32,000 nucleotides of DNA from Candidatus Thorarchaeota archaeon. Lineage in GTDB: Archaea; Asgardarchaeota; Heimdallarchaeia; Hodarchaeales; Hodarchaeaceae. This document shows, piece after piece, positions 1 through 32,000 of the stretch (its first letter is position 1; the number at the start of each line of letters is the position of its first letter). A program made the translations under genes and the position numbers. The stretch is from contig JBHLRO010000003.1 in assembly GCA_048882505.1 (NCBI GenBank), positions 30,001-62,000 of the forward strand, read 5' to 3'. Below the pieces are notes generated by a model, which did no database searches, was not told where the DNA came from, and was given only the letters and a program-made list of their open reading frames with translations.

Positions 1-2
1 CC

Positions 3-263
3 TACACGTCTATTTTTAGCAAGGCCGATGTAATTCCATATGTTTCTCCTCCTCTTGATGGAGGGGATAATGTTGAAGTTGAAGGTTTAACTCATTTTCA
101 GTTATATCAATCAGAGTCCGTATATACGATAGTTAAAGATGCGGTTGATGATACTCGGGAAACCACAACAAATGATACAACAAGTTGGACATTTTTACCG
201 ATTCTAATCGCTTTATTTCCCATCATATGGATAAAACGAGAATTAAGACGTTTATCCTCCTGA
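3..263 (+). CDS. 3' end (partial) of a LipA/lipase class 2-like alpha/beta hydrolase with a C-terminal membrane anchor
   Basis: Open frame from the window edge to TGA 261-263: YTSIFSKADVIPYVSPPLDGGDNVEVEGLTHFQLYQSESVYTIVKDAV resembles the Bacillus LipA C-terminus (YTSIYSSAD...LDGARNVQIHGVGH), including the catalytic Asp and His. It is followed by a Thr-rich linker, a hydrophobic helix and a basic tail. Confidence 0.7.
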   Translation, partial: YTSIFSKADVIPYVSPPLDGGDNVEVEGLTHFQLYQSESVYTIVKDAVDDTRETTTNDTTSWTFLPILIALFPIIWIKRELRRLSS

Positions 264-277
264 AAGAATGGTAAAAC

Positions 278-634
278 TCAACCAACTTTTTTGGATTCTA
301 AGCTGACCTCAACGGCTCTATCAATCCAAACTTGTAATGTCTCCTTATCATTCATAATTTCTTCTGGGAGTGTCCAATAGGACATGGCAATTTTTTTCCC
401 CTTTCGTTCGTATATAAAGGGATGAGTATCATATAATTTAAAATCAGCCCTATTTTTCGATCCTACTTTGAAAAATAGTTCGCCATCAACGATAATTGCG
501 AATATCACCTGGTTTTTGTAGATACCATATCCCCCAAACATTGCTTTGTATGTGATACCCTCAAAATCTTTGAAGACATCGTTAATGATGTAATCTAGAT
601 ATTCCTTTGCCAATAAATCACCGATCAAGGTCAT
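278..634 (-). CDS. TfoX/Sxy N-terminal domain protein
   Basis: Motifs ITYKAMFGGYGIY, IFAIIVDGELFFKV and MSYWTLPEEIM...W...A are typical of TfoX_N. Confidence 0.9.
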   Translation of the reverse strand: MTLIGDLLAKEYLDYIINDVFKDFEGITYKAMFGGYGIYKNQVIFAIIVDGELFFKVGSKNRADFKLYDTHPFIYERKGKKIAMSYWTLPEEIMNDKETLQVWIDRAVEVSLESKKVG

Positions 635-682
635 GTAAAATAATTCTATAAAATGTAGATGCGAATTATCTTAGGCGCACGT

Positions 683-699
683 AATAATCCAGGATTATT
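683..699. promoter_or_regulatory. Perfect inverted repeat AATAATCC-A-GGATTATT, candidate transcription-factor operator
   Basis: 8-bp arms with a 1-nt spacer, in the divergent intergenic region about 50 bp upstream of the TfoX gene. Confidence 0.35.
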
Positions 700-791
700 C
701 AGGAATTGTTATCTGAAAATTCGTTTGTTCTTCAAACTACTTATCGTTGCTGGAACGTATTAGAAAGTTTTCAAGCTTCTAGATGAATGAT

Positions 792-1298
792 ATGAAAAAA
801 ATTCTGCTGGATATCGGATGTCATGGCCGCTTTAAAGAGACTATTATATAGATCATAATAATCCCTAATATGATTGGTTTTTCGATCGGCATCATAATGG
901 GAGGAGAATCTTATATCCATAACGAATCAATAATGTTTAATCATGAAAGAAGTTACGAGACCGAATCCTTTCCTGCTTTGGATGAAATCATAATCGCTGC
1001 AAAGCATACAAATACGGAGATTGTTAATCTCACAGTATTCACACAGCAGGCCGACACGGTTTTTTATTAGGAATTTAAATTGAAATCAGGAGAGAGTATA
1101 TCAAGTGATAATGAATATATTTTGGCCCATGTAGACAGTTCTCTGTCAGAAATTACCATTCTTGGTTGTTCTGGGCCTCAAGGGGTAGTAATTTCCATCA
1201 AAGGTCAAAGTAAAAATGGATTTACCATACTTCAGGATTTTGAAATTCCGATGCAAAAAAATGCCATGTTTGCAGCCTATTTATCCTCGGTGATTTAA
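792..1298 (+). pseudogene. Hypothetical membrane-anchored protein interrupted by two in-frame TAG codons
   Basis: ATG 792, TAG 849-851, track ORF 870-1070 ending in TAG 1068-1070, and track ORF 1080-1298 are all in one frame; terminal TAA at 1296-1298. Hydrophobic segment IIIIPNMIGFSIGIIMGG near the N-terminus. Confidence 0.55.
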
Positions 1299-1317
1299 TT
1301 CCATTATTACAGCCCTC

Positions 1318-2058
1318 TTATCTGACGTTTGTTTTCAATTTTTTTATATGAAATAGGCTACAAGAAATTTGGTCGTATTTTCCATCTTCTTCATCAATAC
1401 TCATGCACTCTTCAAAGGAACGTAACGCACTCCCATAATCCCCCTGATAAAAATATGTGACCCCGATCACATGCCAAGAGTAACTTTCCAGATACCGAAA
1501 TCCTGCCTCCTTTGCCAGTGCAAACGCCCGAGCCAAATATGATATCGATTGATCCAGCTCACCCCGTGACCGATGCATGAGCCCCAAGGGTGAAAGAGAC
1601 TCCGCAATCTGAAATTCATCCTCCACCTCCTTCGCAGCTGCTAGCGATTTACGTGAAAACACTAGAGCTTGCTTGAGATCTCCTAAGGTCCAACAAACCC
1701 TGGCTTTTACATCATATAAGAGACATTCCCATTCCTTTCCATCTTGTATCGTGCCCAGTAAATCCTGTCCCTTTTCAAGCAACTCAGCGGCTTCAGTAAC
1801 CTTCCCAAGACGGTAGAAGGCATAACTCTTCATCACTACTGCCCCCAGTTCGTGGTATCTATCCCTTACCACTTTATTCTTTTGCTGAACTACATTTGCC
1901 ACGGACACTGCCTGCTCGTACTCTTCCTGCAGAATGTAAATCCGACTTTTGAGTAGTAATCCCAGTGATCCCGCTTTTGCGTCTAATCCTTCAATCTGTG
2001 CCAGGGTTTCCTCATATTTGGCCTGATAGATTAGGTCACGGATAGTCTGAATCCTCAT
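1318..2058 (-). pseudogene. TPR protein, N-terminal half of a split gene (codons 1-237 plus a 9-residue read-through tail)
   Basis: Repeated TPR helices (e.g. YSWHVIGVTYFYQGDYGSALRSFEECMSI). The sequence breaks off after ISCSLFH into IKKLKTNVR; the complementary half is at 5346-5993. Confidence 0.75.
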
Positions 2059-2142
2059 CCTTACATATCCTCAATCTTAGATGGAATAAAACCACCTCAT
2101 GATTTATGAGTTTCTCTTGAAATTCGTAGCTATCACCGCAAA

Positions 2143-2226
2143 GTCGTCTATCTCCTCACTACCAACGGCGTAACACTCGGCTACAGCTTTAAAGACCTCG
2201 ATACCTAGGCCAAAAAATTGAATCTC
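2143..2226 (+). repeat. Copy 1 of an 84-bp direct repeat (HxlR C-terminal remnant)
   Basis: 72/84 nt identical to 3719-3802 by manual alignment. Translates VVYLLTTNGVTLGYSFKDLDT*AKKLNL, with TAG at 2206-2208. Confidence 0.8.
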
Positions 2227-2338
2227 GCCCAAAGCTAACCCTGCCATTTTCCCTTTTCATTTTTCATCGATATTTTTATAAGAAAGAATGCCTGGAAAAT
2301 AATACCACCGATTCCATTCGTTCTCATTATAATTCATT

Positions 2339-3604
2339 TTGAAGAGACGTAGCATGACAGCTTTTACGGATAGAATGCGGATTAATCTCTCCACAATGAT
2401 TCTAACTATGCTTACACTCATTTTTGGGGTCCGAGGAACTCAGATCTTTCCTATTAGGAATCCAGATTTAATTCCAACGATTACACTCTTTGATATCCTT
2501 TCATTCATCTTATTAGGTGTTTTCATTAGTTATTCACTAATTATCGGGTATAATCGGCTCCTTTTGGTCTTATTGACATGCTCTCCTTTGTTTGGATTCG
2601 TTATCATCCCTTTCTCACTCATTTATTTCCCCGTATACGACCCAATTCGTCCATTTCTGATCGGTTTATTTCTAATATCTGCCAGTCTAATCGCAGTTCT
2701 GGTAATTTGTTGGTATAAATTCCAGAAGGAATTATTTGCATTTTATGATTCTATATCATCAGAGAGAGTGAAAAAGCTTTCATTAAAGCAATATTATTGG
2801 TTATTACTGCTAATTATCAGTTTATTGGGGATTTTCCCGCTTTTGATCGTTCTTGTCCCATTCATGATCATGTCTTTCTTCTTTCAGTTCCTTTCTGCCG
2901 ATAAGAGTGCTCTTTCTTTTTTTTTCTTAGTCCTTACTTCAGCCGTCCTCGCTTACCTCGTTATTTCACGCCTGAGGTCATTAGGTGAACACCGCTCGTT
3001 CTGGGATCCCATAGTTCTCCGGAAACCCTTTTTAGATGTTATTCTTGTCATGAGTCTGATCACACTTGTCGGACTGTCTTTACTCGCTCCTAGATTGCTT
3101 TATAACAGCATTCAGTATCGATATGATAGCTCCCCTGAAATAATTGAATTCTATCAAAACCTTGAAATCTCGGACTATTTTGGCGATGTCCCGGCATTCG
3201 CTAATGATTCCTGGAGGGGAATGGGACCAAATTATCTTGGATTCACAGAACGGGCACTTCTCGTACAAAAAATCCTCACCTCCGATTATAAGATTAGCAC
3301 TGAGATAATTTATAGTCTATCCATTCCTTTTTGGTTCTCTCACGAAACAATCCTTGATTTCGCGGGGCCTTCTTTCTATTATAACTATCTTTATTGGAAT
3401 CACTCATTGATTTTCCTAGAAGACACCCTTTCAACTCGCCTTGGAACCTTTACTCAACCTGGGGAAAATATCCACGTTATTAGAGAAACCATCTATCTCA
3501 AACGGCCTTTCATGACAATAAGTTTCAATCAAGTTATTGCTTTCTTCCCAAACAATAATTCAATTTCTTTGATCCTTTCTGGGTATCGAATTTCCGTGGT
3601 ATGA
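2339..3604 (+). CDS. Hypothetical polytopic membrane protein with a C-terminal soluble, probably extracellular, domain
   Basis: 421-aa ORF with about 7 hydrophobic helices in the first ~250 aa, followed by a hydrophilic domain. Start uncertain (TTG 2339 or ATG 2354/2376). Confidence 0.75.
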   Translation: MKRRSMTAFTDRMRINLSTMILTMLTLIFGVRGTQIFPIRNPDLIPTITLFDILSFILLGVFISYSLIIGYNRLLLVLLTCSPLFGFVIIPFSLIYFPVYDPIRPFLIGLFLISASLIAVLVICWYKFQKELFAFYDSISSERVKKLSLKQYYWLLLLIISLLGIFPLLIVLVPFMIMSFFFQFLSADKSALSFFFLVLTSAVLAYLVISRLRSLGEHRSFWDPIVLRKPFLDVILVMSLITLVGLSLLAPRLLYNSIQYRYDSSPEIIEFYQNLEISDYFGDVPAFANDSWRGMGPNYLGFTERALLVQKILTSDYKISTEIIYSLSIPFWFSHETILDFAGPSFYYNYLYWNHSLIFLEDTLSTRLGTFTQPGENIHVIRETIYLKRPFMTISFNQVIAFFPNNNSISLILSGYRISVV

Positions 3605-3613
3605 CTAACCTTA

Positions 3614-3814
3614 ATGAGGAGTCAGGATACTAGCCCTCGCTTCTTATCAAAACGTCTGAAACATTTAAAACAACACGGCCTCATTTTTCGCACCCATTTC
3701 ACTGAAATCCCCCCCTAGTTCGTCTATTCCCTCACTACCAAAGGGGTAACACTCGTCCACAGCTTTAAAGACCTCGATACCTGCGCCAAAAAGTGGAATC
3801 TTAATCCCTCTTGA
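3614..3814 (+). pseudogene. HxlR-family winged-helix regulator remnant (includes repeat copy 2 at 3719-3802)
   Basis: Translates MRSQDTSPRFLSKRLKHLKQHGLIFRTHFTEIPP*FVYSLTTKGVTLVHSFKDLDTCAKKWNL, matching the HxlR pattern SP..LS.RLK.L...GL..R....E.PP.V.YSLT.KG. In-frame TAG at 3716-3718; N-terminus missing. Confidence 0.8.
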
Positions 3815-3910
3815 TCTTCCTCTTATACCTTCCTTTTCTCCCTATTTCCCGTCAAATTCCTTCCTTTCTTACGACCGCTAATTTTGCTCTCCGTGATTTT
3901 CGAGCAATCA

Positions 3911-4135
3911 CTACACATATGCATGTACGCCCAAACTCATTACCATGATTCTCAGGATTACCAAACCAGTTAAAAGTTCACCAGAAGCCAATTCGGTGAC
4001 TCCAATAACTAACCCTCCAATGAGAAAAAGCATCGTGAAAATATAAAACCATTTATCTTCCCCTATTACTTCCCTTAGAGTTCGCTTCCTACTCAATTTC
4101 TCTTCACAATTATCTGGAATCATTATCCAAATCAA
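3911..4135 (-). CDS. Small hypothetical protein with two transmembrane helices
   Basis: 74-aa ORF with two hydrophobic segments (WFYIFTMLFLIGGLVIGV and LLTGLVILRIMVMSLGV). Confidence 0.45.
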   Translation of the reverse strand: MIWIMIPDNCEEKLSRKRTLREVIGEDKWFYIFTMLFLIGGLVIGVTELASGELLTGLVILRIMVMSLGVHAYV

Positions 4136-4235
4136 AGATATCTGAAAAACTGTAATGAAAAGATATGATGTTGTGGCGCGGAGTCAATATTTTGTCCACG
4201 ACATAGCGATTTCCCTTCTGCAAGCTACACTTTCC

Positions 4236-5140
4236 TTATCCGACCAAGGCACTCAGCTCTGCATACACTCGCTCAACCTCCTCCTTTGAGGGCATGTACT
4301 CCTCATGTGCCACCCTGTTACGCAATTGGTTAAGCCATTTGAAGAAACCTTGCTTCTCGAATAACCCATATTGGGCCACCTTCCGCTCTAGCTCCAGCAT
4401 AAACTTCCCCTCTATCCCCAAAAGCTTCCTCACCGTTGCATGCGCATAGTGCACAAATGCATGCCGATATACTAAGTTTTCTCCTTTTGCCCCTTCATAG
4501 CTTTCCACAGCCAGCTCCCAGACCTAGTCAACCCCTTCTTCTCTTCGCCGCGTAGCCTCATCCCCTGTTCCCGTGACGGGTTGTTTAACAGGTTTTGTCT
4601 TCTTTCTAGAGGCCCCACTCTCTTGTGGTCTCTCATGTCGTGGTACTGGACTGGAGGTCGATTCCATTCCTGGTTCCCCCTCTATCCCTGGTGGATGGTC
4701 CAATCTTACCTGTAAACGGGCTTTTAGCTGCTCCATTAGCTCCCTAAGATGAGTATCAGAGGGGTGTATACCCTGTGCCTGTTGAAGAAAAAACGTCGCC
4801 TTGAATAGCTCATTCTCCTTTACAAACATCTCAACTAATCGCACCCACGTCCCTACATTTCTTGGATCCCATTGGACTGCCTCCATGAACGTTTGAAAGG
4901 CCGCCCGCTCATTTCTCTCTTCTTTCATAATGTGTGCCCGCAAGATCCAAAAATCCACCAGAAGTGAATCGTTCCCATTACTTAACTGCCTCAGCGTAGC
5001 AATTATCGTTGAATCCACTTTCGGACTCTCTCCCGCCAACACCTTTTCCACTAGTGTGACAATTCGGCTCCATTGGGATGATCCTCCAGACTGGTAGCAA
5101 ATTCTGTCACCAAATCTCCAGCTTTCTGTGTCCTTTCCAT
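4236..5140 (-). pseudogene. TPR-linker-HEPN protein, disrupted by a premature TAG and a probable 1-nt deletion
   Basis: Track ORFs 4524-5051 and 4236-4508 share a frame and are separated only by TAG 4524-4526 plus 5 sense codons. TPR-like helices (AAFQTFMEAVQWDPRNVGTW), a P/E/S/K-rich linker, and a C-terminal RNRVAH (R-X4-H) HEPN motif. An upstream ATG at 5140 joins the frame if one A is restored near 5062. Confidence 0.65.
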
Positions 5141-5345
5141 GGTTGGGTAGGCCTCCACACGCTTACTAGGTCAAGAATGATCAGGAAGGTTCATGCAAAC
5201 CCATTCACTACTTCTCCATCCTCTTTCCTCTATATATCCTCCAAGGATTTCTGTTTACCAGTCACGGTTAGTAGAAATTTTCCCTCACGGGTTTTTCTCG
5301 AAATAACCCGAAAAATCTCAGAACCAATGACTTGACGGAGCGCAA

Positions 5346-5993
5346 TCACCCATGGCTGCGGACAATGTCTTTCATTCGCGCTACATATTCGTTCAATCGG
5401 ACGGCCTTCATCCGCTCGTGGATAGATGCTCCTTTTGCAACTAATTCTTCCGATTTTTCCAAAATTTCCTTGAGTGTAGTTTGATCATCCATCACCTTTT
5501 CCGCTACCTTCTTCAAATTGTGTTCTTTTGTGATTCCCTCGGCCTGCTCCAGAAGAGTATCTGTTCGTGTTATATTTCCTCGGATCAAGGCAAATCGTGA
5601 AAGAAGAAGTAACGCCTCCACCGCCGAGGAGAACGATTTCTGTTCCTGAGCAATCCTGTGAATTTCGGCCAACAAATCCTCGGCATCAGTTAACACCTCT
5701 GGTTCTCCATAGAGCGATAATTCGTCCATTAATAATTCACACAGATTCACCATGGCGTAGATCGAGAGATCGTGCAATATTATCTCTTCTTGCATGATTT
5801 CTTCAAGTAATCGTTGCGCCGCCGTCTTATCTTTTAAGCGACAACCGTTTTTCCGCACCAAGGCATCTGCTAGCTGCTGGCGTAAATCGATATACCTGTT
5901 GTTAGACCCCTCGCTGCTCTTCAATTCCTCCAGTTTTTTTAGATAAACCTGCGCTTCATCTCTTTTTCCCATCTCCAGACTAGTGAGAACCAT
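5346..5993 (-). pseudogene. TPR protein, C-terminal half of the split gene
   Basis: Begins mid-repeat (MVLTSLEMGKRDEAQVYLKKLEEL); in-frame TAA upstream at 6036-6038. The same family as the C-terminal fragment at 31656-32000. Complements 1318-2058. Confidence 0.75.
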
Positions 5994-6380
5994 ATGAGAA
6001 TTAACCGACTGTATAAAAGCCGTTCTGGTAAAAGATTACTGCGTTAAACTGGGATACCCCTAATCTATCTTGCAAACTGGTTATTTTTGCCTATTCCTCC
6101 TTTCGACCATTGCCTCAAGGACCGTGCAGAGAAATCAAACTTGGTTGGAGGAGTTCTTAACCATAGGATTCACCTTTTCCAGCACAGCGATTCTTCTCTG
6201 TTTCTTCTTACGCCTTTGGAGCTGATAACCTGTAGTAATCAGGTAATCGTGAAACTGTTGTCAATTCTTCCGTTAGCTCTCAGTTTTCTACTCTCTGGAG
6301 TGATTACGCTTGTCCTTGGAATTTAGTATCATATTCCCCCTCGTGACGCACAGGACACTGTGACATAGAAAAAAGGAAAT

Positions 6381-6638
6381 TCAGGCGGTTTTCTCTTCTT
6401 GCAGCATTATCACTTTATTTAACGTCTCTAAGAACTCATCCAGCGGAACTCGATGAACGCGAGCGGCTCGTTCCACAGTCAAGGCTTTTGTTAAAAGTCT
6501 GCGAATGGAGTACCTTCCAACACGTTTGATTCCGAATACCTCCATCACGTCAGCGATGTCTCCGTACTTCTTCAAAATGTCTGCCACTCGAGTATCTTTA
6601 GTAATTTCCACACGAATCAATCCTTTCGTAAGAGTCAT
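6381..6638 (-). CDS. DUF1858-like domain protein
   Basis: ITKDTRVADILKKYGDIADVMEVFG and TVERAARVHRVPLDEFLETLN match the DUF1858 pattern. Confidence 0.7.
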   Translation of the reverse strand: MTLTKGLIRVEITKDTRVADILKKYGDIADVMEVFGIKRVGRYSIRRLLTKALTVERAARVHRVPLDEFLETLNKVIMLQEEKTA

Positions 6639-6807
6639 TGAATACTCTGGGAGTTATTAATTTAGTCCGCAGTTATTCGTAGTCTTCAGAAAGGAAAGGA
6701 TCCACGATGAATTACTGCTTTGAATGCATTGGGACTCACTCGGATTGTTCGAAAGTGATAAAAGAATCAGAATCAGTCTGAATTAATCTGATTAATATTC
6801 CTCGTCT

Positions 6808-7917
6808 CTAATCTGAAATTGAAATGATCCTATGCTGAGGAAGAAAGGAAAAGTGTTTCCTGATGAGCGGATCTGCTTTGGCATATATGCTAATGTTGGC
6901 TGAATCTAAATCAGATCCAAACTCCCTCACAAATTGCCTGGTAAATTCCTTCAAAGCTGAGCGTAATAACAAAGATACCCTATCAGCTATCAAAAATGTC
7001 ACAATCTTTTGATCAGTCTCAAAAAGAAAGATATAATTGTCAGTCTTAATGGATTGTATCTTTTCGGTTCTATCAATCACTGATTGGACAAACTGCACGT
7101 TTGCGGTCATAAGATGGGGGATTAAGATATTAACATCGGGACCCTGTTTCTTGGTGTCAAAGAGAGCATCAAATATTGAAAGCCCCATATTCATGTTCAT
7201 AACCGATAATCGATATACATTGAAGGGCAAGATTCGGAGTACTCGCGCGTCAAGGACAATAGCTAAGATAACAAACAGAACTCCCATTGCTAAGGCAAAT
7301 ATTTCAATCCCCCAAATAGTAAGCGAGATTTTGGTAGCTATCAGAATGGCTGGAACCAAAATGGGAAAAATACAACCTAAAAAGAACAGTATTGAGGCTC
7401 TACTGTAATCCTGCGGAATATAAGGGATAAAACGGCTGATTTGGTAGATAACAATAAGAGTTAGTAATAACATTTCAACAACCAGGATCGTACGCGGGAA
7501 ATCCGCGAAATACGGCCCTATCCCTGGATCCCAAAGAAAAGATTCTGGCTGGATAGCCAATATGATGCTCATTCCGACACCAAAAGTAACCGCTGTGATA
7601 AGAATACTATATGGTTTGTCAGCCCGTAAGAGTTCAATAAACAAAACAAGCAGAAAACACAACAGAATAAGAATAATCACGCCAGCGCGATAGAGGATTA
7701 GGGATAGTTGGAATTCAATATTGGCGATTGTGTATAACAAGGTGTGAAGTAGAAAATAAGGTACAAGCAAGAGGTGAATTATGGTTAGAATAATAAGCGG
7801 GCGAGATCTTGATGAACGATAAACGGAGAGGGTTAAATAAAATCCCAATAATGTAAGCAAGAGAGAAATAAACGCTAATATGGTATACTGCAGTTGATTA
7901 GCGGTTAAAGGGCTCAT
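6808..7917 (-). CDS. Seven-transmembrane protein fused to a C-terminal longin-like domain
   Basis: Seven hydrophobic helices over about aa 8-222, then VYRLSVMNMNMGLSIFD...IQSIKTDNYIFLFE...IVTFLIA...LLRSALKEFTRQFVREF...LIRKHF, a longin-like beta/alpha pattern. Confidence 0.7.
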   Translation of the reverse strand: MSPLTANQLQYTILAFISLLLTLLGFYLTLSVYRSSRSRPLIILTIIHLLLVPYFLLHTLLYTIANIEFQLSLILYRAGVIILILLCFLLVLFIELLRADKPYSILITAVTFGVGMSIILAIQPESFLWDPGIGPYFADFPRTILVVEMLLLTLIVIYQISRFIPYIPQDYSRASILFFLGCIFPILVPAILIATKISLTIWGIEIFALAMGVLFVILAIVLDARVLRILPFNVYRLSVMNMNMGLSIFDALFDTKKQGPDVNILIPHLMTANVQFVQSVIDRTEKIQSIKTDNYIFLFETDQKIVTFLIADRVSLLLRSALKEFTRQFVREFGSDLDSANISIYAKADPLIRKHFSFLPQHRIISISD

Positions 7918-8360
7918 ATGGTTAAGGAAAAGTTCTACTGATATTTTAACCTACTGAAATAATTTACACCCGTAATCGGTGAAATTGATGTTAAAATGGA
8001 TCTAGGTTTCCCCAGCGAAAATAGATATCTCGCTCATTGATTACTCCACCAACAGGGTTACGGGCATATTGAAACCTTTGGTTTCATCTAATTGCTTGCT
8101 TCTTACTTCGGGTCAGGGACGATGACATTTCTTAAGAGGACAAGAATGAACCTATCTCTTTCTGATCAGTAATCTTAGAAAGGGCCTTTTCATCAATATT
8201 ATCTCCGCTACGGGATTTGTTAAAAACCAGATCGTTCTGCCTCTGATTTGTCAGGAACCCAACAGATAATGCTACAGCACCCTGATAGAGGATAAATTCT
8301 AAGATATCATTTTTTAATATTGGTTTAAGCTCGTATCGACGCTTAAGGAGACCAACCAAC

Positions 8361-9665
8361 GTGAAATATGAGTCATCGTTTATTAAAAAGATAAAGGATA
8401 AGATCAAGGATCTTCAAAGCCAAGGTCAAAACAATGAAATTCCTTCTGCGGTCTCAGAGTTTTGGAATATTGTACAATCTTCGGATTACCCAATCATTGA
8501 AAAATTTGAGGATGTAGACATAGCCAGCCATAATACGGAATATAATATCGTCACCTTTTTATATCAAACAAGTAAGGATGTTGATAATGTATTTCTGTTG
8601 GCGGAGTTCAACTTTATTGATCCAAAAGATTATTTATTTGAGCACATTGATGGAACTGACATTTTTTATAAGACGTTCGTGCTTCCAAAAGGTGTACAAG
8701 CGGAGTATAGGATCTTTGAAAATGATCCGCTCGATGGTATCTTTGCTGGGGCTAAATATCAAAACCGTTTGGAGAGGTTTCACGAACACCCAGATAAATT
8801 AAGCAGACATGTTCGACGGATTCCTAATGGGTATATGGGAAAAAAGGACCTTTTTATTGCCAGCTTGCGTTCTTTTCACCCCGAAATCTCCGATTTCGTG
8901 AAGAACAGTGATCACCAGAATGGCAAAATCTCGACCTCTAAGCAGGAAAGTAGAATCCTTGGATATTCTAGAACAATAAGTCTCTATACTCCGGCTCATT
9001 ATGACCCCAAGGCAGTCTACCAGTTCATATTCATACATGATGGAAGTGCTGCTTTGAGTTATGGCGAAACACACCATCTACTTGATTATTTGATTGCTTC
9101 AAGAGTAATTCCTCCCATTGTTGGAATTTTTGCTGATCCTGGAGTAAAAAATGGAAAAACAACGCGAAATGAGGAATATCCATGCAATCCGGACTATGCT
9201 CAATCAATTACTCAGGAAATTCTTCCTTGGGTCCGCAAAAACATCAGTATTAGCAGTGACCCAAACGATGGAATCATCGCGGGCTCTAGTTACGGCGGAT
9301 TAGCATCCTTCTATTACAGTTTCATGTACCCCGAATGCATTGCGAATGTTCTATCTCTATCAGGATCCTTCCACTGGGGAAAGCCAAATGAGGACTACCC
9401 TTATGAGTGGCTGCCCCGAAAAATCGCCTTCTCCGAAAAGAAAGCATTAAAGGCATATATGGAGGTGGGGAAACTCGAGGGGGAGTATCATTGGAATAGC
9501 CCTGGATTTCCCAACCAGATCGTAAGCCATAGACATTTCGTTACCATTTTGAAAATGAAAGGGTATTCCTACAAGTACAATGAATTCAATGGTGATCACA
9601 GTCCCTCTTCCTGGATAAAACCTTTGGAAAGGGGATTACGGTATTTTTTGGCCAAAGAACTTTGA
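8361..9665 (+). CDS. Enterochelin esterase (Fes)-like alpha/beta hydrolase with an N-terminal beta domain
   Basis: ISLYTPAHY, FIHDG, IPPIVGIFADP, nucleophile motif GSSYGG, LSLSGSF, YMEVGKLE and GDH. Confidence 0.85.
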   Translation: MKYESSFIKKIKDKIKDLQSQGQNNEIPSAVSEFWNIVQSSDYPIIEKFEDVDIASHNTEYNIVTFLYQTSKDVDNVFLLAEFNFIDPKDYLFEHIDGTDIFYKTFVLPKGVQAEYRIFENDPLDGIFAGAKYQNRLERFHEHPDKLSRHVRRIPNGYMGKKDLFIASLRSFHPEISDFVKNSDHQNGKISTSKQESRILGYSRTISLYTPAHYDPKAVYQFIFIHDGSAALSYGETHHLLDYLIASRVIPPIVGIFADPGVKNGKTTRNEEYPCNPDYAQSITQEILPWVRKNISISSDPNDGIIAGSSYGGLASFYYSFMYPECIANVLSLSGSFHWGKPNEDYPYEWLPRKIAFSEKKALKAYMEVGKLEGEYHWNSPGFPNQIVSHRHFVTILKMKGYSYKYNEFNGDHSPSSWIKPLERGLRYFLAKEL

Positions 9666-9943
9666 GAATTACCCATTCCCGAAAAATCTCAATCAAATAA
9701 TTGGAATTTGCCTCGATTATGCCGTAACATTGACCTTAAGTGTAGGATTTGTTGAAGAATGGAGGAATGACCTAGTAGGATTGAAAGGATAGCAAATCGT
9801 CTCCAAATCCATTCTTTTGGGAGGATTATAAGACAGGATGAGCCCAACTTCGAGAATCCCTCTTTAGAATCCGAGAAACGATAACCGATATAGTTACCTA
9901 TATATGCAGTTATAGATCGCACGCCGCATCGAGATGAAATCCC

Positions 9944-10297
9944 TTGCTAGATGATCTCCTCCTATCAAAATGGCAAACGGAGTATAAAAAAGGGTTTTCT
10001 AAACCCCTCATTCTATTCACGCTTGCCAAAATCGGGAGTAGTTATGCGTATCTTCTTACGAAGAAGATCTTGGAATTAACAAATGGAGAAATCTCAATTG
10101 CGGGTTCTAATATATATCCTATGCTTTCCAAACTTGAAGAGGACAGGTTGATTGTCAGTCAAAAAGACGAGAATGACAGAAAATACTACAAACTGAGTGA
10201 TGCCGGTAGAGAATTTTTAGAACAGTTGGAACTCTCGATCAAAGAGTTCAATGAGATAATGCTTGGATTAACCAAGAAGAATGAAGGAGATCTCTAA
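9944..10297 (+). CDS. PadR-family transcriptional regulator
   Basis: SYAYLLTKKI..LT.G, GSNIYPMLSKLEEDRLI and RKYYKLSDAGRE. Confidence 0.92.
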   Translation: MLDDLLLSKWQTEYKKGFSKPLILFTLAKIGSSYAYLLTKKILELTNGEISIAGSNIYPMLSKLEEDRLIVSQKDENDRKYYKLSDAGREFLEQLELSIKEFNEIMLGLTKKNEGDL

Positions 10298-10973
10298 GAA
10301 AATGGCCCAACAGAAGGCATTAGATCCTATTGATGGTTATTTACAGGAGGTAAGTGCCTTACTTCCCTACTCCGAGGAAAGAAAAGCTTCAATCCTTGAA
10401 GAACTAAAAAAGGATGTGGAAGATGCAATGAGAACTGAAAAACGTCCTCCTTCTGTCGTTTTTGGATCCCCCACCGAAGTAGCTAAGAATCTGAGTATCG
10501 CAAATGATTGGGGAACTACTTCCGCGAGATGGGGGACACGGCTAGTTGCTTCATTCATCGATTACGCCGCGACTCTAGGAGTCTTCATTCTGTTCGTTAT
10601 CATTCAATGGATTCTATCGGACTTTCAAATCGATGAAATAAGATGGAATTCAATGCACATCCCGTTCGGTTTACTCTTTATAGGTATTCCAATAATAGGT
10701 TTGCTTTTGAGTTATTTTATTATTCTCGAAAAAACATATTCCACAACCCTCGGGAAACGGATATTGGGTCTCATAGTTGTCGATGAATCGGGAATTAAAA
10801 TCACTTGGACTCAATCTCTAATTCGTAACTTCACCAAAGTTCCTTTTCTGACATCTTTTTTGCCAGCAGACATCATATTTGGAATAATATCAGAAAAAAC
10901 CCGTGGTAGGAAGCAGCGAGTTTTAGATTTTGTCGCAGGAACCAAAGTAATGCAACAAAAAGAACAGATATAA
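10281..10973 (+). CDS. HAAS-domain plus RDD-family membrane protein
   Basis: N-terminal IDGYLQEVSALLP...ILEELKKDV...FGSPTEVAKNL (HAAS-like), then ARWGTRLVASFID, TLGKRILGLIVV, SLIRN and QRVLDFVAGTKV (RDD). Alternative start at ATG 10302. Confidence 0.85.
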   Translation: MKEISKKMAQQKALDPIDGYLQEVSALLPYSEERKASILEELKKDVEDAMRTEKRPPSVVFGSPTEVAKNLSIANDWGTTSARWGTRLVASFIDYAATLGVFILFVIIQWILSDFQIDEIRWNSMHIPFGLLFIGIPIIGLLLSYFIILEKTYSTTLGKRILGLIVVDESGIKITWTQSLIRNFTKVPFLTSFLPADIIFGIISEKTRGRKQRVLDFVAGTKVMQQKEQI

Positions 10974-10983
10974 GGGTGTTTTC

Positions 10984-13900
10984 ATGGGATTCCGATCGAG
11001 TTTACTTATAGCTAAAAGAGCATTAACACGAAGAAAAGCGAAGAATATCAGTGCCATCCTTGCCATTACGTTAGGCGTAACGTTGATGGTTGGAATTCAG
11101 ATAACGACAGATACTTTGGAGAACTCTTTTCTAACTGGATTACTTCTTGATGAAGGGGAAGTGGACATTCGAGTTGGAAACGGAACGGGGAATTACCTAC
11201 CTATGGAATTTCAGAATAATATCTCTGAGTTAGTTCCAGACGGAAAGGTAATGCCCGAGTTGACATCGCGAGGTGCTGTAATGGCGGGTTCTCAGTTTGA
11301 AGACTCCGTTCAATTTGCAGGGATTCCCTCCGAATATCCAGAGATCTTTGGGGACTTTTATGATTGGAACACACAAGAAAAAATGAACATTAGCGATTAC
11401 TTAACTGATAATACAAGTGTTTTGCTATCAAGCAACTTGGCTGAGGATTTGGATATAGAAAAAGATAGTCAACTGCCGATAACCTTGGTTACAGAGTTTA
11501 ATAACCAGACAATCATTTTACTGCCAAATGGCACGGGTCCCCCCATTCCAACCCCGATTTTTACTGTCGAACAGGTTAATCTTTCTGTTGTTGGTCTATA
11601 TGACTCTAATAGGCCAGGGATTGGAGCGCAATATACTGGTCTTTTAATGTCCCTAAAAGGCCTTCAAGATTGGCTAAGTCTTCAGGATTTTTCTCGAAAT
11701 TCAAATTTGGTTAGCTCCTATCTAATATCCTTTCAATCTGATCACTTTAATACCCGTATTGACCCTGATTTCCTACAGGACCAGCTGGATTTTTTAAATG
11801 AAACTCTACCTATCGGTCTTGTTAATGGAGAGACTCAACAGTTATACGCGGCATCATCTCCCCGTTTACTCTTTACAGAAATTATCGATCTTGTTTTCAG
11901 CTTCATGTCTACCTTTTTAAATGTTTTAGGTCTACTAATAGTACTCACTGGAGTATTACTGATAACAAATGTTCAATTAATGAGTGTTGAAGACCGAGAG
12001 TTTCAAACTGGCGTATTACGAGCTGTGGGGGAAAAAAGGAGAGGAATTTTCGTTTCTATGCTTTCTGAAACTCTTTTTCAAGGTATTTTCGGCGGAATAA
12101 TTGGATTGGTTGGAGGATTGATTTTTGGTCAAGTAGTGGCCCTTTATATTGCCAGTCTTTTTGAAACAGGACAGTTTAGCGTGCGACCAGTCATAAATCA
12201 AACCATTATCGTTTTCTCGGTCCTCATTGGGGTCGCCCTCGGTATTCTTACTGGCCTTCTCCCAGCCTTACGGGCCTCGCGTGTAAATGTCGTAGAAGCT
12301 CTTCGAGGTATTAAAATCCAATTTGAAGAGAAATCTGGTAGAAACTTGGTATTATTAAGTTTACTGCTGGTAATCGTTGGAGCACTCATTCTTTTAATAA
12401 ATGGAGTTTTCGATGATAGTTTACAGTATATTTGGGAAATTAAAGGTTGGGATTCATTGGACGAATGGAGGAATATTCTCCTTGGATCCGCAATTCTCTT
12501 TTCCGGCCTTGGCATCATTCTATCTAGCTTTATTGACCGAATCAAGGCCTTTAATTTAACAGCACTAGTGATTTGGGCAGCGCCTGTTTTTTTGTTTGTT
12601 GTGGCAATGGGAGAAGGTTGGATTGCTGAATTTTCAGGTGGTCCATTTAATATCGATGTTTTTATCATTGCGATAATAGAGGTGGTAGTTGGATCAGTAT
12701 TAATCGTCGGCCTTAATTTGTCTCCATTGATGAGATTCTTACGTAGAGTGCTTATGCGAATAAGTGGGGTCAAGGGAGTGGCGCAGGTAGCACCTGCTCT
12801 TATCTCATCACATAAGACACGTTCAACTCTAACATTCGCAATCTTTGCGGTAGTTCTCACTCTTAATGTTGTAGTTGCAGCTCTTGTAGCAACCAATCTT
12901 TCTAGCTCCATAGGGCAAGCTGAGACGGACTCTCGTGGTATAGATTTATTCGTCTCACTTAATAAGCCTGAAGTAGTATTAAACGATACTTCATATACAA
13001 AACTACTATTTAATGTTTCCGATAGCATAACTGATGTCATAGGAATGAAAACTTTTAAAACACGAACGGATTTCACGAAATTTGTAGCCTTGAAAAAGCC
13101 TGGGTCAGTTGGGTATAATCCGTCGACCGACCATCTTCCCCTCGAATTTGTAGAATTACGGTCAGATCAAATCAGAGGGAACGCCACTAGCGCTGAAGAG
13201 GAAAACTGGAGATACGATAGCTTCTTAGGGAGTTTTCCTGATGGTGTAGGTGAACTATCTTCCTCCTCTGGAGGTTTCTTCGGTCCTGGCTTCGGTGGTC
13301 AGTCTGACGATGTAGAAGCATTGGAACTCTCAAAAAAAGCATTTGATGCTTTCTTTAATTCTTCTTATACCATGGCTGCATATAATGTATCGTTCTCATT
13401 GTCCTCTCTGAGCGATTTTGACATCGAAGACTTCTCATCTTTTTTTGAATCGGATTTAGAAGATGTAGAAAAATTAGAGGATGAAAATGGATCAATAATT
13501 AAAAATCCGATCATTTTTACCGATTCCCTAATCCTCCCACTAGGAATGCAGATTTTTGTGCCTATGAATATAACGTTTAATCCCTCGACTAATAGAACAG
13601 AAATTGTTTATCAACCGTTCACAATTGGTGGGAAGTTTGACCGAGAACGAACCGTGGGATTTGCTCTTTCAGGTGGTGGCTTTTCTACAAGAGCTATAGG
13701 AGATGGAGACGATCAATCAAACTTTTTAGGGAGAATCTATATTCCTGACCGGTTTTCGAACTATACGAATTTTTTTGGTGAAGCTGGAGGAGCTTCCTAC
13801 TCTTCAAGAAAACCAAATCAATTTGACACCTTTCTTATTAAAACCTCCTATGCGTTTGATGATCCAAGGATAGAGGAACTTGCTATCAAAATCGAGAATT

Positions 13901-14400
13901 TCACAAATACTGAGGATGCCGGATATCGAAAATTGGCTAGTGATGACTTTCTAGTTGCAAGGACTACCTCTTTGTATTCGGAGGTAGAAGCCAGCTTGGA
14001 ATCGACGGTCCAGATGACATCATTCCTAACTATCTATGTTAATTTCGGATTGATTATCGGTGCTGTGGGAATGGCTGTGATTAGTGTTAGAAATGTTTCT
14101 GAAAGAAAACGAGAAATAGGGATGATGCGCGCAATAGGTTTTCCAAGATTTCAGGTTATGTTAGCCGCCCTCTTGGAGCTCTTGGTGTTAGGATTTATTG
14201 GTCTAATCATTGGTGTTGTGAACGGGCTTTTGATTAACGTGGGGTTTGCTAATATGATGGAAGTGCCGGTAGTTATCCCATGGGACACCTTAGCAGCATA
14301 TCTATCTTTAATTACCCTGATAGGTTTACTTGCAGGAGCTATACCCGGATTCATTGCTTCCAGAATACCTGCCGCGGAGGCATTGAGATACGTTGGATAA
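10984..14400 (+). CDS. ABC transporter permease with two MacB-type extracellular domains and two FtsX domains
   Basis: 1138 aa. FtsX motifs VEDREFQTGVLRAVG and VSERKREIGMMRAIG; C-termini PALRASRVNVVEALR and ASRIPAAEALRY. Many N-X-S/T sequons in the large loops. Confidence 0.93.
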   Translation: MGFRSSLLIAKRALTRRKAKNISAILAITLGVTLMVGIQITTDTLENSFLTGLLLDEGEVDIRVGNGTGNYLPMEFQNNISELVPDGKVMPELTSRGAVMAGSQFEDSVQFAGIPSEYPEIFGDFYDWNTQEKMNISDYLTDNTSVLLSSNLAEDLDIEKDSQLPITLVTEFNNQTIILLPNGTGPPIPTPIFTVEQVNLSVVGLYDSNRPGIGAQYTGLLMSLKGLQDWLSLQDFSRNSNLVSSYLISFQSDHFNTRIDPDFLQDQLDFLNETLPIGLVNGETQQLYAASSPRLLFTEIIDLVFSFMSTFLNVLGLLIVLTGVLLITNVQLMSVEDREFQTGVLRAVGEKRRGIFVSMLSETLFQGIFGGIIGLVGGLIFGQVVALYIASLFETGQFSVRPVINQTIIVFSVLIGVALGILTGLLPALRASRVNVVEALRGIKIQFEEKSGRNLVLLSLLLVIVGALILLINGVFDDSLQYIWEIKGWDSLDEWRNILLGSAILFSGLGIILSSFIDRIKAFNLTALVIWAAPVFLFVVAMGEGWIAEFSGGPFNIDVFIIAIIEVVVGSVLIVGLNLSPLMRFLRRVLMRISGVKGVAQVAPALISSHKTRSTLTFAIFAVVLTLNVVVAALVATNLSSSIGQAETDSRGIDLFVSLNKPEVVLNDTSYTKLLFNVSDSITDVIGMKTFKTRTDFTKFVALKKPGSVGYNPSTDHLPLEFVELRSDQIRGNATSAEEENWRYDSFLGSFPDGVGELSSSSGGFFGPGFGGQSDDVEALELSKKAFDAFFNSSYTMAAYNVSFSLSSLSDFDIEDFSSFFESDLEDVEKLEDENGSIIKNPIIFTDSLILPLGMQIFVPMNITFNPSTNRTEIVYQPFTIGGKFDRERTVGFALSGGGFSTRAIGDGDDQSNFLGRIYIPDRFSNYTNFFGEAGGASYSSRKPNQFDTFLIKTSYAFDDPRIEELAIKIENFTNTEDAGYRKLASDDFLVARTTSLYSEVEASLESTVQMTSFLTIYVNFGLIIGAVGMAVISVRNVSERKREIGMMRAIGFPRFQVMLAALLELLVLGFIGLIIGVVNGLLINVGFANMMEVPVVIPWDTLAAYLSLITLIGLLAGAIPGFIASRIPAAEALRYVG

Positions 14401-14413
14401 TGGAGGCAAAACA

Positions 14414-15157
14414 ATGATAGAAACAATTGTGGAAGATCCAGATTTTGTTGAGACAGAACCAATCCTCTATATCACAGATTTGCATAAACGTTATAATGAG
14501 GGAAAATCGAATGAAGTGCATGCTCTCCGTGGATTAGATCTAGAGGTAAAAAAGGGTGATATGATGGCGATAATGGGCCCTTCTGGATGCGGAAAAACGA
14601 CCCTACTTAACATGATCGGGCATTTGGATGTCAGCTCAGGTGGGACCATTGTAATCAGTGGTATTGATACTGGGGAGCTTTCCGATCGTGAGATGACTGC
14701 ATTTCGAAGAGATAACATCGGTTTCATATTTCAGCTCTTCAATTTATTCCCGTTCTTAACTGCGGTAGAGAATGTAGAAACTCCCTTATTATTAAAAGGC
14801 CTTAAATCAGGAGTCGCACGGGAACAGGCCAAAATGCTCCTGAGAGACTTAGGAATGGGGGACAGACTATATCATTATCCCTTAGAGCTTTCAGGTGGAC
14901 AACAACAACGAGTTGCAATCGCGCGTGCTTTGATTAATCAACCTGCAATTATTCTCGGTGACGAACCGACAGGAGATCTAGATAGTACCACAAGTGCAGT
15001 GATAATGGAACTTTTTCGCAGAATAAATATGATGAATAAACAGACATTTGTCCTGGTTACGCACAATCGGTGGATTGCTGAAAAATGTGATTACATTGTC
15101 CATATGACCGATGGGGTGATCTCCAACGTTGAATATGGACCTTTTGAGGAGGCCTAG
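14414..15157 (+). CDS. ABC transporter ATP-binding protein (LolD/MacB type)
   Basis: Walker A GPSGCGKT, Q-loop FIFQ, signature LSGGQQQRV, Walker B IILGDEPTGDLD, H-loop VTH. A GGAGG at 14402-14406 favours ATG 14414 over 14393. Confidence 0.95.
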   Translation: MIETIVEDPDFVETEPILYITDLHKRYNEGKSNEVHALRGLDLEVKKGDMMAIMGPSGCGKTTLLNMIGHLDVSSGGTIVISGIDTGELSDREMTAFRRDNIGFIFQLFNLFPFLTAVENVETPLLLKGLKSGVAREQAKMLLRDLGMGDRLYHYPLELSGGQQQRVAIARALINQPAIILGDEPTGDLDSTTSAVIMELFRRINMMNKQTFVLVTHNRWIAEKCDYIVHMTDGVISNVEYGPFEEA

Positions 15158-15159
15158 CC

Positions 15160-17943
15160 ATGGTAAGAGTATACACTGCAGCCTTGATAGATAAACCTTT
15201 ACGTGCCATTAATAAGAATTTACAGAAAAAGATGACTTCGGATTTGAGGAAATCTCTTAAGGTTCGGCGTGATGCAGTATCTAGTCAGGAGTTGAACACA
15301 TTCCTCCTAGTTTCAGGCAAAAACGGAAAACGCGGATTCACCCCGGAAATGATAGATAGGGTTGAAAAAGGAGCCATTCAGAAAAGACTAAAGCAATATT
15401 ACAATAGAAATGAGTCACGATTTAGGAACTACATGAAAAACAATCAAGAGTTATATGAAACCTCCCAGGTGGTAAAAGAATTCATCCGAGAGATTGATTC
15501 ATCTCTTCCGAAAAAGTTCGACCAACAATTAAAGAAAATTAACACAGAATTACCGGAAATTTTCTGCCAGATTAGTATGAAGAGTTTTATTACTTTATGG
15601 GAGATTGAAGAAAGGCAGGAATATCGTTTTAACTTGTCCGGATTTGATTTTCCCATATTTGCCGGAACAACCAATGGAACCCCATTTAATGTAGGAAGTT
15701 TAGTAGATAAGCTTCTCATTGTAAATTTCTTTGAAACTTTCTTAAAATCAACCCTCCAGCGACTCGATGATATGAATCAGGTACTGGAACGTCTCGAATA
15801 CGAACTTTCCAAGCCACACTATCAAATTAAGAACGAAAAACTACACGCCAAATTCTCTCTCTTTCTACGAATTCTGGTTGCAAAACTAAGCGCCTTACAG
15901 GAGTTAGAAAACTCGATCTTTCGGATCTTTAGTTTGTTTGATGTTCCATATATGATCCTTACTCAATATCGTTTTAAAAGCGATTTTTTGGATTTAAATA
16001 CAGAGATCGCCAGAATCTGCGAGGATATTAGTGTAGGTAAAGATAAACTCAACGAGGTAGGAAGAAAAATTGATAATTGCCAATTATCTCTTCGAGATTA
16101 TCTTGATGAAAGTAGAAATGGAGTTATAAAGACTGATTCGACCCAATTATTCAAAGATTCTCTGAAATCATTAGCAGAATTAAGTATTGATTTGTTTATA
16201 GAATCTGAAATGTTAAAACTTTGGTCGGATTATTTTGGATCAGATATTCCTTATTTTAGTTTTAATGTCCAATTAGATGAGGAAACTGAAAGCGAGGAGG
16301 ATATCCACATCGATGATGATGTTATTTTGGCTGTGAGAGGGCTCTATAAGAACTATAACCTTGGTCGTACCACCGTTTATGCAGTACGGGGAGTTAATCT
16401 CGATATTAAGGCAGGTGAATTTGTTGCAATAGTCGGCAGTTCCGGCGCAGGTAAGACAACACTATTAAACTGTATGGCCAGTTTAGATACTCCGGATCAT
16501 GGTGTCGTTTATTTTCGGGGGAGAAATCTTCACAAACTGAAAGATTCAGAGAAAGCAGACGTCCGACTTCGCGAAATGGGTTTCATTTTTCAGAGCTACG
16601 CCTTACTACCTCATTTCGACACTCGCGAAAATGTAACCCTCCCAGCAAATCTGGCAGGCGGATTAAGTAAAGGTATAAGAACCCGAATTGAGAATCTTTT
16701 GGTGGGTGTTGGAATAAGTGAACAGGCGAAACAATATCCTGCTCAGTTGAGCGGAGGTCAGATGCAACGGGTGGCAATTGCACGAGCTCTTACAAATCAA
16801 CCGGCTGTCATATTTGCTGATGAACCCACAGGTGATCTGGATTCGACCACTGGTGTTCAAGTGATGGAATTGCTAAAGAAATTCCATGAGGAAACAAATA
16901 CGACCATTGTAATCATAACACATGAGGAGAGTATTGCTAATTACGCTGAAAGGCGAATTATGATGGAAGATGGAGTAATTACGCAGCGAAAAAGGCCCGT
17001 TGATCAAGCGGGACAGCCTATCCTGATGGAAAAGCCAATGATGCCGAAAGTTGAAAGGGAACTACCTCCAATATGGGAGGAAAGAGTAAACGAAATCGAA
17101 GGAAGGTTAGAGACCTTCGAGAAGAAAAACATTGAACTATTAGGCAAGGTAGTAAAAGAAGTACAAAGACAGTTGGACGAAATAAGGGGTAACATAGAAG
17201 TTCTTGGGATTGAGACCAACAAAAAATCGCTGGATCTGAGTACAAGATTTGAACAACTAAATACTAATGCTAGCAATTGGTCATTTGCAATCAATGAACA
17301 GATGGAATCATTTCGTGCTCAATATGTTAAAGTGCTGGAAGAGCTCAGGCAATCTTCAATCAGATCGGCCGAAAAGGAAAGAATTCTTTCGCAAAAGTAT
17401 ACAGAACTCGTGGAACAATTAAAAGAAAAAGACCAGATAGCGGTTGAAAAAGGCAATCTAAATCAAGTAAGGTTCAGTGCATTACAAAAGGAGATCGAAA
17501 GGAAGGAATCAGACTTAGGAATTTATAAGGATAGATTGGAGGAGCTGGAATCTGAAATAAAGGTAAAACAGCAGCATATTGATGAATCTACTGAAATTAA
17601 AATGAAAACAGAAAACCTAGTAAATAGCTACAGAAAATTAAAGGAAGCTTATGATAATAAGAGTCGGGAAGTGACTCATTTACAGGCTCAATTAGCATCC
17701 ATGACTGAAGATACGAAGAAGATCGTTAAAAGTACCAGGGCTATAAAGGCATTCCTCGATGAGAGTGATTCAGGTCGAATCCTGTACCAACTTCTTAATT
17801 CTGAGCGTTTAAATCTAGATGAACTTGCGGTTCGGACTGGAATCGCAACATATACCGTTTACCAAATAGTTCAACACCTTCGAGATATTGGTGTAGTTGA
17901 GTTCGATAATTCCACACGCGTAGTTACATTAGTAAGCAAGTAA
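15160..17943 (+). CDS. Multidomain ABC ATPase: N-terminal helical domain, LolD-type ATPase, coiled coil and C-terminal winged helix
   Basis: Continuous 927-aa ORF. ATPase at about 16321-16980 (GSSGAGKTT, LSGGQMQRV, IFADEPTGDLD, ITH); heptad-rich region at about 17070-17750; wHTH GRILYQLL...LDELAVRTGIATYTVYQIVQHLRDIGVVEF. Confidence 0.85.
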   Translation: MVRVYTAALIDKPLRAINKNLQKKMTSDLRKSLKVRRDAVSSQELNTFLLVSGKNGKRGFTPEMIDRVEKGAIQKRLKQYYNRNESRFRNYMKNNQELYETSQVVKEFIREIDSSLPKKFDQQLKKINTELPEIFCQISMKSFITLWEIEERQEYRFNLSGFDFPIFAGTTNGTPFNVGSLVDKLLIVNFFETFLKSTLQRLDDMNQVLERLEYELSKPHYQIKNEKLHAKFSLFLRILVAKLSALQELENSIFRIFSLFDVPYMILTQYRFKSDFLDLNTEIARICEDISVGKDKLNEVGRKIDNCQLSLRDYLDESRNGVIKTDSTQLFKDSLKSLAELSIDLFIESEMLKLWSDYFGSDIPYFSFNVQLDEETESEEDIHIDDDVILAVRGLYKNYNLGRTTVYAVRGVNLDIKAGEFVAIVGSSGAGKTTLLNCMASLDTPDHGVVYFRGRNLHKLKDSEKADVRLREMGFIFQSYALLPHFDTRENVTLPANLAGGLSKGIRTRIENLLVGVGISEQAKQYPAQLSGGQMQRVAIARALTNQPAVIFADEPTGDLDSTTGVQVMELLKKFHEETNTTIVIITHEESIANYAERRIMMEDGVITQRKRPVDQAGQPILMEKPMMPKVERELPPIWEERVNEIEGRLETFEKKNIELLGKVVKEVQRQLDEIRGNIEVLGIETNKKSLDLSTRFEQLNTNASNWSFAINEQMESFRAQYVKVLEELRQSSIRSAEKERILSQKYTELVEQLKEKDQIAVEKGNLNQVRFSALQKEIERKESDLGIYKDRLEELESEIKVKQQHIDESTEIKMKTENLVNSYRKLKEAYDNKSREVTHLQAQLASMTEDTKKIVKSTRAIKAFLDESDSGRILYQLLNSERLNLDELAVRTGIATYTVYQIVQHLRDIGVVEFDNSTRVVTLVSK

Positions 17944-18302
17944 AGGTCAAGGGTAAGACGTTACATATTGTCTGGTTAAATAATGGTTGTTTTCTTATTC
18001 TGAAAGTCAGTACAAGGTCAATCTGCTTCTTGACCAATAGATACATGATATCAAAACGAGAAAAAGCTAGGTCTCTTATCATTCACTGTATTCTGGAAGA
18101 GTAAAAAGGAAGCAGATTAATCGTAAAGCAAGGTAATAATTCCTGGTACAAAATAGTAGAGTGGAAGGGAAGCTACAGTTATTCCTTCAATAATCCGCGA
18201 TGCTTGTCCTGAGAAAATGTCGTTGATATGATGATTAGAACAAAGGAAACGACAACGAAGACCAATGAAGAAGTGGCAAACACACTCCAATCTGGAAATG
18301 CC

Positions 18303-18309
18303 TATATAA
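18303..18309 (+). promoter_or_regulatory. Candidate TATA box (TATATAA)
   Basis: About 55 nt upstream of ATG 18364; positionally conserved as TATTTAA at 23863-23869 in the second copy. Confidence 0.45.
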
Positions 18310-18363
18310 CTAAAGATTTTTTTGATCCTTTTGATTACAGAGCTATTATCAGGAGGTCTCTGA

Positions 18364-19182
18364 ATGACATCATCAGAAAATAATCTTGGAAATTATCATT
18401 TTACAGAATTTCCCATCAATCGACAGATCCTTAGTGACCTCTATGATGAATTTCTAAAAAAACATTATTCCATAGGTTACCTTGAAGTGACTGTTTCCAA
18501 AGCTTTGGAATTGATAAACAAATTGACAAAGAAGACTGGGGAAAAAATTTCTTTCACGGCTTGGGTTGTTAAGTGCATCAGTGATGCTATCCTTCAGTTT
18601 CCAGAGTTTAACTCTTATCGAAAGGGGAGAAACAGGCTAGTAACGTTTGAGGACATTGATATTATCGTTATGGTGGAACGTCAGTTAGTTGAAAAATTCA
18701 TTCCAGTTCCTTATTCGATTCGAAAAACTACAAAGAAAGATTTACTAGCCATTTCAAGGGAAATTAGGACAGCACAAAATATGGAAGTAACTGAGAAAAA
18801 TCAGCTTCTTGATCAAGGGATCCTTACCAGATTATATCCGCTTATTCCAGGGATTATTAAACGACGCCTGATTAGACGTATTCTTCGAAACCCTTTTTCT
18901 ATAAAAAAACAAGGAGGGTTAATCGTAGTTACCTCGGTTGGTATGTTCACTAATACTCGTGGATGGGTAGGTGGATTCGGCGGGATAACTACCCTCAATT
19001 TTGCAATTGGTGGGATCACTCAAAAACTCGTTAAATCTGGTGATTCTATCAAGGAAGAACAATGTTTACAGATGACCATATCTCTCGACCACGATATTAT
19101 TGATGGGGGTCCTGCGGCTCGTTTTTCAGCATATCTAGTCGATTTACTTGAAAAGGCTAGTGGTTTGACTGGACTGATGTAA
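18364..19182 (+). CDS. Stand-alone 2-oxo-acid dehydrogenase E2-type acyltransferase catalytic domain (paralog 1)
   Basis: ISFTAWVVKCISDA, FPEFNS, VVTSVGM and the catalytic HxxxDG motif in LDHDIIDGGPAARF. No lipoyl or subunit-binding domain. Confidence 0.88.
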   Translation: MTSSENNLGNYHFTEFPINRQILSDLYDEFLKKHYSIGYLEVTVSKALELINKLTKKTGEKISFTAWVVKCISDAILQFPEFNSYRKGRNRLVTFEDIDIIVMVERQLVEKFIPVPYSIRKTTKKDLLAISREIRTAQNMEVTEKNQLLDQGILTRLYPLIPGIIKRRLIRRILRNPFSIKKQGGLIVVTSVGMFTNTRGWVGGFGGITTLNFAIGGITQKLVKSGDSIKEEQCLQMTISLDHDIIDGGPAARFSAYLVDLLEKASGLTGLM

Positions 19183-19355
19183 CATGAAATCCCATACCTT
19201 CATCCGCTTAACTTTATCTTGAGGTATTTGTCCAGATACCTGATTCCAGAAAAACTGTCATTGAAAAATCACAGGATTTAAACATTTCAATTAATATACG
19301 GTGACATTGATCTACCAATATAGACAATGCATAATAGGCAAAAAGAGGTGGCACC

Positions 19356-19721
19356 ATGGTTGAAGTAGAAATAATGCTTAGTTTCTTATGGGTCTCCATA
19401 ATGTTTTGTTATTTATATGGGGATGTGTTTTCCATACTGGCTGGGGATTTTAAACCTGGCGAAATAGATGGAAAACCATTAACTGAGTACATGGTTCTAG
19501 GAATGGCCGTGATAATAACAATTCCAATTACTATGATCGTCCTAACTTTAATATTGGATTACTCAATCAGTCGCTGGGCAAACATTATCGTTTCTCTTGG
19601 GTATATTATTTTTAATGTATTATCCCTTAGGAGTTATCCAATCTATGAAAAATTTACTTTAGTTGTTTCGATGGTATTTAATGTAATAGTAGTCTATCTT
19701 GCATTCACTTGGGCAATCTAA
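19356..19721 (+). CDS. DUF6326-family membrane protein
   Basis: LSFLWVSIMFCYLYGDVF, MAVIITIPITMIVLTL..., RWANIIV and terminal W; four TM helices; GAGGTG ribosome-binding site. Confidence 0.8.
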   Translation: MVEVEIMLSFLWVSIMFCYLYGDVFSILAGDFKPGEIDGKPLTEYMVLGMAVIITIPITMIVLTLILDYSISRWANIIVSLGYIIFNVLSLRSYPIYEKFTLVVSMVFNVIVVYLAFTWAI

Positions 19722-19726
19722 GGATT

Positions 19727-20398
19727 TCAGAAGAATTCAGATAATGTTGTTTTAGGGTTCTTCTTTTTTGCGGGTTTTATTGTGGTCGGCCCATTATCCC
19801 CCTTGCTCGGCAGCGTATCAACAATCCAACTATTCATTTCTCCCTCATACGGTTTAAGGATCGCTAATAACTGCTCTTGAGTTTTCTCATAATTAAGCCA
19901 AAAATCGACTTGTTTTTTATTGAAAATGACTGGCATCCTATGAAAAACCTTTTCAACAACGGGATGAGGATCAGTTGTTAAAACTGCACATTTATACCTC
20001 ATCCTGCTCTCCTCTTCATCGAAATAAGAATTATAAATCCCAGCAATTCCGAATAAAGGCTCGTTTTTTAACGAAAAGTAGTATGGGATTCTTTCTTTAC
20101 CGACGCGTTCCCATTCAAAAAAACCGTTTGCAAGAATAACACAACGTTTTTCCACAAAGGCTTTCCTGAAAAGCTTTTTTTCATGAACCGTTTCACTTCG
20201 AGCTTTATATGATTGAAAACCTTTTGTATAACCCCAATACATTCGAACTAGTTTGTAACCTTCCTCATTTACAATTGCAGTTGCTCTGTTTGTTGGTTTA
20301 AGATTGTAATAAGGAAAAACCTCAAGATTCCCTGGAGAAACGCCAAATGTAGACTCAATTTCATCTTTTGACGAAAAAAAGGCGAATCTTGAAGGCAT
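19727..20398 (-). CDS. SRAP (SOS response-associated peptidase / HMCES / YedK) family protein with a divergent active site
   Basis: YNLKP, MYWG, ARSETV, RCVILANGFFEW, FGIAGIY, CAVLTT and RMPVI. The N-terminus is MPSRF instead of MCGRF. Confidence 0.9.
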   Translation of the reverse strand: MPSRFAFFSSKDEIESTFGVSPGNLEVFPYYNLKPTNRATAIVNEEGYKLVRMYWGYTKGFQSYKARSETVHEKKLFRKAFVEKRCVILANGFFEWERVGKERIPYYFSLKNEPLFGIAGIYNSYFDEEESRMRYKCAVLTTDPHPVVEKVFHRMPVIFNKKQVDFWLNYEKTQEQLLAILKPYEGEMNSWIVDTLPSKGDNGPTTIKPAKKKNPKTTLSEFF

Positions 20399-20581
20399 AA
20401 GATTCGATTTGGTACCTGTTTTAAAAAAAATGTTTTACGAAGCTTAAAATGGGGAACTCGTTGAGGATGCCTGAATTTTAACTGGAGAGGATAAGTCATC
20501 TGCCCAAAGAACATTGATGGAGATACAATTACTTTTCGGAAAGCGGGATCTGGAGATATTCCGTCCCTCATAAATGTTTAC

Positions 20582-21400
20582 ATGGAGTCGCTAACCGATT
20601 TGGAAACAAGAATGAATGTTTCTCCTTCTCTACCGTCTAAATCAGAGACGGAGCAATTTTATCAGCATGCTATGTCAAGTGGCGACTTTTTTGTAGCAAT
20701 TGCTGATAAAAAGATTATCGGATTCAGCGGGGCTATTATCCGAGACAGATTATGGTTTTTATCGGCCTTTTGGGTTCTCCCTTCTTTTCAAAAAAGCGGT
20801 ATTGGCCTTTCTCTTCTTGAACGCGTTTTTGAAAAAGGTATCAGTCGTGGTGCATCAGTTTTCTGTGTTTATTCTTCTAGTGATTTTCCAGCATTAGCAT
20901 CTTACATGAAAATGGGTATGTTTCCTGGCTACCCAGTTTTTTATTTTGAGGGAATTCCGAAAATAGCATCCTTTTCGAGAGCTAATTCACATCGATCTGA
21001 GGAATTACAGGAGGAAGTAGCAACAGAACTAGATTTAGAAATTCGAGGGGTTAATAGATTGACGGATCATAGATATTGGAAATTGTTGGGATCAAGGGCG
21101 GTTCAAATTGAAATAGAAGGTAAAATCGGAGGATACTACTATGTTAGAAAAGGATTCATTGGTCCGCTGGTAAGTAAACAGTCCAAAGACATTGAATTAT
21201 TACTTAATTTAGCTATGAAAGATGCTTTGGATTTAACTCCGAATAAGATAATCAAATTGAGGGTTCCAGGTATCAATCATCATGCCCTAAAATGGATTCT
21301 GAAAACTGGACTAAAAATCAGGTCGACATCGCACTTTTTGACATCAAAAGAGTTTGGAAAACTTGCTTGTTATCTTCCTTCAGATCCTGGCCTATATTGA
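20582..21400 (+). CDS. GNAT-family N-acetyltransferase (tandem GNAT-like)
   Basis: FFVAIADKKIIGFS, WFLSAFWVLPSFQKSGIGLSLLE (motif A) and ALASYMKMG. The frame extends upstream (ITFRKAGSGDIPSL, from 20528) without an in-frame ATG. Confidence 0.85.
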   Translation: MESLTDLETRMNVSPSLPSKSETEQFYQHAMSSGDFFVAIADKKIIGFSGAIIRDRLWFLSAFWVLPSFQKSGIGLSLLERVFEKGISRGASVFCVYSSSDFPALASYMKMGMFPGYPVFYFEGIPKIASFSRANSHRSEELQEEVATELDLEIRGVNRLTDHRYWKLLGSRAVQIEIEGKIGGYYYVRKGFIGPLVSKQSKDIELLLNLAMKDALDLTPNKIIKLRVPGINHHALKWILKTGLKIRSTSHFLTSKEFGKLACYLPSDPGLY

Positions 21401-21417
21401 TTGATTGATTAGGTGGT

Positions 21418-22284
21418 TTGATAGATATGAAGTTGAAGGGATTTGAAAAGTTACAGCAGAAATTGCCGGGATATAGCGGCAAGAGGTTTGTCATTATACC
21501 ACTCATCGGGTTTGTCTCTTTTATTTCCAGCTTTTTCATTTTGCTACTGAGCTATTGGATGCCCACCCTTCTTCCCGATAATGAACTACTTGGTCTGGCT
21601 GAACCAATATTACCTATTGCTGGTCAGGTGATCATATTAACCATTGGGTTTTTCCTAATCGCGCGAGTATGGAATAGAAGACGGTTACTACTCAAAAAAC
21701 ATAAGGAATTAGCATATGAGCGAGGAGTCATTTCAGGATTCATTGGCGTACCTTTGGTACTTGCAACGGCATTCCACAGTTTGTTCCCGATAGCTTTTTC
21801 GTGGGAACCAATAAATCCAACTACTGCTCAAATGTTCTTTTCACCATTCAGATCTAACTTGATTTTATCGATTATTTTATTACTTATTGGGTCCATCCTA
21901 GTTCTAATTGGATTATTGACCTTTCGGAGAGCAATTTTGACTTTTGGAATCGATTATATGGCGGTTATATACGTTTATTACCCAGAAGAGTCAGAACTTC
22001 AGGATCATCAAATTTACTCTATCCTGAGGCATCCAACGTATTTTGCTATCATTTTGACTGCCGTAGGTGGATGGCTGGTAAACTTCTCGGTGTATTCATT
22101 CATTGCGATGTTGCTCGTTATCCTCGGTATACTCATCCATCTTCGGTTTGTTGAAGAAAAGGAGCTTTTAGAACGGTTTGAATCATTTCGAGAATATAGA
22201 CAACAGGTTCCAGCATTTATCATCAAACCTAGTCAAATTGTACCTTTTTTCAGATTTATCTTAGGCCAGGAAAACGCTCAATAG
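21418..22284 (+). CDS. Isoprenylcysteine carboxyl methyltransferase (ICMT/PEMT)-family membrane protein
   Basis: Multiple TM helices; IYSILRHPTYF and EEKELLERFESFREYRQQVPAFI. Alternative start at ATG 21427. Confidence 0.85.
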   Translation: MIDMKLKGFEKLQQKLPGYSGKRFVIIPLIGFVSFISSFFILLLSYWMPTLLPDNELLGLAEPILPIAGQVIILTIGFFLIARVWNRRRLLLKKHKELAYERGVISGFIGVPLVLATAFHSLFPIAFSWEPINPTTAQMFFSPFRSNLILSIILLLIGSILVLIGLLTFRRAILTFGIDYMAVIYVYYPEESELQDHQIYSILRHPTYFAIILTAVGGWLVNFSVYSFIAMLLVILGILIHLRFVEEKELLERFESFREYRQQVPAFIIKPSQIVPFFRFILGQENAQ

Positions 22285-22351
22285 GAGTAACTATAACCTC
22301 TTTCTCATTTAATTCTAAAATTTCTACTAATTCAAATGGAAAGCGAGGAAC

Positions 22352-22627
22352 TTGTCAAACTATCCACAAAATAAGGAAGAATGGCAAGTAGCAATATACG
22401 CTGGAGTAGGTTTAACTAAATTGGAGGGGGAGAGGAAATACCAAACTCAGAATTTCCCTTATTTGAAGGTGGAAGAATGGATTCAGAAATCGTTTAGTGA
22501 AGGATTTCACCCTGATTTTGTTCCAGCATTACTTAGAAACATACAGGGATTGGTCGCATGGGTTTATGGGGGAAAGGAAGAACCAAATTGGTCGCAATCT
22601 GATGAAGAGATCGATTATCAAGAATAA
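22352..22627 (+). CDS. Small hypothetical protein
   Basis: 91-aa ORF that fills the gap between convergent genes, with protein-like composition; no family recognised. Confidence 0.4.
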   Translation: MSNYPQNKEEWQVAIYAGVGLTKLEGERKYQTQNFPYLKVEEWIQKSFSEGFHPDFVPALLRNIQGLVAWVYGGKEEPNWSQSDEEIDYQE

Positions 22628-22654
22628 ATACAAAAAAACTCCAATCAGATATTA

Positions 22655-23812
22655 TCAGTCCAGAAGCGAGTCTTCAAGGGCATTCGTAATACGCTGAAGT
22701 CCACCTTCGAGTTCTGTGTAACTGGGATATCCGAAGCCCAACCGCAGAAATCTTTTCCCTACTTCAAACCAATAACCTGGGGCAACGAATGTCCTGTATT
22801 TTTCTTTCAAAACCATATAAAACTTGTCAATATCTATGTTAACGGTCTCTCTAATCCTCGGAATACAAACACACCCCCCTTGAGGTTCAACCCATTCTAA
22901 AAGTTCATTCTTTTCAAGCCAGCCCTTTAAAAGTTTATAATTGGTATTGACATGAGACTGAATATCCTCCAAAAACTGGGTTTTCTTGTTAATATAGAAA
23001 TGAGCGGCGATGGCTTCATCAATGATAGAATTACATATATAAATCAATTCCTTGGCTGCCAAGAATCTTTCCATCAATGCGGGATCTTGATTGACCAACC
23101 ACCCGGATCTGATTCCAGGTAATCCATAGGCCTTAGAAAAAGAAGACACACTAATAGCTTGGGGACTTAATGACGCTGCCATTGGAGGAGGATCATTGGT
23201 CATATCCCTGTAGGTTTCATCTAAGAGTAAATGACACCCTTTGGATTCTACCAGTACAATAATTTCATCTAATTCAGATTTCGTTAAAACAGTACCAGTA
23301 GGGTTTTGTGGGTAAGTGAGACTGACAAGTCGAGTATTTGGTTTAATCAGCTGAGAAAGTTTTTCTAGGTCTAATTTGAATTGTTCTTCAAATGATAAGG
23401 CCAAGTAGTCAACCTGACATCCGATTGCCCGAGGTGTTTCTACATTAGCTGTATAATTAGGGTGTAGAAGTACTACATGGTCACTTGGTTTCAGTAAAGA
23501 AGTGTAGATGATAAAGAGGGCTCCAGCAGCCCCTGTGCCAATTAGAACATCATCAGGTTTAATTCCCTCTCCTTCGCTGGATATTGAAAGACGTAATTCT
23601 GGATTTCCAAGATGATCACCGTACCTAAGTAAAATGTTATTTAGATCGATATCTAGGTCTCCAAATACTGCGTCAGGTACAGAACTTTCTGCCAAATTAT
23701 ACTGAATCCTTTCATAACCATACTCTTCCGGAGATTCCTTTTCAATAGGGGTTCTTCGGTAAGCTAGGTGTCCTTGACTGATTTCTTTACCTGATATATC
23801 AGTACTTACCAT
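22655..23812 (-). CDS. PLP-dependent aminotransferase class I/II
   Basis: YNLAESS, YPQNPTG, LDETYR, PLP-lysine motif SFSKAYGLPGIRSGW and FLRLGFG. ATG 23812 is preferred because the longer TTG start at 23857 overlaps the duplicated promoter block. Confidence 0.92.
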   Translation of the reverse strand: MVSTDISGKEISQGHLAYRRTPIEKESPEEYGYERIQYNLAESSVPDAVFGDLDIDLNNILLRYGDHLGNPELRLSISSEGEGIKPDDVLIGTGAAGALFIIYTSLLKPSDHVVLLHPNYTANVETPRAIGCQVDYLALSFEEQFKLDLEKLSQLIKPNTRLVSLTYPQNPTGTVLTKSELDEIIVLVESKGCHLLLDETYRDMTNDPPPMAASLSPQAISVSSFSKAYGLPGIRSGWLVNQDPALMERFLAAKELIYICNSIIDEAIAAHFYINKKTQFLEDIQSHVNTNYKLLKGWLEKNELLEWVEPQGGCVCIPRIRETVNIDIDKFYMVLKEKYRTFVAPGYWFEVGKRFLRLGFGYPSYTELEGGLQRITNALEDSLLD

Positions 23813-23855
23813 ATCATTCACAAACCAACCTAATTTACGAATGGAATATTTAGGC

Positions 23856-24742
23856 AAATGTCTATTTAATTAAAGATCTTTTCGATCCTTTTGAGTCCAG
23901 AGTAATCATCTGGAGGTTACTGAATGTCACCATCAAAAGACAATCTTGGAAATTACCATCTAACCGAGTTTCCCACCAATCGCCAAATCCTTAGTGACCT
24001 TTATGATGAATTTCTAAAGAAGCATTATTCCATTGGTTACATTGAGGTGACTGTTTCCAAGGCTAACGAATTGATAAACAAGTTCCTAGAGAAGACAGGA
24101 GAAAAAATTTCTTTCACCGCTTGGATCGTTAAGTGTATCAGTGATGCCGTCGTTCAGTTCCCAGAATTTAATTCTTATCGAAAGGAGAGAAACAAGCTTG
24201 TCACGTTTGAGGATATTGATATTATTGTTATGGTGGAACAGCAGTTACCTGACAAAGTTGTTCCGATCCCTTATTCTATTCGAAAAACTACAAATAAAAA
24301 TCTATTAACCATTTCTAAAGAAATTAGGACAACACAAAGTATGGAAGTAACTGAGGAACATCAGCTACTTGATCAGGGAATCCTTATCAAATTATATCCA
24401 TTAATTCCAGCATTTATTCGACAACGACTGATAAGACGTAAGATTCGAGATCCTTTTACCATTAAAAAACAGGGAGGATTAATTGTGGTCACCTCCGTTG
24501 GTATGTTTATCAATACTCGGGGGTGGGTGGGAGGATTTGGCGGGATAACTACCCTAAATTTTGTAATTGGTGGAATCACGAAAAAATTCGTTAAATCTGG
24601 TGATTCGATCAAGGAAGAACAACTTCTACAGATGAGCATTTATCTTGACCATGATATTATTGATGGGGCTCCAACGGCTCGTTTTTCGGCGTATCTAGTC
24701 GATTTACTGGAGAATGCAAATGGTTTAACTGAACTGATCTAG
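23856..24742 (+). repeat. Copy 2 of the duplicated promoter plus acyltransferase gene unit
   Basis: Colinear with 18296-19182. Confidence 0.85.
23924..24742 (+). CDS. Stand-alone E2-type acyltransferase catalytic domain (paralog 2)
   Basis: Same length as paralog 1 (272 aa) and about 80% identical (about 53 differences by manual count); LDHDIIDGAPTARF. Confidence 0.88.
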   Translation: MSPSKDNLGNYHLTEFPTNRQILSDLYDEFLKKHYSIGYIEVTVSKANELINKFLEKTGEKISFTAWIVKCISDAVVQFPEFNSYRKERNKLVTFEDIDIIVMVEQQLPDKVVPIPYSIRKTTNKNLLTISKEIRTTQSMEVTEEHQLLDQGILIKLYPLIPAFIRQRLIRRKIRDPFTIKKQGGLIVVTSVGMFINTRGWVGGFGGITTLNFVIGGITKKFVKSGDSIKEEQLLQMSIYLDHDIIDGAPTARFSAYLVDLLENANGLTELI

Positions 24743-25019
24743 CGAATTCAAATTTCTTTAAACAAACGTATCAAGTATGGTTTTAGTAAATGGAGAATCC
24801 GATATCTCTCCTACATCTGCGAATCCTGAAAAAAAACGTAATGTATCCGAATTTGCCAGTAGAATTATCATTAATTCCATTTTTGGAATCTTAATATACA
24901 TAAAGAAATAGAATTATCACCAAACCCAAATTAACGTTTGTTATCACACATCCATAATATTAGATATGAATTTGAATCGATTAATAATTGCTCTCTGCAC
25001 ATTAGAGGTTTCGTTGCTT

Positions 25020-25703
25020 TTATTTCTGTGTCTTAATGCCAAATGGTACCAATAATGGTGTGTGTATCTTATATTCAAGGTAGTTCTCACCAAAGCGAAT
25101 TTCCAGCTCTTTTTCTTCATAAACTTTTAGAAAAAATATCCAGACCGGTACCACAAGAGTAAGAACCCACAATAGAAACCCCGCAGATTGGAAAAATAAC
25201 GCTAAGGAGACTAAAAATAGGAGAATGGCTAAGACCATGGGATTGCGCGTTCGAGCATACAACCAATCGCTTACAAGATATCTACTATTAGCAATCAAAG
25301 CGAATGGAGCCCCTAATCCTCTTAGTGCCAAATAAACCACTGTAAGCAAAGTGAAAACACCGCTTATACTAAGAAGAATAAAACTTATCTCCTTAGGAAA
25401 TGGTATAATAACTCCCTTCCAACTTTCAGCAGACAAAATAGCTCGTATAATGCCTGCTCCAAGACAAATCATGATAGAAAAATGAATTGTCATATTTAAC
25501 CAGAAAGTGTGTTTAGCTGTTGGATATTTATTGAGGATGAATCGCCCTACAGAAGAAATTGGAGCAACAGCAACCACACCCCCTATTATTATGAATGCGT
25601 CAGTCATAAGATCAAATTGCTGGTCGAAAAACCATCTCCAAATTATGAAGACAAGTATCAGGCTTAGAAATCGAATTATAGACGAGATTATAGGAGATCT
25701 CAT
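25020..25703 (-). CDS. ICMT/PEMT-family membrane methyltransferase
   Basis: GLGAPF, LVSDWLYARTRNPMVL and YEEKELEIRFGENYLEYKIHTPLLVP. Confidence 0.85.
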   Translation of the reverse strand: MRSPIISSIIRFLSLILVFIIWRWFFDQQFDLMTDAFIIIGGVVAVAPISSVGRFILNKYPTAKHTFWLNMTIHFSIMICLGAGIIRAILSAESWKGVIIPFPKEISFILLSISGVFTLLTVVYLALRGLGAPFALIANSRYLVSDWLYARTRNPMVLAILLFLVSLALFFQSAGFLLWVLTLVVPVWIFFLKVYEEKELEIRFGENYLEYKIHTPLLVPFGIKTQK

Positions 25704-25769
25704 AATATTTTCCTGAATCTGTCGTTAACCATTTGTTATATCAATACAATGCCGTAATTTAGAAAGATA

Positions 25770-26753
25770 TTGGATAGGATCATTATAGTGGGAAAAGATA
25801 AGTACTCAAATGTTCGCTATATCAGTTTGTTGTGGCTAAGTTTGGAACAGTCTTATGTTTGTGAAGTTTGTGGCGAAAAAAACAGTACTAACTTCTCGTA
25901 CTGTCGGACCTGTGGGGCTGAACTACTCTTAATGGAGAAGACACTCCAACAATCACGGATGCCTAGTACACTAGATATATCAAATTTTGATTCCACTGAA
26001 GAGGATTTGATCTTCCCAGATCAAAAGTGCTGGAAATGTGAGAAGACTGTGAATCCAGATTCCCCGTTTCTGAATTTTTGCTCTGAAACTTGTAGCAACA
26101 TTTATTCTCCATCTGAACTACAGCCTGAACACGTATATCGAATATACAGAAAGACAAAGGGCAAACGAGAATATAGGATTAATGATATGGACAATCGAGA
26201 ATTCATGAGGGCGATAAGTGAAAAGAGAGGACTTACTACCTTTAAAATACAAGATCAAAATGGATTACCATTAGGAGAGATTAGAAGAGGTGGGACTTCT
26301 TCCTCCCGACATAATTACTCCTCGGATTGGCCTTTCGATTTGGATGTTTTAGGACGGTCAGAGGAGTTTCAGGTACGGGTGAAACGTGATAACACTCTTC
26401 CCAGTTGGGGCGAGATAAAAACTCCGTTGAAAACTTACACTGCTAAATTTAATAGAAAATTAATTGGGGTTAATTATGTTATTGGGCCTTTTAACCAGTC
26501 TGTTAGAACAGAAGGAAATATCAATGATTTGGATGGTAATCGTTACCTTACAATTGTCTGGGAGGATTGGGAAGATTCCCAAACAAAATCTCTATCAGAA
26601 TTTAAGAATTTAAAATGGTATACTTATCGACTTGATTGCTATAAATTTTCAAGTAAATTCCTTACTTTCGCTGTATCAGTGTGTCTTATTGAAAGGTTCA
26701 TAAGCAACTTTGGAGATTTAGCTGCCGAACGGAAACCCATTCAAGATTTTTGA
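25770..26753 (+). CDS. Zinc-ribbon plus LURP-one/scramblase (tubby-like) domain protein
   Basis: CEVC...YCRTC and CWKC...FCSETC Cys clusters, then beta-rich repeats (YRINDMDN; FKIQDQNGLPLGEI) and a terminal hydrophobic helix KFLTFAVSVCLIE. Start may be later (TTG 25842). Confidence 0.55.
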   Translation: MDRIIIVGKDKYSNVRYISLLWLSLEQSYVCEVCGEKNSTNFSYCRTCGAELLLMEKTLQQSRMPSTLDISNFDSTEEDLIFPDQKCWKCEKTVNPDSPFLNFCSETCSNIYSPSELQPEHVYRIYRKTKGKREYRINDMDNREFMRAISEKRGLTTFKIQDQNGLPLGEIRRGGTSSSRHNYSSDWPFDLDVLGRSEEFQVRVKRDNTLPSWGEIKTPLKTYTAKFNRKLIGVNYVIGPFNQSVRTEGNINDLDGNRYLTIVWEDWEDSQTKSLSEFKNLKWYTYRLDCYKFSSKFLTFAVSVCLIERFISNFGDLAAERKPIQDF

Positions 26754-27060
26754 CTTTATTCCTTCTGCAAATCCCAGATTAACTTTAGAGATTTATCTTC
26801 CGATTGGAAATTCCCCTTAGTGTAAACAAGTTTTAAGATAGATAATCGCAAACATAGTAATGGATAGATGATTTAGCATTAAGGTCTTCAAACGTGGATT
26901 ATAATTGTTAAAGCTGGCTTTTATGATTTTTAACTAAGCTCATTCATGATACGTAAAAAAGATAAGATATCTTGAATTTTTCTGTGCAAGTTGGATTTAC
27001 ATTATGGAATCATATCAATTCTTTCTGAATAATATCTTTGGGAACACCTTCCAAGCCATG

Positions 27061-27630
27061 CTAGACTTCCCAGATTGCAGATAAATTACACTTCAATTCA
27101 GAATATCTGTCTCTTAACCGTTCATTCAATGTTTCCATCTCCTCCTTAACAATTACAATCCATTTGAGTAATGATTCTAAAATGATCAAATCACGTTTAG
27201 CTTTGTCTAATTTTTTGGATTCTGAACTTAAGGTGCTTTTCCAGTGATCCCTAATATTGATTAGCATATCATGTCTGTCAGGTAGGTTTTTGCTAAAATT
27301 AGTTAATTGATTGGTGAGTAATTCTAAAAATGTAGTTGGTTCGACATTATACTCCCATTCTAAAGAGCCAGGTTGGCGTTTTCTTCTGATTAAACCTAGA
27401 TTTTCCAATTCTTTTACAATTCTACTGATAGTAGAGGGGTTAACTTTAAATTTCTTAATAAGACTTCTTTGGGTGATAATCTTTTTAGAGGTGTTAATAA
27501 CACACAATCCATAGATACGACCTAGTAGAGGAGAATTACCACTGTCATACATGACATCTTCGAAGAAATTCATCATTTCTTCCTCAATATTTAAAATTTC
27601 ATCAAAATTACCCTTACTTCGTGCATTCAA
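27061..27630 (-). CDS. GbsR/MarR-family winged-helix transcriptional regulator
   Basis: LLGRIYGL, ITQRSLIKKFKVNPSTISRIVKELENLGLIRR, then a helical C-terminus. Confidence 0.85.
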   Translation of the reverse strand: MNARSKGNFDEILNIEEEMMNFFEDVMYDSGNSPLLGRIYGLCVINTSKKIITQRSLIKKFKVNPSTISRIVKELENLGLIRRKRQPGSLEWEYNVEPTTFLELLTNQLTNFSKNLPDRHDMLINIRDHWKSTLSSESKKLDKAKRDLIILESLLKWIVIVKEEMETLNERLRDRYSELKCNLSAIWEV

Positions 27631-27677
27631 GGCATTTCACACGTTGAAAAATTTCTTTCCAATAGAAATATAAATTT

Positions 27678-27736
27678 ATTGCAATTACTGGGAATTGAGG
27701 TTCTTGCAAGAATCTTGCAAAAACAAGGAATTGCAA
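27678..27736. promoter_or_regulatory. Array of four TTGCAA palindromes including a perfect 12-bp palindrome TTCTTGCAAGAA
   Basis: TTGCAA at 27679, 27704, 27715 and 27731; TTCTTGCAAGAA at 27701-27712; located between divergent MarR-family and amphi-Trp genes. Confidence 0.6.
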
Positions 27737-27755
27737 AAAAATTTCTTGGTGATAA

Positions 27756-28025
27756 ATGATGGAAAATGTGCTGTTAAAATCTGAAGATAAAAGATCCCGT
27801 TCTGAAATTGTTACATTCCTGAACGAAATCGCAATGAAAATTGATAGTGGTATGGTTAAGTTAGTACAGGGAGAACAGAGCTTAGAACTAGAAATTCCAG
27901 AGAATCTGACCCTTGAAATCAAAGTTGAAGAAAAAATAAAACCTAACCATCCTAAAAAGATGCAATTAGAAATTGAATTAGAATGGTATGAAGGAGACAA
28001 GCGCGAATCTATACAACTTGGATGA
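27756..28025 (+). CDS. Amphi-Trp domain protein
   Basis: SRSEIVTFLNEIAMKIDSG.V.L...LEIPENLTLEIKVEE...QLEIELEW pattern ending in the conserved Trp. Confidence 0.88.
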   Translation: MMENVLLKSEDKRSRSEIVTFLNEIAMKIDSGMVKLVQGEQSLELEIPENLTLEIKVEEKIKPNHPKKMQLEIELEWYEGDKRESIQLG

Positions 28026-28557
28026 ATTTATTTTATGCGTATCAGCATTCTAATTGAAGAATTAAGGCAGGACATAAACAATCGGTCTAGACTCACAAAA
28101 AGTATAACCGATGTTTCAATTTTCCTCCCTTTAATCTTTTTTTAATACCTCAAGTAAGGTTTTTTTCACATATTATGTTACTTCCAAACGTCTTCAAACA
28201 GTAATTTTACGACATGATGCATTAAAAACTGAGACTATATTATTGGTCTTCTTCAATTCTATTTGATAATGCATTTTTTAGCATGGAAACTGGTTAATCT
28301 CGAGGGATAAGTAAAATATTACCTAAAAACTCGAAATTTTATTAGGAGACAAGATAACGTTCCTGCTAGGAGATTTCACGAAAAAATTTTAGGTTAATTA
28401 GATTTTCTTATTCATTAATATCGCTTGGATGTGATTTGAGCTGAAAGAAGTAACAAAAAGTGAAGAAAAGACGGTAGAAGCGAATAATATAAACATCACT
28501 TACGATACATTCGGAAATCCAAGTAATCCAGCATTATTACTCATAGGGGGGTTAGGG

Positions 28558-29343
28558 ATGCAAATGATTGGCTGGAGTGAAGATTTTTGCAAAGGGATCG
28601 CTGCAAAAGGTTTTTGGGTAATTCGATTCGATAATCGAGATGTTGGTTTATCGACAAAGTTTGATGAAGCGGGAATTCCAGATCTAAATCTAGTAATGCA
28701 GCAAGTAATGCAGGGTGAAGTACCAGAAGTTCCTTATACCCTTCTTGATATGGCTAAAGACGCAATAGGCCTATTAGATACTCTAAAGATCGACTCAGCA
28801 CATCTTGTTGGAGCATCGATGGGAGGAGCGATTGCTCAAACACTCGCCATACACTTTCCTGAACGGGTTAAAACACTAACCTCAATTATGTCCACGACTG
28901 GGAATTCCGAGCTACCTCAACCTGATCCTGAAGCATTTGCGATCCTGTCAACTACTCCTCCATCTAATCGGGAAGAATATATTGAATATGGTGTGAAAAT
29001 TTGGGATTTGCTCAATGGACCTGTCTATCCGTTGGATCATGATATGGTTCGAAAGAGAATGGCGACTACATTCGACAGATCTTACCATCCTTGGGGGAGC
29101 GGCAGACAGGCAGCGGCAAGATTCGCTATGGGGAGTTGGAAAGAAGAATTGAAGAAAGTAGACACACCTTCGCTTATTATTCACGGGGATATCGATCCAC
29201 TAGTCCCCGTTGAAGGTGGAAAGGAAACTGCAGCAATGATCCCGAATTCGAAATTACTAATCATTGAAGGAATGGGTCACAACATTCCACCTCAAGTTGC
29301 ACCGCGGATAATTGAAGCAATTTCGAATCATGCATCAAATTGA
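28558..29343 (+). CDS. Alpha/beta hydrolase (proline iminopeptidase/esterase-like)
   Basis: VIRFDNRDVGLS, nucleophile motif GASMGG, IIHGDIDPLV and GMGH. The homologous frame extends upstream to about 28441 without a canonical start. Confidence 0.9.
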   Translation: MQMIGWSEDFCKGIAAKGFWVIRFDNRDVGLSTKFDEAGIPDLNLVMQQVMQGEVPEVPYTLLDMAKDAIGLLDTLKIDSAHLVGASMGGAIAQTLAIHFPERVKTLTSIMSTTGNSELPQPDPEAFAILSTTPPSNREEYIEYGVKIWDLLNGPVYPLDHDMVRKRMATTFDRSYHPWGSGRQAAARFAMGSWKEELKKVDTPSLIIHGDIDPLVPVEGGKETAAMIPNSKLLIIEGMGHNIPPQVAPRIIEAISNHASN

Positions 29344-29566
29344 TTTTCGCATCCTCCAGCTGACTAAAAAGAAGGAAGTTAGTTTAATGCCGAGCTGGTG
29401 AAGGTTACTAGGTCAGTTCGTAGTTTAGCTAGGGAGAGTTAATGGATATTCATCATATGCCCAGCATGATAATACGTTAAGGAAATATTTCCACGTAGGC
29501 TAGAATCTAGTCCCAAATGATTTAATGTATATTCAGTTCTGAAAAACGGAGTTGCCAAATCAAAAA

Positions 29567-30445
29567 CTATGAACCGCTTAATCTTTTTATTCTTTCTATT
29601 CGTTCAGGTTCATTATTCACAAACCATTTATCTCGAGAAAGTAGTTCATACGCTAGTTTGAAATGCTCTTGAGCCAGTTTGTCTTCCTTTTTCAATAAAT
29701 ACAGCTCTCCAAGTTCCTCATGGTTATATCCACCCTTCCCAAGTCCGTTTTCCTCACGATGTCTGTCAACCTCCAATTGAACTTCTAATGCCCTATCTAT
29801 GTTTTTAAGTGATCTATAAACCCTGGCAACACACCACATAGCTATTGCAATTGTACCTGGATTCCCTTGGATTCTTCGGAATTCCAAAGCTTTTTGGAAC
29901 AGTTCAAGGGCTTTTTCGTACTCCTTTAGATCATGAAAACTCCATCCAGTATTATTTAATAATGATCCAAGCCAATTTCTAGTGCCCTCGTCTTTACTCT
30001 CCTCTGCAACCTTTATGGCCTTCTCATTCCATTCTATTTGCTTGATTGGATCTTTTTCAACTATTGCCATCATATGGAGGGCGTCTACTTCCAAAAATTC
30101 CTCTTTAAAATTCCTTGCCAAGTGTACAGCCTTTTCAAAACAGTTTTTGGCTTTTTCAAAGTCTTTACTAGAATTATATGTTCTCCCCCTCTCTAAGTAA
30201 TATCGTACTCTAACTTTGGCGGAAATATCATGGTTTAAAACCTCTTCCACTTCATCAAGTATCCCATGTGCTTCATCGAAGTTATATTCCAAACCAAATG
30301 TTCGTGCGATTTGAGTCTGAATTTCATATACGATATTAAAGGCCTGGGAATCCCGAGCATGTTCTAGATGGACAAGAAATTTCTGTCGGGTTTGACCTGG
30401 TTCAGAGAAATTCCAATCCTTGATAAAATCATGATAGGGGCTCAT
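29567..30445 (-). CDS. Tetratricopeptide repeat protein
   Basis: TPR motifs RYYLERGRTYNSS, DALHMMAI, SLLNNTGWSFHDLKEYEKALELFQKAL and GYNHEELGELYL. Confidence 0.85.
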   Translation of the reverse strand: MSPYHDFIKDWNFSEPGQTRQKFLVHLEHARDSQAFNIVYEIQTQIARTFGLEYNFDEAHGILDEVEEVLNHDISAKVRVRYYLERGRTYNSSKDFEKAKNCFEKAVHLARNFKEEFLEVDALHMMAIVEKDPIKQIEWNEKAIKVAEESKDEGTRNWLGSLLNNTGWSFHDLKEYEKALELFQKALEFRRIQGNPGTIAIAMWCVARVYRSLKNIDRALEVQLEVDRHREENGLGKGGYNHEELGELYLLKKEDKLAQEHFKLAYELLSRDKWFVNNEPERIERIKRLSGS

Positions 30446-30709
30446 TTCGTATCAAAAAAGCTATTTCATCAGGAGGAGTAAAGACCATTGAAACGAAGAA
30501 ATTAGATGCGATTCAAGTAGTCCTTGGTGAGGGTATTTTTCACTTGAAGGATTGGCCAGAAATATCGGAAATTATCAGTTTTACAGCTGTTTAAATACAA
30601 AATGAATCGCAACCAACCATTCATCCAGATTCCTCTACCTTTTGATTTCCTTGGAAAACGTCAGCAAAGGATTAATCCAATGAAGTTGATTAAAGTGGAA
30701 AGCCAGAAT

Positions 30710-30889
30710 ATGGAAGCAAACAAGGTAAAAGCGGTCGTTTACTCTGAATATGGGATTCCGGAGGTCCTTAGCTTGACGTAGGTAGAAAAATTCATAAACG
30801 TTTTAGAGTTGAAGAGATAGTGAATGCCCATAGGAATCGAGGAAGGACATAAAAGGGGGCATATCGTAATCCAAGGCTTCTATGGGTAA
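30710..30889 (+). pseudogene. Internally deleted NAD(P)-dependent alcohol dehydrogenase / quinone reductase (MDR family) remnant
   Basis: N-terminus KAVVYSEYGIPEVLSLT*VEK (TAG 30779-30781) is fused directly to C-terminal fragments KRFRVEEIVNAHR and EEGHKRGHIVI, with frameshifts. Confidence 0.75.
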
Positions 30890-30910
30890 TAATATGAAGG
30901 TCTTTGGAAA

Positions 30911-31275
30911 ATGGAAGATGCAAGAATAATACTGTCGGGATTATGGATCTCGGTTATGTTGGTCTATCTGTTTGGAGATGTAATGCGACTATATGCTGGC
31001 GATTTCACCCCTGGAGAAATTGATGGCAAACCTTTGAGCCGAGGAATGTTGATAGCAATGGCAATAATCATGTTACCCCCAATTTTTATGGTTTTCCTAT
31101 CCTTGACCTTGGATTATGCTGTGAATCGATGGGCAAATATCATTATAGCCGCGTTCTATTTTTCTTCAATCTTGTGGGTCTTCGTACATATCCAGGTGCT
31201 TATGATAGATTTTTGTTGATTATTTCTCTGGGATTTAACATAATAACTGTTTGGTGTGCATGGAGCTGGGTTTAA
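30911..31275 (+). pseudogene. DUF6326-family membrane protein with a 1-nt frameshift (real or sequencing error)
   Basis: Paralog of 19356-19721. Restoring one T in the T5 run at 31159-31163 gives YFFFNLVGLRTYPGAYDRFLLIISLGFNIITVWCAWSWV, ending at TAA 31273-31275. Confidence 0.75.
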
Positions 31276-31655
31276 TGTCCTCAAAGTTCTGTAAAATCTA
31301 GATACAATTGAGTCCGACATGACTCCATAGCCTTTTTTGCCAATTTACTCATTTAGGCTCACGAAATTGGGAAAAAAGATTAAACTAGCAAAGCGGACAC
31401 TTCAATCGGAAGCTAATAGATAAAATCGTGCCCAGTTGAGCCCGTTGAGCGTAGATAATACAGTTGTCCAAATTTCTGACCCTATAAGAGACTTCTATAA
31501 AAGGAAAAAGGAGAATAGCAGAGAGGGGTTGATTTCTGGTTTGCGTCAAGCTTTCGCTCCAAAGACCGAAAAATTGTGCGCGTTGAATTCTGTCGACCTT
31601 TATCTGGCATAGGGGGAATTCCTGGGATAAACCTGCTCAACTAACCGAAAAGCGA

Positions 31656-32000
31656 TCATTTCTTTTCCCAGCCCTCCACTATCTGCTGGGCCGAACTAAC
31701 ATATTTTTCCAGTTCCTCCTCAGTTCTATAAAGTTTCTTTAGAATCATTCTTTCAAACATGGTACTAAACTGTGTAAGCTCAATTCGATCACTTAACGAG
31801 GGTTCCATGTCTGAGATTTTGTTCCATTTGTCAAGATTCCGACTTAATGCCTTTTTTTCCAGCGAAATTGCGTAAGTAAGCTTTTTCAAGCCTTTTTCCT
31901 GAGAGAGGACTTCAGCCTGTGTTAAAAGTTTCTCTGCATTCTCAATATCCAATTCAAGTAATGCTAGACGTGATTGAAGTAAATAAATTTCCGCTAATAG
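31656..32000 (-). CDS. C-terminal part (partial) of a TPR-family protein
   Basis: Frame open to the window edge: LLAEIYLLQSRLALLELDIENAEKLLTQAEVLSQEKGLKKL...SDRIEL; same family as 5346-5993. Confidence 0.8.
   Translation of the reverse strand, partial: LLAEIYLLQSRLALLELDIENAEKLLTQAEVLSQEKGLKKLTYAISLEKKALSRNLDKWNKISDMEPSLSDRIELTQFSTMFERMILKKLYRTEEELEKYVSSAQQIVEGWEKK

Follow-up and report, generated by a model that had tools for sequence, protein, structure and literature searches.

The window, by which we mean the whole 32,000-nucleotide stretch of DNA that was analysed, belongs to a metagenome-assembled draft genome of 83 contigs and carries an insert whose two ends are minus-strand fragments of a TPR gene (Table 1). 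The ORF of the N-terminal half (N-half) spans 1318..2058 on the minus strand (246 aa), reads ...ISCSLFH followed by nine foreign codons (IKKLKTNVR) up to a stop at 1318-1320, and matched the Pfam families TPR_12, TPR_2 and TPR_MalT. The ORF of the C-terminal half (C-half; 5346..5993, minus strand, 215 aa) begins MVLTSLEMGKRDEAQ and is preceded by an in-frame CAT, and its first residue is a native internal Met of the TPR gene. These ORFs, the ...ISCSLFH end, the start of the C-half and the in-frame CAT all match the description given in the original prediction, which had taken the two fragments for halves of one gene.

Table 1. Coordinates of the insert, its junctions, its genes and the flanking ORFs, numbered from the first letter of the window.
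Feature	Position	Strand	Basis
Left flanking ORF, 72 aa	1080..1298	+	ORF; colinear with G016:C6
Left core copy ATATGA (attL-like junction)	1346..1351		Direct reading; C38 homology starts 1346, left-flank G016 homology stops 1349
N-half of split TPR gene, codons 1-237	1348..2058	-	76% aa identity to C38 7087-7800
Inserted unit of 4,646 bp (a whole circle, one copy of the core included)	1352..5997		Absent from G016 orthologous site; permuted gene order
Native 5' upstream region of TPR gene, co-carried	2059..2129	-	blastn 1346-2129 vs C38 7799-7014, 71 bp past start codon
r2, HxlR-type regulator 3' fragment, about 34 codons, in-frame TAG	2133..2243	+	tblastx to C38 5855-5745
M, intact polytopic membrane protein gene, 421 aa, cargo	2339..3604	+	ORF
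r1, HxlR-type 3' fragment, about 66-79 codons, in-frame TAG	3626..3868	+	tblastx, 62% to C38 5938-5756, 70% to G016:C9
Interval that must hold the putative circle-closing joint	3879..4179		Locus right-end homology stops 4179, left-end about 3868-3879
TPR-HEPN-like pseudogene	4236..5140	-	58% aa identity over 297 residues vs intact 301-aa C38 gene
C-half of split TPR gene, codons 238-452	5346..5993	-	83% aa identity to C38 7798-8442
Right core copy ATATGA (attR-like junction)	5992..5997		Direct reading; C38 homology stops 5997, right-flank G016 homology begins 5994
Right flanking DUF1858 gene, convergent with left ORF	6381-6638	-	DUF1858 match; colinear with G016:C6

Joined after codon 237, the two halves give 452 aa without a stop (...SCSLFH/MVLTSLE...), and this sequence aligned without gap or overlap to three intact homologues, those of C38 (79.6% identity), the sister species G016 (78.3%) and P0002 (69.6%), so that the two fragments are the exact halves of one gene. 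The C38 homologue, a paralogue within the same genome, is the nearest relative of both halves, and the two halves fall in one subfamily; the split gene has about 20 relatives in this genome. N-half query residues 1-238 matched C38 7087-7800 and C-half query residues 1-215 matched C38 7798-8442, both inside a single 490-codon open frame. When the C38 protein was modelled with AF2 (pLDDT 90), the 237/238 junction fell within helix 228-244 of a continuous solenoid, and on this model the position of the break looks accidental.

Since this is a draft metagenome assembly of a genome with many TPR paralogues, one might suspect a misassembly, or a pair of paralogues that were truncated independently and resemble halves, and we regard either as extremely improbable. 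The halves abut to the codon on all three intact homologues and share their nearest relative, which speaks against truncated paralogues. A Logan contig from the probable source run, an independent build, covers positions 1-6459 without difference, and a further contig, from a different sample of that study, covers 5804-6162, across the right junction; contigs from two samples thus bridge the junctions, against misassembly. Furthermore, 6 bp is too short a sequence for assemblers to join on, and the boundaries are the same as those of the empty site described below.

The remaining content of the insert is largely decayed. The HxlR-type fragments r1 and r2 are direct repeats of one another, with r2 88% identical to 3720-3801, and the HxlR gene of C38 is assigned to PF01638. 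The TPR-HEPN-like gene, which gave a weak HEPN_RiboL-PSP match, carries by alignment a 1-nt deletion at about 5061/5060 and an AAG>TAG change at 4524-4526. Gene M matched no Pfam or PHROG family and has no paralogue in the genome, and its homologues in congeners are only about 30% identical. Pfam and PHROG searches of every ORF of the insert found no integrase, transposase, Rep, PF00589 or other recombinase domain, in agreement with the prediction of a segment that encodes no recombinase; the one PF00589 gene (tyrosine recombinase) of the genome lies on contig C5, outside the insert. A composite or IS-bounded transposon and an IS26-type translocatable unit were ruled out, there being no transposase domain and the ends being TPR halves.

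Comparison by tblastx and blastn showed that the gene order of the insert is a circular permutation of the locus found on C38 and on G016:C9. Read along the coding strand, the order in the window is C-half, TPR-HEPN, HxlR fragment, ..., N-half, whereas in both references it is HxlR, DoxX, TPR, TPR-HEPN. This permuted synteny bears out the earlier observation that the C-half lies upstream of the N-half, with the gene whole only if circular, and because the order is permuted we infer that the inserted DNA passed through a circular form. No circle joints were reported in the Logan contigs, which drop rare forms. In a C38-type locus the right end lies downstream of the TPR-HEPN gene and the left end downstream of HxlR; the interval in which two such ends would have been closed into a circle (Table 1) has no clear homology to either, apart from a weak tblastx match (33%, 63 aa) from 4179 to about 4112, and it holds a hydrophobic 74-aa ORF (3911-4135, minus strand).

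Direct reading of the junctions showed the predicted identical ATATGA at each breakpoint (7/8 identical if extended), and the limits of C38 homology coincide with them: blastn matches to the intact C38 paralogue end exactly at 1346 and 5997 and overlap by 6 bp (C38 7794-7799). ATATGA occurs 23 times on the plus strand of the window, and the hexamer alone means nothing; the junction is far beyond chance because three independent boundary definitions agree within 3 bp. In the sister species the flanks of the insertion are 86% identical, G016:C6 26418-27768 matching window 1-1349 and G016:C6 27767-30818 matching window 5994-9000. These matches are contiguous at the insertion point, where the 4,646-bp insert is absent and a single core-like hexamer, ACATAA, occupies the exact position, so that the empty site sought in a related genome is found there uninterrupted. 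The target is an intergenic spacer between the 72-aa ORF and the convergent DUF1858 gene, and no tRNA gene was found within 1-9000 of the window.

The alignment of the window to G016 scored 180 with one core kept, 166 with none and 170 with two, which bears on the possibility that linear DNA of a little more than one unit length, cut out of a tandemly duplicated donor locus or of a rolling-circle or headful concatemer of it, was end-joined into a chromosomal break. A head-to-tail array would likewise give a permuted order and a short terminal redundancy. However, with ACATAA at the exact insertion point the alignment is best with one core in the target, which makes the length of the insert exactly one unit; had a concatemer been cut at random, both cuts would have had to fall in the same phase. 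We consider such an origin quite improbable.

The maximum likelihood tree was (P0002,(window,(C38,G016))), with supports of 97/96 and 93/92, and where C38 and G016 disagree, the window sided with C38 at 63 sites and with G016 at 58. dS was 1.30 for the window copy versus 0.50 for the orthologues, and ω was 0.08, so that the TPR gene kept its function through most of its divergence. By these sequence comparisons the inserted copy is one that branched off before the G000/G016 split, under purifying selection, and such a branching would place the donor locus in an unsampled close relative or in a paralogous locus since lost. The 452 codons contain no stop or frameshift while the adjacent cargo is broken; selection may still be acting on the TPR halves, or the insert may have arrived very recently. 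That the lineage of the inserted copy predates the species split, and that some cargo is already pseudogenes, would also suit an old insertion, made before the split, that recombination between the hexamers then removed precisely from G016. We judge this very improbable: precise loss via a 6-bp repeat is rare, lesion-free TPR codons with so low an ω fit the recent split of a functional gene, and the decay of the pseudogenes could predate the transfer, having occurred in the donor.

Taken together, these results make it likely that the insert arose after the split from G016, when an eccDNA-like circle integrated once, in Campbell fashion, at a short homology. The circle, of 4,646 bp, would have been a diverged copy of the neighbourhood that is intact on C38 and G016 (HxlR regulator, DoxX, 452-aa TPR, TPR-HEPN), would have held an additional membrane-protein gene, and would already have been partly decayed; most likely it did not replicate and was a by-product, in the manner of an eccDNA, of some chromosomal locus. 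The crossover would have taken place between the ATATGA midway through its TPR gene and an identical or similar hexamer in the chromosomal spacer between the convergent genes, and one Campbell-type exchange would open the circle within the TPR gene, leaving the halves at opposite ends of the insert and a hexamer at each junction. Host enzymes probably integrated the circle by short-homology illegitimate recombination, although simple end-joining does not yield a reciprocal exchange at as little as 6 bp. The central claim of the original prediction, a single crossover at a 6-bp core within the TPR gene of a circle, is thus supported, with the permutation arguing for the circular form.

Two routes to this outcome had been offered, and they fared differently. 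The eccDNA-type route is favoured over a trans-mobilised element because the segment is present in a single copy, its cargo consists in part of pseudogenes, the break interrupts a helix and no att-like similarity extends beyond 6 to 8 bp. In the less favoured route, the insert would be a non-autonomous mobile cassette with a true att core in the TPR gene, moved by a recombinase acting in trans in the manner of integron cassettes or Xer-exploiting elements. A core of 6 bp (7/8 extended) has the typical length of a tyrosine recombinase overlap, the exchange is clean and reciprocal, without lost or filler bases, and the genome does have one PF00589 gene. We nevertheless hold the cassette to be unlikely. 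Beyond the core (6 to 8 bp), the target site bears no similarity to the site reconstructed for the circle, and no binding-arm dyad was obvious on reading the two; the cargo is mostly pseudogenes; the site sits where an ordinary paralogous gene encodes a helix; and the lone tyrosine recombinase may be a housekeeping XerA. Additionally, the metagenome scans, 21 congeners and the rest of the genome yielded no further copy of the segment. When all ORFs of the genome were compared against all others, no other permuted split gene was detected, and two metagenome scans together with a protein search using the cargo gene returned no closer relative or donor locus.

All the pieces of the reconstruction are present here, namely the two junctions, an intact gene in the same genome, permuted synteny and an empty site in a sister species, and they suggest that a circle of a few kb without a mobility gene can become fixed in an Asgard archaeal chromosome via a 6-bp crossover. 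As it stands, this is a single event with decaying cargo, and it serves chiefly as a clean example and as a template for further searches (a C-half lying upstream of its N-half, a common core and an empty site). If frequent, such events would bear on the spread of large paralogous families in Asgard genomes. It is doubtful that chromosomal recombinase-free circles regularly move or duplicate genes among related Asgard archaea, perhaps vesicle-borne and integrated by a host enzyme needing about 6 bp, or, in a variant, as non-autonomous cassettes with a true att core in the TPR gene.

Among known systems, the SSV1-type elements of Sulfolobales integrate at a tRNA target with a core of tens of bp and thereby partition their own tyrosine integrase gene. 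The original prediction had drawn this comparison, and what stands of it is the splitting of a gene of the circle by a crossover site inside it, with the halves left at the two ends of the insert. Here, in contrast, the split gene is a TPR gene, no integrase is encoded, the core is 6 bp and the target is intergenic without a tRNA, so that the analogy is a formal one; an integrase-partitioning element of the SSV1 type was itself ruled out, since the split gene gives only TPR families and the intergenic target is tRNA-free. Integron gene cassettes (attC x attI) and Xer-exploiting elements such as CTXphi (dif) are recombinase-free circles integrated in trans, at defined sites, and they recur in many copies and genomes. 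The insert shares with them a circle without its own recombinase and a clean reciprocal exchange; unlike them, it is single-copy, and contig C5 carries the only PF00589 gene.

Campbell-type integration by short-homology illegitimate recombination is known for non-replicating plasmids in bacteria. The insert shares with it a single crossover between circle and chromosome, a permuted circle, a short sequence duplicated at the junctions and no need of a recombinase of its own; it differs in lying in an Asgard archaeon of the Heimdall/Hodarchaeales type, in having been reconstructed by comparative genomics alone, and in that the circle would be a copy of a chromosomal neighbourhood rather than a plasmid. 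In wine yeast, 'region B' of Zygosaccharomyces bailii, a 17-kb eccDNA with functional ARS elements, has gone back into the genome at several loci, its genes in circularly permuted order and with 2-3 bp microhomologies ascribed to NHEJ (PMC3053389). Both cases involve a chromosomal segment, here too perhaps horizontally acquired, in permuted order with microhomology junctions that lack repeats or a transposase, whereas the present insertion occurred once, measures 4.6 kb, shows a clean reciprocal core of 6 bp and has no Rep-like gene. The kind of event is thus already known, from yeast eccDNA and bacterial plasmids, and the insert is a very cleanly resolved example of an event that seems to have occurred only once here. 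In the literature searched we found no archaeal report of such re-integration, only of eccDNA formation in Methanobrevibacter smithii, where a 2.9-kb chromosomal eccDNA is enriched in extracellular vesicles (bioRxiv 10.1101/2024.06.22.600173). Both are archaeal circles of a few kb, without a recombinase, from an ordinary chromosomal locus; in M. smithii the free circle was seen and no ectopic re-integration, whereas here the integrated product is seen and not the circle. By this comparison an eccDNA of the M. smithii type would be a plausible source and vehicle for such a circle, and if circles do act as vehicles, the insert would be the first fixed product caught.

The two minus-strand TPR fragments correspond to an ORF of 246 aa (1318..2058(-)) whose last nine codons, after ...ISCSLFH, are unrelated, and an ORF of 215 aa (5346..5993(-)) that starts MVLTSLEMGKRDEAQ and has an in-frame CAT ahead of its start; Pfam returned strong TPR matches for the former and a weak MalT-type TPR match for the latter. 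A six-frame search of the organism's own genome (G000, a draft of 83 contigs that is 94.5% complete, in which the window occupies C3:30001-62000) placed residues 1-238 of the N-half at 7087-7800 of contig C38 (76% identity) and residues 1-215 of the C-half at 7798-8442 (83% identity), both within a single open frame, i.e., an intact paralogue. At the DNA level, window 1346-2129 matched C38 7799-7014 and window 5348-5997 matched C38 8443-7794, with 6 bp of C38 shared between the two matches, so that homology ends exactly at the two copies of ATATGA read in the window at 1346-1351 and 5992-5997. Across the junction the C38 coding strand reads ...CTATTTCACATGGTTCTC..., and that of the window reads ...CTATTTCATAT/AAAAAAA at the end of the N-half and TTAATTC/TCATATGGTTCTC at the start of the C-half (slashes mark the breaks). 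The 452 joined residues aligned without a gap at the junction to the C38 paralogue (79.6%), to its orthologue in the sister species G016 (78.3%; the same sequence as database protein P0001, whose label gives a Heimdallarchaeota MAG as its source) and to P0002, a more distant homologue of 488 aa (69.6%), with the junction motif ...DQISCSLFH-MVL(T/I)SLE... present in all aligned homologues. These results confirm the observation of the original prediction that the fragments are two halves of one 452-aa gene, with both breakpoints inside an identical ATATGA.

Approximately 20 more distant G000 paralogues likewise encode both parts in one ORF each, of about 470-890 aa. As modelled by AlphaFold (pLDDT 90, pTM 0.89), the intact C38 protein forms one continuous helical solenoid, in which the break at 237/238 is predicted to fall within helix 228-244 and not at a domain boundary. 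Both split halves keep open frames, the C-half from a native internal Met and the N-half with a 9-residue tail.

Comparison with C38 extended the claim of a circularly permuted gene to the whole neighbourhood. The four-gene locus of HxlR, DoxX, 452-aa TPR and TPR-HEPN genes (C38 5719-9546) has an orthologous counterpart on G016 contig C9 (63176-67152; DNA identity 87-89%), and relative to both loci the window shows the C38 order cut open within the TPR gene, with the outer ends of the locus joined to each other, which is a circular permutation. The DoxX gene and the 5' part of the HxlR gene (C38 5856-7013) are absent from the insert. A ribosomal-protein gene cluster lies a few kb from the conserved locus, and a 1,729-aa open reading frame occupies C38 16039-21228, reaching the contig end.

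Gene order at the intact locus on contig C38 and, along the coding strand, in the window
Locus	Order	Feature	Position	Strand	Description
C38	1	HxlR-type regulator		minus	136 aa, PF01638
C38	2	DoxX protein			143 aa
C38	3	TPR gene			462-aa ORF
C38	4	TPR-HEPN-like gene			301 aa
Window	1	C-half of TPR gene	5993→5346	minus	
Window	2	TPR-HEPN homologue	5140→4236	minus	
Window	3	Stretch without homology	4179→3879		~300 bp, with 74-aa hydrophobic ORF
Window	4	HxlR 3' fragment r1	3868→3626		
Window	5	Membrane-protein gene	2339-3604	opposite	421 aa
Window	6	HxlR 3' fragment r2	2243→2133		second and shorter fragment
Window	7	Native upstream region and N-half of TPR gene	2129→1348	minus	

An independently built Logan contig of the probable source run covered 1-6459 with zero differences, and a contig of 359 bp, from a different sample within the same study, covered 5804-6162, over the right junction, also with zero differences. 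It is impossible for an assembler to join sequences on 6 bp. Because contigs from two samples cross the junctions and such a joining is not possible, misassembly, against which the original prediction had asked for a check, is unlikely. The Logan contigs reported no joints and neither circle-junction nor empty-site forms, and are uninformative on these either way. Run X2, from another study, yielded flank and interior pieces at 99% identity or more, none of which, among the pieces listed, bridged a junction; one loose end at 1419 led into GC-rich, unrelated sequence. A 56-bp contig from run X4, ending at 5997 and continuing AATAGACTGCA, was rejected as a circle junction: past 5997, a circle formed from the window copy would continue AATAGGCTACA, unlike this contig, whose C38-type letters and 3 mismatches indicate the intact paralogue. 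The short X4 contig over window 5953-5997 had a higher depth (13x) and carried the C38-type intact junction, and the intact paralogue or a relative is thus also present in the X4 sample.

The empty site, sought in related genomes as the original prediction had proposed, was found in G016 (same genus), where the insert flanks are contiguous on contig C6 (26418-27768 matching window 1-1349 and 27767-30818 matching window 5994-9000, both at 86%). The G016 join reads TTTTACATAAGAACC, and the window with one core retained would read TTTTATATGAGAATT; global alignment scored 180 with one core retained, 166 without a core and 170 with two cores, indicating that a hexamer of this type was present in the target beforehand and that the insert is exactly one 4,646-bp unit. 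A linear fragment of a concatemer, longer than one unit, fits this alignment more poorly and ranks third among the routes considered. The target is the spacer between convergent genes, of which one is a 72-aa ORF that ends at 1298 and the other, encoding a DUF1858 protein, has its stop at 6381 (6381-6638(-)). Also in the flank, at 278-634(-), is a protein with a TfoX N-terminal domain (PF04993, E 2e-27); TfoX-domain proteins are competence regulators in bacteria, and such a neighbour for a DNA-uptake scar is odd, but probably a coincidence.

The exchange is clean and reciprocal and lies inside 6 bp (7/8 if extended), with no filler and no loss. On visual comparison, the site reconstructed for the circle (GTGAGAACC-ATATGA-AATAGGCT) and that of the target (CAATTTTTTT-ATATGA-GAATTAAC) showed no likeness beyond the core. 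Pfam and PHROGs searches found no integrase, transposase, resolvase or Rep domain in any insert ORF, in agreement with the description of the insert as integrase-free, and tRNA and Rfam scans of 1-9000 found nothing relevant. We rank first a route in which host-mediated, short-homology illegitimate recombination would have integrated the circle. Ranked second is a site-specific recombinase acting in trans: tyrosine recombinases typically have overlaps of 6 bp, and a single PF00589 gene, which may simply be XerA, is present in the genome on contig C5. An all-against-all comparison of 4,930 G000 ORFs of at least 90 aa, queried for a C-part lying upstream of the N-part of an intact paralogue, returned no second permuted split gene, and as far as this ORF test reaches the integration event is unique in the genome. 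Taken together, these results support the interpretation of a circle integrated at a 6-bp core without an encoded recombinase, with the permutation pointing to the circular form.

The cargo is partly decayed. Compared with the intact C38 gene, the TPR-HEPN gene of the window has a 1-nt deletion at ~5061/5060 and an AAG>TAG change at 4524-4526; it includes an RNRVAH motif region. Its counterparts are intact on C38 (8584-9489) and in G016, always preceded by the TPR gene; the two genes may form a functional pair. The two HxlR pieces, each a 3' fragment with an in-frame stop, form direct repeats (88% over 82 bp) flanking the membrane-protein gene. This looks like an earlier insertion of the membrane gene into, or beside, the donor locus's HxlR gene, perhaps via recombination through HxlR sequence. 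The membrane gene is intact and without a paralogue in its own genome; 30% homologues occur in some congeners, with none of the other cargo genes beside them, and a search of 5.8 billion proteins returned only the protein itself and nothing closer. With no mobility genes, part-decayed cargo, an orphan-like membrane gene and a break within a helix, the insert resembles a chromosomal fragment that has gone astray, and not a selfish element.

With regard to origin, a maximum-likelihood tree placed the joined gene outside the C38 and G016 pair (supports 93/92) and inside P0002 (97/96 for the clade that takes in the window copy), on a terminal branch roughly double the length of its relatives' branches. 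Of 146 nucleotide sites differing between C38 and G016, the window agreed with C38 at 63, with G016 at 58 and with neither at 25, and is thus equidistant from the two. A fast-evolving, post-split duplicate of C38 was rejected on this equidistance and on the position outside the C38 and G016 clade. The dS of 1.30 between window and C38, versus 0.50 between the orthologues, together with the older branching, indicates that the source lineage left the C38 lineage well before the split of G000 and G016. The ω of 0.08 (0.07 for the orthologues) indicates that the gene remained functional over almost all of its divergence. The insertion is absent from G016, and no lesion occurs in the 452 codons of the two halves. 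The simplest reading of these comparisons is that the DNA came from a close relative not yet sampled, or from a paralogous locus since lost, and that it integrated recently, once the two species had separated. The GC content of the insert (43%, versus 41% for the genome) is gene by gene like that of the C38 counterparts, so it is neutral with respect to foreign origin and does not discriminate between these donors. Searches of metagenome contigs with the N-half, for a donor or free circle, and with a degenerate junction pattern found nothing, nor did 21 congeners yield a closer donor; their sole DNA match was the C38-type locus of G016 (78%).

The analogy drawn with the partitioned genes of SSV1 is a formal likeness only, and the defining features of SSV1-type elements were not found in the insert or its target site. 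Aloposons and the other described Heimdallarchaeum elements, which target tRNAs and carry giant genes and integrases, are unrelated to the insert and were rejected as its identity (PMC8813620). The signature and logic of the insert are the same as those of Campbell-type integration, and the kind of event is known; its Asgard setting, clean 6-bp core and complete reconstruction make it a good specimen, yet the event is a single one, its cargo is decaying and its enzymology is putative. In Methanobrevibacter smithii, a 2.9-kb chromosomal eccDNA with ends within genes was found in cells and vesicles, and its authors state that such molecules were previously unreported in archaea; re-integration was not described there (bioRxiv 10.1101/2024.06.22.600173). 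Among documented natural cases, the closest parallel we found is region B of Z. bailii, an eccDNA in wine yeasts, where circularly permuted gene order at several loci, together with microhomology junctions, led to the same conclusion of a circle (PMC3053389).

Follow-up and report, generated by a model that had tools for sequence, protein, structure and literature searches.

An Asgard archaeal LolD/MacB-type ABC ATPase joined to a predicted coiled-coil rod and a winged helix in a double-FtsX transporter operon

Type VII ABC systems such as MacB, LolCDE, FtsEX, BceAB and YbbAP are known from bacteria and, to our knowledge, they use plain ATPases that work as identical pairs. The stretch of Asgard archaeal DNA analyzed here (32,000 nucleotides in all, hereafter the window) contains an operon that ends in an ATPase gene of 927 codons, NBD2, whose product surrounds its nucleotide-binding domain (NBD) with a large N-terminal domain (N-domain) and with a C-terminal tail made of a long rod and a winged helix-turn-helix (wHTH). 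The question raised by this locus is what such additional domains may do in a membrane transporter. An earlier note on the same DNA had proposed a heterodimeric ATPase, one subunit of which would tether the transporter through the rod to DNA or to a protein partner. The 927-aa fusion is real and conserved, and its best overall explanation, which we hold to be moderately probable, is that NBD2 belongs to a type VII machine specific to one Asgard class, and that the tail was captured within a subclade, where it would keep a regulator at the transporter.

NBD2 closes a tightly packed operon formed by PadR, a HAAS/RDD protein, a double-FtsX permease, the plain ATPase NBD1 and NBD2 itself (Table 1), with a gap of only 2 bp between the stop codon of NBD1 and the NBD2 ORF, which confirms the gene order and spacing of the earlier note. 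An alternative start of NBD1, at an ATG located 21 nt downstream, is possible. The RDD protein shows two hydrophobic segments, whereas its HAAS match (aa 20-69) is weak, with 19.8 bits against a Pfam cut-off of 27. The adjacency of PadR followed by RDD is kept in relatives, and PadR occupies the same position in the related loci L001, L003 and L024. The permease matches the NCBIfam ADOP model of duplicated permeases, with FtsX stretches at aa 314-435 and about 1003-1134, approximately 12 hydrophobic segments, including four extra ones between both FtsX stretches, and two large extracytoplasmic domains (about aa 41-309 and 637-1016), and its sequence matches in the PDB are Spr0695 (5xu1), MacB, YtrF and LolC. 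Searches with the PADLOC models of defence systems gave generic ABC and wHTH similarity at most.

Table 1. Genes of the operon and domains of NBD2, in positions of the window
Feature	Position	Strand	Basis
PadR-family wHTH regulator, first gene of the operon	9944..10297	+	Pfam PadR 55.5 bits (cut-off 27)
Membrane protein with N-terminal HAAS-like domain and RDD domain	10281..10973	+	Pfam RDD 59.6 bits
Single-chain double-FtsX (MacB-type) permease, 1138 aa	10984..14400	+	Pfam FtsX x2 and MacB_PCD
NBD1, plain LolD/MacB-type ABC ATPase, 254 aa	14393..15157	+	Pfam ABC_tran E 1.4e-32
NBD2, whole ORF, 927 aa	15160..17943	+	Intact, 0 internal stops
NBD2 N-domain (aa 1-372)	15160..16275	+	AF2 model; no recognised family or fold
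NBD2 acidic linker (aa 373-387)	16276..16320	+	Sequence; pLDDT <50 at aa 375-381
NBD2 ATPase domain (aa 388-612)	16321..16995	+	Complete LolD/MacB-type
NBD2 Pro-rich junction linker (aa 613-636)	16996..17067	+	Sequence; pLDDT <50
NBD2 coiled-coil rod (aa 637-868)	17068..17763	+	Single AF2 helix, heptad pattern
NBD2 C-terminal winged helix-turn-helix (aa 869-927) and stop codon	17764..17943	+	AF2 topology, Foldseek

Within NBD2, the acidic linker, the complete LolD-type ATPase and the Pro-rich linker of the first description were all recovered by sequence, Pfam, NCBIfam and AF2. The acidic stretch EETESEEDIHIDDD (aa 374-387) is a low-confidence region of the AF2 model, and the Pro-rich linker joins the end of the ATPase (..MEDGVIT) to the rod. 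An ORF of this length in a draft genome of 83 contigs could be taken for an assembly chimera or a gene-calling artefact, but the same uninterrupted frame occurs in five genomes, of which one is assembled as a single 3.2-Mb contig, and in further metagenome contigs from several sources, and this reading is already refuted.

The ATPase domain of NBD2 is recognised by Pfam as ABC_tran (E 7e-32, 111 bits), and its best NCBIfam rows over aa 389-608 are LolD, MacB, YbbA, DevA, DarD and FtsE, those of NBD1 being LolD, MacB and YbbA. Walker A, Q-loop, LSGGQ signature, Walker B with its glutamate, D-loop and H-loop are all present (GSSGAGKT, FIFQ, LSGGQMQR, ADEPTGDLD and ITHE) and conserved in orthologues and paralogues. 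The closest solved chains are 5xu1_A, MJ0796, LolD, MacB, BceA and YbbA, so the domain lies nearer to the LolD/MacB/YbbA/BceA subfamily than to the NBDs of importers or of type IV exporters. Every NCBIfam row scores below its equivalog cut-off (216 bits against 308 in the case of LolD), so NBD2 should be regarded as a member of the LolD/MacB subfamily and not as an orthologue. The ATPase domains of NBD1 and NBD2 are 44% identical, and both keep complete catalytic motifs wherever they were found.

Some features of NBD2 superficially recall SMC/Rad50 or ABC-F/Uup, and could suggest a soluble ATPase that works on DNA or the nucleoid and is just encoded beside a transporter operon: an ABC ATPase, a coiled coil and a DNA-binding-type domain with possible DNA contact are combined in one chain, and faint SMC_N matches appear in Pfam. 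In SMC and Rad50, the coiled coil splits the NBD, and Uup, which is soluble, has its NBDs in tandem and a short coiled coil at the C-terminus. In NBD2, on the other hand, a single NBD of the LolD/MacB/MJ0796 transporter type is found, its motifs from Walker A to the H-loop are contiguous, and the rod follows the complete domain instead of splitting it. Moreover, in orthologous as well as paralogous modules, the gene abuts those of the permease and NBD1, with overlaps or gaps of 2 bp, and most genomes contain the core without any tail, all of which makes a soluble ATPase very improbable.

The permease and its ATPases resemble YbbAP of Escherichia coli and BceAB, which likewise join a LolD/MacB-type NBD to a single-chain duplicated FtsX permease of type VII. 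As in the Asgard permease, YbbP shows two large outside domains, and two copies of YbbA assemble with one YbbP (PMC12646458), so that, by likeness to YbbAP, a pseudo-symmetric chain with two FtsX modules such as the Asgard one would need and bind two NBDs. However, in YbbAP and BceAB the same plain ATPase is present twice and there are 10 hydrophobic segments, whereas the Asgard system, which is archaeal, has two distinct ATPase genes side by side and about 12 hydrophobic segments in its permease, and its NBD2 carries an extra N-domain of 370 aa plus, in a subclade, a tail of 315 aa. Its scores fall well short of the equivalog cut-offs, so it is not an orthologue of YbbAP or BceAB. By sequence, the NBD (E 1e-55 to 1e-46) and the FtsX modules are matched best by MacB, LolCDE, Spr0693-0695 (PDB 5xu1) and MJ0796. 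Unlike the Asgard single chain, the permeases of MacB, LolCDE and Spr0693-0695 are dimers of 4-TM chains, and the NBDs of this whole group are either plain or fused to the permease, none of them with an N-domain, a rod or a wHTH.

NBD1 and NBD2 are adjacent behind a double-FtsX permease in orthologous operons and also in divergent paralogous ones, and this synteny argues that the heterodimer proposed by the earlier note is likely, with both subunits driving the permease. Two separate homodimeric complexes, of NBD1 or of NBD2, are a possible alternative. The pairing of NBD1 with NBD2 is old, since the same gene order is found in divergent modules of other families. In the favoured heterodimer, NBD2 would act as the specialised second ATPase subunit of a type VII (MacB/FtsX-type) ABC machine, where both ATPases would power a pseudo-dimeric permease chain with two large domains outside the cell membrane.

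The core of NBD2, formed by the N-domain and the ATPase (~608 aa), is not peculiar to the 927-aa gene. A three-gene module composed of the double permease, a plain NBD and an N-domain-NBD was detected in at least five families of the Asgard class of the window, and was not found outside this class among 400 genomes. The full operon with PadR, RDD, double FtsX, NBD1 and NBD2 is kept in L001 and L024, which encode the short form, and in L003, which encodes the long form, whereas the trio of permease, NBD1 and N-domain-NBD2 keeps its order in divergent paralogous loci of other families of the class, with no PadR or RDD upstream. A conservation across all Asgard phyla was considered and rejected, as genome searches placed the close orthologues in one family and the domain in one class. 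From its distribution, the system seems to be specific to one Asgard class of the Heimdallarchaeia type.

The N-domain had been described from the sequence as helical. A domain of approximately 370 aa is indeed present, but not a purely helical one: its AF2 model, which is confident (pLDDT 88.5, pTM 0.84), combines a beta-sheet subdomain, with strands at aa 2-9, 40-45, 48-55, 144-149, 154-159 and 166-170, and a helical bundle. A Pfam scan of all 40 members gave no family and nothing meaningful, and Foldseek against the PDB gave no match below E 0.1. A wide VIA-align search reached Z 7.5 at best, for helical fragments, together with the CorA cytosolic domain (Z 5.9-6.5) and, for aa 1-195, palm domains of the GGDEF/Cas10 type (Z 5.7-6.1), values that all lie within the noise range stated for the tool. 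Among the AFDB clusters, the family matched itself alone; in the ESM Atlas, matches stayed at TM 0.25-0.32, several rows being cyclase or GGDEF_2, and the Atlas feature search gave no usable match. A degenerate palm of the cyclase/GGDEF type at aa 1-175 may be taken from these models only as a lead. The family has 67 representatives among 1.84 billion, and the N-domain and the ATPase were fused in every case found. A role of the N-domain as a docking site for HAAS or PadR is weakened, because the paralogous modules keep the domain without PadR or RDD. As a guess, the N-domain, which would hang off the ATPase through the acidic linker, is probably a lineage-specific regulatory or adaptor module.

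With regard to the tail, it reproduces in full a free, lineage-specific protein of 290-370 aa encoded at another locus. Fused tails and free proteins (P0125-P0137; about 290-370 aa) align from end to end with 38-51% identity. The coiled-coil-wHTH occurs as a separate gene in 16 of the 22 family genomes, far from the ATPase gene instead of behind it, whereas the fused tail is present in five of the 22, and all five also keep the free paralogue. One refuting condition of the earlier note, that relatives encode the parts as separate genes, is thus half fulfilled: it holds for the coiled-coil-wHTH, but not for the N-domain and the ATPase. The sole fusion partner of the tail, among 5.8 billion clusters, is the N-domain ATPase. 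Short forms end directly after MEDGVIxx. In L001 the short form is followed by two large genes that do not resemble the tail, and in L024 the 625-aa form is followed by a gene on the opposite strand, so the tail has never been seen as a downstream gene. An internal translation start at the invariant Met623 was also considered and then dropped, as a convincing ribosome-binding motif was not found upstream.

Long forms make up a single clade nested among the short forms (SH-aLRT 100), and the fused tails also form a single clade (99/96), sister to a free subgroup. The trees fit one event of duplication and fusion, by which a duplicate of the free coiled-coil/winged-helix gene would have been joined in frame to the end of NBD2 in one subclade of the Hodarchaeales type. 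The fusion is present in five independent genomes and in at least 11 distinct sequences, which make up one clade; the fused tails are 49-84% identical to each other, with saturated dS. Comparison with the nearest orthologue gave dN/dS values of 0.08 for the N-domain, 0.07 for the NBD, 0.10 for the rod and 0.12 for the wHTH, which indicate purifying selection on all the domains of NBD2. This spread over genomes and this selection contradict the strain-specific or assembly fusion that the earlier note had contemplated. The same data bear on a fusion without integrated function, where a duplicate gene would have landed behind the ATPase and, after loss of the stop codon, each part would keep its own job. 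Most relatives do without the fusion, and what was fused is the entire free protein, attached through a disordered linker, as this reading would expect. Nevertheless, the fusion is old, the tail is kept in every member of the clade under a dN/dS of about 0.1, and the fused copies have diverged from the free ones as a clade of their own, as a change of role predicts, so that a fusion with no joint function is quite improbable.

The coiled coil of ~230 aa anticipated from the sequence corresponds to one continuous AF2 helix of 232 residues (pLDDT up to 96), which would measure ~35 nm if straight. Along aa 633-860, hydrophobic residues make up a fraction of 0.44-0.8 at the a/d sites (0.5-0.8 in 27 of 30 windows), compared with 0.05-0.24 at the other heptad positions, in a seam that has register shifts; a motif N-x-S-N-W-S-F-A-x-N-E-Q is conserved at aa 703-714. 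The rod probably pairs with a second tail. A complex prediction for two copies of the tail scored 0.38 (mark 0.42), a value that counts neither for nor against such pairing. In the genome of the window, indels of 11 and 7 residues separate the free paralogue, which lies on contig 17 (L009:1432-2310), from the fused tail, which slightly favours pairing between tails over pairing of the tail with the paralogue.

A winged helix is indeed what the model shows at the C-terminus, with topology H-b-H-H-b-b (elements at aa 870-880, 883-885, 886-893, 897-910, 913-916 and 921-924), and the other refuting condition of the earlier note, a C-terminus of a different fold, therefore does not hold. Foldseek retrieved winged helices of MarR, ArsR, IclR and PF0095 with probability 1.0 and E 2e-3 to 2e-2, and of CRP also with probability 1.0, and the best 50 rows, all with probability 1.0, were mostly wHTH regulators. 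The TrmB-like label of the earlier note is right about the fold, and TrmB (PF01978) is the top Pfam family (E 2.4e-4), but with 21.3 bits against a gathering cut-off of 25.6. Matches to HTH_24 and MarR_2 are weak and below their cut-offs, as are weak the PDB profile matches to Lrp/AsnC, TFE and SmtB. This domain is a member of the winged-helix fold class but of no named family. It shares its topology with the TrmB, MarR and ArsR regulators, its best neighbours in Foldseek and Pfam, but differs from them in scoring below all Pfam gathering thresholds, in standing behind a 232-residue rod and in its net charge, neutral to acidic (-4 to +1) in 23 of 23 family members, which is unusual in a protein that binds DNA strongly. 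Binding of DNA by the modelled wHTH is conceivable, although we lean slightly against it. The analogy with the wH domains of ESCRT-II and CdvB found no support in the analysis; no Snf7 or PspA match was present in the tail in Pfam at E up to 0.1, and the monomer model shows a continuous helix instead of a helical hairpin of the ESCRT-III/CdvB type, though the chain may yet fold back on itself.

A tail of this kind could also be purely structural. A zipper would cluster or cross-link transporters, or lock a homodimer of NBD2, whereas the winged helix would bind protein, with no link to DNA or transcription. Such a role agrees with the charge of the wHTH across the family, with the protein-binding types among its structural neighbours (O-methyltransferase dimerisation domains and a proteasome lid subunit) and with the strong heptad seam, as would be proper of an oligomerising element. 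Against it, the best neighbours in fold and sequence are overwhelmingly DNA-binding regulators (MarR, ArsR/SmtB, IclR, CRP, Lrp/AsnC and TrmB), and nearly every genome of the family has the free form of the module, the primary job of which would therefore be independent of the transporter. A purely structural tail is, on this evidence, rather unlikely.

In the favoured reading, paired rods of ~35 nm would bridge two transporters and carry a pair of MarR/TrmB-like winged helices well away from the membrane. The fusion would likely hold a probable DNA-binding regulator at the transporter, and the target of the wHTH, either a DNA site or a partner, would become coupled to the location and activity of the transporter, following the logic of a 'trigger transporter', as in MalK-MalT or BceAB-BceS, which the fusion would build into a single chain. 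MalK (with MalT), MetN and ModC are ABC ATPases with a C-terminal regulatory domain that links transport to gene regulation, and NBD2 is similar to them in having an extra domain after the NBD that would tie the transporter to regulation. These three proteins, however, belong to importers, their extra domains are small and globular and bind either effectors or a separate regulator, and we know of none among them with a long coiled coil or a DNA-binding-type domain. As for the rest of the operon, the Bce module (BceAB-BceRS) and the HAAS-PadR dyad also bring together a type VII transporter, a membrane signal transducer and a wHTH regulator. This dyad has been proposed as an alternative two-component system, and fusions of HAAS to FtsX/MacB-PCD permeases have been noted (PMC11237479). 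The Asgard operon departs from the dyad in that its HAAS-like region, with a Pfam score below the cut-off, lies on an RDD membrane protein, and in that the paralogous modules have neither PadR nor RDD. As the operon already has a PadR and HAAS pair, a second regulator is not obviously needed, and the fact that most relatives manage without the fusion also counts against coupling. A regulatory coupling through the fused tail is put forward as a tentative proposal. More doubtful is an extended form of the tether of the earlier note, in which a membrane ABC machine would use a 35-nm coiled coil and paired DNA-binding winged helices to tether chromosomal DNA or a transcription factor directly, or to sequester it; the free paralogues would then be a soluble form of the same tether.

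The analysis points to a type VII system peculiar to one Asgard class, with two different ATPases, one of which bears a large domain that has neither a recognised family nor a convincing fold match, and to the later addition to it, within a subclade, of a complete coiled-coil/winged-helix protein. Read as a 'Rosetta stone', the fusion predicts that the free coiled-coil/winged-helix proteins work together with the transporter, which would offer a first functional handle on two uncharacterised families of Asgard proteins. Should the winged helix bind DNA, a membrane machine would be coupled to the genome in an unusually direct way, and, if the tether were true, a single polypeptide would link transport to transcription, or the membrane to the nucleoid, in the archaeal lineage closest to eukaryotes.

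The 927-aa protein P0001 is the long form of the second ATPase (NBD2) of a MacB/LolCDE-like operon, in which an N-terminal domain (N-domain) and an ABC ATPase are followed by a tail (aa 618-927) of linker, predicted coiled-coil rod and C-terminal winged helix. By Pfam and NCBIfam models, aa 388-612 belong with the LolD/MacB/YbbA/DevA/FtsE-type ABC ATPases and have a complete set of catalytic motifs; among chains with a solved structure, the Spr0694-type ATPase of 5xu1, MJ0796, LolD, MacB, BceA and YbbA are nearest. Hydropathy indicates no hydrophobic segment in NBD2, and about 12 membrane segments with two outside domains of ~270 and ~380 residues in the permease, which carries two FtsX modules plus a MacB-type outside domain and matches the 'duplicated permease' (ADOP) model. 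NBD2 is the final gene of a five-gene operon, since a 420-bp gap separates its ORF from the next gene downstream. NBD1, the plain ATPase gene, has an ambiguous start (window 14393-14414), either the TTG at 14393, with an 8-nt overlap with the permease stop, or an ATG 21 nt downstream, with a 13-nt gap. About 40 nt 5' of the PadR start (window 9880-9943), a TATATAT box at 9899-9905 lies within an imperfect inverted repeat, GATATAG..CTATATA..TTATAGATC; 9880-9943 is plausible as a predicted archaeal promoter of the operon, combined with a PadR operator.

Operon genes of the window and divergent three-gene modules at loci of relatives (L)
Feature	Location	Strand	Remarks
PadR gene	9944..10297	+	heads operon
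HAAS-like/RDD membrane-protein gene	10281..10973	+	directly upstream of permease gene
Permease gene	10984..14400	+	1138 aa; 3' end overlapped by NBD1 gene
NBD1 ATPase gene	14393..15157	+	254 aa; stop 2 bp ahead of NBD2 start
NBD2 ORF	15160..17943	+	927 aa, uninterrupted frame
Divergent three-gene module	L011:6480-12093
Divergent three-gene module	L012:8736-14333
Divergent three-gene module	L014:5797-11594
Divergent three-gene module	L015:8688-14308
Divergent three-gene module	L017:3391-9174
Divergent three-gene module	L018:3374-9008

The same order of PadR, RDD, double-FtsX permease, NBD1 and NBD2 is found in relatives with the orthologous gene (L001, L003, L024). Divergent copies form three-gene operons with overlapping or abutting junctions and with PadR and RDD absent upstream; their permeases have 1012-1090 aa, the plain ATPases 228-246 aa and the N-domain ATPases 606-641 aa. 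Their N-domains show 24-30% identity, some being second copies within the family and others coming from other families; the divergent module is a paralogue in several family genomes and stands alone in other families of this class, and the window's own genome has the PadR-linked copy only. This recurrence in orthologous operons and divergent copies indicates an old arrangement, a plain ATPase paired with an N-domain ATPase behind one single-chain permease, that was kept through duplication. Canonical motifs are intact in NBD1 and NBD2 in every copy examined, so that neither ATPase site looks degenerate. Given this conserved pairing, and because the pseudo-symmetric permease of the solved YbbAP takes two ATPase copies via two coupling helices (PMC12646458), the most economical reading of the synteny would be a 1:1:1 complex whose ATPase is a heterodimer.

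The N-domain had been described in the earlier note as helical, which holds for only part of it. A confident AlphaFold2 model of aa 1-392 (40-sequence alignment; pLDDT 88.5, pTM 0.84) shows three parts: the first ~175 residues form a beta-sheet subdomain with a helical insertion, a helical bundle extends to ~aa 360, and a disordered acidic linker follows. No convincing fold or family match came out of the searches: Foldseek against the PDB returned nothing at E < 0.1, ESM Atlas nothing above TM 0.32, AFDB clusters solely the family's own 608-aa member, and a Pfam scan of 40/40 family members no family. Exhaustive VIA-align reached a top Z of 7.5 on helical fragments, within the tool's stated noise range, as were weak rows for the CorA cytosolic domain and GGDEF/Cas10 palm domains. 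Only 67 proteins with the N-domain turned up when 1.84 billion cluster representatives were searched with a profile, the complete ones all being 585-658 aa or long forms; one shorter protein that was checked is a contig-end fragment with FtsX and ABC genes upstream. No complete free-standing N-domain was found among these 67, the domain always preceding an NBD2-type ATPase.

A first protein search returned hundreds of ~604-625-aa proteins with 58-70% identity over aa 1-610, the nearest from sources named Hodarchaeales/Hodarchaeota, 'Heimdallarchaeota' and Candidatus Hodarchaeum. The apparent spread over several 'phyla', as the sources are labelled, was corrected by genome searches to one class. 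A single-sequence search of 251 genomes of the phylum matched only the window's family-level group (13/16 genomes), and a profile search found strong matches in 18/21 genomes of the family and divergent versions in four further families of the class, all as 600-650-codon frames. In 400 genomes of the phylum, the one match outside the class is a 28-residue fragment (G319:C116:4547-4630), lying in a 62-codon frame; its genome has 7% contamination, and the fragment is probably a contaminant or a remnant. For the relative with a single-contig genome, the public annotation of the gene (L004:8206-11001 = G241:C1:511366-514155) gives 666 aa from an internal Met that corresponds to Met265 of P0001 in the alignment; this start is probably mis-called, since a 939-codon frame is open and encodes the full N-domain.

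As for the tail, AlphaFold2 (23 sequences) models aa 637-868 as one continuous helix with pLDDT up to 96, spanning about 35 nm if straight. In the alignment, the hydrophobic fraction is 0.44-0.8 at heptad a/d positions (0.5-0.8 in 27/30 windows) versus 0.05-0.24 elsewhere, with several register shifts along the rod; this filling of a/d positions indicates a coiled coil rather than a charged single helix. Next in the model come a helix, a strand, two helices and a beta hairpin. All of the best 50 Foldseek matches of the tail model reach probability 1.0; the majority are winged-helix domains of MarR, ArsR/SmtB/CadC, IclR, CRP and PF0095 regulators, a few being protein-binding winged helices. The best Pfam rows (TrmB, HTH_24, MarR_2) fall below cut-off, and the family profile gives only weak PDB matches, to Lrp/AsnC-type regulators, TFE and SmtB. 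The modelled domain thus has the fold of a DNA-binding regulator; its net charge is neutral to acidic in every family member, and DNA binding is quite possible, if short of probable.

A search with aa 618-927 alone recovered 13 clusters of free proteins (315-362 aa; 41-51% identity across ~90% of the tail), aligning from the rod start via a conserved N-x-S-N-W-S-F-A-x-N-E-Q motif to the winged helix. Another search, among longer proteins, turned up no fusion partner other than the NBD2 ATPase. The free genes lie far from the ABC operon. A Macro-domain gene follows in four relatives (including L005:9001-10591, L006:9001-10519 and L007:5009-6497), one of which has a JAB, E2 (UQ_con), E1 (ThiF) and ubiquitin-like gene cluster a few kb away (L005:13255-17176). 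In the window's own genome the free paralogue (L009), a 292-aa ORF of 40% identity on another contig, is directly followed by an acyl-CoA dehydrogenase gene, with no Macro gene. The tail module occurs in 21/22 family genomes, fused in 5 and as a single free copy only in 16, and 5/5 fusion genomes also hold a free copy. Fused frames run to 913-949 codons, and one of them lies in a 3.2-Mb genome that is a single contig. In the tree of the N-domain and ATPase, long forms group as a single clade (SH-aLRT 100) within the short forms, and in the tail tree fused copies make one clade (99/96) sister to a free-protein subgroup; both results fit a single duplication and, after it, a single in-frame fusion. 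With dN/dS of 0.08 (N-domain), 0.07 (ATPase), 0.10 (rod) and 0.12 (winged helix) against the nearest orthologue at unsaturated dS (0.64-0.99), the trees and genome counts indicate that the fusion is real, old and maintained. Short forms end right after the last ATPase strand (..MEDGVIxx), and long forms run on with a Pro-rich, low-confidence linker. P0025 (L024:6001-7878), a short form sister to the fusion clade, has ~18 extra C-terminal residues, KRKQTTDYAGRPILKENV, which match the start of that linker, with the tail gene absent downstream; frames of 624-625 codons in genomes G250, G062, G253 and G214 are similar to it in length, the one property compared. Either this extension is older than the fusion, or P0025-like forms lost the tail.

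MacB/LolCDE are closest to the Asgard system in sequence, and YbbAP and BceAB, also among the closest known systems, share its single-chain duplicated permease; its two distinct ATPases, N-domain and tail set it apart from all four, and a literature search found no paper describing such a system. An SMC/Rad50-like reading of NBD2 was ruled out because the rod comes after a complete ATPase, and an ABC-F-like one because there is just one ATPase, of transporter type.

The proposed core would be a type VII ABC machine specific to the class and driven by a heterodimeric motor, one subunit of which would bear the N-domain as a lineage-specific module for regulation or as an adaptor. For the orthologous group, which includes the window, control by a putative HAAS-PadR pair would be added; such a pair is a proposed alternative two-component system, and its association with FtsX/MacB-type permeases is known (PMC11237479). 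Within the fusion clade, a normally free coiled-coil/winged-helix protein would be kept at the transporter. With one rod per heterodimeric motor, a partner helix would be needed; the likeliest candidate seems to be a second fused tail, so that two transporters would be bridged, and full-length in-register pairing with the free paralogue is less likely, because 11-residue and 7-residue indels separate the free copy of the window's genome from the fused tail. The winged helices would then be paired at the far end of the rod, the usual arrangement for DNA-binding regulators. The main rival is a purely structural or clustering role of the tail; a regulatory coupling, in which the fused protein would make a 'trigger transporter', is put forward tentatively.
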